A DNA stretch of 64,000 nt from Hyalangium minutum (GTDB lineage: Bacteria; Myxococcota; Myxococcia; Myxococcales; Myxococcaceae). Numbering within the stretch: position 1 is the stretch's first letter; the number at the start of each line of letters is the position of its first letter. Under the pieces are notes generated by a model. It ran no database searches. It worked only from the letters and a program-made list of their open reading frames with translations, and was not told where the DNA came from. Where the stretch lies: the NCBI RefSeq assembly GCF_000737315.1, contig NZ_JMCB01000003.1, positions 89,394 through 153,393 on the forward strand, read 5' to 3'. A program made the translations under genes and the position numbers. Shown here piece after piece: positions 1-64,000 of the stretch.

Positions 1-52
1 GGGGGGATCATTAACGTCCAGCGCGCTTCAGGAAGTCTCTGGAGGACCTGCG

Positions 53-661
53 TTGGGAGGTTCTGTGAGGAAGTCCGTTCTCGTCGCCGCGCTCGCGCTG
101 TCCACCACCGCCCTGGCGGCCACGCCCCCCGAGGGTGTGGAGTACAAGCCCCGCCGTGGCTTCTTCACCGAGACGGACATCGGCATGTTCTTCACGCTCG
201 GCGGGGAGAACACGTACTCCAACGCCCAGTCGTACCTGCAGCTGGGCGTGGGGTATGACTTGACGGAGACGCTCTCGCTGGGGCTGCACTTCGGCCTGGG
301 CTCGTCGGCGGCGAACTGCTTCGCGGGCTACCTGCCGGACTCGGACATCTGCGCGCTGTCGGACAACTTCACCGTGGCCTTCGGGGACATGACGGCCGCG
401 TACCACGTGCGGATGACCGACCGGTTCTACCTGACGCCCAAGGTGGCGGCTGGCTACACGCGGCTGGATCCGGCCCCGGTGGACGTCAGTGGTGATCCCA
501 GCCGCACCCTGCATGCGCTGAACGCGGGGGTGGGCATCGGCATCGAGTACGGGACGATGATGGACCACTTCTCGGTGGGGGCGGACTTCCTGGCTCGCTA
601 CGTCTTCGGCCCGAACATCCCCACGTTCGCGTTGTTCCCGCGGGTGAAGTACACGTTCTAG
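53..661 (+). CDS. Secreted hypothetical protein, probably an outer-membrane beta-barrel
   Basis: TTG start at 53 (alternative GTG at 65) preceded by GGAGG. N-terminal signal peptide (VLVAALALSTTALAA). Alternating hydrophobic/Gly-rich strands and a C-terminal aromatic residue (...KYTF), typical of OMP barrels. The opposite-strand ORF 11..697 is Arg-rich and is rejected. Confidence 0.5.
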   Translation: MGGSVRKSVLVAALALSTTALAATPPEGVEYKPRRGFFTETDIGMFFTLGGENTYSNAQSYLQLGVGYDLTETLSLGLHFGLGSSAANCFAGYLPDSDICALSDNFTVAFGDMTAAYHVRMTDRFYLTPKVAAGYTRLDPAPVDVSGDPSRTLHALNAGVGIGIEYGTMMDHFSVGADFLARYVFGPNIPTFALFPRVKYTF

Positions 662-791
662 GCACCGCCTGCGGCCGGAGCCGTCATTCGCCTTCACACC
701 TTTTTCGGCGTGCGTCCACCCAGGTATCGGAAGCGGGGGACGTGTCGACCGAGGTCGGATAACCTGGCGCGTTCCTCTTCACCTGCGAGGA

Positions 792-2099
792 ATGGCCATG
801 CGTCGATTGTTGGGAGGGTGCTCGGTTCTGGCGGTCTTGCTGTTCGCCTGTGGGGAGCCGGTGGAGACACCTCCGGCTCCTCCTCCGGACGTCCCGCCGA
901 CCTATCACCGGGACATCGCACCGTTGGTGCAAGAGAAGTGCGGGAGCTGCCACACCCAGGGCGGCATCGCCCCGTTCCCGCTGCAGACCTACGCCCAGGT
1001 CTTCGAGATGCGCTGGGCCGTCCAGGCGGCGGTGAAGGCGCGCATCATGCCCCCATGGATGCCCGCGCAAGACTGCACGGAGTACCTGCAGGACCACTCG
1101 CTCTCGGAGGAGCAGATCGCGCTCCTCTCCCGCTGGGTGGATGAGGGCGGTGTGGAGGGCGACGTGGCGGGCGCGCCCGGCGGCACCGGAGTCAGTGAGG
1201 GAGGACTCTCGCGCGTCGACCTGGAAGTCTCGATGGCCGAGCCGTTCACGCCCACGCAGAGGCCGGACCAGTACCGCTGCTTCGTGCTCGACTGGCCCGA
1301 GACCGCTACGCGCTACGTCAGCGGGTTCCGTGGCAACCCGGGGCAGCCGTCGATCGTGCACCACCTCGTCGCGTTCCTTGCCAGGCCGGACGAGGTGGCC
1401 ACCTTCCAGGGGCTGGACGCTGCCGATCCTGAGCCCGGCTACCCGTGCTTCGGTGGCCCTGGCCGGCCTGGGAACACGGTGTCGTGGCTCGGGAGCTGGG
1501 TGCCCGGCAGCACCGGCACGGACTACCCTGAGGGGACTGGCATCCAGGTGGAGCCGGGCTCCAAGATCATCCTCCAGCTTCACTACAACCTGAGCAGCGC
1601 GAACTCGGCGCCGGATCGGACCTCCCTGTCCCTGCGTCTGGAGTCCTCGGTGCAGAAGGTGGCCATCATGCAGCCCTGGTCCAACCCGGCCTGGCTGCAA
1701 CCGGAGGCCATGCGCATCCCCGCGGGCCAGGCGGACGTCCGGTATCGCTTCGCGTTCGACCTGGTGCCCGTGCTCTCGCGCATCACCCGGGGCGCCTTCC
1801 GCGACAACGAGCCCATCACCGTGCACACAGCCGCGCTGCACATGCACACGCTGGGCAGCTGGGGGCGCATGGAGATCGAGCGCAAGACGGGCATCAACGA
1901 CTGCATGCTCCACATCCCGCGCTGGGACTTCCACTGGCAGAGCAGCTACGTGTTCACCCAGTCCAAGGAGGTCAAGCCCGGGGAGCGCATGGCCATCGAG
2001 TGCCACTGGGACAACAGCCAGCCCAACGCCCAGGACGTCACCTGGGGTGAAGGCACGGGCGACGAGATGTGCCTCGGCACCTTCTACATGACCCAGTAA
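792..2099 (+). CDS. Lipoprotein with an N-terminal c-type heme motif (CGSCH) fused to a PHM/DBH-like type II copper monooxygenase-like domain
   Basis: Lipobox LLFAC-G. CxxCH at residues about 50-54. Downstream His pairs (HHLVAF, HMH) and a C-terminal Met (DEMCLGTFYM) spaced as the CuH/CuM sites of peptidylglycine/dopamine-beta-monooxygenase-like proteins. GC3-rich frame. Confidence 0.5.
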   Translation: MAMRRLLGGCSVLAVLLFACGEPVETPPAPPPDVPPTYHRDIAPLVQEKCGSCHTQGGIAPFPLQTYAQVFEMRWAVQAAVKARIMPPWMPAQDCTEYLQDHSLSEEQIALLSRWVDEGGVEGDVAGAPGGTGVSEGGLSRVDLEVSMAEPFTPTQRPDQYRCFVLDWPETATRYVSGFRGNPGQPSIVHHLVAFLARPDEVATFQGLDAADPEPGYPCFGGPGRPGNTVSWLGSWVPGSTGTDYPEGTGIQVEPGSKIILQLHYNLSSANSAPDRTSLSLRLESSVQKVAIMQPWSNPAWLQPEAMRIPAGQADVRYRFAFDLVPVLSRITRGAFRDNEPITVHTAALHMHTLGSWGRMEIERKTGINDCMLHIPRWDFHWQSSYVFTQSKEVKPGERMAIECHWDNSQPNAQDVTWGEGTGDEMCLGTFYMTQ

Positions 2100-2140
2100 G
2101 CCCCTTGGGTGAGGCCGAAATGCTCTTCAGGACATGTTTT

Positions 2141-2173
2141 TTAGCCTTAGGTTCGGCTAATTAACTCCTAAGG
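2141..2173 (+). promoter_or_regulatory. Nested dyad-symmetry element in a low-GC island upstream of amtB
   Basis: Sequence TTAGCCTTAGG-TTCGGCTAATTAACT-CCTAAGG. The arms are TTAGCC/GGCTAA and CCTTAGG/CCTAAGG. It lies about 60 nt upstream of the amtB ATG. Candidate -35 TTGAAA at 2177-2182, a weak -10 at 2200-2205, and a strong RBS AGGAGGAG at 2226-2233. Confidence 0.3.
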
Positions 2174-2235
2174 TACTTGAAAATAGCCGATGCGGTCACC
2201 ATGATGCGTCGCGTCGGATCAAGCCAGGAGGAGCC

Positions 2236-3609
2236 ATGAGGAAGTGGTTGGCAGTCGCGTTGCTCGCGGGGATGGCGGTACTGGGCGTGCTTCAGCCTGC
2301 GGCCCAGGTGAAGCAAGGAGGCCCCATCAACGCGGCCGACACCGCTTGGATCCTCACCGCGACGGCGCTGGTGCTGCTCATGACGCCGGGCCTGTCCTTC
2401 TTCTATGGCGGCATGGTCCGCCTGAAGAACGTGGTGTCCACCCTCATGCAGAGCTTCATGGCCATGGCGGTCATTAGTCTGTTGTGGGTAGTGGTAGGAT
2501 TCAGCCTGAGCTTTGGCGACAGCTTCCACGGGCTCATCGGCGATCCGCGCACCTTCTTCATGTTCAGTGGCGTGGGCGGGGAGACGCACCCGGATCTGGC
2601 GCCCACCATCCCGCTGATGCTGTTCGCGCTGTTCCAGCTGAAGTTCGCGATCATCACCCCGGCGCTGATCACCGGCGCGTTCGCCGAGCGCGTGCGCTTC
2701 AAGGCGTACGTCATCTTCATGGTGCTCTTCAGCCTGTTCATCTACGCGCCGCTGGCGCACTGGACGTGGCACCCGGAGGGCTTCCTGCGGCAGTGGGGCG
2801 TGCTGGACTTCGCGGGCGGCACGGTGGTGCACATGTCTGCGGGTTTCGCGGCGCTGGCCGGAGCCCTGGTGCTGGGGCGGAGGCAGGTGCACCTGGCCAA
2901 CGTGACGCACACGCCGGCCAACATCCCCTTCGTCCTGCTGGGCACGGGCATGCTGTGGTTCGGGTGGTTCGGGTTCAACGCGGGCTCGGCGCTGTCGGCC
3001 TCGTCCGCTGCGACGCTGGCCTTCGCGACCACGAATACGGCCTCGGCGGCGGCGATGCTGGGGTGGCTGGCCTTTGACTGGCTGCGCGGCCGTCAGCCGA
3101 GCGCCATGGGCGCCTGTGTGGGCGCAGTGGTCGGCCTGGTGGCGGTGACGCCGGCGGCCGGCTTCATCACCGTGGGCCAGAGCATCATGGTGGGCCTGGT
3201 GGCGAGCCTCGTGAGCAACGCGGCGGTGCACTTCAAGAGCCGCACCGCGCTGGACGACACGCTGGACGTGTTCCCCTGTCACGGCCTGGGCGGAGTGGTG
3301 GGCATGGTGCTCACCGGCGTGCTGGCCAAGGATGTGGGGCTCGTCTACGGCCAGACCCGCACCTTCCTCATGCACCTGCTGGGGCTGGTGGTGGTCTCGG
3401 TCTTCTCCTTCGTCGGCTCGTACCTGCTCTACAAGCTGGTGGATCGCATCGTCCCGCTGCGCGTGACGCGCGAGCAGGAGGAGCAGGGGCTCGATCTCAG
3501 CCAGCACGGTGAGACGGTGGGCGAGACCGCCGTGGCTCCTGCGGCACCGGAGGCTCCTCGTTCCGAGCCCACTCCGCCCGCTCAGCCGGGGGTACCGGTC
3601 CCCGCGTAG
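2236..3609 (+). CDS. amtB: Ammonium transporter (Amt/MEP family) with a Pro/Ala-rich C-terminal tail
   Basis: Signal peptide and the Amt signature region (AADTAWILTATALVLLMTPGLSFFYGGMVR). 11-12 predicted TM segments. Strong RBS. Confidence 0.93.
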   Translation: MRKWLAVALLAGMAVLGVLQPAAQVKQGGPINAADTAWILTATALVLLMTPGLSFFYGGMVRLKNVVSTLMQSFMAMAVISLLWVVVGFSLSFGDSFHGLIGDPRTFFMFSGVGGETHPDLAPTIPLMLFALFQLKFAIITPALITGAFAERVRFKAYVIFMVLFSLFIYAPLAHWTWHPEGFLRQWGVLDFAGGTVVHMSAGFAALAGALVLGRRQVHLANVTHTPANIPFVLLGTGMLWFGWFGFNAGSALSASSAATLAFATTNTASAAAMLGWLAFDWLRGRQPSAMGACVGAVVGLVAVTPAAGFITVGQSIMVGLVASLVSNAAVHFKSRTALDDTLDVFPCHGLGGVVGMVLTGVLAKDVGLVYGQTRTFLMHLLGLVVVSVFSFVGSYLLYKLVDRIVPLRVTREQEEQGLDLSQHGETVGETAVAPAAPEAPRSEPTPPAQPGVPVPA

Positions 3610-3631
3610 GTGTGCAGACGGTGGTGGGTTC

Positions 3632-3680
3632 GCGGCGGCGGCTCCTTTGTTCGGGGCCGCCGCTTTGCTTTTCTGCTTCT
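3632..3680 (+). terminator. Intrinsic terminator after amtB
   Basis: Stem GCGGCGGCUCC / GGGGCCGCCGC (11 bp with one G-U pair), loop UUUGUUC, followed by UUUGCUUUUCUGCUUCU. Sits in the convergent gap between amtB and the gene at 3691..4965. Confidence 0.5.
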
Positions 3681-3690
3681 GGAAGAGGGC

Positions 3691-4965
3691 TCAGCGCGAC
3701 TGCGGCTGCGAGGCCTGCTCCGAGGCCACGGGCGTGAGCTTCCACGTACCGTACCAGCGGCCTCCCTGGGGATCCTCGGCGAAGGCCACACCTTGGAGCG
3801 CTCCGGCCTGGAGGACCGCGCGGAACTGCACCGTGGTCTCCAGGAACGAGGGATCGCGGATGGAGAAGGTGAGCTCGTTGCTCTGCAGGACCGGCTGGAG
3901 GGGAGCCTCGGCTGTGCCGCCCTGGCTGAAGGTGAGGCGCGCGCGGCCGTTCATCCCGTTCCCCGTGTCTTCGAGAGAGAGGCGCAGGGTGGCGGGTGTC
4001 ATGCCCGTCTCAGCGGGGTAGAGGGCCAGCGAGCCGCTCCAGGTGCCTGCGAGCCGGGCCGGCGGAAGGGGCTCGCCCTGAGGCAGGCTGGGGAGGGGGG
4101 GATGCGCGGGCGCTGGGGCCGTGCCGGTGGGGGGGAGCTTCTGCGTGAGAGCCACCTCGGAGCCCACCTGTTGCAGGTAGCGCGCGGTGTCCTCAGGAAG
4201 GGACACGAGCGTCACCGGGTGGGCGGCGTCGAAGCCTGAGCCCGTCCAGGGCGCACCGGTGAGGGTGCCGGGCGCACCCGTGCAGGGCTGGTGGAAGATC
4301 GAGGCGAACAGGACACAGGCCGAGAGGTAGCTGCCCGCAGGCCCGGGGTGGTGGCCGTCCTGCGCATACAGCTCGAGCTCGGGGTGCTCGCGGCGGACGC
4401 GCTCCCATGCGACGCCCACAGGGGCGAGCGCGGCACCCAGCTCGGAGGCAATGCGCGCGTAGGCTTGGGTGAGGTGCCCCTGGGCGGCCAGGTTCGCCTT
4501 GCGAGACCACGTCATATAGAAGAGCGGCTTTGCGCCCACCGCCGAGGCCTGGGCCGCCAGCTGGCGCGCCGCGGGGAAGAACAGCGGCTCGGGATCGCCC
4601 AGGTAGGCCACGCCGTCGATGCGCATGCCTCCCAGCAGGCTCTGCTCCTGGAGCACCACGTGGCTCCATCCACCCTCGGCCATGCGCCGGGAGGCGGTGC
4701 CCTCCGTGAGGAGCCATCGCAGCGTCGCGCCGCCGGTCAGCACGGACTCCGTCTCGATTCGGGACTGCGGGGCCAGGGCGCGCGCGAATCCCTTCAGCAT
4801 CTCGGGGACGCTGTTCTCATACGTGTAGCTGTTGCCGATGAAGAGGACTCGGGTCATGGCGGAGGGACCTGCGTCGGTAGAGGCCTCGGTGGACGGCGGG
4901 GGACTGCGGTCTGTGCGCGAGGTGCAGCCCAGCAGGAGAAGCAGGCTCCAGAACAAGCGGGACAT
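3691..4965 (-). CDS. SGNH/GDSL-like hydrolase lipoprotein with a C-terminal beta-rich extension of unknown function
   Basis: Lipoprotein signal (LLLLLGCTS). Block I motif VLFIGNSYTYEN places Ser in a GxSxT context. Family assignment is from motif resemblance only. Confidence 0.45.
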   Translation of the reverse strand: MSRLFWSLLLLLGCTSRTDRSPPPSTEASTDAGPSAMTRVLFIGNSYTYENSVPEMLKGFARALAPQSRIETESVLTGGATLRWLLTEGTASRRMAEGGWSHVVLQEQSLLGGMRIDGVAYLGDPEPLFFPAARQLAAQASAVGAKPLFYMTWSRKANLAAQGHLTQAYARIASELGAALAPVGVAWERVRREHPELELYAQDGHHPGPAGSYLSACVLFASIFHQPCTGAPGTLTGAPWTGSGFDAAHPVTLVSLPEDTARYLQQVGSEVALTQKLPPTGTAPAPAHPPLPSLPQGEPLPPARLAGTWSGSLALYPAETGMTPATLRLSLEDTGNGMNGRARLTFSQGGTAEAPLQPVLQSNELTFSIRDPSFLETTVQFRAVLQAGALQGVAFAEDPQGGRWYGTWKLTPVASEQASQPQSR

Positions 4966-4979
4966 GGCGAGAGGAGCGT

Positions 4980-5723
4980 TCAGAAGCGCCCGGCGAGTCC
5001 ACCGAGGACGCCGCCGTGAGGGGTGACGGTGGCCACTGGAATAACCATCGGCGTGAGGGCCCGGTCGCGTTGCCTTCGGGCGAGGGCCCGCGAGTGGGAG
5101 AGCTCGTAGCCGATCATGCCTCCGACAACAGGTCCGGCGATGAAGGGGATGACCGCCAACTCATCCGCGGAAGAGGCCAGGCCCAGAGCGAGAAGAGAGC
5201 CGATCAGGGTACCGATCGCCGCGCCGCCGGCGGTGGGCCAGTACTCGCCCTCGCCGTGCAGGAGACTTCCCGCGCCGGTGATGCCGAGGGCCGCTCCTCC
5301 CGCGAGCCCTGCCAGGCCGAGACCCAAGCCAAGGATGGCTCGGGAATCCTCTCCGCCGTTGCAGGCGTCATCGCAGAGGATCGCGCTGAAGATGAGGAGT
5401 CCTCCGGGGATGATGCCCACGGAAGCGCCGACGCTCCCTCCGACGAGCTCGAGGAGCAGCCGAGGCGCGGTGGGACTGGGGTCGGTGCCGGCGTACCAGT
5501 CGCGACGGATGATCTCGCCCCGAGACGCGTCCTCAGGGGAGGGCTCGAGGGAATCGCTCGGGGCCGCCTGAGGGCTGTCGGCAGGGGACTCGGGAGGCGC
5601 CGGGACGAGCGGAGGGGGTGTCACGTTGGGGACCGGTTGCTCGAGAGGAGCCGCGTTCTGGGCGAGTCCTGGCAGGGGGAGCAGGAGGCAGAACAGCAGC
5701 GGCGCGAGGCGAGCGGTCGGCAT
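4980..5723 (-). CDS. Secreted Pro-rich protein with a glycine-zipper membrane segment (hypothetical)
   Basis: Signal peptide (LLFCLLLPLPGLAQ). Pro/Ser-rich linker. GxxxG-rich hydrophobic C-terminal half. GC3-rich frame. The overlapping + strand ORF 5016..6059 is Arg-rich and rejected. Confidence 0.4.
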   Translation of the reverse strand: MPTARLAPLLFCLLLPLPGLAQNAAPLEQPVPNVTPPPLVPAPPESPADSPQAAPSDSLEPSPEDASRGEIIRRDWYAGTDPSPTAPRLLLELVGGSVGASVGIIPGGLLIFSAILCDDACNGGEDSRAILGLGLGLAGLAGGAALGITGAGSLLHGEGEYWPTAGGAAIGTLIGSLLALGLASSADELAVIPFIAGPVVGGMIGYELSHSRALARRQRDRALTPMVIPVATVTPHGGVLGGLAGRF

Positions 5724-5775
5724 GCCCCGCAGCGTAATGCCGTGGGAGTGGGAGCAGGAAGCTCAAGGCATGACA

Positions 5776-5802
5776 GAACCTGTCCGACAAGTAGACAGGT
5801 TC
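5776..5802. promoter_or_regulatory. Perfect 9-bp inverted repeat GAACCTGTC-N9-GACAGGTTC in a divergent intergenic region
   Basis: Read directly from sequence at 5776-5784 and 5794-5802, with an inner GACAG-N3-CTGTC palindrome just before it. Lies between the start of the gene at 5723 (-) and the Uma2 gene at 5924 (+). Confidence 0.3.
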
Positions 5803-5923
5803 GTGGCGGCTCCGTCCGGCAGGCGCCGCTGTATCCTGGTGGGCACTGGGGCTGCGGGGTCCCTTGCGCTCATGGGGGTTGCAAGGCAACCTACAAGGTA
5901 GGGTCAGACCCACGTGACCCAGG

Positions 5924-6544
5924 ATGTCAGACCCGGACGGTAGACCCCTCCCCATGGAAACGGGGATGGGCGTTGGAGAGGATGAAGAGAGCATGGGGCG
6001 CAAACCGGCCACGTACGCGGATCTGGAAGCGTTACCCGAGAACGTGGTGGGGGAGCTGATCGCTGGGGAGCTGTACGTCAGCCCTCGGCCAGCGTCGCGT
6101 CACGCCCGGGCCGCCTCTGTGCTGGGCGTCAAGCTAGGAGGCCCTTTTGACCTGCGAGATGGAGGTCCGGGAGGCTGGGGCATCCTCGACGAACCGGAAC
6201 TTCACTTCGGGGAGGATGCGCTGGTGCCAGACTTGGCGGGCTGGAGGCGGGAACGGATGCCCGCGTTGCCGGACACCGCAGCCTTCGAGTTGGCACCGGA
6301 TTGGGTGTGCGAGGTGCTCTCTCCGTCCACGGCCTCGCTGGATCGGACCATCAAACTCCCGGTGTATGCCCGTGAAGGGGTCAGCCATCTGTGGCTGGTG
6401 GACCCCAAGGCGCGCACGCTGGAGGTGCTCCGGCTCGACGGGGAGCGCTACACGCTCCTGGGCAAACACGAGGCAGGTGCCCGTGTTCGCGCGGAGCCCT
6501 TCGAGGCGCTCGAACTGGAGCTGGCCCCCCTCTGGGAGATGTAG
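5924..6544 (+). CDS. Uma2 family (DUF820) putative restriction-endonuclease-like protein
   Basis: Conserved Uma2 core (...PDLAGWRRERMP...PDWVCEVLSPST...KLPVYAREGVSHLWLVDP...). The true start is probably the internal Met near MGRKPATYADLE. Confidence 0.75.
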   Translation: MSDPDGRPLPMETGMGVGEDEESMGRKPATYADLEALPENVVGELIAGELYVSPRPASRHARAASVLGVKLGGPFDLRDGGPGGWGILDEPELHFGEDALVPDLAGWRRERMPALPDTAAFELAPDWVCEVLSPSTASLDRTIKLPVYAREGVSHLWLVDPKARTLEVLRLDGERYTLLGKHEAGARVRAEPFEALELELAPLWEM

Positions 6545-6581
6545 TCCCGAGGAGGGCTCCAGCGGCGCCCCGGTACCGCGG

Positions 6582-8423
6582 TTACGCCTCTTCGCGCTCC
6601 TCGCGCTTGCGGTCACGCTCGGCGCGGTAGCGCTCTCCGAACGCGAGCGACTTCTTGCGCAGGCGCACCGACTTGGGCGTCACCTCCACCAACTCGTCGT
6701 CCGCGATCCACTCCAGCGCCTTCTCCAGCCCCATCTCGCGAGGCGGCGTGAGGATGACGTTCTCATCCCGGCCCGCGGCGCGGATGTTGGTCAGCTTCTT
6801 CTCGCGGCAGCAGTTGACGTTCAGCTCCGAGGGGTGGGCGTGCTCGCCGATGATCATCCCCTCGTACACCGTCACGCCCGCGCCCACGAACAGCGCCCCG
6901 CGCTCCTGGATGCTGAACAGCGCGTACGGCACCGTCTCGCCCAGGCGGTCGGACACCATCGCGCCGTTGCTCCGCTTCGGGATGTAGCCGAACCACGGCT
7001 CGTACCCGTCGAACTGGCTGCTCATGATGCCCTCACCGCGCGTAATGGTGAGGAACTCCGAGCGGAACCCAATCAGGCCGCGCGCCGGAATCCGGAACTG
7101 CAACCGCGTGCGGCCGGAGCCCAGCTGCGTCATGTCCACCATGCGCCCCTTGCGAGGCCCCAGCCGCTCGGTCACCGCGCCTACGCTGTTCTCGGGCACG
7201 TCGCACACCAGCAGCTCCATGGGCTCGTGGACCTGTCCCTCGATCGTCTTCGTCAGCGGCTCCGGGTTCGAGGCCGTCAGCTCGTAGCCCTCGCGGCGCA
7301 TCGTCTCGATGATGACCGCCAGCTGGAGCTCGCCACGCCCCACCACCCGGAACGCGTCCGGCGTCGCCGTGTCCTCCACGCGGATGGCCACGTTGCGGTA
7401 GGACTCGCGGTACAGGCGCTCGCGCAGGTTGCGGGAGGTGACGTACTTGCCCTCCTTGCCCGCCAGAGGCCCGTCGTTCACCCGGAAGATCATCATCATC
7501 GTGGGCTCTTCCACGGTGATGCGGGGCAGGGCCACCGGGTTCTCCGGATCGGAGATGGTGTCGCCGATCGAGATGTCCTCGATGCCCGCGATGGAGACGA
7601 TCTCTCCCGGGCCGGCGTCCTGAATCTCCGTGCGCTTCAGGCCCTGGAAGCCGTACAGCTTGACGATCTTGCCCTTCTCGATCTTGCCACCCTCACGCAC
7701 CACGGACACAGGCATGTTCGGCGTCAGCTTGCCGGCCAGGATGCGGCCCACCGCGAGGCGGCCCACGTAGTCGTCGTAGTCCAGGTTGGCCACCAGCAGC
7801 TGCGGCACCGTCTGCTCGCTCTGGGGCGGGGGAGGGATGTGGCTCAGGATCGCCGCGAACAGCGGCTCCAGCGTCTTGCCCGGCACCTCCAGCTGCGTGG
7901 AGGCCTGACCCTGGCGGGCGATCGTGTAGAGCACCGGCATCTCGAGCTGCGTGTCGTCCGCGCCCAGATCGATGTAGAGCGAGTACACGTGGTCCAGCAC
8001 TTCCTTGGCCCGAGCGTCCTGCCGGTCGATCTTGTTGATGACCAGCACCGTCTTCAGGCCCATGGCCAGCGCCTTGCTGAGCACGAAGCGCGTCTGGGGC
8101 AGGGGGCCCTCGGCGGCGTCCACCAGGAGGATGACGCCATCCACCAGGCGCAGGCCGCGCTCCACCTCGCCGCCGAAGTCCGCGTGGCCCGGCGTGTCGA
8201 TGATGTTGATCTGGGTTCCCTTGTAGGTAACGGCCGTGTTCTTCGCGAGGATGGTGATGCCCTTCTCGCGCTCGAGGTCGTTGGAGTCCATCACCCGCTC
8301 AACGACGGCTTCGTTGCTGCGGAAGATGCCCGCCTGGCGGAGCATGTGATCGACGAGGGTGGTCTTGCCATGGTCAACGTGGGCGACGATGGCGACGTTA
8401 CGGATATTTTCGCGAGCAATCAT
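6582..8423 (-). CDS. typA: Translational GTPase TypA/BipA
   Basis: [13 protein letters not shown]1 motif, [13 protein letters not shown], and full-length EF-G-like architecture (613 aa). The antisense 777-aa ORF 6147..8480 is rejected. Confidence 0.95.
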
Positions 8424-8593
8424 ACGGACAAAGACTCGAAGCTGAAGGGCAGGGCATTCAGTGGAACAGGTTCACCCTGAATCCCACCGGAACGCACGAG
8501 GCGGGGGCTTATATGCCGCAGCCCCCTCGTCCGCAATGAACGCCGGTCGCTTTGTGCCCCTCGTATCCGCTCCGAGCGGAACTGCTGGGCTGC

Positions 8594-9523
8594 TTACCGG
8601 GGCGGAGTGCCTTCCCCTGAGGGGAGGCGGGGCGGCGGCGGAGCGAGGTGGATGCCCAGCCGGTCGCGCAGGAAGCGCTCGACGCGGAGCTCGACCAGCT
8701 CCTTGTACTCCAGGGGAGCGGTGTGGGTCCCCAGCGGCACCAGCATCAGCTCGGCGCCGGGGATGCGCTCGGCCATCTTCCGGGAGAGCCGGGCCGGGGT
8801 GAACTTGTCCTTCTCGCCCGCGATGATGAGCGTGGGTACGTCCACGTGGGGCAGATGGTCCCACGCCGTGTGGTTCGCCATGGAGTCCAGCGTCCGGACG
8901 AAGACCACCGGGTCCATCTTGGCCAGGTGCTCGAAGTAGGGGGCGAAGTCCTCGCGGGACAGCAGATCCCGGTTCACCTCCACCGTGAGGGCCACCTGCA
9001 TGGCCAACTCCGTGCTCAGCAGCGAGTGCACCAGCTTGCCTGCCCGCTCGGGGTACTTCTCCACGAGGTGCCGGATGAGGGGGAAGACGCGCTTGAGGTA
9101 CGTGGAGTCGTGGAAGGTGTCGAGCGGGTTGCCGTAGCTGCCGCAGATGAGCACCAGCCCCCGGACGCGGTGCGCGTAGCGGCGGTGGAACTCCAGCGCC
9201 ACCTGCACACCGATGGAGTGTCCGAAGATGACCCCTTGCTTTACCGCGGCCGCGTCCATCACCCGGTCGAGGTCCTCGCAGGTGTAGAGCATGCCGAAGC
9301 GGGAGCGATCCTGCGGAATCCCCGAGCGGCCATGCCCCCGGTAGTGCCAGCGCAGCACCCGGTGGTCCCGGGCCAGGTAGGGCGTGAGGTACTTCCACGC
9401 GAACCCGTCACAGCCCAGCCCATCGCACAGCACCATGCCGGGCTCGCCGTCGCCGAGCACCTGGAAGTACAGCCCGGCCCCGTCGGGCACCTGGAGGTAG
9501 TCCTGCCGGAAGTAGTGGCTCAT
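8594..9523 (-). CDS. Alpha/beta-hydrolase fold protein
   Basis: GHSIG nucleophile-elbow motif and HGxGxS-like N-terminal block. Starts 3 nt after the stop of the upstream sigma-54 activator gene, so likely the same operon. Confidence 0.8.
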   Translation of the reverse strand: MSHYFRQDYLQVPDGAGLYFQVLGDGEPGMVLCDGLGCDGFAWKYLTPYLARDHRVLRWHYRGHGRSGIPQDRSRFGMLYTCEDLDRVMDAAAVKQGVIFGHSIGVQVALEFHRRYAHRVRGLVLICGSYGNPLDTFHDSTYLKRVFPLIRHLVEKYPERAGKLVHSLLSTELAMQVALTVEVNRDLLSREDFAPYFEHLAKMDPVVFVRTLDSMANHTAWDHLPHVDVPTLIIAGEKDKFTPARLSRKMAERIPGAELMLVPLGTHTAPLEYKELVELRVERFLRDRLGIHLAPPPPRLPSGEGTPPR

Positions 9524-9526
9524 GGC

Positions 9527-11113
<1,587 letters not shown>

Positions 11114-11218
11114 TCCTCGCGCCCATGTCCCGGGGCAGGACAGCTCGACACATCCCGGTGTCCGATTTTCAGCCGATGCTCATATACTGAGCCAAGGTCG
11201 CTGTCTCAGGGTTCTCCC

Positions 11219-12256
11219 GTGACTACATCGGCGCATACAGAGCGTGGATCGAGGCGAGCCCACAGCGCGAGCCATGGGCACGGCCATGACCATGGGCACG
11301 ATCACGGCCATGGCCACGGGCACGATCATGGACATGGCCACGGCCATGGGCCTGGTGGGCCCCCTCGGAGGCCGACCAACCTGGCCGATGAGCGGCGCAA
11401 GGATCGGAATCGGCTGATCTTCGCGCTGATCCTCACGGCCACCATCGCGCTGGCCGAGGCGGTGGGCGGCTTCCTGACGAACTCGCTGGCGTTGATGTCC
11501 GACGCCGGCCACATGCTGACGGACGTATCCGCGCTGGCACTGAGCCTGCTGGCGCTGTGGTTCTCCGGCAAGCCGGCCAACCTCAAGAAGACGTACGGCT
11601 ACTACCGGATGGAGATCCTCAGCGCGCTGCTCAACGGCGTGCTGCTGCTGGGGATTACGGTGGTGATCCTCTTGGAGGCCTGGGAGCGCTTCCGCTCTCC
11701 GGCGCCGGTGAACCTGGGGCCCATGGCGGTGGTGGCCCTGGTGGGCTTGGTGGCCAACCTGGCCGCGCTGGGCTTCCTGCACCGGACGCACTCGCTCAAC
11801 GTGCGTGGGGCGTTCCTGCACGTGCTGGGGGATGCGCTGTCCAGCGTGGGCGTGCTCCTGGGCGCGGGGATCATGGCCCTGACGGGCTGGTACGTGGTGG
11901 ACTCCCTCATCTCCGCCCTCATCTCGGTGGTGATCGTCGTGGGCGCCATCCGCCTGGTGCGCGACGCGGTGGACGTGTTGCTGGAGGCCGTGCCCGCCCA
12001 CGTGGACATGGAGGCCGTGAAGAATCTGTTGATGCGGGTGCAGGGCGTGACGGCGGTGCACGATCTGCACGTGTGGACCATCTCCAGCGGGCTCTACGCA
12101 CTGTCGGTGCACCTGGTGGTGGCCAACGCCCTGGCCTGCAACAACGACGAGATCCTCTCGGCGGTGAAGCACGAGCTGTTCGATCGGTATGGCATCGATC
12201 ACACGACCATCCAGATCGAGAGCGAGACGTACGCCCACTTGGGCGAGGTGCACTGA
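11219..12256 (+). CDS. Cation diffusion facilitator (CzcD/ZitB-like) metal efflux transporter with a His-Gly-rich N-terminus
   Basis: Six TM helices, CDF signature, and a C-terminal cytoplasmic domain (HDLHVWTISSG). Start inferred as the in-frame GTG at 11219; it could be slightly different. This is the C-terminal part of the spurious 1202-aa ORF 8648..12256. Confidence 0.85.
   Translation: MTTSAHTERGSRRAHSASHGHGHDHGHDHGHGHGHDHGHGHGHGPGGPPRRPTNLADERRKDRNRLIFALILTATIALAEAVGGFLTNSLALMSDAGHMLTDVSALALSLLALWFSGKPANLKKTYGYYRMEILSALLNGVLLLGITVVILLEAWERFRSPAPVNLGPMAVVALVGLVANLAALGFLHRTHSLNVRGAFLHVLGDALSSVGVLLGAGIMALTGWYVVDSLISALISVVIVVGAIRLVRDAVDVLLEAVPAHVDMEAVKNLLMRVQGVTAVHDLHVWTISSGLYALSVHLVVANALACNNDEILSAVKHELFDRYGIDHTTIQIESETYAHLGEVH
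11270..11352 (+). repeat. Coding simple-sequence repeat, (CAY-GGN)n, encoding HGHGHDHGHDHGHGHGHDHGHGHGHG
   Basis: Imperfect dinucleotide-codon tandem repeat, read directly. It lies within the CDF N-terminus. Confidence 0.7.
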
Positions 12257-12340
12257 GGGGCCTGCGCGGCGGCCGGGAGACGACGCTCCGTGAGGAGTTG
12301 TCTTGCGTGGGCCGGAGAGTCGGACCATCCTCGGCGGCCC

Positions 12341-13384
12341 ATGAGTGTGCTGGACAAGGTGCTGTCGTTGCGGCCGGCGAACGCGGTGTCCCGGCTGGGA
12401 CCTGGGTCCCGGCTGCCGCTGCTCAGCCCGATGGAACTGCTCCGCGCGATGGAGGGCTCTCCGGCAGCCCTGCCATGCGTGCCCGTGCGTGCCAAGGCGG
12501 CCATTCCGGGGCTGCTGACGGCGGCCCGGGCGGAGGACTCGGTGCTGGGGCTGGCGTGCTCCCACCCCCTGGCGGATCGCGGCGCCACGGAGCGCTTCCT
12601 GTCCGCCGTGAGGACCTCCGCGGCCGACTCCGAGCACGCGCGCCCCCTGTTCCTCCAGGCCGGGCCCGTACGCGTGGCCAAGCCCAAGCCGGAGGGCTTG
12701 GCGGTGCAGCAGGAAGCCATCTTCCGCCTGGTGGACGATGGGTTCACCCTCATCTCGCTGGACGTGTCCAAGCTGGATGCCGCCTCGGCCGTCGAGGTGA
12801 TCCGCTCGCTGGCGGGCCCGCTGCGGGAGCGGGAACTGCCCATGGAGCTGACCCTGCCCGCGCGCCCACGAGAGGGCACCAGCGTGACGGACACGGCGCG
12901 CCCCATGCTGGAGGGCCTGCGCAAGGCCGGGATTCCGGTGGGCTTCCTCCGGGTGCCCGCGGCGGAGTTCGGCGAGGAGGACCTGGACGTGGGGCTGCTG
13001 CACCTCCTGGTGGAGCTGGCCACGAAGTTCGGTGTGAGCGTGACGGTGGCGGAGGTGACGGAGCGCTCCCTGCGTTCGCTGCCCACGTTCGTGGCGGCTG
13101 GGGTGCGCAAGGTGGACTGCGCCGCGCCCTTCGAGCGGCTCTCGCTGGCCGCGTGGCCGGCGGAGGCGCGGACCTTGCTGGAGCAGAAGGCGGGGGCCGC
13201 CGGAATGGCCCCGGGCGAACTGCTCGGGCTGCTCGAGGAGCAGTTCCCGGCGTTGGAGACCTCCGCGCGCGAGCGGCTGGAGGCCCTGTCCTTCACCGAG
13301 GCCACCGAGATGATCTCCCTGCTGGGCGCATCCAGGACGGGCTGGCGCTCCATGGTGTGGCTGGCCGAGAACCGGGGCGACTGA
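12341..13384 (+). CDS. Conserved hypothetical protein
   Basis: GC3-rich frame with balanced composition. No family confidently recognised. An alternative start at 12290 extends it. Antisense ORFs across this region are rejected. Confidence 0.4.
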   Translation: MSVLDKVLSLRPANAVSRLGPGSRLPLLSPMELLRAMEGSPAALPCVPVRAKAAIPGLLTAARAEDSVLGLACSHPLADRGATERFLSAVRTSAADSEHARPLFLQAGPVRVAKPKPEGLAVQQEAIFRLVDDGFTLISLDVSKLDAASAVEVIRSLAGPLRERELPMELTLPARPREGTSVTDTARPMLEGLRKAGIPVGFLRVPAAEFGEEDLDVGLLHLLVELATKFGVSVTVAEVTERSLRSLPTFVAAGVRKVDCAAPFERLSLAAWPAEARTLLEQKAGAAGMAPGELLGLLEEQFPALETSARERLEALSFTEATEMISLLGASRTGWRSMVWLAENRGD

Positions 13385-13387
13385 CAC

Positions 13388-13945
13388 ATGCGGATCGTCG
13401 CGGGCAGTGCGAAGGGCCGAGCGCTCCAAGGGCCCAAGTCCACCTCTCGGCACATCCGCCCCACGGCGGATCGGGTGCGGGAGACGCTCTTCAACGTGCT
13501 CGGCCAGTGGCTGGAGGGGCAGTCCGTGCTGGACCTCTACGCGGGCACGGGGGCGCTGGCGCTGGAGGCCCTCTCGCGCGGGGCGGGCCGGGCGGTGCTG
13601 GTGGACTCGGATCGCGAGGCGCTGGCGCTGTGCCGGCAGAACACGGACGCGCTGGGGTTCTCCACCCAGGTGGAGATCCTGGGCCAGCCGGTGGCCCGGG
13701 CGGTGGAGGCGCTGGCCAAGCGCGGGGAGCGCTTCGAGCTCATCTTCGCGGACCCGCCCTATGCGGCCCGGGTGGTGGAGTCGGTGCTGGAGCAGGTGGA
13801 GCAGGGCCGGCTGCTCATCCCCGGGGGCATGCTCATCATCGAGCATGACAAGCGCGAGGCTGCCCCGGAGGCCCACTCCGGGTTTTCCCGAGTCGACCAG
13901 CGCCGGTTCGGGGACACGCTGGTGAGCTTCTACCGCATTCCTTGA
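13388..13945 (+). CDS. rsmD: 16S rRNA (guanine966-N2)-methyltransferase RsmD
   Basis: SAM-binding motif (VLDLYAGTGALALEALSRGA) and DPPY motif (FADPPY). Conserved rsmD-coaD gene pair. Confidence 0.85.
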   Translation: MRIVAGSAKGRALQGPKSTSRHIRPTADRVRETLFNVLGQWLEGQSVLDLYAGTGALALEALSRGAGRAVLVDSDREALALCRQNTDALGFSTQVEILGQPVARAVEALAKRGERFELIFADPPYAARVVESVLEQVEQGRLLIPGGMLIIEHDKREAAPEAHSGFSRVDQRRFGDTLVSFYRIP

Positions 13946-13978
13946 CCGTCCCGTGGGGCGGGTTGAGACTCCATTGCC

Positions 13979-14461
13979 ATGCCGGTGGCCATCTATCCAG
14001 GTTCCTTCGATCCGCTCACCAACGGGCACCTCAGCCTCATCCAGCGCGGCCTCCAGATGTTCGATCGGGTGATCGTGGCCATCGCGGTCAACCCGAAGAA
14101 GACGCCGCTCTTCACGCTGGAGGAGCGCCGGGCGCTCATCCGCCAGGCCTGCCCGGATCCTCGGGTGGAGGTGGACGCCTTCCAGGGCCTGTTGGTGGAG
14201 TACGCCAAGCAGCGCCAGGTGAACGTGCTGCTGCGCGGGCTCCGGGCGGTCTCGGACTTCGAGTACGAGTTCCAGCTGGCCAACATGAACCGCAAGCTGG
14301 CCCCCGGCATCGAGACGGTCTTCATGATGACAGGTGAGGACTACTTCTACATTTCGTCACAGCTCGTTCGGGAAGTGGCCATGTTTGGCGGGGATGTGAC
14401 GGGGATGGTGCCGGACGGGGTGCTGGCGAAGCTGAAGGAGAAGTTCGCCCGGAAGCCCTGA
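13979..14461 (+). CDS. coaD: Phosphopantetheine adenylyltransferase
   Basis: [15 protein letters not shown] (HxGH nucleotidyltransferase motif) and ISSQLVRE. 160 aa. Confidence 0.92.
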
Positions 14462-14512
14462 AGTCGCTGTAGTGCTTGTCCGGGGCATGTCACTCGGGGT
14501 AGCAACCCGGAC

Positions 14513-15703
14513 ATGCAATTGGCACAGCGCATCAAAGCCATCAAGCCGTCGCCCACCCTGGCCCTCAACGCCCGCGCCAAGGCGCTGGCTGCCCAGGGCG
14601 TGGACGTCGCGGGGTTCGTCGCGGGCGAGCCGGACTTCGACACCCCCGAGTTCATCAAGCAGGCGGCCATCGACTCCCTGAAGGCGGGCTTCACCAAGTA
14701 CACCCCCACGGCGGGCATCCCGGAGCTGCGCGAGGCCATCTGCGCCAAGCTGCAGCGGGACAACCAGCTGACGTACGCGCCGGATCAGGTGCTGGTGTCG
14801 GTGGGGGCCAAGCACTCGCTCTACAACATCTTCCAGGCGCTGCTGAACGAGGGGGATGAGGTCATCATCTTCACGCCGTACTGGGTGAGCTACCCGGACA
14901 TGGTGATGCTGGCGGGCGGCAAGCCGGTCATCCTGCAGACGCAGGAGGAGAACGGCTACGCGCCGGATCCCGAGGCGCTGAAGCGCGCGCTCACGCCCCG
15001 CACGCGGGCGGTGATCATCAACAGCCCGAGCAACCCGACGGGCGCGGTGTACTCGCGCGCGGCGCTGGAGGGGATTGCGGCGGCGGTGAAGGACCACGAC
15101 TGCCTGATCGTCAGCGACGACATCTACGAGAAGCTGCTGTACCAGGGGCAGTTCCTGAACATCGCCAACGTGGCGCCGGAGCTGTTCCCGCGGCTGGTCG
15201 TGGTCAATGGCATGAGTAAGGCGTACTCGATGACGGGCTGGCGCCTGGGGTACGCAGCGGGGCCGAAGCCGCTGATCGCCGGCATGCAGATGATCCAAGA
15301 CCAGTCGACGTCGAACCCGAACTCCATCACGCAGAAGGCGGGGGTGGCGGCGCTGAAGGGGCCCACGGAGTTCCTCACGAAGATGGTGGACGAGTTCCGG
15401 GCGCGGCGGGAGCTGATCGTCTCGGGGCTGAACGCGCTGGACGGAGTGAAGTGCCGCACGCCCGAGGGCGCCTTCTACGTGTTCCCGGACGTGCGCGGCC
15501 TGCTGCAGCGCCAGTACAAGGGCGCGCCGCTGGGCACCTCGTCGCGGATCTCCGAGGCGCTGCTGGATGACTTCCGGGTGGCGGTGATGCCCGGGGCGCC
15601 GTTCGGGGCGGAGGGCTACCTGCGCCTGAGCTTCGCCACCTCGCGCGAGGTGATCCAGAAGGGCCTGAGCCGGATGAAGGACTTCGTCGCGGCGCTGAGC
15701 TGA
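14513..15703 (+). CDS. PLP-dependent class I aminotransferase (aspartate aminotransferase-like)
   Basis: AspC/AAT family pattern (GEPDFDTP, KYTPTAGIPELR, NGMSKAYSMTGWRLGY with the PLP lysine). Confidence 0.9.
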   Translation: MQLAQRIKAIKPSPTLALNARAKALAAQGVDVAGFVAGEPDFDTPEFIKQAAIDSLKAGFTKYTPTAGIPELREAICAKLQRDNQLTYAPDQVLVSVGAKHSLYNIFQALLNEGDEVIIFTPYWVSYPDMVMLAGGKPVILQTQEENGYAPDPEALKRALTPRTRAVIINSPSNPTGAVYSRAALEGIAAAVKDHDCLIVSDDIYEKLLYQGQFLNIANVAPELFPRLVVVNGMSKAYSMTGWRLGYAAGPKPLIAGMQMIQDQSTSNPNSITQKAGVAALKGPTEFLTKMVDEFRARRELIVSGLNALDGVKCRTPEGAFYVFPDVRGLLQRQYKGAPLGTSSRISEALLDDFRVAVMPGAPFGAEGYLRLSFATSREVIQKGLSRMKDFVAALS

Positions 15704-15752
15704 ACTGAGCAGGGCTGAGGCCGCCCATGACGTGGGTGGCCTCACCTGGCGG

Positions 15753-16211
15753 CTACGCAGCAGACAGCTGGTCGATGGCTCGGACCCAGTGGTTCACGAG
15801 CTTCACGAGTCCAGCCTTGTGCTCCTGGATCTCGGCCATGCTGCGGAACCGGGCCATGCGCCGGTCCTTGTAGTCACCCTCGAGGAAGCCGAACCGATCC
15901 GCCGGCATCGTACCCTGCGGGAAGACGAAGACGACGTGCACGCAGTCCCTCGGGCGCAGATGAAAGGCCGCGAGGTCCTGCTGGTAGTAGAAACTCGGCG
16001 CGTTCCACTTCACGCGCTCAGCGATCTTCCGGTTCGCTCCCAGGATGAGCTCCCGCACGGCTTCGATCTCGGCCTTCAGCGGGTGCTCCAGCTGCTTCAG
16101 GTACTCGGCCACCTCTTCCGGTCCGCTCTTCTTCGGAGCGGAAGCCTTGGTCTTCTTGGCCGGAGCTTTCTTGGCCGAAGCCTTCTTCGCTTGCGTCTTT
16201 CGTGCGGCCAC
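15753..16211 (-). CDS. DUF1801-like protein with an N-terminal Lys/Ala-rich histone H1-like tail
   Basis: N-terminal AARKTQAKKASAKKAPAKKTKASAPKK, then a conserved domain resembling DUF1801/YdhG (…HPLKAEIEAVRELIL…). Confidence 0.6.
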   Translation of the reverse strand: MAARKTQAKKASAKKAPAKKTKASAPKKSGPEEVAEYLKQLEHPLKAEIEAVRELILGANRKIAERVKWNAPSFYYQQDLAAFHLRPRDCVHVVFVFPQGTMPADRFGFLEGDYKDRRMARFRSMAEIQEHKAGLVKLVNHWVRAIDQLSAA

Positions 16212-16233
16212 AAGGGCTCCTTCGGTGTTGCGC

Positions 16234-17133
16234 TCAGTTGCCCGGGGCGTCGAAGAGCTGGTCGAAGTCCGCCTGCCTCATCCGGATCGTGAGCGGACGG
16301 TAGCTCACACCACCATAGGTGCAGTTTGAATAGAACCAGGGCTCGAGCCCGAGCACGCAGACATTCGAGCACCGGCCGACGAATCGCAGCGGGGCACACT
16401 GGTTGGATGAGTTCGAGCCAGAGCCCAGCGCGCCGCACGCCCGGGTGAGGTACTCGCCCTCGTTGTTGACGGGCCGGTCGACGCCGAAGAACAGGCTGTT
16501 GGGCACGAAGAGGTTCCCGAAGAAGCAGGCCTCCCGAACCGGGTAGGACGTCAGCTCCCCGAAGGTATAGGGAATGGCGTTGCCCCAGGCGTTCCAGCCC
16601 AGGACGGAGATGTTCACGTTCCTTCCGTACCGGTTGACGTGCGCCAACAGGCAGGCCGTGATGAGCTGCTGCTCGTTGTAGTTGATCGCGCTGCCGCTGG
16701 CCCAGTCCGGCGCCAGTCCCAGTCCTCCTGTCCACGCATACGTCCTCCCTCCCTGGTGGCGGTACGTGCGGGTCTGCCCCGTGGGCACGGCGCAGCGGAC
16801 CACATAGGTCATCAGCATGTCGGCGGCCGCCGGATCCTGGCTGAACCACTGGATGAACGCTGAGCTGGAGAACCCGCCCACGGACAGCCCGTTGAGGGGC
16901 AACCCGTTGAGGGACAGCCCGTTGGCCGACAGCCCGTTGGCCGACAAGCCATTGAAGGAGTTGAGTTCCTGGGCCTGGCTGTCCAACGGCAGCGGCTCCG
17001 CGGGCGGCTCCGAGGGATCACAGCCTGAAGCGCTCGCACACACGCACAGCAACGTGAGCCAACACCGGGCTCGTTGCTTCACCTCCACCCAGGCAAGGGG
17101 GGAGTGAGCTTCCGCCATCGGAGCGTTCTTCAT
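16234..17133 (-). CDS. Cys-rich secreted lipoprotein with NGLS(A/L) pentapeptide tandem repeats (hypothetical)
   Basis: Lipobox (LLCVCASASGC). Repeat FNGLSANGLSANGLSLNGLPLNGLS. 12 Cys in the C-terminal domain. Confidence 0.45.
   Translation of the reverse strand: MKNAPMAEAHSPLAWVEVKQRARCWLTLLCVCASASGCDPSEPPAEPLPLDSQAQELNSFNGLSANGLSANGLSLNGLPLNGLSVGGFSSSAFIQWFSQDPAAADMLMTYVVRCAVPTGQTRTYRHQGGRTYAWTGGLGLAPDWASGSAINYNEQQLITACLLAHVNRYGRNVNISVLGWNAWGNAIPYTFGELTSYPVREACFFGNLFVPNSLFFGVDRPVNNEGEYLTRACGALGSGSNSSNQCAPLRFVGRCSNVCVLGLEPWFYSNCTYGGVSYRPLTIRMRQADFDQLFDAPGN
16885..16965 (-). repeat. 15-nt tandem repeat encoding the NGLSx pentapeptide array
   Basis: Plus strand reads gttgaggggcaaccc / gttgagggacagccc / gttggccgacagccc / gttggccgacaagcc. 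Confidence 0.5.
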
Positions 17134-17291
17134 GGGAGTCTCCTGCCCAGAGAGGGGTGGTCAGGGGGGTCTGGGTAGTCTGACTAATACGCATTACCGG
17201 GCCGCCTGGCTCCCCACCCCCAGCGTGAGCACGTGGGGTAGTGCACAGCCAGAAACCCATGCGTCCAGTGGCGGATAGTCACCTCCGCCGA

Positions 17292-19124
17292 TCAGGCGAT
17301 CCGATCCACCCTCACATCCACCTCCAGCGTCTCCGGTCCGCCTCCCACGAAGATGGTCCCCGAGGTGGGCGTGGCATCTCCGTAGCCGCGCCCCACTGCG
17401 ACGCGGACGTGCGAGGTCTGCGTCAGGATGCCGTTGGTCGGATCAAAGCCCCGCCAGCCCACCTCGGGCAGGTAGAGCTGCAGCCACGCGTGGGAGGCCT
17501 CCGCCTGCCGTTGGTTCGGATTCTGGGGACCACAGTAGATGTAGCCGCACGTGTAGCGCGCCGGCACGCCCAGCAGCCGCGCCATGCAGATGAACAGGTT
17601 GGTGAAGTCCTGGCAGACGCCGCGCCGGTTCACGTACACGTCGAACGGCGTCGTGTAGATCGTCGTCGAGCCCTGCCGGTACTCGTACTCGCGGAAGATG
17701 GACGCGTTGATGTCGAGCAGCGTGTCCAGCAAGTCGTAGTCGTTCCGCTTCACGAAGCTCATCGCGTACTCGGTGAGCTCCACCAGCTGCGTCTCGGGCA
17801 GCTCCTGGGGCAGCAGGTACGGCTGTAGCACCTGCTGCTGCCAGGGCATCCACACGAGCGGAATGGTGCTGCGCTCCTTGGGCGCCCGGAACTGGAGCGG
17901 ATCCGTGTCGTAGAGCTCCACCGTGGAGCGCGCCTCGATGGCCAGCTCCGTGTAGGGCCTCTCGAGGTGCACCCGCGTGGCCCGGTTGCCGAACACGTCC
18001 TCGTAGTCCCGGCGCTTCCCGTCCACGGACAGGTGGAGCTGATGCCCAATCACCGCCTGCAGCTCGTCGTGCATCGGCCGCAGCCGGAACAGGTGGGTGC
18101 TTCGCTCGATGGGGTTCTGGTAGCGGTAGACGGTGCGGTGCACCACGGAGAAGCGCTGCACCTCCGCCTTCGAGGGCAGCCGCAAGTCCCGTTGCCTGGC
18201 GGTGAAGAAGGGCTGCGAAGGCGCCTCCCCGGGAGCCACGGGCGCCGGAGCCGCGGACTGCGTGTCGGGCACCTGCTGCGGAATGGGCTGGACCTGCGCG
18301 GGTACCTGTACCTGGAGCTGGGGCTCGGGCGGCTTCACCTCCGCGGTGACCGTGCCCTGGCGGATGCGCAGGAGCGTCCCCGGCGCGAGCCGCTTCCAGT
18401 CCACCTGGGCGTTCTGCTCGGGCTGGAGCGGGTTGGAGCAGACGAGGACGCCCTTGCGGCTCTTGAGGCCGCGCTTGGTGAGATCCACCAGGATGTCGCC
18501 ATCACCGAAGACGAGGCTGTCGTGCGGCGGCTGCAGCGTCCAGATGTACAGCTCGTGCGCTGGATCGCGATCCGCATAGACGCACATGTCGTGTCCATCC
18601 GTGAGGATGGTGGTGAGCGAGCCGTGCTCGTTGGTCTCGGCGAAGAAGGACCGCAGGGCCTCCAGATCGACGTCCCCCAGGCTGCGCCACCCCTTGTCGG
18701 AGATCATCGACATGAGCTGGCAGAAGATGAGCTCGGAGTCCGTCGAGCCGATGGGCTCGAAGCGCTGCGGGGTGTTGGCCTCGATGCGGTGGGCCAGGCT
18801 GCCCGAGTGCGCCATCAGCCAGTCGCGCCCGCCCCAGGAGCGCCGGAACGGCTGGGTGTTGCCCGGAGAGATCTGCCCCCAGATCGCCGTGCGGATGTGG
18901 AGCACGAACAGCGAGGAGGCCAGGTGCTCCCAGGCCTTCACCAGCTCGCTGCGGATAGAGCCAGGCGGGGGCGCTGCTTCCTTGAGCACCTCTGCCGCGA
19001 GATCGCCACCCGGGTAGTAGCCGATGCCCCATCCATCGGGCGGTTGGCGCTGGGGACTCAGACAACGAAGATCGAAGGAGGGGGCGAGTTCCCCCTCGAA
19101 GCTCATGGCGAGAACGTTGGGCAT
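17292..19124 (-). CDS. Fusion protein: class II glutamine-amidotransferase-like (YafJ-type) domain without the nucleophile Cys, then a Pro/Gln-rich linker and a bacterial transglutaminase-like N-domain and core
   Basis: N-terminal MPNVLAMSFEG...DGWGIGYY resembles YafJ/Gn_AT_II, but residue 2 is Pro rather than Cys. The C-terminal half has the Bact_transglu_N pattern (RFSVVHRTVYRY...LRP) and a TGase core with Cys (GVCQDF), His (SHAWLQLYL) and Asp (GFDPTNG). Confidence 0.75.
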   Translation of the reverse strand: MPNVLAMSFEGELAPSFDLRCLSPQRQPPDGWGIGYYPGGDLAAEVLKEAAPPPGSIRSELVKAWEHLASSLFVLHIRTAIWGQISPGNTQPFRRSWGGRDWLMAHSGSLAHRIEANTPQRFEPIGSTDSELIFCQLMSMISDKGWRSLGDVDLEALRSFFAETNEHGSLTTILTDGHDMCVYADRDPAHELYIWTLQPPHDSLVFGDGDILVDLTKRGLKSRKGVLVCSNPLQPEQNAQVDWKRLAPGTLLRIRQGTVTAEVKPPEPQLQVQVPAQVQPIPQQVPDTQSAAPAPVAPGEAPSQPFFTARQRDLRLPSKAEVQRFSVVHRTVYRYQNPIERSTHLFRLRPMHDELQAVIGHQLHLSVDGKRRDYEDVFGNRATRVHLERPYTELAIEARSTVELYDTDPLQFRAPKERSTIPLVWMPWQQQVLQPYLLPQELPETQLVELTEYAMSFVKRNDYDLLDTLLDINASIFREYEYRQGSTTIYTTPFDVYVNRRGVCQDFTNLFICMARLLGVPARYTCGYIYCGPQNPNQRQAEASHAWLQLYLPEVGWRGFDPTNGILTQTSHVRVAVGRGYGDATPTSGTIFVGGGPETLEVDVRVDRIA

Positions 19125-19228
19125 CCGGTCGAGCGGAAGGTAGTGAGCCGTTTTGTACAGAGAAGCAGCCGGTCACACGGCCCGTGCGGCCGCGTCACCT
19201 GGAGAACAGCTATCGCAAGAGCCCCGGC

Positions 19229-22200
19229 TCAGCCCGGGGTCTCCTCCTCGGCTGGAGGCTTGGGAGGCCGGTAGTCGAGCGGCAGGCGGCGCAGGTCGAG
19301 GGTGGTGGGGTTCTCCGCGCTGGGCTGGGCCGGACGGGCCTTCACCGGCCAGGGCAGGGGAGCCTCGGAGGTGAAGCGCTGCGCGCGGCGGGCGGAGGCC
19401 TCGAAGCGGGTGAGCGGCGGGGTGGAGAAGGCACGGCCCTCGGGGTGCCACACGTGGTAGGCGCAGGCGCCCAGCGAGCGCTGCCCCCACGTGTCGAGCA
19501 GATCCAGCCGGATGGGGTGGTGGATGCCCAGGTGTGCGTGCAGGCTGTGCGGCGGAGCCCACGCGCGGAACCGCACCCCGGCCACCCACTCGTTGGCCTT
19601 CGCCGTGGGCGTGAGCGGCAGCGTGTGCCCGTTGACGAGCAGCAGGTGCCGCTCCGGGATGAGTCCGGAGACGCGCACCTCGATGCGCTCCATGGACGAG
19701 TCCACGTAGCGGGAGGTTCCGCCCCCGCTCAGCTCCTCGCCCAGCACCGGCCAGGGCTCGAGCGCATTGCGCACCTCGATCGTGACATCCCCCAGCTGCA
19801 TGCGCCCGGCGAGCGGGCAGCGCAGCTCCAGGAAGGGGGTGTACGCCTCCTGCGGCAGGGGAACGCCCTTGGCCGCGAGGTGGGCGAGCACGTCCTCCAG
19901 GTCCCGTCCCAAGTAGTAGGGCAGCAGGTACTTGTCGTGGAGCGACGTGCCGAAGCGGACCAGCTTCTTCTGGTAGGGCTCCTGGGCGAACGCGGCGAAG
20001 AGCGCGCGCACCAGGATGGCCTGCGCGGACACCATGCGCGCGTGCGGCGGCATCTCGAAGGCGCGCAACTCCACCAGTCCCTGCCGCCCGGTGGCCGTCT
20101 GGGGGTCAAACAGCTTGTCCAGACTCAGCTCCGCCCGGTGGGTGTTGCCCGCCACGTCCACCAGCAGGTTCCGGAAGAGCATGTCCGACAGCCAGGGCGG
20201 CGGCGCGGTGCCAGCGTTGAAGGCCTTGTCGAGCGCGATCTCCAGCTCGTAGAGCGCCTCGTGCCGCGCCTCGTCCACGCGCGGTGCCTGCGAGGTTGGC
20301 CCCACGAACAGGCCGGTGAAGAGGTACGACAGCGACGGGTGGTGCTGCACGAAGGTGATGAGCGAGGCCAGCAGCTCGGGCCGGGTGAGGAGCGGGCTGG
20401 ACAGGGCCGTCGGGCCACCGACCGTGATGTGGTTGCCGCCGCCGCTGCCGGCCATGCGGCCGTCCATCAGGTACTTCTCGCTGTGGAGACCCGCGTGGAG
20501 GGCCGCGTCGAACACCTGGCCCACGAGCTCCGTGTACTCGCGGTTGCTCGACACGGGCGGCAGGTTGACCTCGAGCACGCCCGGGTCCGGCGTCACCGCG
20601 AAGCGGTAGAGCAGCGGCGAGGACGGGGGAGGGTAGCCCTCCAACTGAATGGCGATGCCGGTGTGCTCGCGCGCCTGATCGATGATGGACACGAGATCGA
20701 AGAAGTCCTCGGCCCGGGCCAGCGGCGGCAGGAACACGTGCACCGTTCCACCGCGCGCCTCAAAGGCCAGCGCGGTCCGCACTCGGGGCAGGCGGCTGGC
20801 TCGCTCCTTCGCGATGACCTTGTGCTGCTTGGCCTCCTCGGGGGACGGCTCGCGGCGCGGATCGATGGGCTCATAGGGCTCCTCCCAGAGGTCGGAGAGC
20901 GGGTCTCCCTCCGAGAGCGAGCGCAGCGGCAGCCGCAGGCCGAGCGGGCTGTCACCCGGGAGCAGGAACAGGTGGCGCCGCCGGAACTGCCAGGGGTCGC
21001 TGACCCAGCGCCCGTCCGTGTCTCGCCCGAGGGGCAGCACGAAGCCCACCTCATTGCCGAGCCCCTGGCCCAGAACCTTGGCCAAGCGCCGCCGCTCCTC
21101 CGAGTCGTTGAGGTTGGCCTTGAGCGGATCGACGTCCACCGGCAGGTTCTCCTCGTCCTGCAGGAAGCGCCACGGATCCTCGAAGGCGGGGAGCAGGTGC
21201 TGAGCCAGGCCGAGGCGCGACGCCACCGCCTGCGCGACCTCGCGCGCCTGTGCCGTGCCTGCGTTGTCTCCCGAAGCCAGCGCCTCGCCCGTCCAGAGAG
21301 GCTCCCGGTCGCGCCGTCCGCAGATGTCGAGCGCCCAGCGAGGCAGGCTCTCTCCTGGATAGTGCTTTCCGGCGCGCAGCAGCAGGGCCGCTCCAGGGGA
21401 GAGCCGCCGCCGGAGCTCCTCGGCGAGCTTCACCCCGAGCTTCCACTTGGTCTCGCCCAGCGCGTCGCCGTTCCACTCCGGCAGCTCGGTGTGCTCGCGG
21501 GCGTTGAAGGTGGGCTCGCCGCCGATGGTGAGCTTCACCCCGCGCTCCCTCAGCACCGCGTCCGCGCGATCTCCACCCTCGCAGAGGGCCTGCCACACCT
21601 CGTCCGTGTAGGGCGCCGTCGGCCGAGGCTCGTGCCCGAGCCGGCCCACCGTCATCGAGAACCGCACCTCCTCCGCCTGGGTGTCACTGGTGCCCTCGAT
21701 GGGGGCTGCCAGCGCCGGTGAGGCCGTCGAGGCGAGCGGGATATGGCCCTCGCCCGTCAGGAGTCCGCTGGTGGCGTCGAGCCCGATCCAACCCGCCCCG
21801 GGCAGGAAGACCTCCGCCCAGGCGTGCAGATCCACCACGTCGCGTCCCACGCCGCGCGGCGCGTTGGGGATCATCCCTTCGTCGGTGAGCTGCACCAAGT
21901 AGCCGCTCACGAAGCGCGCCGCGAGCCCGCGCGAGCGCAGCACCGCGATGAGCAGCATCGCCGAGTCCCGGCAGCTGCCCTTGCCCGCCGCGAGCGTCTC
22001 CTCGGGTGTGTGGATGCCCGCCTCCTCGCGGATGATGTACTGGATGCGCTGGTTCACCTTCTCGTTGAGCTGAATGATGAGCGGGACCGTTGGGCCGGAG
22101 CGCGGCAGCTCGTCGAGGAAGGCCTTGAGGCGCTCGCCGCCTCGCACCGCTGGCTCGTTCACGTCGAGGAAGGGGAGGAGGTCCTGCTTCAGCTCCGGCG

Positions 22201-22594
22201 GGTAGGCGAAGGGGACGACCTCGCAGCGGTCGTCGAGGAGGAAGTCGAACGGGTTCACCGGCCGCACGTCGACGGCCAACTCCACCGTTACCTCGAGGTG
22301 CGGGACGCGCACGCCTTCGGGGAAGGTGACGCGGGCGACGCGGTTGCCATACGGATCCTGCTGCCAGCGTACCTGCGCGGTGGAGGGCTCGACGGTGAGG
22401 CCGTAGCTCTCGATGGCGGCACGGGCGTGAAGCGCCGGGCGCAGGCGGATGAGGTGCGGGCCGAGGGCCGCAGGCTTCGGGTAGCGGTACAGGTTGCGAT
22501 GCTGAATGAGCAGCCGCACGAGGTCCTCCCAAGTGACCTCGCCACGATACCCAAAGCCTGCTGGGGCCGTACGGAGAAGTCGGCCGTCATTCAC
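19229..22594 (-). CDS. Large transglutaminase-family protein (Bact_transglu_N, transglutaminase core and a DUF2126-like C-terminal region)
   Basis: GTG start 2 nt after the upstream stop. N-terminal VRLLIQHRNLYRY...LRLRP. Catalytic Cys (GKGSCRDSA), His (DLHAWAEVFL) and Asp (GLDATSG). About 700-aa C-terminal extension typical of DUF2126 proteins. 1121 aa. Confidence 0.8.
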   Translation of the reverse strand: MNDGRLLRTAPAGFGYRGEVTWEDLVRLLIQHRNLYRYPKPAALGPHLIRLRPALHARAAIESYGLTVEPSTAQVRWQQDPYGNRVARVTFPEGVRVPHLEVTVELAVDVRPVNPFDFLLDDRCEVVPFAYPPELKQDLLPFLDVNEPAVRGGERLKAFLDELPRSGPTVPLIIQLNEKVNQRIQYIIREEAGIHTPEETLAAGKGSCRDSAMLLIAVLRSRGLAARFVSGYLVQLTDEGMIPNAPRGVGRDVVDLHAWAEVFLPGAGWIGLDATSGLLTGEGHIPLASTASPALAAPIEGTSDTQAEEVRFSMTVGRLGHEPRPTAPYTDEVWQALCEGGDRADAVLRERGVKLTIGGEPTFNAREHTELPEWNGDALGETKWKLGVKLAEELRRRLSPGAALLLRAGKHYPGESLPRWALDICGRRDREPLWTGEALASGDNAGTAQAREVAQAVASRLGLAQHLLPAFEDPWRFLQDEENLPVDVDPLKANLNDSEERRRLAKVLGQGLGNEVGFVLPLGRDTDGRWVSDPWQFRRRHLFLLPGDSPLGLRLPLRSLSEGDPLSDLWEEPYEPIDPRREPSPEEAKQHKVIAKERASRLPRVRTALAFEARGGTVHVFLPPLARAEDFFDLVSIIDQAREHTGIAIQLEGYPPPSSPLLYRFAVTPDPGVLEVNLPPVSSNREYTELVGQVFDAALHAGLHSEKYLMDGRMAGSGGGNHITVGGPTALSSPLLTRPELLASLITFVQHHPSLSYLFTGLFVGPTSQAPRVDEARHEALYELEIALDKAFNAGTAPPPWLSDMLFRNLLVDVAGNTHRAELSLDKLFDPQTATGRQGLVELRAFEMPPHARMVSAQAILVRALFAAFAQEPYQKKLVRFGTSLHDKYLLPYYLGRDLEDVLAHLAAKGVPLPQEAYTPFLELRCPLAGRMQLGDVTIEVRNALEPWPVLGEELSGGGTSRYVDSSMERIEVRVSGLIPERHLLLVNGHTLPLTPTAKANEWVAGVRFRAWAPPHSLHAHLGIHHPIRLDLLDTWGQRSLGACAYHVWHPEGRAFSTPPLTRFEASARRAQRFTSEAPLPWPVKARPAQPSAENPTTLDLRRLPLDYRPPKPPAEEETPG

Positions 22595-22596
22595 CG

Positions 22597-23166
22597 TCAG
22601 CGTGCGCGGGAGCGCGAGGGCGGAGCTGGCGGCGGGCTCGAGTCCGCCGTGCTCGTGCTCTTTCCGGAGGCGGCCGGCGCTGCGGAAGCGGGAGTGGAGA
22701 GCTGGTTGGCGGCGCCTCGGGTCACCACGGCCTGCGCGACGATGTTCAGGTGCTGCTGCGCGGCCACGGTGTTCAAGAGCGCGAGGCTGACCGCGTGCGC
22801 GGAGGCGTGGTACACGTGAGAGAGGGCAAGCTCGGGCGCATTCTCCAGCAGCGCCTGCGCGGTCTTCTCGGCCTGGGCCAGCAGGGCCTCGGGCGAGGGC
22901 GCGGCCGGAGAGGCTGTCTCAGCGGAGGCGGCTGTCGGCGCCGCAGGGGTCGTCGCGGGAGCCGAGGCTGCGGCCTCGGCTGCGGGCGGGCGGAAGGCGT
23001 TGGGAATTCCGGCGAGGGGTGGCGCGGGCACGCTTCCCTTGGAGGCCAACGCGAGGATGCTCTGCTGCTGCTGCTCGAGTACGTGGGTCAAGGCTGTGAG
23101 GGCGTGGGCGCTGGTGTCCACGATCAGGGTCAAGTCCCGGGCAAAGTCTTGGGCCGTCTTCGTCAT
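22597..23166 (-). CDS. RebB-like (R-body / killing trait family) domain protein, two-part, with a Pro/Ala-rich linker and Gln-rich segments
   Basis: The C-terminal region (ALSHVYHASAHAVSLALLNTVAAQQHLNIVAQAVVTRG) matches the RebB core pattern (AMGNLYQ..AH..GLA.QN.V..QQ). Start taken at MTKTAQ; the ORF extends to 23211. Confidence 0.55.
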   Translation of the reverse strand: MTKTAQDFARDLTLIVDTSAHALTALTHVLEQQQQSILALASKGSVPAPPLAGIPNAFRPPAAEAAASAPATTPAAPTAASAETASPAAPSPEALLAQAEKTAQALLENAPELALSHVYHASAHAVSLALLNTVAAQQHLNIVAQAVVTRGAANQLSTPASAAPAASGKSTSTADSSPPPAPPSRSRAR

Positions 23167-23179
23167 GGTGTGCCTCCTC

Positions 23180-23446
23180 TCACTCGTAGATTTTAACCGT
23201 GCCCACTGCATCCGAGGCCGTATCGATGCTGTAGAGCGTCGCGACGCCCTGGGTAGTGGCGGCCTGTGCGGTCACGTTCGTTTGCTGCTGGTTCTGGGTG
23301 GCGTTGTGGGCCGCGTTGGAGAGCGCCTGCGAGGTCGCCACGAAGAGATTGCCCATCGCGATGGCAGGGGCATCTCCGAGCACTTTCACGTTCGCCTGCG
23401 TCACTGCATCGGTGATCTGCTCATTGACAGCGGTGGGGTACGCCAT
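23180..23446 (-). CDS. RebB family (R-body / killing trait) protein
   Basis: The 88-aa protein MAYPTAVNEQITDAVTQANVKVLGDAPAIAMGNLFVATSQALSNAAHNATQNQQQTNVTAQAATTQG closely follows the RebB signature. GC3-rich frame. RBS-like AAAGG upstream. Confidence 0.7.
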   Translation of the reverse strand: MAYPTAVNEQITDAVTQANVKVLGDAPAIAMGNLFVATSQALSNAAHNATQNQQQTNVTAQAATTQGVATLYSIDTASDAVGTVKIYE

Positions 23447-23503
23447 GGCTCTGCCTTTCTGAAGGAGGTGACGGGGGCTGAAGCACCCCGCAGTTTGCCA
23501 CTG

Positions 23504-24415
23504 TTACAGGGAGGAAGTGAGCGACAGCAGCTCTGTGCGCAGCCACTGGTTGCGCGGCTCTGAATCCGATTGCCGGTGCCAATAGAGGTGCAGCTCCAGC
23601 GGCGGGAGCGACAGCGGCATTGGCAGGAGGTGGTTGCCCAGCAGGGCGTGCAGCTCCTCCGCGCGGCGCCGCGGCATGGTGAGGAGGAACTTGGAGCCAG
23701 CGACCATCTGGAACGCCGCCTCGTAGTGCTGGCATCGCACGGTGACGTCGCGCTGGTAGCCCAGGCGGGAGAGGACCAAATCCTCCACGGCCAGCCCCGT
23801 GCGCCGAGAGGACACGGTGACATGCCGCGAAGCCATGTACGCCGCCACGTCCAGCCTGCGCCGGCGTCGGCTCACCACGCAGAAGGTGTCCCGCAGCAGG
23901 GTGGTGTGCCGCAGGTCGGCGCCCGTCTGCTGCTCCACGTCGATGGACAGGTCCACCCGCCCCGAGGCCAGATCCCGCTCCAGCCGAGGCCTATCCAGCC
24001 GGACGCTCGTCACCCTCGCTCCAGGAGCGCTCTGGCGCAGGCGCGCCACCAGGTGCGGGAGGATGGAGGGCTCGAGCACGTCGTTCATGGCTACGGTGAA
24101 GGTGCCCAGGTCGCGGGGAGGATCGAAGCTCCGCGTGCGGTGGATCGCCCGGTCGAACAGCGCGAGGGCCTCGCGAAGCTCCGGCGCCAGCCGCTCCGCG
24201 AACGGCGTGGGTGCCACGCCTCGGCCCTCCCGGACGAAGAGCGGCTCTCCCAGCTGATCCCGAAGCCGGGCGAGTGCATGGCTCACCGCCGATTGGCTGA
24301 GGAAGAGCACCTCCGCGGCCCGCGTGAGGTTCCGCTCCCGGAGGACCACGTCAAAGACGCGGAAGAGGTTGAGGTCCAGCCTCGCCAGCCGGGAAGAGTC
24401 ATGAACAGACTTCAT
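23504..24415 (-). CDS. LysR-family transcriptional regulator
   Basis: N-terminal HTH (LNLFRVFDVVLRERNLTRAAEVLFLSQSAVSHALARLRDQLGEPLF) plus a LysR substrate-binding domain. This is the true C-terminal 303 codons of the spurious 975-aa ORF. Divergent from the ACAD operon and co-directional with the reb-like genes. Confidence 0.88.
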   Translation of the reverse strand: MKSVHDSSRLARLDLNLFRVFDVVLRERNLTRAAEVLFLSQSAVSHALARLRDQLGEPLFVREGRGVAPTPFAERLAPELREALALFDRAIHRTRSFDPPRDLGTFTVAMNDVLEPSILPHLVARLRQSAPGARVTSVRLDRPRLERDLASGRVDLSIDVEQQTGADLRHTTLLRDTFCVVSRRRRRLDVAAYMASRHVTVSSRRTGLAVEDLVLSRLGYQRDVTVRCQHYEAAFQMVAGSKFLLTMPRRRAEELHALLGNHLLPMPLSLPPLELHLYWHRQSDSEPRNQWLRTELLSLTSSL

Positions 24416-24493
24416 GGGAACACATGACCAACCTTCACTGGATTCATCAAGGCCGAACGCGGAGGATGCAGGCCTTCCAGAAGGAGACTTGCG

Positions 24494-25729
24494 ATGGACT
24501 TCGAGCCGAGCGCCCGAACCAAGGACTACCTGGAGCGCCTCCGGCGCTTCATGCGCGAGCACATCGAGCCGGCCGAGGCCCGCTACCGGGATGAGGTCCA
24601 CGCCACCTGCCAGGCGGGTGACTGGAAGACGTGGAAGGTTCCGGCGGTGATGGACGAGCTGAAGGCTCGCGCGAAGGCCGAGGGCCTGTGGAACCTGTTC
24701 CTGCCCGATGAGAAGCTGGGCGCGGGCCTGAGCACCCTGGAGTACGCGCCGCTGGCCGAGGAGACGGGGCGCAGCTTCATCGCCCCCGAGGTCTTCAACT
24801 GCAGCGCTCCGGACACCGGCAACATGGAGGTGCTCTGGAAGTACGGCTCCGAGGAGCAGAAGGAGCGCTGGCTCAAGCCGTTGCTGGCCGGGGAGATCCG
24901 CTCGGTGTTCTGCATGACGGAGCCGGACGTGGCGTCCTCGGATGCCACGAACATGCAGGCCACGGCCGTCGTGGAGGGCAACGAGATCGTCCTCAATGGC
25001 AGCAAGTGGTGGTCGAGCGGCCTGGGCCACCCGAGGGCGAAGGTCATCATCTTCATGGCGCGCACGCCCAACGAGCAGGGCGGCCGCCACAATCAGCACT
25101 CCATGGTGCTGGTCCCCATGGACACCCCGGGCGTGACGATCCGCCGCATGCTGCCCGTCTACGGCGAGTACGACGCGCCCCATGGACACGGAGAGGTGCA
25201 CTTCAAGGACGTGCGCGTGCCCGTTTCCCACTTCATCGCCGGACCGGGGCAGGGTTTCGAGATTGCCCAAGGCCGTCTGGGACCCGGCCGCATCCACCAC
25301 TGCATGCGCTGCATCGGCGCGGCGGAGCGGGCGCTGGAGCTGATGATCGATCGGGGCATGGCGCGCACTGCTTTCGGCAAGCCGCTGCTCAACCTGGGTG
25401 GCAACCGCGAGCGCGTCGCTGAGGCCCGGGTCGCCATCGATCAGGCGCGGCTGCTGACGTTCTTCGCGGCGTGGAAGATGGACGAGGTGGGTGCCCTGGG
25501 AGCCATGACGGAGATCTCCGCCATCAAGGTCGTGGCGCCCAACGTGCTCCAGCAGGTGGTGGACGACGCCATCCAGATCCACGGGGGCGCGGGCGTGTCC
25601 CAGGACACGGTGCTCGCGGGCTTCTTCGCCCAGGCGCGCATCCTGCGCATCGCGGACGGTCCGGACGAGGTCCACAAGGGCGTCATCGCGCGTCTCGAAC
25701 TGGCCAAGCGCGGCCATTCCCGGAGCTGA
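24494..25729 (+). CDS. Acyl-CoA dehydrogenase (ACAD10/11-like / LvaC-like subgroup)
   Basis: ACAD N-terminal, middle and C-terminal domains ([29 protein letters not shown]). 411 aa. Confidence 0.92.
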
Positions 25730-25732
25730 GCC

Positions 25733-26548
25733 ATGGCCAACCAACGCATCTTCATCACCGGTGGTGCCAGCGGGCTCGGGAAGGCCATCGCCCAGCGCTT
25801 CGCCCGCGCGGGGTGGAAGGTCTGCATCGCGGACCTCAACGAAGCCCGGGGCGCGGAGGTGCTGTCCTCCTTGGGCCCGGACGCGCACTTCCTGCGCTGC
25901 GATGTGACGCGCGACGAGGACCTGATCGCAGCAGCGGAGACGCTCCAGCAGCGCTGGGGCGGCGTGGACGTGGTGGTGAACAACGCCGGGGTGGCCCAGG
26001 CGGGCGCCATCGAGGACGTGTCGATCGATGACTGGCGCTGGATCATCGACATCAACCTGCTGGGCGTGGTGCGAGGCTGCAAGGTGTTCACGCCCCTGTT
26101 CAAGCGGCAGGGCCACGGGCACTTCGTCAACGTCTCCTCCATGGCGGGCCTGCTCGATGCGCCGATGATGAGCAGCTACAACGCCACGAAGGCCGCTGTC
26201 GTCTCCCTGTCGGAGACGCTGCACAACGAGCTGGCGGACGCGAACATCGGCGTCAGCGTCGTCTGCCCGGCCTTCTTCAAGACCAACCTGACCGAGTCGC
26301 TGCGCACTCCGGATCCGCGGCTGAAGGTCACCATGGCGAAGCTGCTGGATCGCTCGCCCATCACCGCGGATGACGTCGCCAATGATGTCTTCCGCGCCGT
26401 GGAGCGGAGGCAGTTCTACGTCCTGTCTCACGCGCAGGGCCGCAGGGCGTGGCTGATGAAGCGCTTCCTCCCGAGAGAGATCTACGCCCGGTTGTTGCGC
26501 AAGAGCACCGCCCGGATGCGCCCGCGCCCCGACCCCACACAGACTTGA
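25733..26548 (+). CDS. Short-chain dehydrogenase/reductase (SDR)
   Basis: TGGASGLGKAIA Rossmann motif, NNAG, and S...YxxxK (SSYNATKAA). Starts 4 nt after the ACAD stop. Confidence 0.9.
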   Translation: MANQRIFITGGASGLGKAIAQRFARAGWKVCIADLNEARGAEVLSSLGPDAHFLRCDVTRDEDLIAAAETLQQRWGGVDVVVNNAGVAQAGAIEDVSIDDWRWIIDINLLGVVRGCKVFTPLFKRQGHGHFVNVSSMAGLLDAPMMSSYNATKAAVVSLSETLHNELADANIGVSVVCPAFFKTNLTESLRTPDPRLKVTMAKLLDRSPITADDVANDVFRAVERRQFYVLSHAQGRRAWLMKRFLPREIYARLLRKSTARMRPRPDPTQT

Positions 26549-26565
26549 GGAGAGATCGCGACGCC

Positions 26566-27642
26566 ATGCCTTCCACCTCGCCCACTGACTCGGCCGGAGC
26601 CGTCCGCCCGGGAGAAGAACTGAACGTCCCCGCCGTGGATGCCTGGCTCAAGACCCAGGTGCCCACGCTGGAGGGCACGCCTGAAGTCACCCAGTACTCG
26701 GGAGGTGCCTCGAACTGGACCTACCGGCTCAAGTACGCCAACCGCGATCTCATCCTTCGCCGGCCCCCGGCGGGGACGAAGGCCAAGTCCGCGCACGACA
26801 TGGCCCGCGAGTACTCGGTGCAGAAGGCCCTGAAGCCTGCCTATCCGGCCGTGCCCACCATGATCGGCCTGTGTCAGGACCCGGCGGTGCTGGGCTCGGA
26901 CTTCTACGTGATGGAGCGCATCGAGGGCCTCATCCCTCGCAAGCACCTGCCTCGGGGGCTCACCCTGGACCAGCCGCAGACGCGGCAGCTCTGTCTCAAC
27001 GTCATCGACAAGCTGGTGGAACTGCACTCCGTGGACGCGGCGGCCGTGGGGCTGTCGTCGCTGGGCAAGGGGCCCGGCTATCCGAAGCGGCAGATCGAGG
27101 GCTGGTCGGACCGCTACGAGAAGGCTCACACCTGGAATGTGCTCGGCTTCCAGTATGTGCGCGATTGGCTCAAGGCCAACACCCCCGACGATGTCGCCAC
27201 CTGCGTCATCCACAACGACTGGCGCTTCGACAACGTGGTGCTCGATCCAGGAGAGCCCATCCGAGTCATCGGCGTGCTCGACTGGGAGATGGCCACGCTG
27301 GGAGATCCGCTGATGGATCTGGGCAATGCGCTGGCCTACTGGGTCCACGCCGACGATAACTTCTTTTTGCGAGCCACGCGGCGCCAGCCCACGCACCTGC
27401 CTGGCATGCTCCGGCGCGAGGAGGTGGTCGAGTACTACCTCGATCGCATGAAGCTGAAGCCGGCCAACTGGACCTTCTATGAGGTCTACGGCCTGTTCCG
27501 GCTCGCCGTCATCGCCCAGCAGATCTACTACCGCTACCACCACAAGCAGACGCGCAACCCCGCGTTCAAGAACTTCTGGGTGCTGGTCAACTACCTCGGG
27601 CTGCGCTGCAACCGGCTCATCCGGAAGAAGGGGGCACGCTGA
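26566..27642 (+). CDS. APH-family phosphotransferase (aminoglycoside phosphotransferase-like kinase fold; LvaA / ACAD10-11 kinase-domain-like)
   Basis: GGASNWTYRL nucleotide-positioning loop, a Brenner-like HNDWRFDNVVL catalytic motif, and VLDWEMATLGDP. Start chosen at MPSTSP; the ORF extends upstream to 26449. Confidence 0.8.
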   Translation: MPSTSPTDSAGAVRPGEELNVPAVDAWLKTQVPTLEGTPEVTQYSGGASNWTYRLKYANRDLILRRPPAGTKAKSAHDMAREYSVQKALKPAYPAVPTMIGLCQDPAVLGSDFYVMERIEGLIPRKHLPRGLTLDQPQTRQLCLNVIDKLVELHSVDAAAVGLSSLGKGPGYPKRQIEGWSDRYEKAHTWNVLGFQYVRDWLKANTPDDVATCVIHNDWRFDNVVLDPGEPIRVIGVLDWEMATLGDPLMDLGNALAYWVHADDNFFLRATRRQPTHLPGMLRREEVVEYYLDRMKLKPANWTFYEVYGLFRLAVIAQQIYYRYHHKQTRNPAFKNFWVLVNYLGLRCNRLIRKKGAR

Positions 27643-28334
27643 TGGGCGTCGTATACTTGGTTCGCCATGGACAGGCCTCGTTCGGGGCCGCGGACTACGA
27701 TCAGCTCTCGGAGATGGGGGTGGCGCAGGCGAAGGTGCTCGGGGAGGCGCTGCGCGCGCGGCTCCCGTGTGTGGATGCGGTGGTCACCGGAGGAATGGCG
27801 CGACACTGGCAGACGGCGGATGCGTGCCTGAAGGCGCTCGGGGTGGCGGTGCCTCACAAGCGCATGGTGGACTTCAACGAGTACGACCACGAGGAGATCG
27901 TCGTCCGCCACATCCCGCGCTACGCGGACAAGAGCCTGATGATGCAGGACCTGGCTGAGACGCCAGACCCTCGCCGGGCCTTCCAGGAAGTGTTCACGCA
28001 GGCCGTCGCCCGCTGGGTCGAGGGCCGGCACGAGGCCGACTACACCGAGACCTGGGCCGCTTTCCGGGAGCGCAGCCTCCGCGCGTTGACGGAGCTCATC
28101 CAGGAGCTGGGAGCTTCCAAGACCGCGTTGGTGTTCACCTCGGGGGGACCCATCACCGCCATCTGCCAGGACCTGCTGCGGATCCCCGACGAGCACGCCT
28201 TCCGCCTGAACTGGACGCTGGCCAACTGCGGCGTCACCAAGATCGTCTACAGCGAGCGCGGCCGGTACCTCTCCACGCTGAACGAGCACGGCTACTTCGA
28301 GGGTGCCCAGCGCGCGCTGCTAACGTACCGCTGA
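27642..28334 (+). CDS. Histidine phosphatase family protein (phosphoglycerate-mutase-like)
   Basis: RHGQASF catalytic-His motif near the N-terminus. Its ATG overlaps the TGA of the upstream kinase gene (ATGA). Confidence 0.8.
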   Translation: MGVVYLVRHGQASFGAADYDQLSEMGVAQAKVLGEALRARLPCVDAVVTGGMARHWQTADACLKALGVAVPHKRMVDFNEYDHEEIVVRHIPRYADKSLMMQDLAETPDPRRAFQEVFTQAVARWVEGRHEADYTETWAAFRERSLRALTELIQELGASKTALVFTSGGPITAICQDLLRIPDEHAFRLNWTLANCGVTKIVYSERGRYLSTLNEHGYFEGAQRALLTYR

Positions 28335-28338
28335 GGCA

Positions 28339-28367
28339 GCGCGGCCCCCGTTACTCCGGGGGCGCGC
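28339..28367. terminator. GC-rich hairpin in a convergent intergenic region (putative bidirectional terminator lacking a U-tract)
   Basis: GCGCGGCCCCC-gttactcc-GGGGGCGCGC. A second hairpin, CGTGAGG...CCTCACG, follows. Confidence 0.3.
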
Positions 28368-28456
28368 TGAGCCCGGGGACTCCGGGCCCAGCACAAAACC
28401 TGGCCGCCAGGGCGTGAGGGTCCCGAAGAGAAGCCCTTCCTCACGCCCCAGCGGGC

Positions 28457-29158
28457 TCAGGCAGCGGAGGTCGAGGCATCCCCCACACCGTTGGCGCCCA
28501 GATCCGCGAGCATCTGCTCGCCCTCCAACTCGTCGATGGGGACGAAGGCCTCGCGGCCGGGGCGGTAGGCATGCACCTTTGCATTGCCAATGTCGAACCA
28601 CCAGCCGTGCAGCCGCAGCGTGCCCGCGGCCATGCGCTCGCGCACCAGGGGGTACGAGCGCAGGTGGGCCAGCTGCTGCAGCACGTTGAGCTGGCTGAGC
28701 CTGTCCGCCGGCTCCAGGCCCTCACCCACGCGGCCGGCCTTCTCCAGGGACTGCAGGGCGCCGCGGCCCAGATCCAGCCAGTCGCAGAGGTTGGGGCACC
28801 GCGCGTCCGACATTCCCGCCAGCAGCGCCTTCATGGCGCCGCAGCTGGAGTGCCCGCACACCACCACGTCCGTCACCGGCAGGTGGAGCAGGGAGTACTC
28901 CACCGCGGCGGCCTCGGAGCGGTCGCCCATGGACTGGCCCGACGCATCCGAGGGCGCCACCATGTTGCCCACGTTGCGCATGACGAAGAGATCGCCCGGA
29001 TCCGTGGACACCAGGAGGTTGGGCACCACGCGGCTGTCAGCGCAGGTGATGAAGAGGCAGTCCGGAGTCTGGCCCTTGGCCAGGCGCGCGAAAGTGGAGC
29101 GGTAGGCGGGGAGGCTGTGACGCTGGAAATCCAGGAGACCGCGAATGAGCTTCTTCAT
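28457..29158 (-). CDS. Beta-class carbonic anhydrase
   Basis: CADSRV and HSSCGA zinc-ligand motifs. 233 aa. Its start overlaps the stop of the upstream SulP gene by 4 nt. Confidence 0.92.
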   Translation of the reverse strand: MKKLIRGLLDFQRHSLPAYRSTFARLAKGQTPDCLFITCADSRVVPNLLVSTDPGDLFVMRNVGNMVAPSDASGQSMGDRSEAAAVEYSLLHLPVTDVVVCGHSSCGAMKALLAGMSDARCPNLCDWLDLGRGALQSLEKAGRVGEGLEPADRLSQLNVLQQLAHLRSYPLVRERMAAGTLRLHGWWFDIGNAKVHAYRPGREAFVPIDELEGEQMLADLGANGVGDASTSAA

Positions 29159-30714
29159 CGTGCACCCTCGGCAGTGAGAGACGGGGAAGGGGAAGTGACA
29201 GGGGGAGGAACGGGGGAGGGAGTGGCTGCGCTGGTGCTCTTGCGCCGCCAGATGTCTTCGAGCGGCTCCATGTACACATGGCCGCCCGTCTTACGGTGCG
29301 TCTCGGACCAGCTCTCGAGCGCCTCGTAACCGGAGTGGTCCAGCGTCTCCACGGCCAGATCCAACTCGACCTTGGCGCCCATGGGGACCTGGGCCAGCGC
29401 AGCGGACAGCTTGGGCACGCCCACGAACGTGAGGGCTCCGCCCACGCGCACCTGGTGCACGTCACCTTCCTGCTTCACGTGCACCTGCACCTTGCCCAGC
29501 TGCCACAGCAGCCGGCCCACGGCCAGCGCCAGGCCCATGGCGATGCCCGCCAGCAGGTTGACGCCCACCACGCCGGCCACCGTCACCACGTACACGGACA
29601 GCTCGCCGCGGCGGCGCAGCTCCTGGATGTGGTGCGTGTTCACCAGCTTCACACCCACGAAGACGAGCAGGCCCGCCAGCACGGTGAGAGGCACCAGCTT
29701 CAGCAGCGCGGCCAGCATCGTGACGAAGAGCAGCATCCACACGCCGTGCAGCACGGCCGAGGTGCGCGTCTTGGCGCCCGCGGCGATGTTGGCCGCGCTG
29801 CGGACGATGACGCCCGTGATGGGCAGGCCGCCCGCGAGGCCGGACACGGTGTTGGCCAGGCCCTGCGCGAACAGCTCCTTGTCCAGGTTGGCGCGCGGGC
29901 CCGTGTGCATCTTGTCCGTGGCCACCGCGCTCAGCAGGGACTCGGCGCTGGCCACCAGCGCCAGCGAGAGCGCCGCGACCACGAAGGCGCCCCACTGGTT
30001 CTGGGGCAGCTGGGGCAGCTGCAGGCTGCTGAAGAAGTCACCGGCCAGCTCCACGCGCTTCACGTTGGCGCCCCACAGCGCCGCCACCGCCGAAGCGCCC
30101 ACCACCGCCACCAGCGGCCCGGGGATCTGCTTGAGCCGGCTCTTGGGCATCACCTGCCACAGCACCAGCAGGCCGATGGTGAGCAGGCCCAAGATCGTCG
30201 CGGGGCCGTGCAGATCCGCGATCTGCCCAGGCAGCTCCTTGATGTTCTGCCACGCGTTGGACTGGGGCGAGCCGCCCAGCACGATGTGCAGCTGGCCCAG
30301 AACGATCAGGATGCCGATGCCCGCCAGCATTCCGTGGATCACCGCCGGGGAGATGGCCAGCGCGGTGCGCGCCACCTTCAGGCTGCCCATCGCCATCTGC
30401 ACCATGCCCGCAGCGGCCACCGCGGCACAGGTGACGGCGAAGCCCATCTCGTTGATGAAGCCGAACACCATCACCGCGAGGCCCGCAGCCGGGCCGCTCA
30501 CCAGCAGGGGCGCGCCGCCGAGCAGGCCGACCACCAGCCCGCCGACCACGCCAGCGATGAGGCCGGACATGATGGGCGCGCCCGACGCCAGCGAGATGCC
30601 CATGCACAGCGGTACGGCGACCAGGAAGACGACCAGGGAGGCCGGCACATCACTGGCCAGGACACTTCGGATCGAGCCGGCCGTACCGGCTCCCTCCACG
30701 CCAGACTTCGTCAC
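29155..30714 (-). CDS. SulP-family anion transporter with a C-terminal STAS domain (BicA-like candidate bicarbonate transporter)
   Basis: SulP TM core and STAS domain. GTG start with GGAGG 7 nt upstream. Operon with the beta-carbonic anhydrase gene. Confidence 0.9.
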   Translation of the reverse strand: MTKSGVEGAGTAGSIRSVLASDVPASLVVFLVAVPLCMGISLASGAPIMSGLIAGVVGGLVVGLLGGAPLLVSGPAAGLAVMVFGFINEMGFAVTCAAVAAAGMVQMAMGSLKVARTALAISPAVIHGMLAGIGILIVLGQLHIVLGGSPQSNAWQNIKELPGQIADLHGPATILGLLTIGLLVLWQVMPKSRLKQIPGPLVAVVGASAVAALWGANVKRVELAGDFFSSLQLPQLPQNQWGAFVVAALSLALVASAESLLSAVATDKMHTGPRANLDKELFAQGLANTVSGLAGGLPITGVIVRSAANIAAGAKTRTSAVLHGVWMLLFVTMLAALLKLVPLTVLAGLLVFVGVKLVNTHHIQELRRRGELSVYVVTVAGVVGVNLLAGIAMGLALAVGRLLWQLGKVQVHVKQEGDVHQVRVGGALTFVGVPKLSAALAQVPMGAKVELDLAVETLDHSGYEALESWSETHRKTGGHVYMEPLEDIWRRKSTSAATPSPVPPPVTSPSPSLTAEGAR

Positions 30715-30787
30715 GTTGAGTGCCTCCAGAAGAGCAAGGCGCCGCTCCCTCGGGGACAGGGGAACGGCGCGGTTTACGCTTCCTCAG

Positions 30788-30802
30788 GCAAAGCACGTGC
30801 CA
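30788..30802 (-). promoter_or_regulatory. Sigma-54 (-24/-12) promoter: TGGCAC-N5-TTGC
   Basis: Minus strand reads TGGCACGTGCTTTGC, with GG and GC at consensus spacing. About 75 nt upstream of the SulP start. An AT-rich segment (30830-30900) lies further upstream, and the adjacent gene encodes a sigma-54 activator. Confidence 0.55.
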
Positions 30803-30956
30803 GGGGTTAACCCATTGACTTCACTTGGAGAATTTCGGTGAATGAAAGAACAGATTAAAGAATTTTAAAGTGCCGCTCATCGCGGGTTTAAAATCCTTGA
30901 ACTCCGGAGAGACCTGCCAGGCAGGCGGGCGGTCGCAGGGCGGATGACGCGCTGGG

Positions 30957-32296
<1,340 letters not shown>

Positions 32297-32300
<4 letters not shown>

Positions 32301-33979
32301 GCGGCGCTCTCCAAGGGTAGCCGAAGGCTGAAGCGGCTGCCCTCGGGCAGACGAGTATAGGTGAGGCTGCCGCCGTGAGCCTCCACGGCGGTTCGCGCCA
32401 TGGGCAGCCCCAGGCCAATGCCCTTGGCGCGCGCGGTGGCGAAGGGCTCCCACAGGCGCGGCTCCAGCTTCGGATCCACACCGCCCGCGTTGTCCTCCAC
32501 CAGCAGGACGGCCTCGGCGCCCTCGCGAGCGAGGCTCACCTGCACCCAGGGGGCGGGACGCAGGCCCGTGTCCCGGGCCACCGCACCGGCCTCTACCGCG
32601 TTGCGTAAAAGGTTGTCGATGGCGGCCACCAGCAGGGCCGGATCCACGTGCACGGTGAGGCCCTCCGCCATCGTTACGCCGATGCGGACGTCCTCGGCCT
32701 CGGGCAGCAGGCGCAAGGACTGCAAGGCTTCATCCACCAGCAGTCTCAGATCGCAGGGCCGGCGCAGCATGGGCCGAGGCTCGCCGAAGGACAGCAGCGA
32801 GCGCGCCAGGTGGCCCAGCCGCTGCACCTGGGCGCGCAAGGCCGGCAGGGCCACCTCGCCGCTGGAGGAGGCGGGCCGCAGCAGCGAGAGGGCGGCCTGG
32901 ATGCCATTGAGGGCGTTCTTCACCTCGTGGGCGATGAGCTGGCTGGCGGAGCCCAGCGCGGCCATTGTCTCCTGGTGCCGGAGCCGCTCTTCCGCCCGGA
33001 GCAGTGAGCGGTACGAGCGCCGCAGCAGGAAGACGAAGACGATCAGGGTGCTGATCAGCAAGGCGCTGTGCAAGATGAGCTGGCTGAGGAAGCGGTACCT
33101 CAGGGGCGCGACGTTGTGCTCCTCGTTCTCCAGCACGGCCAGCAGCATGCCGCTCACGCCCGCGGGCACGGGCACGGGGGCCGCCGCGCCCAGCATGGCG
33201 GTGTCTGCCAAGGTGATGCGCCCGGGCGCGTGCACCAGGGCGATCAGGTCCGAGGCGAGCTGGGTGGTCCACCGGAGGTTCTGCGGGGGCATGGGCAGCA
33301 GGAGCTTTCCGTTCAGGCTCACCAGCAGCGTGAGATCCGTGCCCTTCGCGCTGACGCCCGGGAGCGGCTTCGCTCCGGCGCGAAGCTCACCCACGAGCAT
33401 GCCCACCACCTGCCGTCCGCCGCGCACCACGGGCACCGCCACCACCAGAGGCCCGTCCTCTCGCTCCAGCAGGTTGATGTCCGAGACCCCCTCCCTCTGC
33501 ACGCGGCGGAACCAGGGGCGGGTGGTCACGGGAGATTCGCCCAGCGCCATCGCGGGGGGATCGCTCCACACGCGGCGTCCCGAGGCGCTCAGGAGGACGA
33601 CGCCCTCGGAGAAGAGGTGGGTGTGGTGCAGGGCGTTGTCCAGCACGGTGACCTCGGGGCCTGCGGGACCATCCTCGAGGATGAGCTTGGGGTGCTGGGC
33701 CAGCCGTTGGAGCTCGGCCTCGAGCAGCTGGAGGTGCACGCCCAGGGCCTCGGCCTGCACCTGGGCCTGGACGGACAAGTGGGCAAGCGCCTCTTCGCGA
33801 GCGTTCTCCAGCTCCTCCCGGTAGGCGAGCAAGGGGCTGGTCAGCGCCACCAGGCCGAGCAGTGCCAGGCCGAACAGGGCCGAGCGGCCCGCACGCCGCT
33901 GCGTCCGGGCGAAGTCCTGGAGGGCCGGCGCGGAGGGAGGCCCCGGAAGGGAAGGGGGCTGGGGGACGGAGGGCTTCAT
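32297..33979 (-). CDS. Sensor histidine kinase (periplasmic sensor, HisKA and HATPase_c domains)
   Basis: Two TM segments flank a roughly 250-aa periplasmic region. H-box (AHEVKNALNGI), N-box (LLRNAVEA), and G-boxes (DNAGGVDP, GIGLGLPM). Its stop overlaps the start of the response regulator gene by 4 nt. Confidence 0.85.
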
Positions 33980-34120
33980 GGGGCAGAGGGAGAGGCCAGG
34001 CGTGGCCTCAGGGCTTGAAGTGCCTGGGGCAGAGTTCCTCGGGTGGGGCAAGCTGCCTCGTGTGGCTGCCCGCGAGTGCATCGCCTCAGCTCTGAAGCGG
34101 CGCTGGCATGTCCTGTGCTC

Positions 34121-34594
34121 ATGAGTGCCGGCATGTTACGGCAATGGAGTGCGAAGCCATCGCTGAAGTTCACCTCGTCGCACAAGGAGCCAGAAGAGGG
34201 GCTTGAGCCTCCCTTGCGGATCCTGGTGGCCGATGACCAGCCTGAGATGCGCAGACTCATTCGGGGTGCGCTCGTTCGGGACGGGTACGAGGTGGTCGAG
34301 GTGGCGAACGGCCCTGCCCTCATCCACGCGCTCATCTCCGGGCTGCTGGAGGAGCAGACCCGCGCGCCCGACCTCATCATTACAGACGTCCGGATGCCGG
34401 GCATGACAGGACTGGAGGTGCTGGCCCGCCTCCGCCGGGAGGCCTGGTCCATTCCCTTCATCCTCATCACCGCCTTTGGGGATGAAGCGCTGCACAGGGA
34501 GGCGGAGCGCTTGGGGGCTGCACGTGTCCTCGACAAGCCATTCGAGCTGGCGGAGCTACGGGCCGCCGTGCGCAGGGTCCTCAAGCCTCACTGA
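34121..34594 (+). CDS. Single-domain response regulator (CheY-like receiver)
   Basis: ILVADDQPEMRR...DLIITDVRMPGMTG...KPF receiver motifs. Start uncertain; the ORF extends to 34043. Confidence 0.75.
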   Translation: MSAGMLRQWSAKPSLKFTSSHKEPEEGLEPPLRILVADDQPEMRRLIRGALVRDGYEVVEVANGPALIHALISGLLEEQTRAPDLIITDVRMPGMTGLEVLARLRREAWSIPFILITAFGDEALHREAERLGAARVLDKPFELAELRAAVRRVLKPH

Positions 34595-34615
34595 AGCCTG
34601 GCCAGGAGGTGTCCC

Positions 34616-37288
34616 ATGTCTCAGGCAAGCACGCTGGCTCCCGCTCCCCTGGCGCCCGCCCCCTCAGTGCCGCCCTCCCCACGCCGGGGCCTCGGACAGC
34701 GGCTGATGCGGTGGTGGGAGCGGGCGCGTCAGGGGCCTTGGGGCAAGGTGGGCCGAGCCCTGCTCGTCCTGTTGCCGCTGATCCTGATGGCGGCGGCGGG
34801 CCGGACGCTGGCGAAGGAGCTGGCTCAGCTCCGCTGGGAGCAGGTCGCGCTGGCGATGTCTGCCCTTCCGGGCTGGCGCGTGGGATTGGCCATGCTCGCC
34901 ACCGCTGGCAGCTACCTCGCGCTCACCTTATATGACGTGTTGGCGCTCCAGTACGTGGGCCGTCGACTGCCCTACCGGCGCGTCGGCCGCATCTCCTTCA
35001 CCGCCTGCGCTCTGGGGCACAGCATTGGCCTGTCGGTGCTCGGCAGCGGCTCGGTACGCCTGCGCCTCTACACGGATCAGGGGCTGTCCGTCGTCGAGGT
35101 GGCGCGCATCGCCGCCTTCACCTCGGCGACGTTCTGGACGGGCCTCCTGTTGGCCGGTGGGTTGTGCGTGGCGGTGTCTCCCGAGGCGCTCGCTTTTCTG
35201 CAAGTGTCCTCCGGAACCGTGCGCGCCGTAGGAGTGGGGCTGCTGCTGCTCGTGGGGGGCTATGTCTGGGTCTGTGCCCTCGCTCACCGGAGGGCGGGCG
35301 CCCCGGGCCTGCGCTCGCACCTGCCTCGGCCGTCCTTGGCGGTGAGGCAGGCGCTGGTCTCCAGCATGGACTGGATGATGGCGGCGCTCGTCCTCTACCT
35401 GCTGCTGCCTGCGGAGTCGGGGCTGTCCCTGCCAGGCGTGGTGGCCCTCTTCGCCGCCGCGCAGTCGCTGGGGATTCTCAGCCAGGTTCCCGGCGGCCTG
35501 GGCGTGTTCGAGTTCGTCATGGTCACCGCGCTCGCACCTCGGGTGCCCATGCCCGCGGTGCTCGGGGTGCTCGTCGTCTACCGCATGCTCTACTATGTGC
35601 TGCCGCTGGTGCTGGCCCTGGCACTGCTGGGGAATCACGAGCTCTCGCACCGGCGCGCGGAGTTCCGGCAGCTGTTGAACGGCGTGAGGGCCACGCTGGC
35701 GCCGCTCATGCCTCCGCTGGCCGCGGCCGCGTGCTTCGTGGCGGGCGCGGTGCTCCTCTTCTCCGGTGTCACTCCGGCCGTACCCTCGCGGCTGGAGTTC
35801 CTCAGCCACTTCGTGCCGCTGCCGCTGCTGGAGCTCTCACACCTGCTTGGGAGCCTCACGGGCATGGCCCTGCTGCTGCTGGCGCTGGGCCTCAAGCGTC
35901 AGCTGGATGGGGCCTTCGTGTTGGTGCTCGGGCTGCTGCTGGCGGGCGGCGTGCTGTCCCTGCTCAAGGGAGGGGATTATGAGGAGGCAACGCTGCTCTT
36001 CACCACCGCGCTGGTGCTGACACCGTTCCGCTCCCGCTTCTACCGGCACGCCTCGTTGTTCGCCCAGCGCCTCAGTGTCTCCTGGCTGCTGGCGGTGCTC
36101 GCCGTGGTAGGGGCCTCGGTGGGGTTGGGCTTCTTCTCCTACCGGCACGTGGACTACAGCCACGAGCTCTGGTGGCAGTTCACCCTGGAGGGCGATGCGC
36201 CCCGCTTCCTTCGCGCCCTGGTGGGCATGCTGAGCCTGTCGCTGTTCTTTGGCATCGCCACGCTGCTGCAGCCCGCCGCCGCGCGCCCGCGCCTGCCGGG
36301 CGCCGTGGAGCTGGCCGTGGCCCGTCCCCTGGTGGCGCACGCCCCCGAGTCCTCCGCGCACCTGGCGCTGGTGGGAGACAAGGCGCTGCTCTTCAACGAC
36401 ACGCGCACCTCCTTCCTCATGTACGGCGTGGCGGGGCGCAGCTGGGTGTCCATGGGCGATCCGGTGGGGCCGCCGGACGAGGCCACGGAGCTGGCGTGGC
36501 GCTTCCACGAGCTGGCGGATCGGCACCACGGGTGGACCTGCTTCTACCAGGTGGGGCCCTCGGCGCTGCCGCGCTACCTGGACATGGGGCTGGCGCTGCT
36601 GAAGCTGGGCGAGGAGGCCACCGTGCCGCTGGGGGGCTTCCTCTTGGAGCTGCCCGAGTTCAAAGGCCTGCGCCACACGTGCCGCAAGCTGGAGAAGGAG
36701 GGGGTGACCTTCGAGGTGTGCCCCGCCCAGCAGGTGCTGCCGCTGCTGCCAGAGCTGGAGTCCATCTCGCGCGCGTGGATGGACGAGAAGCAGACCCGCG
36801 AGAAGGGCTTCTCACTGGGCTTCTTCTGCCCGCGCTACCTCCGGGAGGGCCCCGTCGCGCTGGTGCGCCACCAGGGGCGCCTGGTGGCCTTTGCCAACAT
36901 GTGGGTCCCGCTGTTGCGCGAGGAGTTCTCCGTGGACCTGATGCGCCACCGGCCCGAGGTCCCGCGCGGGGTGATGGACTTCCTCTTCACGCAGCTGATG
37001 CTGTGGGGGCGGGAGCAGGGCTACGAGCGCTTCAACCTGGGCATGGCGCCCTTCAGCGGGATGATGTCGCGCAGCCTGGCGCCGCTGTGGCACCGCCTGG
37101 GCACCTTTCTCTTCCGCCACGGTGAGCACTTCTACAACTTCCAGGGTCTGCGCCAATACAAGGAGAAGTTCCACCCGGTGTGGACGCCGCGCTATCTCGC
37201 CGCGCCGGGCGGGTGGGTGCTGCCTCGGGTGCTCGCGAACATCGCCACGCTTGTGTCGCGCGGCCTCACGGGAGCGGTGTCGAGATGA
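34616..37288 (+). CDS. mprF: Bifunctional lysyl-/aminoacyl-phosphatidylglycerol flippase-synthase MprF (LpiA-like)
   Basis: 890 aa. N-terminal polytopic flippase domain and a C-terminal DUF2156 aminoacyl-PG synthase domain (…FFCPRYLREGPV…DLMRHRPE…). Confidence 0.88.
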   Translation: MSQASTLAPAPLAPAPSVPPSPRRGLGQRLMRWWERARQGPWGKVGRALLVLLPLILMAAAGRTLAKELAQLRWEQVALAMSALPGWRVGLAMLATAGSYLALTLYDVLALQYVGRRLPYRRVGRISFTACALGHSIGLSVLGSGSVRLRLYTDQGLSVVEVARIAAFTSATFWTGLLLAGGLCVAVSPEALAFLQVSSGTVRAVGVGLLLLVGGYVWVCALAHRRAGAPGLRSHLPRPSLAVRQALVSSMDWMMAALVLYLLLPAESGLSLPGVVALFAAAQSLGILSQVPGGLGVFEFVMVTALAPRVPMPAVLGVLVVYRMLYYVLPLVLALALLGNHELSHRRAEFRQLLNGVRATLAPLMPPLAAAACFVAGAVLLFSGVTPAVPSRLEFLSHFVPLPLLELSHLLGSLTGMALLLLALGLKRQLDGAFVLVLGLLLAGGVLSLLKGGDYEEATLLFTTALVLTPFRSRFYRHASLFAQRLSVSWLLAVLAVVGASVGLGFFSYRHVDYSHELWWQFTLEGDAPRFLRALVGMLSLSLFFGIATLLQPAAARPRLPGAVELAVARPLVAHAPESSAHLALVGDKALLFNDTRTSFLMYGVAGRSWVSMGDPVGPPDEATELAWRFHELADRHHGWTCFYQVGPSALPRYLDMGLALLKLGEEATVPLGGFLLELPEFKGLRHTCRKLEKEGVTFEVCPAQQVLPLLPELESISRAWMDEKQTREKGFSLGFFCPRYLREGPVALVRHQGRLVAFANMWVPLLREEFSVDLMRHRPEVPRGVMDFLFTQLMLWGREQGYERFNLGMAPFSGMMSRSLAPLWHRLGTFLFRHGEHFYNFQGLRQYKEKFHPVWTPRYLAAPGGWVLPRVLANIATLVSRGLTGAVSR

Positions 37289-37992
37289 GAACCTCACGGT
37301 GGTGCGGTGTCCTCGCGGGCGCGCTGCTCGCGCTCACGGTCCAAGCGGCTTCCGGGCAGCCGCTCGAGCCCGTGGGAGATCTGCCCCTCGTCGAAGTGCC
37401 CGCGGCCACGCCTTCATCCGACAGCTTCGCGCTCCTTCTCACGGGGGATGGAGGCTGGGCGCCTCTCGACAAGCACCTCGCAGCGGCGCTCAACACCCAG
37501 GGCATGTCCGTGGTGGGCTGGGACTCGCTGCGCTACTTCTGGAAGCGGCGGTCGCCCGAGGACACGGCGCGGGACGTGGGCCGGGCGATGGCGCACTACC
37601 TGACGGCGTGGGGGGCGCGGCGCGTGGTGCTCGTGGGTTACTCGCGCGGAGCGGATGTCCTCCCCGCCATCGTGGCCCGGCTCCCCTCGGAGCTGCGTGA
37701 GAAGGTGCGGCTGGTGGCGCTGGTGGCCCCCGGCCACAGCGCCGAGTTCGAGGTCCACGTCCTGGATCTGCTCGGCGGTGGAGGCGGGGACTACCCAGTG
37801 CTCCCCGAGGTGAAGGCACTCGGGGGGATGCCCGTGCTGTGCCTCTATGGAGACGAAGAGCTCAAGGAGAGCCTCTGTCCCAAGCTGTCCGAAGTGACGG
37901 GAGTCCAGGCGCTGAGGCTTCACGGAGGGCACCACTTTGACGGGAACTACACGCGTGTGGCCCGCGCCATCATCGACGCCTTGGGGCAGTGA
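37285..37992 (+). CDS. AcvB/VirJ-like periplasmic alpha/beta hydrolase (putative aminoacyl-PG hydrolase)
   Basis: Signal peptide, then a VirJ-like core (VLVGYSRGADVLP). ATGA overlap with the mprF stop. The mprF(lpiA)-acvB pairing is known in Rhizobiales. Confidence 0.7.
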   Translation: MRTSRWCGVLAGALLALTVQAASGQPLEPVGDLPLVEVPAATPSSDSFALLLTGDGGWAPLDKHLAAALNTQGMSVVGWDSLRYFWKRRSPEDTARDVGRAMAHYLTAWGARRVVLVGYSRGADVLPAIVARLPSELREKVRLVALVAPGHSAEFEVHVLDLLGGGGGDYPVLPEVKALGGMPVLCLYGDEELKESLCPKLSEVTGVQALRLHGGHHFDGNYTRVARAIIDALGQ

Positions 37993-37993
37993 G

Positions 37994-40867
37994 TCAGAAG
38001 GATCTCGACAGGCCCAGGCGGACCTCGCGGCCGTACTGAGGCACGCTGGGGCGCTGGTAATCGGGGCTGATGGGCGTCAGCGCCCGCTCGTCGAGCAGGT
38101 TGTACACGCCGCCGTAGTAGCGGAGCTGCCAGGGCTGGAACTGACCGGACATCACCAGGTTCATGTACAGCGACTGGGGAATGCGCCGCCCGCTGAAGTC
38201 GTAGCGGGCGCCGGTGAACACCAGCTCCGCGCCCGCAACCAGTCCCTGTTTCAGGATGGGGAGGCCGAAGCGCGCGGAGATGGCGTGCTCGGCCGAGTTC
38301 ACCAGTTGCTGCTCGGTGGTCTCCTCATTTCCTTCCTCTCGAATCACCTGTCCGGGCTCATCGAGGCGGGTCTGCAGATAGCCGGAGAGGCTCACGAGCT
38401 GTCCCGTGCCCGGGGCGTAGCGCAGCTCGAACTCCGTGCCTCCCAAGCCGAAAGGCCCCGAGGCCGAGTACCGGTAGGGCGGCGTCGAGCCGGGCATGGT
38501 ACGGACGATGTCTCCGTAGGAGTTGAGGAACGCGCCGACGATGATGCTCGTCTCATCGCTCACGGTGTGCGTGTGCTCGAGCGCCAGGCTGAAGTGGCTC
38601 TCCGAGTTCAGCTCCGTGGGCCTGATCCGGTCGAAGGGCCGGAAATCGTACCGGAGCTCGCGCTCGCTGGGGCCTCGCCCGGTGACGCCCGAGGTGAACT
38701 TGAGGCTGCCGCCCTCGTAGGGCTTGCTGACGATGGCCAGCACCGGTGCCAGCTTGAAGACCTGATCGAACGCCCCGCGGGCCCGGAGGCTCTCGCGCAC
38801 GGGGTTGATGCGTGAGCCGAAGTGGAGGAGGAACCACGGCTTGGGCGCCCACTCGTAGCTGCCATAGAGCGTGAACTCGGTGCGCTGGCCAGGGTAGAGG
38901 TCCACCTTGGGGCCGTTGCCCGCTTGGAGTGTTCCGTCCAGGGACAACGACTGCTGGAGCGCTGTGCCCAGGATGATGCGGCTGGTGTTCGAGCGCGCCC
39001 ACTCGAACCGGACCTCTCCCGAGAGGCTCACCCCTTGGCCGGTCTCCGAGCCCTGAGACTCGGGGGCGGCGGTGGATGGCGTGCGCAACGAGTAGTCGCT
39101 CACGTCGAGCGCCACCCGCGACAGCAGGAAGCTGCCCCCGGGGTAGGTGCGGCTGTACTGCAGGGCCGCGAACCCCCGCAGATCCGTGGCCTGGACAGCC
39201 GAGGCTCCCGCCCAAAGGAAGCCGGTGGGGACCTGCTTGGTGCGGTGGATGAGCCCGGAGGTGAGCGCGAAATTCTTGTACCGCCCGAAGGCGAAGACGC
39301 GCTGAGAGGTCTCCAGGTCGGAGAGCAGCGTCTCCGTGGAAGGCAGGGGGAGCGGATCCCCGATCGAGCGCCCAGCTCCCGCCAGCACCACCAGCTCTCG
39401 CTCGCCGCTCTTGGTCGAGGCCATCGACTGGAAGTCCGCGCCGGGCAGGGTGTTGGCGCTCAGGCTGAAGCGCACGTGCACGCCGTCCTCGGGGCGCCGC
39501 GTCACCACGTTGACGAGGCCGAGGAAGGCGGTGGTGCCGAAGACCATGCCCTCGCCGCGCACCACCTCGATGCGCTCCACCTGGGCCATGTCGATGCCCA
39601 GGTCCATTCCGAGCGGGCCGTAGCCGCGGGCAATGTCGTTGAGAGGGTGCCCGTTGAGCAGCACGAGGATGCGTGCGTTGGCGTTCTCCGGCACGCCGAA
39701 GCCGCGCATGCCCGCGGAGTCATAGAGCCGGTCGGTCCACACCTGGAGGCTGCGCACCGAGCGCAGGGCCTCGGCCACCGTGCGGTAGCCGAACAGGCGC
39801 AGCTCCTCGGCGGTGATGATGGTGGTGGATGCGGGCGCGTCCTCGAGGCGGATCTGCCGCTGGGTGGCACCGGCGACCTCCAGCCGCAGCGGCTTGAGCT
39901 TGGCCTCCACGGGGAGCAACTGCCGATCCTTCAGCTCCACCTCGGTGCGGAAGGGCTCGAGGCCCTCTTGGCGAACCTCCACCACGCGTCGTCCGGCATC
40001 GACGCCCTCGATGACGGCGGGGGTGAAGCCCACCTCCCGGTCATCCACCAGCACCACCGCGCCGTCGACGTTGGCCCGAACCACCAGGCTTCCGGTGAGC
40101 CGGGGCGCGGGGGGCTCGGGCACGAGCCGGAGCTCCACGGGGCGCGTCTGGTCCGCCACCACCTCGATATCCTCTAGGTCCGGGAGGAAGCCGGGCGCCA
40201 CCACGCGCAGGAGCATGCGCCCGGGCCGCAGGTTCTTCACCTCTCCGGGGCCTGTCCGCAGCACCTCTCCGGTCTCCTCGAGCCGGATCTCGGCCTGCGG
40301 GGGCACGCCGCGGATGTCGAGCCCGCCCACGATGAGGGCCAGCTCGCCGGTGGCCAGCACCTCGCGCCCGCGTACCACCTCCACCTCGAGCTCGGCCGAG
40401 CGGTAGCCGTCGAGGTCCAGCAGGATGCGGTGGCGGCCAGGCTTGAGCGCCAGTGTCTTCGGGGTGGACCCGAGCGCCCCGAGATCTCGCCGGCCGACGA
40501 AGATGGAGGCACCAGGAGGGGTGGACTCCACGCGGACGAGGGCCAGCCTCGGGCGGAGGTAGGCGAGGGCCTGATCCACGTCCTTGCGCTCATCCTGGGG
40601 GAGGGGCTGCCGGGCGAGCTCGGAGTAGGCGCGGAAGGCCTCGTCGTAGAGCTGCAGCCGGCCCAGCGTGGAGGCGATGTTCAGCTGCACGTTCCGGTTG
40701 GGCACCAGCCGGTTGGACGCGTAGAACTCCTGAAGCGCGTCCTCGAAGCGGCCCTGGCGCTGGAAGGCGAGGCCCCGGCGGAAGTGGAACTCGGCCTCGT
40801 CCGCGACATCCGCACCCTGGGCCGCGCCAGCGATCAGCAGGAGGAGCAGGAGCAGCGCACGGCTCAT
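37994..40867 (-). CDS. TonB-dependent outer-membrane receptor with N-terminal TPR and PEGA-like domains
   Basis: Signal peptide, TPR region, PEGA-like beta-sandwich repeats (STPPGASIFV..., APGF..., VDGAVVLVDD), plug domain (IITAEELRLFGYRTVAEALR), and a barrel ending in an aromatic residue (...SRSF). Confidence 0.75.
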   Translation of the reverse strand: MSRALLLLLLLIAGAAQGADVADEAEFHFRRGLAFQRQGRFEDALQEFYASNRLVPNRNVQLNIASTLGRLQLYDEAFRAYSELARQPLPQDERKDVDQALAYLRPRLALVRVESTPPGASIFVGRRDLGALGSTPKTLALKPGRHRILLDLDGYRSAELEVEVVRGREVLATGELALIVGGLDIRGVPPQAEIRLEETGEVLRTGPGEVKNLRPGRMLLRVVAPGFLPDLEDIEVVADQTRPVELRLVPEPPAPRLTGSLVVRANVDGAVVLVDDREVGFTPAVIEGVDAGRRVVEVRQEGLEPFRTEVELKDRQLLPVEAKLKPLRLEVAGATQRQIRLEDAPASTTIITAEELRLFGYRTVAEALRSVRSLQVWTDRLYDSAGMRGFGVPENANARILVLLNGHPLNDIARGYGPLGMDLGIDMAQVERIEVVRGEGMVFGTTAFLGLVNVVTRRPEDGVHVRFSLSANTLPGADFQSMASTKSGERELVVLAGAGRSIGDPLPLPSTETLLSDLETSQRVFAFGRYKNFALTSGLIHRTKQVPTGFLWAGASAVQATDLRGFAALQYSRTYPGGSFLLSRVALDVSDYSLRTPSTAAPESQGSETGQGVSLSGEVRFEWARSNTSRIILGTALQQSLSLDGTLQAGNGPKVDLYPGQRTEFTLYGSYEWAPKPWFLLHFGSRINPVRESLRARGAFDQVFKLAPVLAIVSKPYEGGSLKFTSGVTGRGPSERELRYDFRPFDRIRPTELNSESHFSLALEHTHTVSDETSIIVGAFLNSYGDIVRTMPGSTPPYRYSASGPFGLGGTEFELRYAPGTGQLVSLSGYLQTRLDEPGQVIREEGNEETTEQQLVNSAEHAISARFGLPILKQGLVAGAELVFTGARYDFSGRRIPQSLYMNLVMSGQFQPWQLRYYGGVYNLLDERALTPISPDYQRPSVPQYGREVRLGLSRSF

Positions 40868-42585
40868 CGCTGGTCCATCGTCTTGCCGAAGGGGGTGCTG
40901 TTCGGGAGGGCGGCCTTGTTCAGCTTGACCTCCCGGGTGGCGCCCTCTTGCGGAACCAACTCGATGTCCTGGCTGGTGTAGCCCTTGAGGGAGAGGCTGA
41001 GCTTCACCGGCTCGTTGGGAGTGAGCGCGAGCTTCATTGGCGTCTCCCCGAGGCTCTGGCCGTCTCGGCGCACGGTGGCACCCAGGGGCTTGCTGGTGAC
41101 AGTGACGGTGACCTTCTTGAGGTTCAACGTGAACCTGAGCTCTGCGGACTCGCCCATCACGTGGGTGTGCTGGATCGACTCCAGGCCAGGGGCTTGGAGG
41201 GTGAGAGCGACGCGCGTGCCCGGCTGGATGGGAAGGGTGAGCGGCGTCTTGCCTTTGAAGTCGCCTCCCACGCGCACCTCGACCTCTGAGGGATGCGAGA
41301 CGATCGTCAGCGTGGGGAGCTCCGCCGCCGCCGCCGGTGGGACGGGAGGCATGGGGACCGGCGGAGAGCCCGGGCGGGCCAGGAAGACAGCGCCGCCCGC
41401 GAGCATGAGAGCGAAGGCCCCGAAGAGCGCGAGTCGGCGCCCCTTGTGAGGGGCGTGCGGAGCGGTAGGAGACGGAGGGGCACTCGGCGCGGGCGCGTCG
41501 CTGGGAGGGAGCGCGCCGCGCTCGGGCGTCAGATAGGTGCGGGTGAGACCGGAAGGCTGAGGGGTCGCACCCGAGGGCGTGCGGACGAAGGTGCTATCGA
41601 GCCCCGTGTTGGGAGTGATCTCGGCACGCACCCGGGAGCGCTCTTTGTAATCGGGATAGGCGGAGCGCAGGAATGCCGCGAGGTGGGCCAGGGAGGAGGG
41701 CTGCTGGTTCTTGAGGAGCCAGTCCTCGAGGGCCAGGGCGAACTGGCTGGAGTTGGCGTAGCGGTCCTCGGGGCGGCGGGCGAGCGCGCGCATCACCACG
41801 GCATCCAGGTCCACCGTGCACGCAGGGTTCAGGGTGGAGGGCGGCGCGATGTTGGCCTCGCGGGCGGCCTTCAGCGTGCCAGGGTCCGAGTCGCGTTGCA
41901 GGGCCCGTTGGCCTGTGAGCAGCTCGTGGAGGACGAGGCCCAGGGAGAAGAGATCGCTGCGGGCATCGAGCGGCTCACCCTCGGCCTGCTCCGGCGACAT
42001 ATAGGCGAACTTGCCCTTGAGCTGGCCTGCGGCGGTGGTGTTGGCGGCGCGTCCTGCGGCCTTGGCGATGCCGAAGTCGATCAGCTTGACGGCGCCCTCG
42101 AAGCTCACGAGGACATTGGAGGGCGAGACGTCGCGGTGGACGATGCCGAGCGGCTGGCCGCTGTCGTCGGTGAGCTCGTGGGCGTAGTGCAGGGCGGAGG
42201 CGGCATCCGCGATGATCCGGCAGGCGAGGGCAGGAGGGAGCCGGGCGCCGCGCTCGGCAAGGTGCTGCTGGAGCGAGCGGAGGTCGACGCCGGGCACATA
42301 CTCCATGGCGAGGTAATGGGTCCCGGCGTGCTCGCCCAGCTCGAAGATCTGGCAGATGTGGGGGTGATTGAGCTGGGCGGCGATCCGAGCCTCGTCGAGG
42401 AACATGGTCATGAAGCCCTGGTCCCGGGACAGGTGGGCCAGGAGCATCTTGACGACGACGAGCTTCTGGAAGCCTTCGGCGCGGTTGCGAGCGAGGTAGA
42501 GCTGTCCCATGCCCCCGGTGGCGAGGGGCTGGAGCAGCTCGTAGTGGCCAAAAGGTTCGCCCATGAAGCGGGGGATTCTAAGCAT
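40864..42585 (-). CDS. Membrane Ser/Thr protein kinase with periplasmic PEGA domains
   Basis: Hanks kinase motifs (VVVKML, HRDVSPSNVL, DFGIA, SPEQ). A TM helix (LALFGAFALMLAGGAVFLA). Two C-terminal PEGA-like domains. Its stop overlaps the start of the downstream TonB-dependent receptor gene by 4 nt. Confidence 0.9.
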   Translation of the reverse strand: MLRIPRFMGEPFGHYELLQPLATGGMGQLYLARNRAEGFQKLVVVKMLLAHLSRDQGFMTMFLDEARIAAQLNHPHICQIFELGEHAGTHYLAMEYVPGVDLRSLQQHLAERGARLPPALACRIIADAASALHYAHELTDDSGQPLGIVHRDVSPSNVLVSFEGAVKLIDFGIAKAAGRAANTTAAGQLKGKFAYMSPEQAEGEPLDARSDLFSLGLVLHELLTGQRALQRDSDPGTLKAAREANIAPPSTLNPACTVDLDAVVMRALARRPEDRYANSSQFALALEDWLLKNQQPSSLAHLAAFLRSAYPDYKERSRVRAEITPNTGLDSTFVRTPSGATPQPSGLTRTYLTPERGALPPSDAPAPSAPPSPTAPHAPHKGRRLALFGAFALMLAGGAVFLARPGSPPVPMPPVPPAAAAELPTLTIVSHPSEVEVRVGGDFKGKTPLTLPIQPGTRVALTLQAPGLESIQHTHVMGESAELRFTLNLKKVTVTVTSKPLGATVRRDGQSLGETPMKLALTPNEPVKLSLSLKGYTSQDIELVPQEGATREVKLNKAALPNSTPFGKTMDQR

Positions 42586-42615
42586 TTCCGGGAATGGGAC
42601 GCACCCTTCGACAGC

Positions 42616-43785
42616 TCAATGCGCGTTGGGCATGGTCTCGAACGGCCAAGGGCGTGCGGCGGCCGAGGGGCCTCTGCCACCCCCTGTGCGCTGGCCCAGC
42701 CAGAGATCCGCGATCTGCTGGGCCAGCCGCCACGGTTCGCCGCCAGCACGGTTCGTCAGGACGATGACCGTGAGGTGCTGCGCGGGATACTTCACGATCG
42801 CGTTGGTGAAGCCCGAGGTCTCACCGTGGTGGGAGAGGCGCATACGGCCCTCGTCGTCATCGATGAACCACCCGAACCCGTAGCGCGCGGAGGAGCCATC
42901 CGGAAGCCGAGCGGGAGCCCAAGCGAGCTGCTGAGTGGTCTCAGGGATCAGCGCGTGCGTGTCCAAGGCCTTGTTCCAAGCCAGCAGCTCCACCACGGAC
43001 GAGTAGATCCCTCCATCGCCGAGAACGGCACTGGTGGGGCTCTGGTCCCGAGGACGGAAGCCCTGGGCTTCGGCGACGTAGCCGTAGGCGCGGTGAGGCA
43101 CCGTCGAGATGCCCTCTTCGTGGGCGACAGTGGAGTGCATGCCGCTGGGAACGAAGACGCGGTCATGCAGGAAGGAGGCGAACGACATCCCGCTGACCTG
43201 CTCGACGATGAGGGCGAGCACGGCGTACCCCGAATTGCTGTAGCGCACAGCGGTTCCGGGCGGGAAGTAGGTGTGGTCCACGCGGGAGAGGAGGGCGAGG
43301 ACATCGCGATCCTTTACCTGCACGGTCTGGGTGCTGGGGACGAAGTCCTCATAGTCCCAGATTCCCGAGGTGTGATTGAGCAGATGTCGGACGCGGACCT
43401 CGCTCAAGTACGCGGGGAAGCCGGGGAGCACATCCACGACACGGTCGTCGTAGCGGAGCTTGCCCTGTTCGACGAGGAGCATGATCGCCATGGCGGTGAA
43501 CTGCTTGGTGAGCGAGGCCAGGCGGTAGTGGGTCTCTGACGTGGTCGGTGTGCGCGACTCCAGCTTCGCCAGACCGTAGGTGCCGCGGAGGACCTCCTGC
43601 CCGTTCTGAATCACGATGAAACTGGCCCCGGGGCTGTCGGGCGAGGCATAGGCGCTGAAGATCGAGTCCACCTCGCGCCGCATGTCATCCTCGGGCGCGG
43701 TGGCACTGAAGGTGGATGCACAGCCAGCGAGCAGGGCACAGAGGGTGAGACTGGATACGGAGGTCGCGAGGGCAGGGGAGTGCAT
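42616..43785 (-). CDS. Serine hydrolase, class C beta-lactamase/PBP family, lipoprotein
   Basis: Lipobox LLAGC. S-x-x-K motif (ASLTKQF), YxN (YSNSGY), and a HTSG-like motif. Confidence 0.85.
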   Translation of the reverse strand: MHSPALATSVSSLTLCALLAGCASTFSATAPEDDMRREVDSIFSAYASPDSPGASFIVIQNGQEVLRGTYGLAKLESRTPTTSETHYRLASLTKQFTAMAIMLLVEQGKLRYDDRVVDVLPGFPAYLSEVRVRHLLNHTSGIWDYEDFVPSTQTVQVKDRDVLALLSRVDHTYFPPGTAVRYSNSGYAVLALIVEQVSGMSFASFLHDRVFVPSGMHSTVAHEEGISTVPHRAYGYVAEAQGFRPRDQSPTSAVLGDGGIYSSVVELLAWNKALDTHALIPETTQQLAWAPARLPDGSSARYGFGWFIDDDEGRMRLSHHGETSGFTNAIVKYPAQHLTVIVLTNRAGGEPWRLAQQIADLWLGQRTGGGRGPSAAARPWPFETMPNAH

Positions 43786-43814
43786 GGGGGCGAAGGGCTA
43801 CCAGCGGAGCCCGG

Positions 43815-44870
43815 TCAGGTCAGCAACTGGCCCACTTGTCCAGCCAGCTCCAGGTCAAAGGGATCGAACTCCAGCGAGCCCATGAGGACGGCCATCTTGG
43901 GGTCTCTCTGTCCGGTGGCGATCTGCAGGAAGTCGTCGTCCTTGCTGCGCACCGTCACCCGAGGCGTGCCGTTCAAGCCTTTCTTGACCCACTGCTTCTG
44001 CGCGCCGAGATCCACGGTCCACTGACCGCCATGGTTGCCACTGATATCCAGATGGACCACCGCCCCAATGCTTCGGGCGAGTTCTCGCTTCGTCTCGATG
44101 CGCCGGGGCAGTTCCCGCTCGATCAGCGTGCGCACGGTGAGCGGCGCCTCCGCTTTGGAGGGGGCTTTGTTCGCGGCCGCCTTCTTTGTGGCCACCTTCT
44201 TCGCGGCCGCCTTCTTGGCTGGGGCGGCTTTCCCTAGCGGCTTCTTCTCCACGCTCTTCTTCGTGGCAGCCTTCTTCGCGGACTTTCGTGGCGCGGCCTT
44301 GGGGGATTCCTCCTCGTCTTCCGCAGGCTCTTCCGAGCCCTGGTCCGCCACGGCTTTGATCTTCTCCTCATTCTGCTTGCGGAACTTGTCGAAGGCGTCT
44401 CTGGAGAAGAGGGAGCTCCCCTCGTCCTTGGCCTTGCGGAACACTTTCTCCAGGTCTTCCTGAGAGGCGTTTGGGTTCTTGAAGTACTCCATGGCCACGC
44501 GGCCCATGGCCCAGTTGGCGGCGAAGGCGGGGACCACCGTGAGCAGGGCTCCGATGATGGGCAACAAGGCCTTGATGCCTTGCCGCGCCAGGAAGCCGAC
44601 GCCGGCGGTGGCGCCCAGCTCGAGGATGAGATCTTTGGCTGAGGCCTTGTCGACCTTCCGGCCATAGATGTGACCGATCGTCATCACCATGCCGGTCTGG
44701 ATGGGCAGCATCAGCACTACATCCGAGAGCGGAATGGGCGAGATGGAGACCACCGCAGAGGCATAGGAGCACAGGTTGATGACATCTCGCGCAGCCTGGT
44801 CCCTCTGCGCCACGGATGCCTTGCTGAAGTCCCGCGTCCGGATGTCATCCAGCGTATCGAGCCACGACAT
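43815..44870 (-). CDS. DUF697-like domain, then a Lys/Ala-rich H1-like linker and an SCP2 sterol-carrier-like domain
   Basis: Internal Met start (MSWLDT) of ORF 43815..45182. N-terminal SISPIPLSDVVLMLPIQTGMVMTIGHIYG (DUF697-like). KA-rich segment (KKAATKKSVEKKPLGKAAPAKKAAAKKVATKKAAANK). C-terminal SCP2-like sequence (VVHLDISGNHGGQWTVDL...). Confidence 0.55.
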   Translation of the reverse strand: MSWLDTLDDIRTRDFSKASVAQRDQAARDVINLCSYASAVVSISPIPLSDVVLMLPIQTGMVMTIGHIYGRKVDKASAKDLILELGATAGVGFLARQGIKALLPIIGALLTVVPAFAANWAMGRVAMEYFKNPNASQEDLEKVFRKAKDEGSSLFSRDAFDKFRKQNEEKIKAVADQGSEEPAEDEEESPKAAPRKSAKKAATKKSVEKKPLGKAAPAKKAAAKKVATKKAAANKAPSKAEAPLTVRTLIERELPRRIETKRELARSIGAVVHLDISGNHGGQWTVDLGAQKQWVKKGLNGTPRVTVRSKDDDFLQIATGQRDPKMAVLMGSLEFDPFDLELAGQVGQLLT

Positions 44871-44944
44871 GATTTCCCCCCTCCCGTGGGCCCAGCATAC
44901 CCGCATCTCGTGCTCGGCAAGGGCCGCGCGCGGTCCAGTGGGGA

Positions 44945-45694
44945 TCAGTCCGTGTAGGCGAAGGCCTTCGGAGGTGTCCCAATCGGAGCCCGGAAGAGCA
45001 GGATCGCCGCGTGCCCGGAGAGGTTGCCCACGGCCAGGTAGATGTCCGGATCCCTGAGGGAGCCCAGCCCCAGCCGTGCCGGGGGCTTGCCGTACTTCTT
45101 CTCCATCTCCGCCATCGAGAGGACCTCGATGTCGTACAGATTCATCAGATCCGTGCGCTTCGTGCGCAGCTGCTTCACCCACGCGGCCACCAGCTCTTCC
45201 GGGGTGTTGTACCGCTTGTCCTCCAACTGGAACGGGTAGGTCAGCTCTCCCGCTGCCCGCCGAGCGTCCCCCGTGATCAGGTTCTCCAGGATGAACCGGG
45301 CCTCGGACTTCACCTGCTCCCGTCTGTAGGTCTCCGCGTCATCCTTCTTCTCCGGGACTGGGGCTGCGGCAGCCGCCGGAGCAGGTGGGGCGGCCTGTGG
45401 CTTTGGCGCGGGAGCAGGCGCGGCCGTTGGAGCCGGTGCTGCGGCCGCCGGAGCAGGCTTCGGCGCAGGAGCAGGCGCCGCCGGAACTGGAGCGGTCGGC
45501 TGGGGCTCGGCCGGAGGTGGTTTGGCCTCAGACGGAGTCGGCTTCGCCTCCGCCGCAGGGGCAGGGGGAGGTGCCTTGGGCTCGGCTGCCTGAACGGCCG
45601 GCGGAGCCTGGGCCGGCTCGGCGGCTGGCTCGGGCGTCTGAGCGAGAGCAGGTGAGGTGAGGGTGACCATCAAGGCCAGGGTCCAGCGACGCAT
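44945..45694 (-). CDS. Secreted protein with a Pro/Ala/Lys-rich low-complexity region and a C-terminal globular domain (hypothetical)
   Basis: Signal peptide (MRRWTLALMVTLTSPALAQ), then about 120 aa of PAPA repeats and a roughly 110-aa conserved-looking C-terminus. Confidence 0.45.
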   Translation of the reverse strand: MRRWTLALMVTLTSPALAQTPEPAAEPAQAPPAVQAAEPKAPPPAPAAEAKPTPSEAKPPPAEPQPTAPVPAAPAPAPKPAPAAAAPAPTAAPAPAPKPQAAPPAPAAAAAPVPEKKDDAETYRREQVKSEARFILENLITGDARRAAGELTYPFQLEDKRYNTPEELVAAWVKQLRTKRTDLMNLYDIEVLSMAEMEKKYGKPPARLGLGSLRDPDIYLAVGNLSGHAAILLFRAPIGTPPKAFAYTD

Positions 45695-45825
45695 GACACC
45701 TCCAAGGGGCCCGGGGGTTTTACCAGAGCCTTGCCCGGTTGGCCCGGTTCCCTCCGGGGGCCTCCAACACCCCGCGTTATTCACCGCGTGCATGTCCGGC
45801 GCGAGGTTGCTATGGGGGCCCCCCG

Positions 45826-49065
<3,240 letters not shown>

Positions 49066-49119
49066 GACGAGGAGCCACTCCCAATGGCACACTCGCGGGA
49101 CATTCTCGGGAGGTGTGCC

Positions 49120-50028
49120 ATGTCGATGTGCGCTCGCGCTGCGCTGCTCTTGGGGCTGATGCTGGCTGCAGCCTGCACCAGCGGCCCCCGGCCGGAGATG
49201 GTCCTGGCCTCGGGCCAGGGGGGACCTTTCGGGCTGACCTCGGATTCGACGTACCTCTACTGGACCAACAGCACCGGTGGGCAGGTGATGCGCATACCGA
49301 AGGAGGGCGGTCCCCCCGTGACGCTCGCCTCTGGCCAGTTCGAGCCTCATGCCATCATCAGCAGCGGGCCCCACATGTTCTGGGCCAATCGGGGTAACCA
49401 GACGATCATGAGAAAGCTGCTGCCGGGCGGTGATCCTGTTGTGGTGGCCACCGGGCAGCCGGATCTGGAGGGGCTGACGCTGACGGAAGACTTCGTCTAC
49501 TGGGCCAGCGGCTCCTCAGTGGTGAGGAAGGCGTCGCTCTCCGACGGGGTTGTCTCCGCGGTGACGGATGTGCCCAGTGGCCCCAAGGATCTCGCCATCA
49601 GCGGCAGCCCGCACATCTACTGGTCCAACGCCGATGGCTCCATCCGCCGCGCGCCGCTGGAGGGCGGGAGGGAAGAGATCGTCGCGAAAGCGGGGCAGAA
49701 CGCCACCAGCCTCGCGCTCAATAGCACGCACGTGTACTGGACCACGTTCTTCGGCGCGATCCACCGCGCCCCCCGGGACGGGGGGACCGTGGAGACGCTC
49801 GCGGAGGGGGAAGACCATCCGCGCTCCATCGCGGTGGTGGACTCCTTCATCTATTGGGCGGCGGGCGGCGAGAAGGACGGGGCGATCCGGCGGATGCGCC
49901 ACTTGGGCCTCGGCAAGCCGGAGACGTTTGCCGCGGAGCAGGGCGAACCGGCGGGAATCGTTATGGATTTGGAGAACATCTACTGGGTGAACCAGGCGAG
50001 CGGCACGGTGGTGCGTGCGCCCTTGTGA
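49120..50028 (+). CDS. Six-bladed beta-propeller lipoprotein (YWTD/DUF5050-like repeats)
   Basis: Lipobox LAAAC. Seven YW(T/S/A)N-type repeats (YWTN, FWAN, YWAS, YWSN, YWTT, YWAA, YWVN). GGGAGG RBS 7 nt upstream of the ATG at 49120. Confidence 0.6.
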   Translation: MSMCARAALLLGLMLAAACTSGPRPEMVLASGQGGPFGLTSDSTYLYWTNSTGGQVMRIPKEGGPPVTLASGQFEPHAIISSGPHMFWANRGNQTIMRKLLPGGDPVVVATGQPDLEGLTLTEDFVYWASGSSVVRKASLSDGVVSAVTDVPSGPKDLAISGSPHIYWSNADGSIRRAPLEGGREEIVAKAGQNATSLALNSTHVYWTTFFGAIHRAPRDGGTVETLAEGEDHPRSIAVVDSFIYWAAGGEKDGAIRRMRHLGLGKPETFAAEQGEPAGIVMDLENIYWVNQASGTVVRAPL

Positions 50029-50089
50029 GCCGGGCGCAACCTTGTCGGTGTCCTGGCGATAATTCCGCATATTCGCGGAGATTGAAAAA

Positions 50090-51067
50090 ATGACCCGGAT
50101 CAACGGCTCGCCCACCCCCCTGCGCCTGCGCTCCACTGAGGACTCGGCTCTGCCGCCGGCCTCCAAGCCCGTGGCCACGGCAGCCCCCGCGAAGCTGACG
50201 GGCTTCTCGGGCGCCTCCGGGTTCACTGGCGGCTCCTCCAATCCCTGGGTGGATGGCCCGCACGGCCGGGCTCCGAGCGGCGCTCAGAAGCTGTCGCCCA
50301 ACGATCTGGGCGTGATTCCGCAGGACCAGGGCAACACCAACGCGTGTGGCACCACGTCGCTGGCCAATGTGCTGACGCACTGGGGCCAGTCCACCACGCA
50401 CGAGCAGATCGACAAGGACATCCGCGCCTTCGACATGTTCTCGGCGCCGGACAAGATCGTCGACTACGCGAACTCGCACGGCATGCGCGCGGAGATGAAG
50501 GTCGACGCCAGCGTGGATGACATCGCGAAGATGGTCGACCAGGGCGTGCCGCCGATCGTCCTGATGGACCCGGACAGCGACAAGAACCTCAACCTGCACT
50601 ACGTGACGGTGTCCGGCTACAACCGCGACGCGAACGGGAAGATCACGGATCTGGTGATCTCCGACAGCGCGGGCGGCGACCGCTACACGATGCCGGTGGA
50701 GGAGTTCCAGAAGAAGTGGGACGACCTCAAGATGAAGGGCGTCGGCACGGGCCTCAACAACGTGATGATCTCCGTGGTGCCCAACGACGGCCGGAAGATC
50801 ACCGGTGGCGACGGGGTGACGCGCAGCGCCTCCGACATCCAGCTGCCCAAGTCCAGCTTCTGGAGCAACCTGAAGTCCAGCGCGGCTCGCGGCGTGGCCA
50901 ACCTGCTGGCGAACGTGACCAACGGCGCCAGCAAGGTCTGGGACGGCGTCAAGACGGTGGGCAACGCCATTGCCGATGGCGTCAAGGCCGCAGGCAACGC
51001 CATCGGTAACGCCGCGTCCGCGGTGGCCGATGGCGCCAAGAAGCTCTGGAAGTCGATCTTCGGGTAG
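50090..51067 (+). CDS. C39-like (papain-fold) cysteine peptidase domain protein with a disordered N-terminus and C-terminal amphipathic repeats; no signal peptide
   Basis: Cys motif NACGTTSLANVLTHWG, His motif NLHYVTVSGY and Asp (DLVISDSAGGD), in the order and spacing of peptidase C39. The C-terminus has GNAIADGVKAAGNAIGNAASAVADGAKK repeats. Confidence 0.55.
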   Translation: MTRINGSPTPLRLRSTEDSALPPASKPVATAAPAKLTGFSGASGFTGGSSNPWVDGPHGRAPSGAQKLSPNDLGVIPQDQGNTNACGTTSLANVLTHWGQSTTHEQIDKDIRAFDMFSAPDKIVDYANSHGMRAEMKVDASVDDIAKMVDQGVPPIVLMDPDSDKNLNLHYVTVSGYNRDANGKITDLVISDSAGGDRYTMPVEEFQKKWDDLKMKGVGTGLNNVMISVVPNDGRKITGGDGVTRSASDIQLPKSSFWSNLKSSAARGVANLLANVTNGASKVWDGVKTVGNAIADGVKAAGNAIGNAASAVADGAKKLWKSIFG

Positions 51068-51079
51068 CTGTGTTTGGCC

Positions 51080-52867
51080 TTACTGTGCCGGGCTGTCTCC
51101 CAGCATCAGCCGCCGGAGGATCGGAACAGGCGGGTAGCCGTAGGAGACGGCTTGGTCGTGGAAGCGCTGGAGCGTGAAGCCCGAGCCCCAGCGGGCCCGC
51201 GCGTCCTCTCGCAGCTCCAGCAGCATCTTCTTGCCCAGCGCGTAGACGAGGTACGTGGGATCTGAGGTGCCCCGGCGCGCCTCGCGCTCGGCGTTGGTGT
51301 GCGTCATGTACGCCTCCTCCTCGAAGAAGCGCACGGCCTGCTCGTACGTCATCCCCCGCGTGTGGAGCGAGAGCCCCACCACATAGCGCGCCAGGCGCTG
51401 CAGGTAGAGCGCGAGCTGGTTGAGGCGCAGCTTGTCCGCGTTGGGGCCGGTGCCGCCGTAGCCCTGCTCCAGCATCATCTGCTCGGTGTAGAGCCCCCAT
51501 CCCTCGCTGAAGGAGCCCGAGCCCAGCATCCGCCGCACCTTCGAGTCCACACGGTTCGTCCACAGGAACTGCACGTAGTGGCCGGGGTAGGCCTCATGGA
51601 TGGAGACGAGCTGCAGCGCGTGGCGGTTGTAGAAGCTCATGTGCTGCTCGGTCTGCTCGGTGTTCCAAGAGGGCTCGGGCGGTGTCACGTAGTAGTAGGC
51701 CTCGGTGGCGCGCGTCTCGAAGGGCCCGGGCATGCTCATGCTGGCGAACGAGAGCGAGCGGTTGAACGCGGGCGTCTCGGCCACCAGGGCGCGCACGTCG
51801 CTGGGGATGGTGATGATGCGCTGCTCCACGAGGAACTGGCGGATCTCCTCCAGCATGGCGCGCGTGGTGGGCACCAGCTCGGCCGGGGTGGGGTGCTCCT
51901 TGCCCAGCTCGCGGTAGACGTCCATGGGCGCCTTGCCGGGCGCGAGGCGCGCGGCCACCTCGCGGAACTGGCTCTGGGTGCGCTTCAGCTCCGCCTGGCC
52001 CCAGGCGAGCAGGGAGCCGATGTCCTCGGTGACGCCCTCTTCGTACTTGAGCTTTTGTCGGTAGAGCTCCTCGCCGATGGCGAAGTCCCCGTTCGAGCGG
52101 GGCAGCAGGTCCTCTCGCAGGAAGCGGATGAAGCCGTCGATGGCGGCCAGGCAGCGGGCCTGCTCCTGCTTGAAGGCGTCCTGCAGGGCGGCGTCCTTCA
52201 CGGGCTCGAAGGCCTTGGGCAGGGTGTCCGCGTAGAGAGCGCGGGCGCCCTGGGCCTGCATGAGGGCGATCTCGGTCCACAGCTTGGGCGGGTTCTTCAG
52301 CGTGGCCTGCGCCGTGGTGAACACGGTGGGAACGCTCTTCATGCGGCTGATGGCCGAGCGCATGCGCTGCTCGAGCGGCGCGAAGTCCCGGTTCACGAGC
52401 TGGAAGAGGGCGAAGGAGGCTGTGTTCAGCCAGGTGTTGGGGTTGCGTTCCCAGGTGCGCAGGGTCTCTTGGTCCAGGATGCGTGCCCGGAGGTGGTTCT
52501 CGAGGATGTCGTAGTCGGCCTGGTCGAGCGGCGGCAGGGCGGCGCGGTCCACCTTCTGGGGCAGGGCGGCAAGCTCGGCCTTGAGCTGGGCGAGGTAGGC
52601 GGCGCGCTCCTCGGGCGTAAAGCCCCGCAGCTCTCCATCATAGGTGTGGATGCCGGCTTGGGTGGCCTGGGTGGGGAAGCGGCGGAAGGTGTCCTCGAAG
52701 TGCGCGTTTACGAAGGCGCGCAGCGCCGTCTGGGCCGAGGATGGGCTCGTGGACTCGGCAGCCGGGGAGCCAGGGCCCTCCGTCTGGGAGGGCGGTCGCG
52801 AAGAGGTGCAGGCGGAGGACAACAGCAGGAGCGCGGAGAGGGCGCTCCTTGCACGCGGCGTGAACAT
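51080..52867 (-). CDS. DUF885 family lipoprotein
   Basis: Lipobox LLLSSAC. Long alpha-helical protein with the conserved C-terminal HEAYPGHYVQ motif typical of DUF885. Start is an internal Met (MFTPRARSA). Confidence 0.6.
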   Translation of the reverse strand: MFTPRARSALSALLLLSSACTSSRPPSQTEGPGSPAAESTSPSSAQTALRAFVNAHFEDTFRRFPTQATQAGIHTYDGELRGFTPEERAAYLAQLKAELAALPQKVDRAALPPLDQADYDILENHLRARILDQETLRTWERNPNTWLNTASFALFQLVNRDFAPLEQRMRSAISRMKSVPTVFTTAQATLKNPPKLWTEIALMQAQGARALYADTLPKAFEPVKDAALQDAFKQEQARCLAAIDGFIRFLREDLLPRSNGDFAIGEELYRQKLKYEEGVTEDIGSLLAWGQAELKRTQSQFREVAARLAPGKAPMDVYRELGKEHPTPAELVPTTRAMLEEIRQFLVEQRIITIPSDVRALVAETPAFNRSLSFASMSMPGPFETRATEAYYYVTPPEPSWNTEQTEQHMSFYNRHALQLVSIHEAYPGHYVQFLWTNRVDSKVRRMLGSGSFSEGWGLYTEQMMLEQGYGGTGPNADKLRLNQLALYLQRLARYVVGLSLHTRGMTYEQAVRFFEEEAYMTHTNAEREARRGTSDPTYLVYALGKKMLLELREDARARWGSGFTLQRFHDQAVSYGYPPVPILRRLMLGDSPAQ

Positions 52868-52976
52868 GAGGCCTCTGGGAGGAAGATGCCGCGGGAGCCT
52901 CGCCGATATGCGTGGGGCCGACAAGGCGAGGGCGCTCTCTCGGGGTTAATCTCTGGCCCATGCGCTGGAGGCTGCG

Positions 52977-54146
52977 GTGAGGAAGTGGATCGTCCTGGGG
53001 ATTGTGGCTGTCCTGGTTGTGGGCACCTTCATCGGGCTGGACGTGGCCGCCACGCGCGCGGGCCGCCGGATGAACGGCGTCCATCCCGGGCCGCCCTACA
53101 CCCCGACCAAGCGAGGCGCCGCGCTGCACTCGCAGCTCTTCATCACGGATCTCCATGCGGATCCGCTGCTGTGGAACCGGGACCTGAACGAGCGCTCGAA
53201 GGATGGACAGGTGGATGTGCCCCGGCTTCTGGAGGGCAACGTCTCCCTGCAGATCTTCAGCGTCGTCACCAAGACGCCGAAGCACATGAACACCGAGCGC
53301 AATGACGACACCACGGATGACGTGCAGTTGCTCGCATTCGCGCAGCGGTGGCCGCCGAGCGCTTGGTTCAGCTTGAAGGCCCGGGCGCTGTACCAGGCCC
53401 GGAAGCTGGAGGACTTGGCGGAGGACTCGGACGGCAAGCTGGTGTTCATGCGCACGCGGGCGGAACTGGAGCAGTTCCTTATCGAGCGCCAGAAGGACAG
53501 GAACAAGGTGGGGGCGCTGCTCTCGCTCGAGGGTATGCACGCGCTCGAAGGCAAGGTGGAGGCGGTGGACGATCTGTACGCCGCGGGCTTCCGGATGCTG
53601 GGGTTCGCCCACTTCTTCGACAACGAGGTGAGCGGGTCGGCCCACGGCATGAAGAAGGAGGGGCTGACGGAACTCGGACGCGCCGTGGTGAAGCGGATGG
53701 AGGAGCGGGGCATGACGCTCGATCTTGCGCACTCATCGCGGAAGACCTTCGAGGACGTGCTTGCGATCGCCACCCGGCCGGTGGTCGTGTCGCACTCGGG
53801 GGTGAGGGGCACGTGTGACAACAACCGGAACCTGAGCGACAGCCAGCTCCGCGCCATTGCTCGGAACGGTGGGGTGGTGGGTATCGGCTACTGGAGCACC
53901 GCGACGTGTGGCAAGGACGCGAAGGCCATCGCCCGTGCCATCCGCTACGCGGTGTCCGTGGCCGGGCTCGAGCACGTCGGGCTTGGCTCGGACTTCGACG
54001 GGGCGGTGACGACTCCGTTCGACACCGCGGGCCTCGTGGAGGTGACCGACGCGCTGATCGCTGAGGGCTTCGGGGAAGGGGAGATCCGGAAGATCGCTGG
54101 AGAGAATGTGCTGAGGGTCTTGCGAGCGAATCTCCCCGCTCAGTGA
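52977..54146 (+). CDS. Membrane dipeptidase (peptidase family M19)
   Basis: N-terminal TM anchor. M19 motifs (ITDLHADPLL; LDLAHSS; VGLGSDFDG). Confidence 0.75.
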   Translation: MRKWIVLGIVAVLVVGTFIGLDVAATRAGRRMNGVHPGPPYTPTKRGAALHSQLFITDLHADPLLWNRDLNERSKDGQVDVPRLLEGNVSLQIFSVVTKTPKHMNTERNDDTTDDVQLLAFAQRWPPSAWFSLKARALYQARKLEDLAEDSDGKLVFMRTRAELEQFLIERQKDRNKVGALLSLEGMHALEGKVEAVDDLYAAGFRMLGFAHFFDNEVSGSAHGMKKEGLTELGRAVVKRMEERGMTLDLAHSSRKTFEDVLAIATRPVVVSHSGVRGTCDNNRNLSDSQLRAIARNGGVVGIGYWSTATCGKDAKAIARAIRYAVSVAGLEHVGLGSDFDGAVTTPFDTAGLVEVTDALIAEGFGEGEIRKIAGENVLRVLRANLPAQ

Positions 54147-54155
54147 CGAAGGGGC

Positions 54156-55040
54156 TCAGTTCTCCACGGTGTACGTCTTGCGCAGGGGCTGGCCGTCGCG
54201 CTCGATCTGGAGCTCGATGCGCGAGGCGCCCTTCATGCTGTGGTAGGCCTCCATGGCGCGCATCGGATCATCGAGCGTGGAGCCGTTGATGCGCTGGAGG
54301 ATGTCCCCGTTCTTCAGGCCGAGCTTGGCGTAGAGGGAGTCCGGCCTCATGGCGAACAGCTTGAAGCCCCTGGGCTTTCCGTCCGTGAAGGACGGCACCA
54401 CCCGGGCCTGCGTGGCGATCTGGTTCAGGTTGGCCAGCGTGTTCTCCACGTCCTGGCGCGCGATGGCATAGGCGTCGGGGCCTGTCTGCCGCAGGGAGGA
54501 GCCAAAGCCCGTGGTGGGCGCGGCCGGAGCCGGTGGAGCAGATGGCATCCCGAGAGCCGCTGGGGCCGAGGTGAGGTCGAGGAGCTCCACCTGGCCGTTG
54601 TTCAAGAACAGCACCCGGGTGCGCTCGATTGCGAGGACCTCGGCACCCTGAAGCGTGCTTCCCACGGCAATGGTGCGCGTGCGCTGGGACGTGGGCTCAT
54701 ACACGGAGGCCAGGGACATGTCCGTCGAGGCGGAGGTCAGGGTTCCCAGCAGCTTGAGCCCGAGCTGGGTGGGCACGGTGACGGTGAGGACGGCGGTGGA
54801 GGGCTGACTAGGAGTTCGCAGGGACAGCCCCGTGTAGCGGGCCAGCTCTTCGGCGGAGAGGGGCATGACCGTGGCGGTCGAGGCGCTGACGGGCTCCTGT
54901 CGAGCGGGCTCCGAGGCGGTGGGGAGTGTCGCGAGCGACGCACCCAGGAGCGTGTTGACCGTTTGCGCCACCAGCAAGCACGCGCACGCGAGCATGGCGA
55001 AGGTAAACGCATGAAACGCGGGACGAATGAGCGACCTCAT
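54156..55040 (-). CDS. GspC-like protein: N-terminal TM anchor, HR-like region and C-terminal PDZ domain
   Basis: TM helix (AFTFAMLACACLLVA). C-terminal PDZ pattern (GFKLFAMRPDSLYAKLGLKNGDILQRINGSTLDD). Resembles T2SS GspC, but no other gsp genes are nearby. Confidence 0.5.
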   Translation of the reverse strand: MRSLIRPAFHAFTFAMLACACLLVAQTVNTLLGASLATLPTASEPARQEPVSASTATVMPLSAEELARYTGLSLRTPSQPSTAVLTVTVPTQLGLKLLGTLTSASTDMSLASVYEPTSQRTRTIAVGSTLQGAEVLAIERTRVLFLNNGQVELLDLTSAPAALGMPSAPPAPAAPTTGFGSSLRQTGPDAYAIARQDVENTLANLNQIATQARVVPSFTDGKPRGFKLFAMRPDSLYAKLGLKNGDILQRINGSTLDDPMRAMEAYHSMKGASRIELQIERDGQPLRKTYTVEN

Positions 55041-55397
55041 GGGCAGCCTCCTGATGTGGACAGTGAATGCCCGCGCTCAAAGCAAGCCAGATACCAACCG
55101 CAGCACTGCGGGCTGCCCCGAGGGGGCGCTGCGAGGCCTGACCGGACTCGGGTTCGTGCCGCATGACAGAGTGTCAATGCGGGCCTGAGGGCCGTGACGA
55201 CGCGTCTGCCGGAGGCCCCACCGTCCACGCAGGGAGACGCGAGTCCACGGCGTGAGACGGTCGTGAAGCAGGAATCAACGACTTCCCGGACGCGTGTCCC
55301 TTGGACCCACACAACCTGACGGGTAGGCGCGCCAATTGCTAACGGAATACGTCGGGGGAGCATTGACGCGCGCGCCCGTCCGCCGCACGCTTAGGGC

Positions 55398-56213
55398 ATG
55401 GGACGGCACGCATATAAGGGCGAAGGACCATTCCCCCAGGCTCCGACGCAAGAGGAGTGGGAGGCGATGGGACCGGAGGAGAGGGCCCGGGTGGTGGAGT
55501 CACTGCCTGGGGAGGTGACGTGGGACGAGATGGCGATGCCCGAGGGGGATCCACACTTCGGGGCGAAGGTGCGGACCTTGGATGTGCTCAAGGGCTACTT
55601 CCGCAATCAGAAGCGCAAGGTGTACCTGGGCGCGGAGCTGCCTGTGTACTACCCGGCGGAGCGGCGCTTCGCTCCGGACTTGGTGGCCGTGCTGGATACC
55701 GAGCCGCACGAGCGCAACAAATGGGTGGTGAGCCATGAGGGCAAGGGGCTGGACTGGGTGTTGGAGGTTCACTTCGGCGGCGACCGGAAGAAGGACGCCG
55801 TCTTCAATGTGAAGCGGTACGCGCAGTTGGGCATCCCTGAGTACTTCATCTACGACCGGCGCAAGCAGCGGCTGGAGGCCTACCGGCTGCTGTCGCCCGA
55901 GTCGCGCAGGTACGAGCGGATGCTGCCCAGGCAAGGCCGGTTCGTGTCCGAGGTGCTCGGGCTGGAACTGGAGGTGTCCGAGGAGAAGCTCCAGCTGTGG
56001 GCGGGCAACGCGCTCCTCTTGGAGTCCGCGGAGATGTTGGCCCGGGTGCAGGAGAAGCTGGAGCAGGTGGCTCTTCAGCGGGAGGAAGAGGCGCGGCGTC
56101 GCGAGGAGATGGAACTCCGATTGGCCGAGGAAACGCGCCGGCGTGAGGAGACAGAGCAACGCCTGAGAGTGCTTCAGGCGGAGGTGGAGCACCTCCAACG
56201 CCCCAAGGAGTAG
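55398..56213 (+). CDS. Uma2 family (DUF820) endonuclease-like protein with a C-terminal Glu/Arg-rich coiled coil
   Basis: Uma2 core (PDLVAVLDTEP...LDWVLEV...IPEYFIYD) plus a roughly 60-aa REEEARRREE coiled-coil tail. Confidence 0.75.
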   Translation: MGRHAYKGEGPFPQAPTQEEWEAMGPEERARVVESLPGEVTWDEMAMPEGDPHFGAKVRTLDVLKGYFRNQKRKVYLGAELPVYYPAERRFAPDLVAVLDTEPHERNKWVVSHEGKGLDWVLEVHFGGDRKKDAVFNVKRYAQLGIPEYFIYDRRKQRLEAYRLLSPESRRYERMLPRQGRFVSEVLGLELEVSEEKLQLWAGNALLLESAEMLARVQEKLEQVALQREEEARRREEMELRLAEETRRREETEQRLRVLQAEVEHLQRPKE

Positions 56214-56244
56214 GGCAGGGGAGGCGCTCAACGGCCGGGATGGC

Positions 56245-57708
<1,464 letters not shown>

Positions 57709-57711
57709 GGC

Positions 57712-62268
<4,557 letters not shown>

Positions 62269-62501
62269 CAGTAGATTCCCTCCTTCACTGCTAGGCACAG
62301 CGTGTTCACTCGCGAACCTCGGATGGTAATGCGGCGCGTCAGGTTGGGTAAAGGAGAGTCTGAAGAGGGGCTGCTTTGGTTGGGGGGACAGGAAGCAGGC
62401 ATGGCGGGTTCGCGCAGAGCCAGGGCGGCGTTCTTCCAGATCCACGCAGCGCGTCAAGGGGAGCGTGACGCACCTGCTGCCGTGTTATCCCTTCCTCTGT
62501 C

Positions 62502-63704
62502 ATGGCCTCCACCGAACGCCTCTACTTCAGCGATCCTTTCCTTCACCAATTCACCGGACGCGTGATTGCGCACGCCGCCTGGAATGGGACCTTGTCGGTT
62601 GTGCTCGATCGCACGGCCTTCTACCCGGAGGCTGGCGGTCAGATGGCGGATCGCGGGCTGCTCGGCGGCTACGCGGTGAAGGACGTGCAGGTGGATGACG
62701 CGGGGGTGGTCCACCACGTGCTGGAGCTGTCCGAGGGGAAGGCGCTGCCCGAGGTGGGCGCCGAGCTGGCGGGACAGATCGATCGGGCCCGCCGCCGCGT
62801 GCACATGGCGCTGCACACGGGCCAGCACATGCTCTCGCGGGCCCTGGTGGATGTGGCTCAGGCGAACACCATCTCCTCGCGCCTGGGCGAGACGCTCTGC
62901 ACCATCGACGTGGATCTGGAAGTCCTTGACGAGGCGCGCGTCGCCGAGGCGGAGGAACTGGTCAACTCGGTGATCGATGACGACGTGGCGATCCGGTCCT
63001 TCTTCCCGACGGTCGAGGAGCTGGCGGCTCTGCCGCTGCGCCGGGCTCCCAAGGTGACGGACAACATCCGCGTGGTGCAGATCGGCGAGTTCGATGTGTC
63101 CCCTTGCGGAGGGACCCACTGCACGCGGTCGGCGCAGGTGGGGATGATCCGGGTGCTCGGTGTGGAGCGCTATAAAGGTAAGGGACGCGTGTCGTTCTCC
63201 GCCGGCCGCCGTGCGCGGACCGAGCTGTGGCAGGAGGCCGGGACGCTCCGGGGCCTGAGCCGCGCCTTCACGTGCGGCCCGGGCGAGGTGCCGGTGGTGA
63301 TCGACAAGATCCGTCGCGATCTCACCGAGACGCGGGAGGCGCTGGGTGCGGTCCGGGCGAAACTGGCTGATCAGGCCGCCGTGGAGCTGGCCGCTGCATT
63401 GGAGAAGTCTCCGGAGCGCCGGGTGGTGGCGGTGCTCGAGGGCGCCAACCCCGAGTCGCTGCGCGCGATCGCCGCGAGGCTCACGTCCCAGCCAGAGTCC
63501 GTGGTGCTGCTCGCGGGCCGCGCGCCCGAGGGCATGCCAGTGCTGATCGCTCGAGGGAGTGGCTCCAGCTTCGGGTGTGGCGCCTTCCTCAAGCGTCTGG
63601 CCGAGGCTGCGGGAGGCCGAGGCGGTGGCCGTCCCGAGCATGCCGAGGGCCGCCTGCCCCCAGGCACGGACTTCCCAGGGCTCGTCGCCCAGCTTCTCGG
63701 ATGA
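62502..63704 (+). CDS. alaX: Alanyl-tRNA editing protein AlaX-L (AlaRS editing-domain homologue)
   Basis: Zinc-binding editing motifs (HTGQHML, CGGTHC) and a C-terminal DHHA1-like region. 400 aa. Confidence 0.8.
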   Translation: MASTERLYFSDPFLHQFTGRVIAHAAWNGTLSVVLDRTAFYPEAGGQMADRGLLGGYAVKDVQVDDAGVVHHVLELSEGKALPEVGAELAGQIDRARRRVHMALHTGQHMLSRALVDVAQANTISSRLGETLCTIDVDLEVLDEARVAEAEELVNSVIDDDVAIRSFFPTVEELAALPLRRAPKVTDNIRVVQIGEFDVSPCGGTHCTRSAQVGMIRVLGVERYKGKGRVSFSAGRRARTELWQEAGTLRGLSRAFTCGPGEVPVVIDKIRRDLTETREALGAVRAKLADQAAVELAAALEKSPERRVVAVLEGANPESLRAIAARLTSQPESVVLLAGRAPEGMPVLIARGSGSSFGCGAFLKRLAEAAGGRGGGRPEHAEGRLPPGTDFPGLVAQLLG

Positions 63705-63740
63705 ACGGACGAGCCCCTCGACTGTCGGGGGGCTTGCTGC

Positions 63741-64000
63741 TCAGCCCTTCCGGGCGATGAAGTCGCGCAGGTGCCGGATGACCTCGGCTGGCTTCTGCAG
63801 GGTGACCCAGTGTGTTGCTCCCGGGATCTTGTGGATCGTGAGATCGGGTGCGAGCTGATCGAGTCCCTCGAGGCCGCTCGGCAAGAGGTAGGGATCCTGC
63901 TCTCCCCAGAGCACGAGCACGGGGAAGCGGACCTTCCACTGCTCCTGGGAGAGCCCGTCCATCAAGTTGCTGCCACCCGGAGAGCCTTGTCCGTCTGGAG
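63741..64000 (-). CDS. Alpha/beta hydrolase, C-terminal fragment only (the gene continues beyond the window end)
   Basis: C-terminal lid and His motif (...LVLWGEQDPYL...IPGATHWVTLQKPAEV). The ORF runs off the 3' edge. Confidence 0.5.
   Translation of the reverse strand, partial: PDGQGSPGGSNLMDGLSQEQWKVRFPVLVLWGEQDPYLLPSGLEGLDQLAPDLTIHKIPGATHWVTLQKPAEVIRHLRDFIARKG

Follow-up and report, generated by a model that had tools for sequence, protein, structure and literature searches.

A probable LysR-controlled operon in Hyalangium minutum for admitting 4-hydroxyacyl-CoA esters to beta-oxidation through phosphorylation and phosphate elimination

Ordinary beta-oxidation is unable to process 4-hydroxyacyl-CoA esters. 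Pseudomonas putida KT2440 carries a levulinate operon, lvaABCDE, for which Rand et al. 2017 is reportedly the source. According to the published accounts, a 4-hydroxyacyl-CoA is phosphorylated in this system and an acyl-CoA dehydrogenase (ACAD)-family enzyme then removes the phosphate (PMC6692424, PMC11342911, PMC12440821). Mouse and human ACAD10 and ACAD11 contain two catalytic modules for this chemistry: a 4-hydroxyacyl-CoA kinase of the APH fold and an atypical, phosphate-eliminating ACAD (PMC12440821, PMC11342911). Phosphate elimination has been shown for ACAD10/11, LvaC and a pair of proteins from Burkholderia pseudomallei, and this pair, the stand-alone kinase Q63VL0 and ACAD Q63VL1, can replace the kinase and ACAD domains of ACAD10 in vitro with 4-hydroxyhexanoyl-CoA (PMC11342911). 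In a levulinate-induced cluster of Pseudomonas citronellolis LA18T, a histidine phosphatase was noted beside the LvaA homologue, and the authors speculated that it acts on 4-phosphovaleryl-CoA (PMC6692424).

At positions 23504-28334 of the window, the whole 64-kb stretch of Hyalangium minutum DNA that was analysed, a LysR gene lies divergent to four close-packed genes that encode, in this order, an ACAD, an SDR, a kinase of the APH fold and a histidine phosphatase (HP). We consider, with a probability of about 0.72, that the four genes form an operon under LysR control, which admits 4-hydroxyacyl-CoA esters to beta-oxidation via phosphorylation, then phosphate elimination. Pfam confirmed the families of all five genes with scores well over the cut-offs: the LysR-type transcriptional regulator (23504-24415, minus strand, 303 aa) has HTH_1 and LysR_substrate domains, and the plus strand encodes the ACAD (24494-25729, 411 aa) with three ACAD domains, the classical SDR ('SDRa'; 25733-26548, 271 aa; adh_short, 186 bits), the APH-fold small-molecule kinase (26566-27642, 358 aa; APH, 165 bits) and HP, a histidine-phosphatase-fold protein (27642-28334, 230 aa; His_Phos_1, 80 bits). 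An earlier note on this DNA had named the same four enzyme families and a LysR gene divergent across a 78-nt gap, and both claims hold, the divergent control region measuring exactly 78 nt (24416-24493). The note also described overlapping starts and stops; the packing is indeed tight, but only the stop of the kinase and the start of HP overlap, sharing one base (TGATG), whereas the ACAD and SDR are 3 nt apart, and a 17-nt spacer bearing the ribosome-binding site GGAGAG separates the SDR from the kinase. The kinase start was placed at ATG 26566 because homologues of 354-366 aa align from residue 1-8, and the GTG at 26449 given by a mechanical list of open reading frames was rejected. Between the operon end and a convergent carbonic-anhydrase gene lies a GC-rich hairpin (28399-28411), a weak candidate for a shared terminator; it is the sole terminator-like match in 24300-28600, where such matches are no more numerous than in shuffled sequence, and was scored on the minus strand.

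The ACAD matched mouse ACAD11 (8v3u) at 464 bits and the uncharacterised 4hr3 at 573 bits, whereas the best conventional ACADs reached only about 140 bits, and in a check of its grouping it did not fall with the ordinary beta-oxidation enzymes. It is 54% identical to the ACAD domain of ACAD11, and is therefore comparably close to it as LvaC, for which an identity of 56-62% was reported (PMC11342911). Asp replaces the catalytic Glu, and the phosphate-binding residues of R...HCMR are present. Residues R626, R631, H634, R637, D753 and H597 of ACAD11, whose roles were shown by mutagenesis (PMC12440821), correspond to R261, R266, H269, R272, D388 and H232 in the window protein, and all six are invariant in 75 kinase-adjacent ACAD orthologues. 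As the earlier note had suggested, the protein is predicted to be a flavoenzyme of the ACAD10/11/LvaC type, namely a 4-phosphoacyl-CoA phosphate eliminase giving 2-enoyl-CoA.

The kinase matches 9o56 (254 bits, its best PDB hit), the ACAD11 kinase domain (170 bits) and 3dxp (158 bits), and is predicted to be a 4-hydroxyacyl-CoA 4-O-kinase. D218, N223, D239-W-E, R81/E82 (an Arg beside the alpha-C Glu) and R175 are invariant in 84 kinase sequences. Retained from the ACAD11 kinase domain are the catalytic Asp and Asn, the DWE motif and two Arg residues placed by modelling in contact with CoA, in line with the ACAD11-type kinase proposed earlier. It differs from the ACAD11 kinase domain, however, in being only 34% identical (38% to a Caldalkalibacillus thermarum homologue) and in having Arg220, as its clade does, where the ACAD11 and C. 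thermarum kinases hold the essential Lys of HxDxK. In the pathway we propose from homology and conserved residues, this enzyme would transfer phosphate from ATP to the 4-hydroxyl group of the acyl-CoA, which yields 4-phosphoacyl-CoA. The ACAD would then grip the phosphate via R261, H269 and R272 and, with D388 as the base and FAD passing through a redox-neutral cycle, would eliminate it to give trans-2-enoyl-CoA. Similarity, residues and the adjacency of the two genes all speak for this core, which had been put forward as a 4-hydroxyacyl-CoA phosphorylation-elimination module.

The SDR matches NCBIfam PRK05650 (402 bits; cut-off 297), and among solved structures it comes closest to 2et6, the (3R)-hydroxyacyl-CoA dehydrogenase of yeast MFE-2 (159 bits). 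In a set of 27 sequences, made up of the window protein and 26 orthologues, at least 95% keep Asp34, which lies at the end of beta-2 and, by the standard SDR rule, indicates a preference for NAD. The predicted function is that of an NAD(H)-type hydroxyacyl- or oxoacyl-CoA dehydrogenase, and we tentatively suggest that it would interconvert 4-hydroxy- and 4-oxoacyl-CoA, enabling stereochemical or redox entry, or else might oxidise a 3-hydroxyacyl-CoA side product. HP belongs to a dedicated subfamily of the histidine-phosphatase fold, in which R8, H9, R54, E80 and H83 are invariant, 'TSGG' stands in place of 'SHG' and the canonical second active-site His is missing. Of the PGM-like phosphatase announced in the earlier note, the His_Phos_1 fold is thus sustained but the complete active site is not, and the protein may not be a phosphatase at all. 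The solved folds nearest to its AlphaFold2 model (pLDDT 89.7) are distant, iPSP 4ij5 and PhoE 1h2e (TM 0.63-0.75, at most 20% identity). HP is translationally coupled to the kinase and could perhaps hydrolyse unproductive phospho-intermediates or modulate the kinase. The subfamily also adjoins a divergent kinase in Burkholderia cenocepacia.

We surveyed 83 loci holding relatives of the window kinase, which come from Myxococcota, Alpha-, Beta- and Gammaproteobacteria, Acidobacteriota, Gemmatimonadota, Bacteroidota, Planctomycetota, Actinomycetota and Deinococcota (eight phyla). An ACAD lies directly upstream of the kinase in 74 of the loci and an HP directly downstream in 58, while 26 have an orthologue of the window SDR between ACAD and kinase. 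A second, NADPH-type SDR, absent at the window locus, accompanies the module in 54 of the 83. Because the relatives of the kinase have the same neighbours in these loci, the gene arrangement is not due to chance. Myxococcus xanthus has the identical five-gene unit amid other flanking genes; Acinetobacter, Psychrobacter, Kribbella and Deinococcus are among the genera in which the operon is frequent. The enzyme families remain grouped even where gene order and kinase clade have changed, as in the rearranged HP-APH-SDR-SDR-ACAD-LysR locus of B. cenocepacia; Deinococcus, Streptomyces and the P. citronellolis lva cluster offer further rearranged examples. A FadB/J-like gene adjoins the module in Sphingobium, genes for an acyl-CoA synthetase, a CoA-transferase, OmpW and a putative lactonase do so in Paraburkholderia, and putative lactonases stand beside it at three more loci. 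These lactonases fit the lactone-derived substrate that the earlier note had envisaged, although the window has none; the note's "variant" catabolic module is likewise acceptable in its core but not as a rare variant, since the operon is very common across phyla.

Compared with ACAD10 and ACAD11, the window proteins are separate and not fused, and they are accompanied by an SDR and a LysR regulator. As in ACAD10, a phosphatase-fold partner stands beside the kinase, but it has the histidine-phosphatase fold instead of that of the HAD domain. The B. pseudomallei pair resembles the window proteins in being stand-alone bacterial ACAD10/11-type proteins; no B. pseudomallei protein was found among the best 120 relatives of a Paraburkholderia orthologue of the window kinase, so that the tested proteins may belong to another clade. 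The related B. cenocepacia locus holds the window's families, including two SDRs, in another order, and its kinase is only 32% identical to that of the window. Because the stand-alone B. pseudomallei pair has been tested and an HP beside an LvaA homologue has already been noted, the operon is less novel than first proposed and its core system is already known.

A dedicated lva operon for growth on C5 keto or hydroxy acids (levulinate/4-hydroxyvalerate), in which the SDR would be LvaD acting on levulinyl-CoA, the kinase LvaA and the ACAD LvaC, seems to us quite improbable. The three enzyme families do correspond to LvaD, LvaA and LvaC at the family level, and the kinase-HP pair resembles that of the levulinate-induced P. 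citronellolis LA18T cluster, where a histidine-phosphatase-family gene directly follows the LvaA-type kinase, LvaB is absent and an ACAD and an SDR lie within the cluster. That cluster, however, runs kinase-HP-ACAD-SDR, its kinase is 59% identical to LvaA, its HP has 218 aa (230 aa in the window subfamily), and next to it stand genes for a CoA ligase, a transporter and a regulator of the PrpR/LvaR type. The P. putida operon includes an SDR as the window operon does, but needs the 12-kDa LvaB together with LvaA, itself supplies a CoA ligase (LvaE) and a transporter (LvaFG), is regulated by the sigma-54-type LvaR and has no phosphatase. In contrast, the window operon carries a histidine phosphatase and a LysR-type regulator, and neither in it nor elsewhere in the 64-kb window did we find an acyl-CoA synthetase, an ActP/LvaFG-type transporter, a sigma-54 LvaR-type regulator, a lactonase or a beta-oxidation gene. 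The earlier note had already remarked on the missing synthetase gene and LvaB, the former of which now extends to the whole window, and the spacers of 3, 17 and -1 nt leave no room for an LvaB-like ORF. Furthermore, the SDR is NAD-type, and the ACAD11 pocket was described as taking much longer chains (PMC12440821). In the pathway that we favour, the substrate probably reaches the operon already as a CoA ester, since neither the operon nor the window supplies an acyl-CoA synthetase, a transporter or a lactonase; mid-chain hydroxy or oxo fatty acids or lipid-peroxidation products, after chain-shortening, would be its likely sources, and free levulinate or lactones less likely ones.

It is also unlikely, in our judgement, that the operon serves ether-lipid or glycerolipid salvage, with the kinase phosphorylating 1-O-alkylglycerols or monoacylglycerols and HP dephosphorylating a glycerophospholipid intermediate. 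Myxobacteria make ether lipids, and the pairing of kinase and phosphatase recurs in bacteria. A parallel lies in what was recently reported for ACAD10: chimyl alcohol (a 1-O-alkylglycerol) is phosphorylated in vitro by its kinase domain and by several prokaryotic homologues that were purified, some of them needing acetyl-CoA, and its HAD phosphatase domain acts on 1-O-alkyl-2-acetyl-glycero-3-phosphate (PMC13596139). The top PDB match of the window kinase, 9o56, probably represents the C. thermarum structure solved in that study. Nevertheless, the kinase lies nearly always beside an ACAD with invariant phosphate-binding and catalytic residues, which is sensible only if its product is an acyl-CoA, and its residues modelled to contact CoA are conserved. 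Moreover, Acinetobacter, Psychrobacter, Kribbella and Deinococcus, where the operon is common, are not known for ether lipids, and ether-lipid genes were found neither in the window nor among the recurrent neighbours. Hardly credible, and already contradicted, is a chance meeting of an ordinary beta-oxidation ACAD, a housekeeping reductase, a kinase conferring resistance to aminoglycosides or macrolides and an enzyme resembling phosphoglycerate mutase. Public annotations are generic enough to accommodate it ('acyl-CoA dehydrogenase family protein', 'phosphotransferase family protein' or 'aminoglycoside phosphotransferase', 'histidine phosphatase' or 'phosphoglycerate mutase'), but the equivalog scores are far under the cut-offs (20.8 against 205 bits for APH(3'), by which the kinase was rejected as such a resistance enzyme, 20.5 against 550 for Mph(A) and 20.7 against 261 for GpmB), the ACAD has Asp for the catalytic Glu and the HCMR motif, and the gene association is kept across the eight phyla and through rearrangements.

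The LysR protein is the probable cognate regulator of the operon. None of the NCBIfam equivalogs was matched over its cut-off (best BsrA, 227 bits; cut-off 480), and orthologous LysR genes (31-84% identity) stand divergent beside the ACAD in about 30 of the 83 loci, in Myxococcota and Beta- and Gammaproteobacteria. The divergent control region showed no sigma-70 consensus. At about 24420-24452 this region contains a block conserved between myxobacterial genera: in an alignment with Pyxidicoccus and Archangium, ACACATGACCAAC.TTCACTGGAT.CATCAAGG is near-invariant and the remainder has diverged. Positions 24435-24446, inside the 78-nt gap, hold a candidate LysR operator motif, TCACTGGATTCA, which is conserved across phyla. 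The pattern TCAYT-N3-TTCA, which was picked after the data had been seen, occurs in 25 of 30 LysR/ACAD intergenic regions, in one orientation throughout, and has 7 matches in 523 kb of background. The LysR protein would probably sense a pathway intermediate and bind this conserved site.

The operon begins with a LysR-type regulator gene on the minus strand (23504-24415, 303 aa), from which four plus-strand genes diverge, encoding an acyl-CoA dehydrogenase (ACAD; 24494-25729, 411 aa), a short-chain dehydrogenase/reductase (SDR, hereafter SDRa; 25733-26548, 271 aa), an APH-fold kinase (26566-27642, 358 aa) and a histidine-phosphatase-fold protein (HP; 27642-28334, 230 aa). Pfam placed each family far above its cut-off, so that the five genes of the earlier note stand where it had put them, and the divergent gap between lysR and the ACAD gene (24416-24493) is exactly 78 nt as described. 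The genes are indeed tightly packed, but the overlapping starts and stops ascribed to all of them were found in one pair only, the kinase and HP genes, which share a TGATG; the ACAD/SDR junction reads TGA-3 nt-ATG and the SDR/kinase junction TGA-17 nt-ATG with a GGAGAG site within it. A mechanical ORF list started the kinase at a GTG at 26449, which was dropped on homologue lengths: the homologues have 354-366 aa and align from the first residues of the protein starting at ATG 26566, and we therefore use the latter. A convergent carbonic anhydrase gene and a SulP transporter gene lie 3' of the operon, and a DUF2126/transglutaminase gene lies upstream of lysR. The G+C content of the window is 66-72%, and a terminator scan gave a single match, a number no higher than in shuffled sequence.

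Compared with all PDB sequences, the ACAD scored 573 bits to 4hr3 (an uncharacterised protein) and 459-465 bits to mouse and human ACAD11 (mouse, 464), whereas conventional ACADs such as SCAD and MCAD reached at most 142 bits each; an exact-sequence look-up of the protein matched no record. It shares 54% identity with the mouse ACAD11 ACAD domain, and since LvaC of the Pseudomonas putida levulinate (lva) pathway is reported to be 56-62% identical to ACAD11 and ACAD10 (PMC11342911), the window protein is comparably close. Mutagenesis of ACAD11 by Rashan et al. established that R626, H634 and R637, on the "HCMR" helix, are needed for handling the 4-phosphate, and that the base is D753 where other ACADs have Glu (PMC12440821). 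In the window ACAD, the phosphate-binding helix is present with R261, H269 and R272, and D388 takes the place of the usual Glu at the D753 position. Together with R266 and H232, the counterparts of R631 and H597, these six signature residues are invariant among 75 orthologues adjoining a kinase. Both the scores and the signature residues put the protein in the ACAD10/ACAD11/LvaC group, whose members require FAD although the net redox change is zero, and not with the ordinary beta-oxidation ACADs, the grouping that the earlier note had named as the main ground for giving up its reading. As judged from its sequence, the window ACAD is of the special phosphate-eliminating kind.

The kinase largely follows the same pattern. 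Its Pfam match is APH (165 bits), and its identity is 88% to the counterpart in Pyxidicoccus caerfyrddinensis and 81-87% to those of further Myxococcaceae and Archangiaceae, which marks the window as myxobacterial. Among solved structures it scored 254 bits (38% identity) to 9o56, deposited as an "aminoglycoside phosphotransferase" and by our inference the homologue of the ACAD10 kinase from Caldalkalibacillus thermarum described in PMC13596139, 167-170 bits (34% identity) to the ACAD11 kinase domain, and 158 bits to 3dxp. The catalytic Asp (D218), N223 and the DWE metal-binding motif (D239-W240-E241) are invariant among 84 kinase sequences, as are R81, beside the alpha-C Glu (E82), and R175, which corresponds to R176 of ACAD11; both Arg residues contact the CoA moiety in the published model, the equivalence of R81 being based on its place beside the alpha-C Glu and not on its number (R86 in the paper). 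At the HxDxK motif, whose Lys the C. thermarum homologue cannot do without (PMC13596139), the window kinase reads HNDWR, and 83 of the 84 clade sequences have Arg in place of the Lys (Arg220). The change is conservative, yet together with the modest identity to ACAD11 and 9o56 it marks a separate clade. With these two reservations, the window kinase is predicted to be of the ACAD10/11 type, whose members act on 4-hydroxyacyl-CoA and leave the free acid alone. The ACAD and kinase genes are near neighbours, separated by the SDR gene alone. An antibiotic-resistance kinase was rejected, the NCBIfam resistance models scoring far under their cut-offs.

We compared 83 related loci (L001-L083), 80 of them from one kinase-alignment scan of species-representative genomes and three from annotated plasmids, and counted neighbours by tblastn with the window's proteins; the counts are lower bounds, as some contigs end early. 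The ACAD gene is directly upstream of the kinase gene in 74 of the 83 loci and the HP gene directly downstream in 58, an SDRa orthologue (NCBIfam PRK05650) lies between ACAD and kinase in 26, and about 30 have a divergent LysR gene. A second SDR of about 248 aa (SDRb, NCBIfam PRK08251) follows HP in 54, namely the Pyxidicoccus locus L004 (L004:6875-7621), the closest relative of the window, and 53 others. The most complete form is LysR diverging from ACAD-SDRa-APH-HP-SDRb, and the form lacking SDRb is seen in the window, where a search of all 64 kb found no SDRb, and in Myxococcus xanthus, whose operon is identical. Clustering of all ORFs around the kinase gave no further widely recurrent family. 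Some neighbours are specific to a lineage: in Sphingobium a FadB/J-like gene immediately precedes the module, and Psychrobacter has acyl-CoA synthetases near it. The arrangement also varies. In Burkholderia cenocepacia (L090) the order is HP-APH-SDR-SDR-ACAD-LysR and the kinase shares no more than 32% identity, while the operons of Deinococcus and Streptomyces contain two SDRs. Because the families co-occur despite differing gene order and kinase clade, the association reflects function beyond inherited synteny.

The signature residues of the ACAD and kinase, combined with this conserved gene association, support the proposal of the earlier note that the operon is a bacterial 4-hydroxyacyl-CoA phosphorylation-elimination module, in which the kinase would phosphorylate a 4-hydroxyacyl-CoA and the ACAD would eliminate phosphate to give a trans-2-enoyl-CoA. 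The main rival is that the kinase acts as an alkylglycerol kinase, a role newly reported for this kinase family (PMC13596139). Two things make this role less likely here: the constant pairing of the kinase with an ACAD bearing the phosphate-binding residues, and the spread of the operon over many different taxa.

A module of this kind is not new in itself. The chemistry was established first for LvaAB/LvaC of P. putida and then for ACAD10/11 (PMC6692424, PMC11342911, PMC12440821), and Paquay et al. purified a stand-alone kinase (Q63VL0) and ACAD (Q63VL1) of Burkholderia pseudomallei, each of which substitutes for its ACAD10 counterpart on 4-hydroxyhexanoyl-CoA (PMC11342911). This B. pseudomallei kinase was not among the best 120 relatives of a Paraburkholderia orthologue of the window kinase. 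Habe and colleagues described a levulinate-induced cluster of Pseudomonas citronellolis in which a histidine-phosphatase gene directly follows the LvaA homologue and LvaB is missing, and offered 4-phosphovaleryl-CoA as a speculative substrate of the phosphatase (PMC6692424). In view of these two reports, neither this type of system nor its link with a phosphatase is a first observation; a literature search for a LysR-ACAD-SDR-kinase-HP(-SDR) operon, or for tests of its accessory genes, found no paper beyond the P. citronellolis note.

The operon also departs from lva in several respects. LvaB, the 12-kDa kinase partner in P. putida, has no counterpart in the operon, as the earlier note had said: junctions of 3, 17 and -1 nt leave no room for a further ORF. 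The lva operon has its own acyl-CoA synthetase (LvaE) and transporter (LvaFG), whereas the whole 64-kb window contains no AMP-binding protein among the ORFs scanned, in line with the reported lack of a synthetase gene, and no ActP-type protein; a beta-oxidation enzyme, a lactonase and an organic-acid transporter were likewise absent from its remaining ORFs. The lva regulator is of the sigma-54-dependent LvaR/PrpR type, while a LysR-type gene adjoins the present operon. As for the suggested lactone-derived substrate, the sole support from gene context comes from putative lactonases in other genomes. In Paraburkholderia (L019), the neighbours include a CoA-transferase, an acyl-CoA synthetase, OmpW and a strictosidine-synthase/SMP-30-like beta-propeller, and strictosidine-synthase/SMP-30/gluconolactonase-like propellers lie by the module in four unrelated lineages (L019:11140-12072, L014:3221-4366, L018:5565-6752 and L030:5539-6825).

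The accessory proteins are less easily placed. SDRa is a classical SDR, with "TGGASGLG" and "YNATK" in its 271-aa translation, an adh_short score of 186 bits and an NCBIfam PRK05650 score above cut-off; among solved structures it comes nearest to the (3R)-hydroxyacyl-CoA dehydrogenase of yeast MFE-2. Where beta-2 ends, SDRa has a conserved Asp, which points to NAD(H) by the standard SDR rule, and SDRb (PRK08251, 409 bits) has an invariant Ala-Arg-Arg ("CARR") at the same position. These residues indicate that SDRa is of the NAD(H) type and SDRb of the NADP(H) type. LvaD, the SDR of the lva pathway, is a 4-oxoacyl-CoA reductase using NADH or NADPH.

HP matched Pfam His_Phos_1 with 80 bits and its fold is confidently predicted (pLDDT 89.7; Foldseek probability 1.0 to family members), but a fold search with the model gave only distant, generic members of the family, with TM scores of 0.63-0.75 and at most 20% identity to solved ones. 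The RHG nucleophile (R8-H9-G10), the second Arg (R54) and the acidic E80 are retained and all invariant. The second active-site His ("SHG") is not: "TSGG" with an invariant Ser167 stands in its place in all 59 aligned sequences and in 30 database homologues, a profile alignment with Sts proteins shows the same, and this His is likewise replaced in the B. cenocepacia copy (L090:5337-6005). H55, H83 and N214-E215-H216 are further invariant residues that might compensate. A phosphoglycerate-mutase or cobC role was discarded on NCBIfam scores.

A speculative proposal, which we regard as rather unlikely, is that the accessory genes extend the 4-hydroxy-acid pathway in a way not yet described, and it has two parts. 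HP, which is translationally coupled to the kinase, may be something other than a simple hydrolase: it could proofread phospho-acyl-CoAs of the wrong isomer or position, or act on them as a phosphomutase; alternatively, it might serve the kinase as a regulatory subunit, in a role comparable with that of LvaB or the HAD domain of ACAD10. The two SDRs, SDRa oxidising and SDRb reducing, may invert the stereochemistry of 4-hydroxyacyl-CoAs via a 4-oxo intermediate, so that both enantiomers reach a stereoselective kinase, an idea made relevant by the preference of the ACAD10 kinase for the R form (PMC11342911); the window itself has SDRa only.

With regard to regulation, the lysR-proximal part of the 78-nt gap is nearly invariant in three myxobacterial genera. 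TCAYT-N3-TTCA, a pattern of 12 nt, is present in 25 of the 30 intergenic regions between LysR and ACAD genes of Myxococcota, Beta- and Gammaproteobacteria, always in the same orientation, with the window copy, TCACTGGATTCA, at 24435-24446, against a background of 7 matches in 523 kb; because the pattern was defined after inspecting the same sequences, the enrichment is overstated, though still too large for chance. We consider it a candidate LysR operator. In Gammaproteobacteria, an ATGAAT-N3-ATTCAT-like dyad often precedes the pattern. No promoter came up in a sigma-70 scan.

The phosphorylation-elimination route for 4-hydroxy acids was elucidated recently and chiefly in mammals, and its two-enzyme core is widely distributed among bacteria, as a compact unit with a LysR regulator and two or three conserved, unexplained partners. 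Knowledge of what HP and the SDRs do could explain how cells handle 4-hydroxy-acid stereochemistry and phosphorylated dead-end products, illuminate why ACAD10 has a phosphatase-like domain, and help to settle the present dispute on whether the substrates of these kinases are 4-hydroxyacyl-CoAs or alkylglycerols. Myxococcus xanthus, which has the identical operon, is genetically tractable. Thousands of genes annotated as "aminoglycoside phosphotransferase", "acyl-CoA dehydrogenase" or "phosphoglycerate mutase" could be renamed.

A plasmid tblastn search for an lva-type operon found none, and gave paralogous or rearranged clusters instead. SDR-ACAD-APH modules on plasmids of Acinetobacter pittii (L084:4056-7065) and Paraburkholderia fungorum (L085:4024-7044) are about 35% identical to the window's proteins, and their ACAD retains "SHCMR" and "YDGP", which suggests a wider family of kinase-coupled ACADs; the A. 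pittii module is located amid enoyl-CoA hydratase, thiolase and acyl-CoA synthetase genes. On a Burkholderia humptydooensis plasmid (L089:4769-6903), an ACAD (39%) and an APH-fold kinase (31%) are directly preceded by an NRPS and followed by a thioesterase, perhaps a case of recruitment to natural-product biosynthesis. Another locus (L088) has a FadB/J-linked ACAD-kinase pair, and on pHG1 of Cupriavidus necator (L087) no kinase is annotated next to the ACAD.

Elsewhere in the window, a stretch of about 3 kb at 3610-6580 has 70% G+C and positive GC and AT skew; its long ORFs matched no Pfam family, and no tandem repeat was found in it. Two adjoining large minus-strand genes with transglutaminase-like domains occupy 17292-22594, one combining this domain with a class-II glutamine amidotransferase domain (17292-19172) and the other with DUF2126, a "putative amidoligase" (19229-22594); the pair appears unrelated to the operon.
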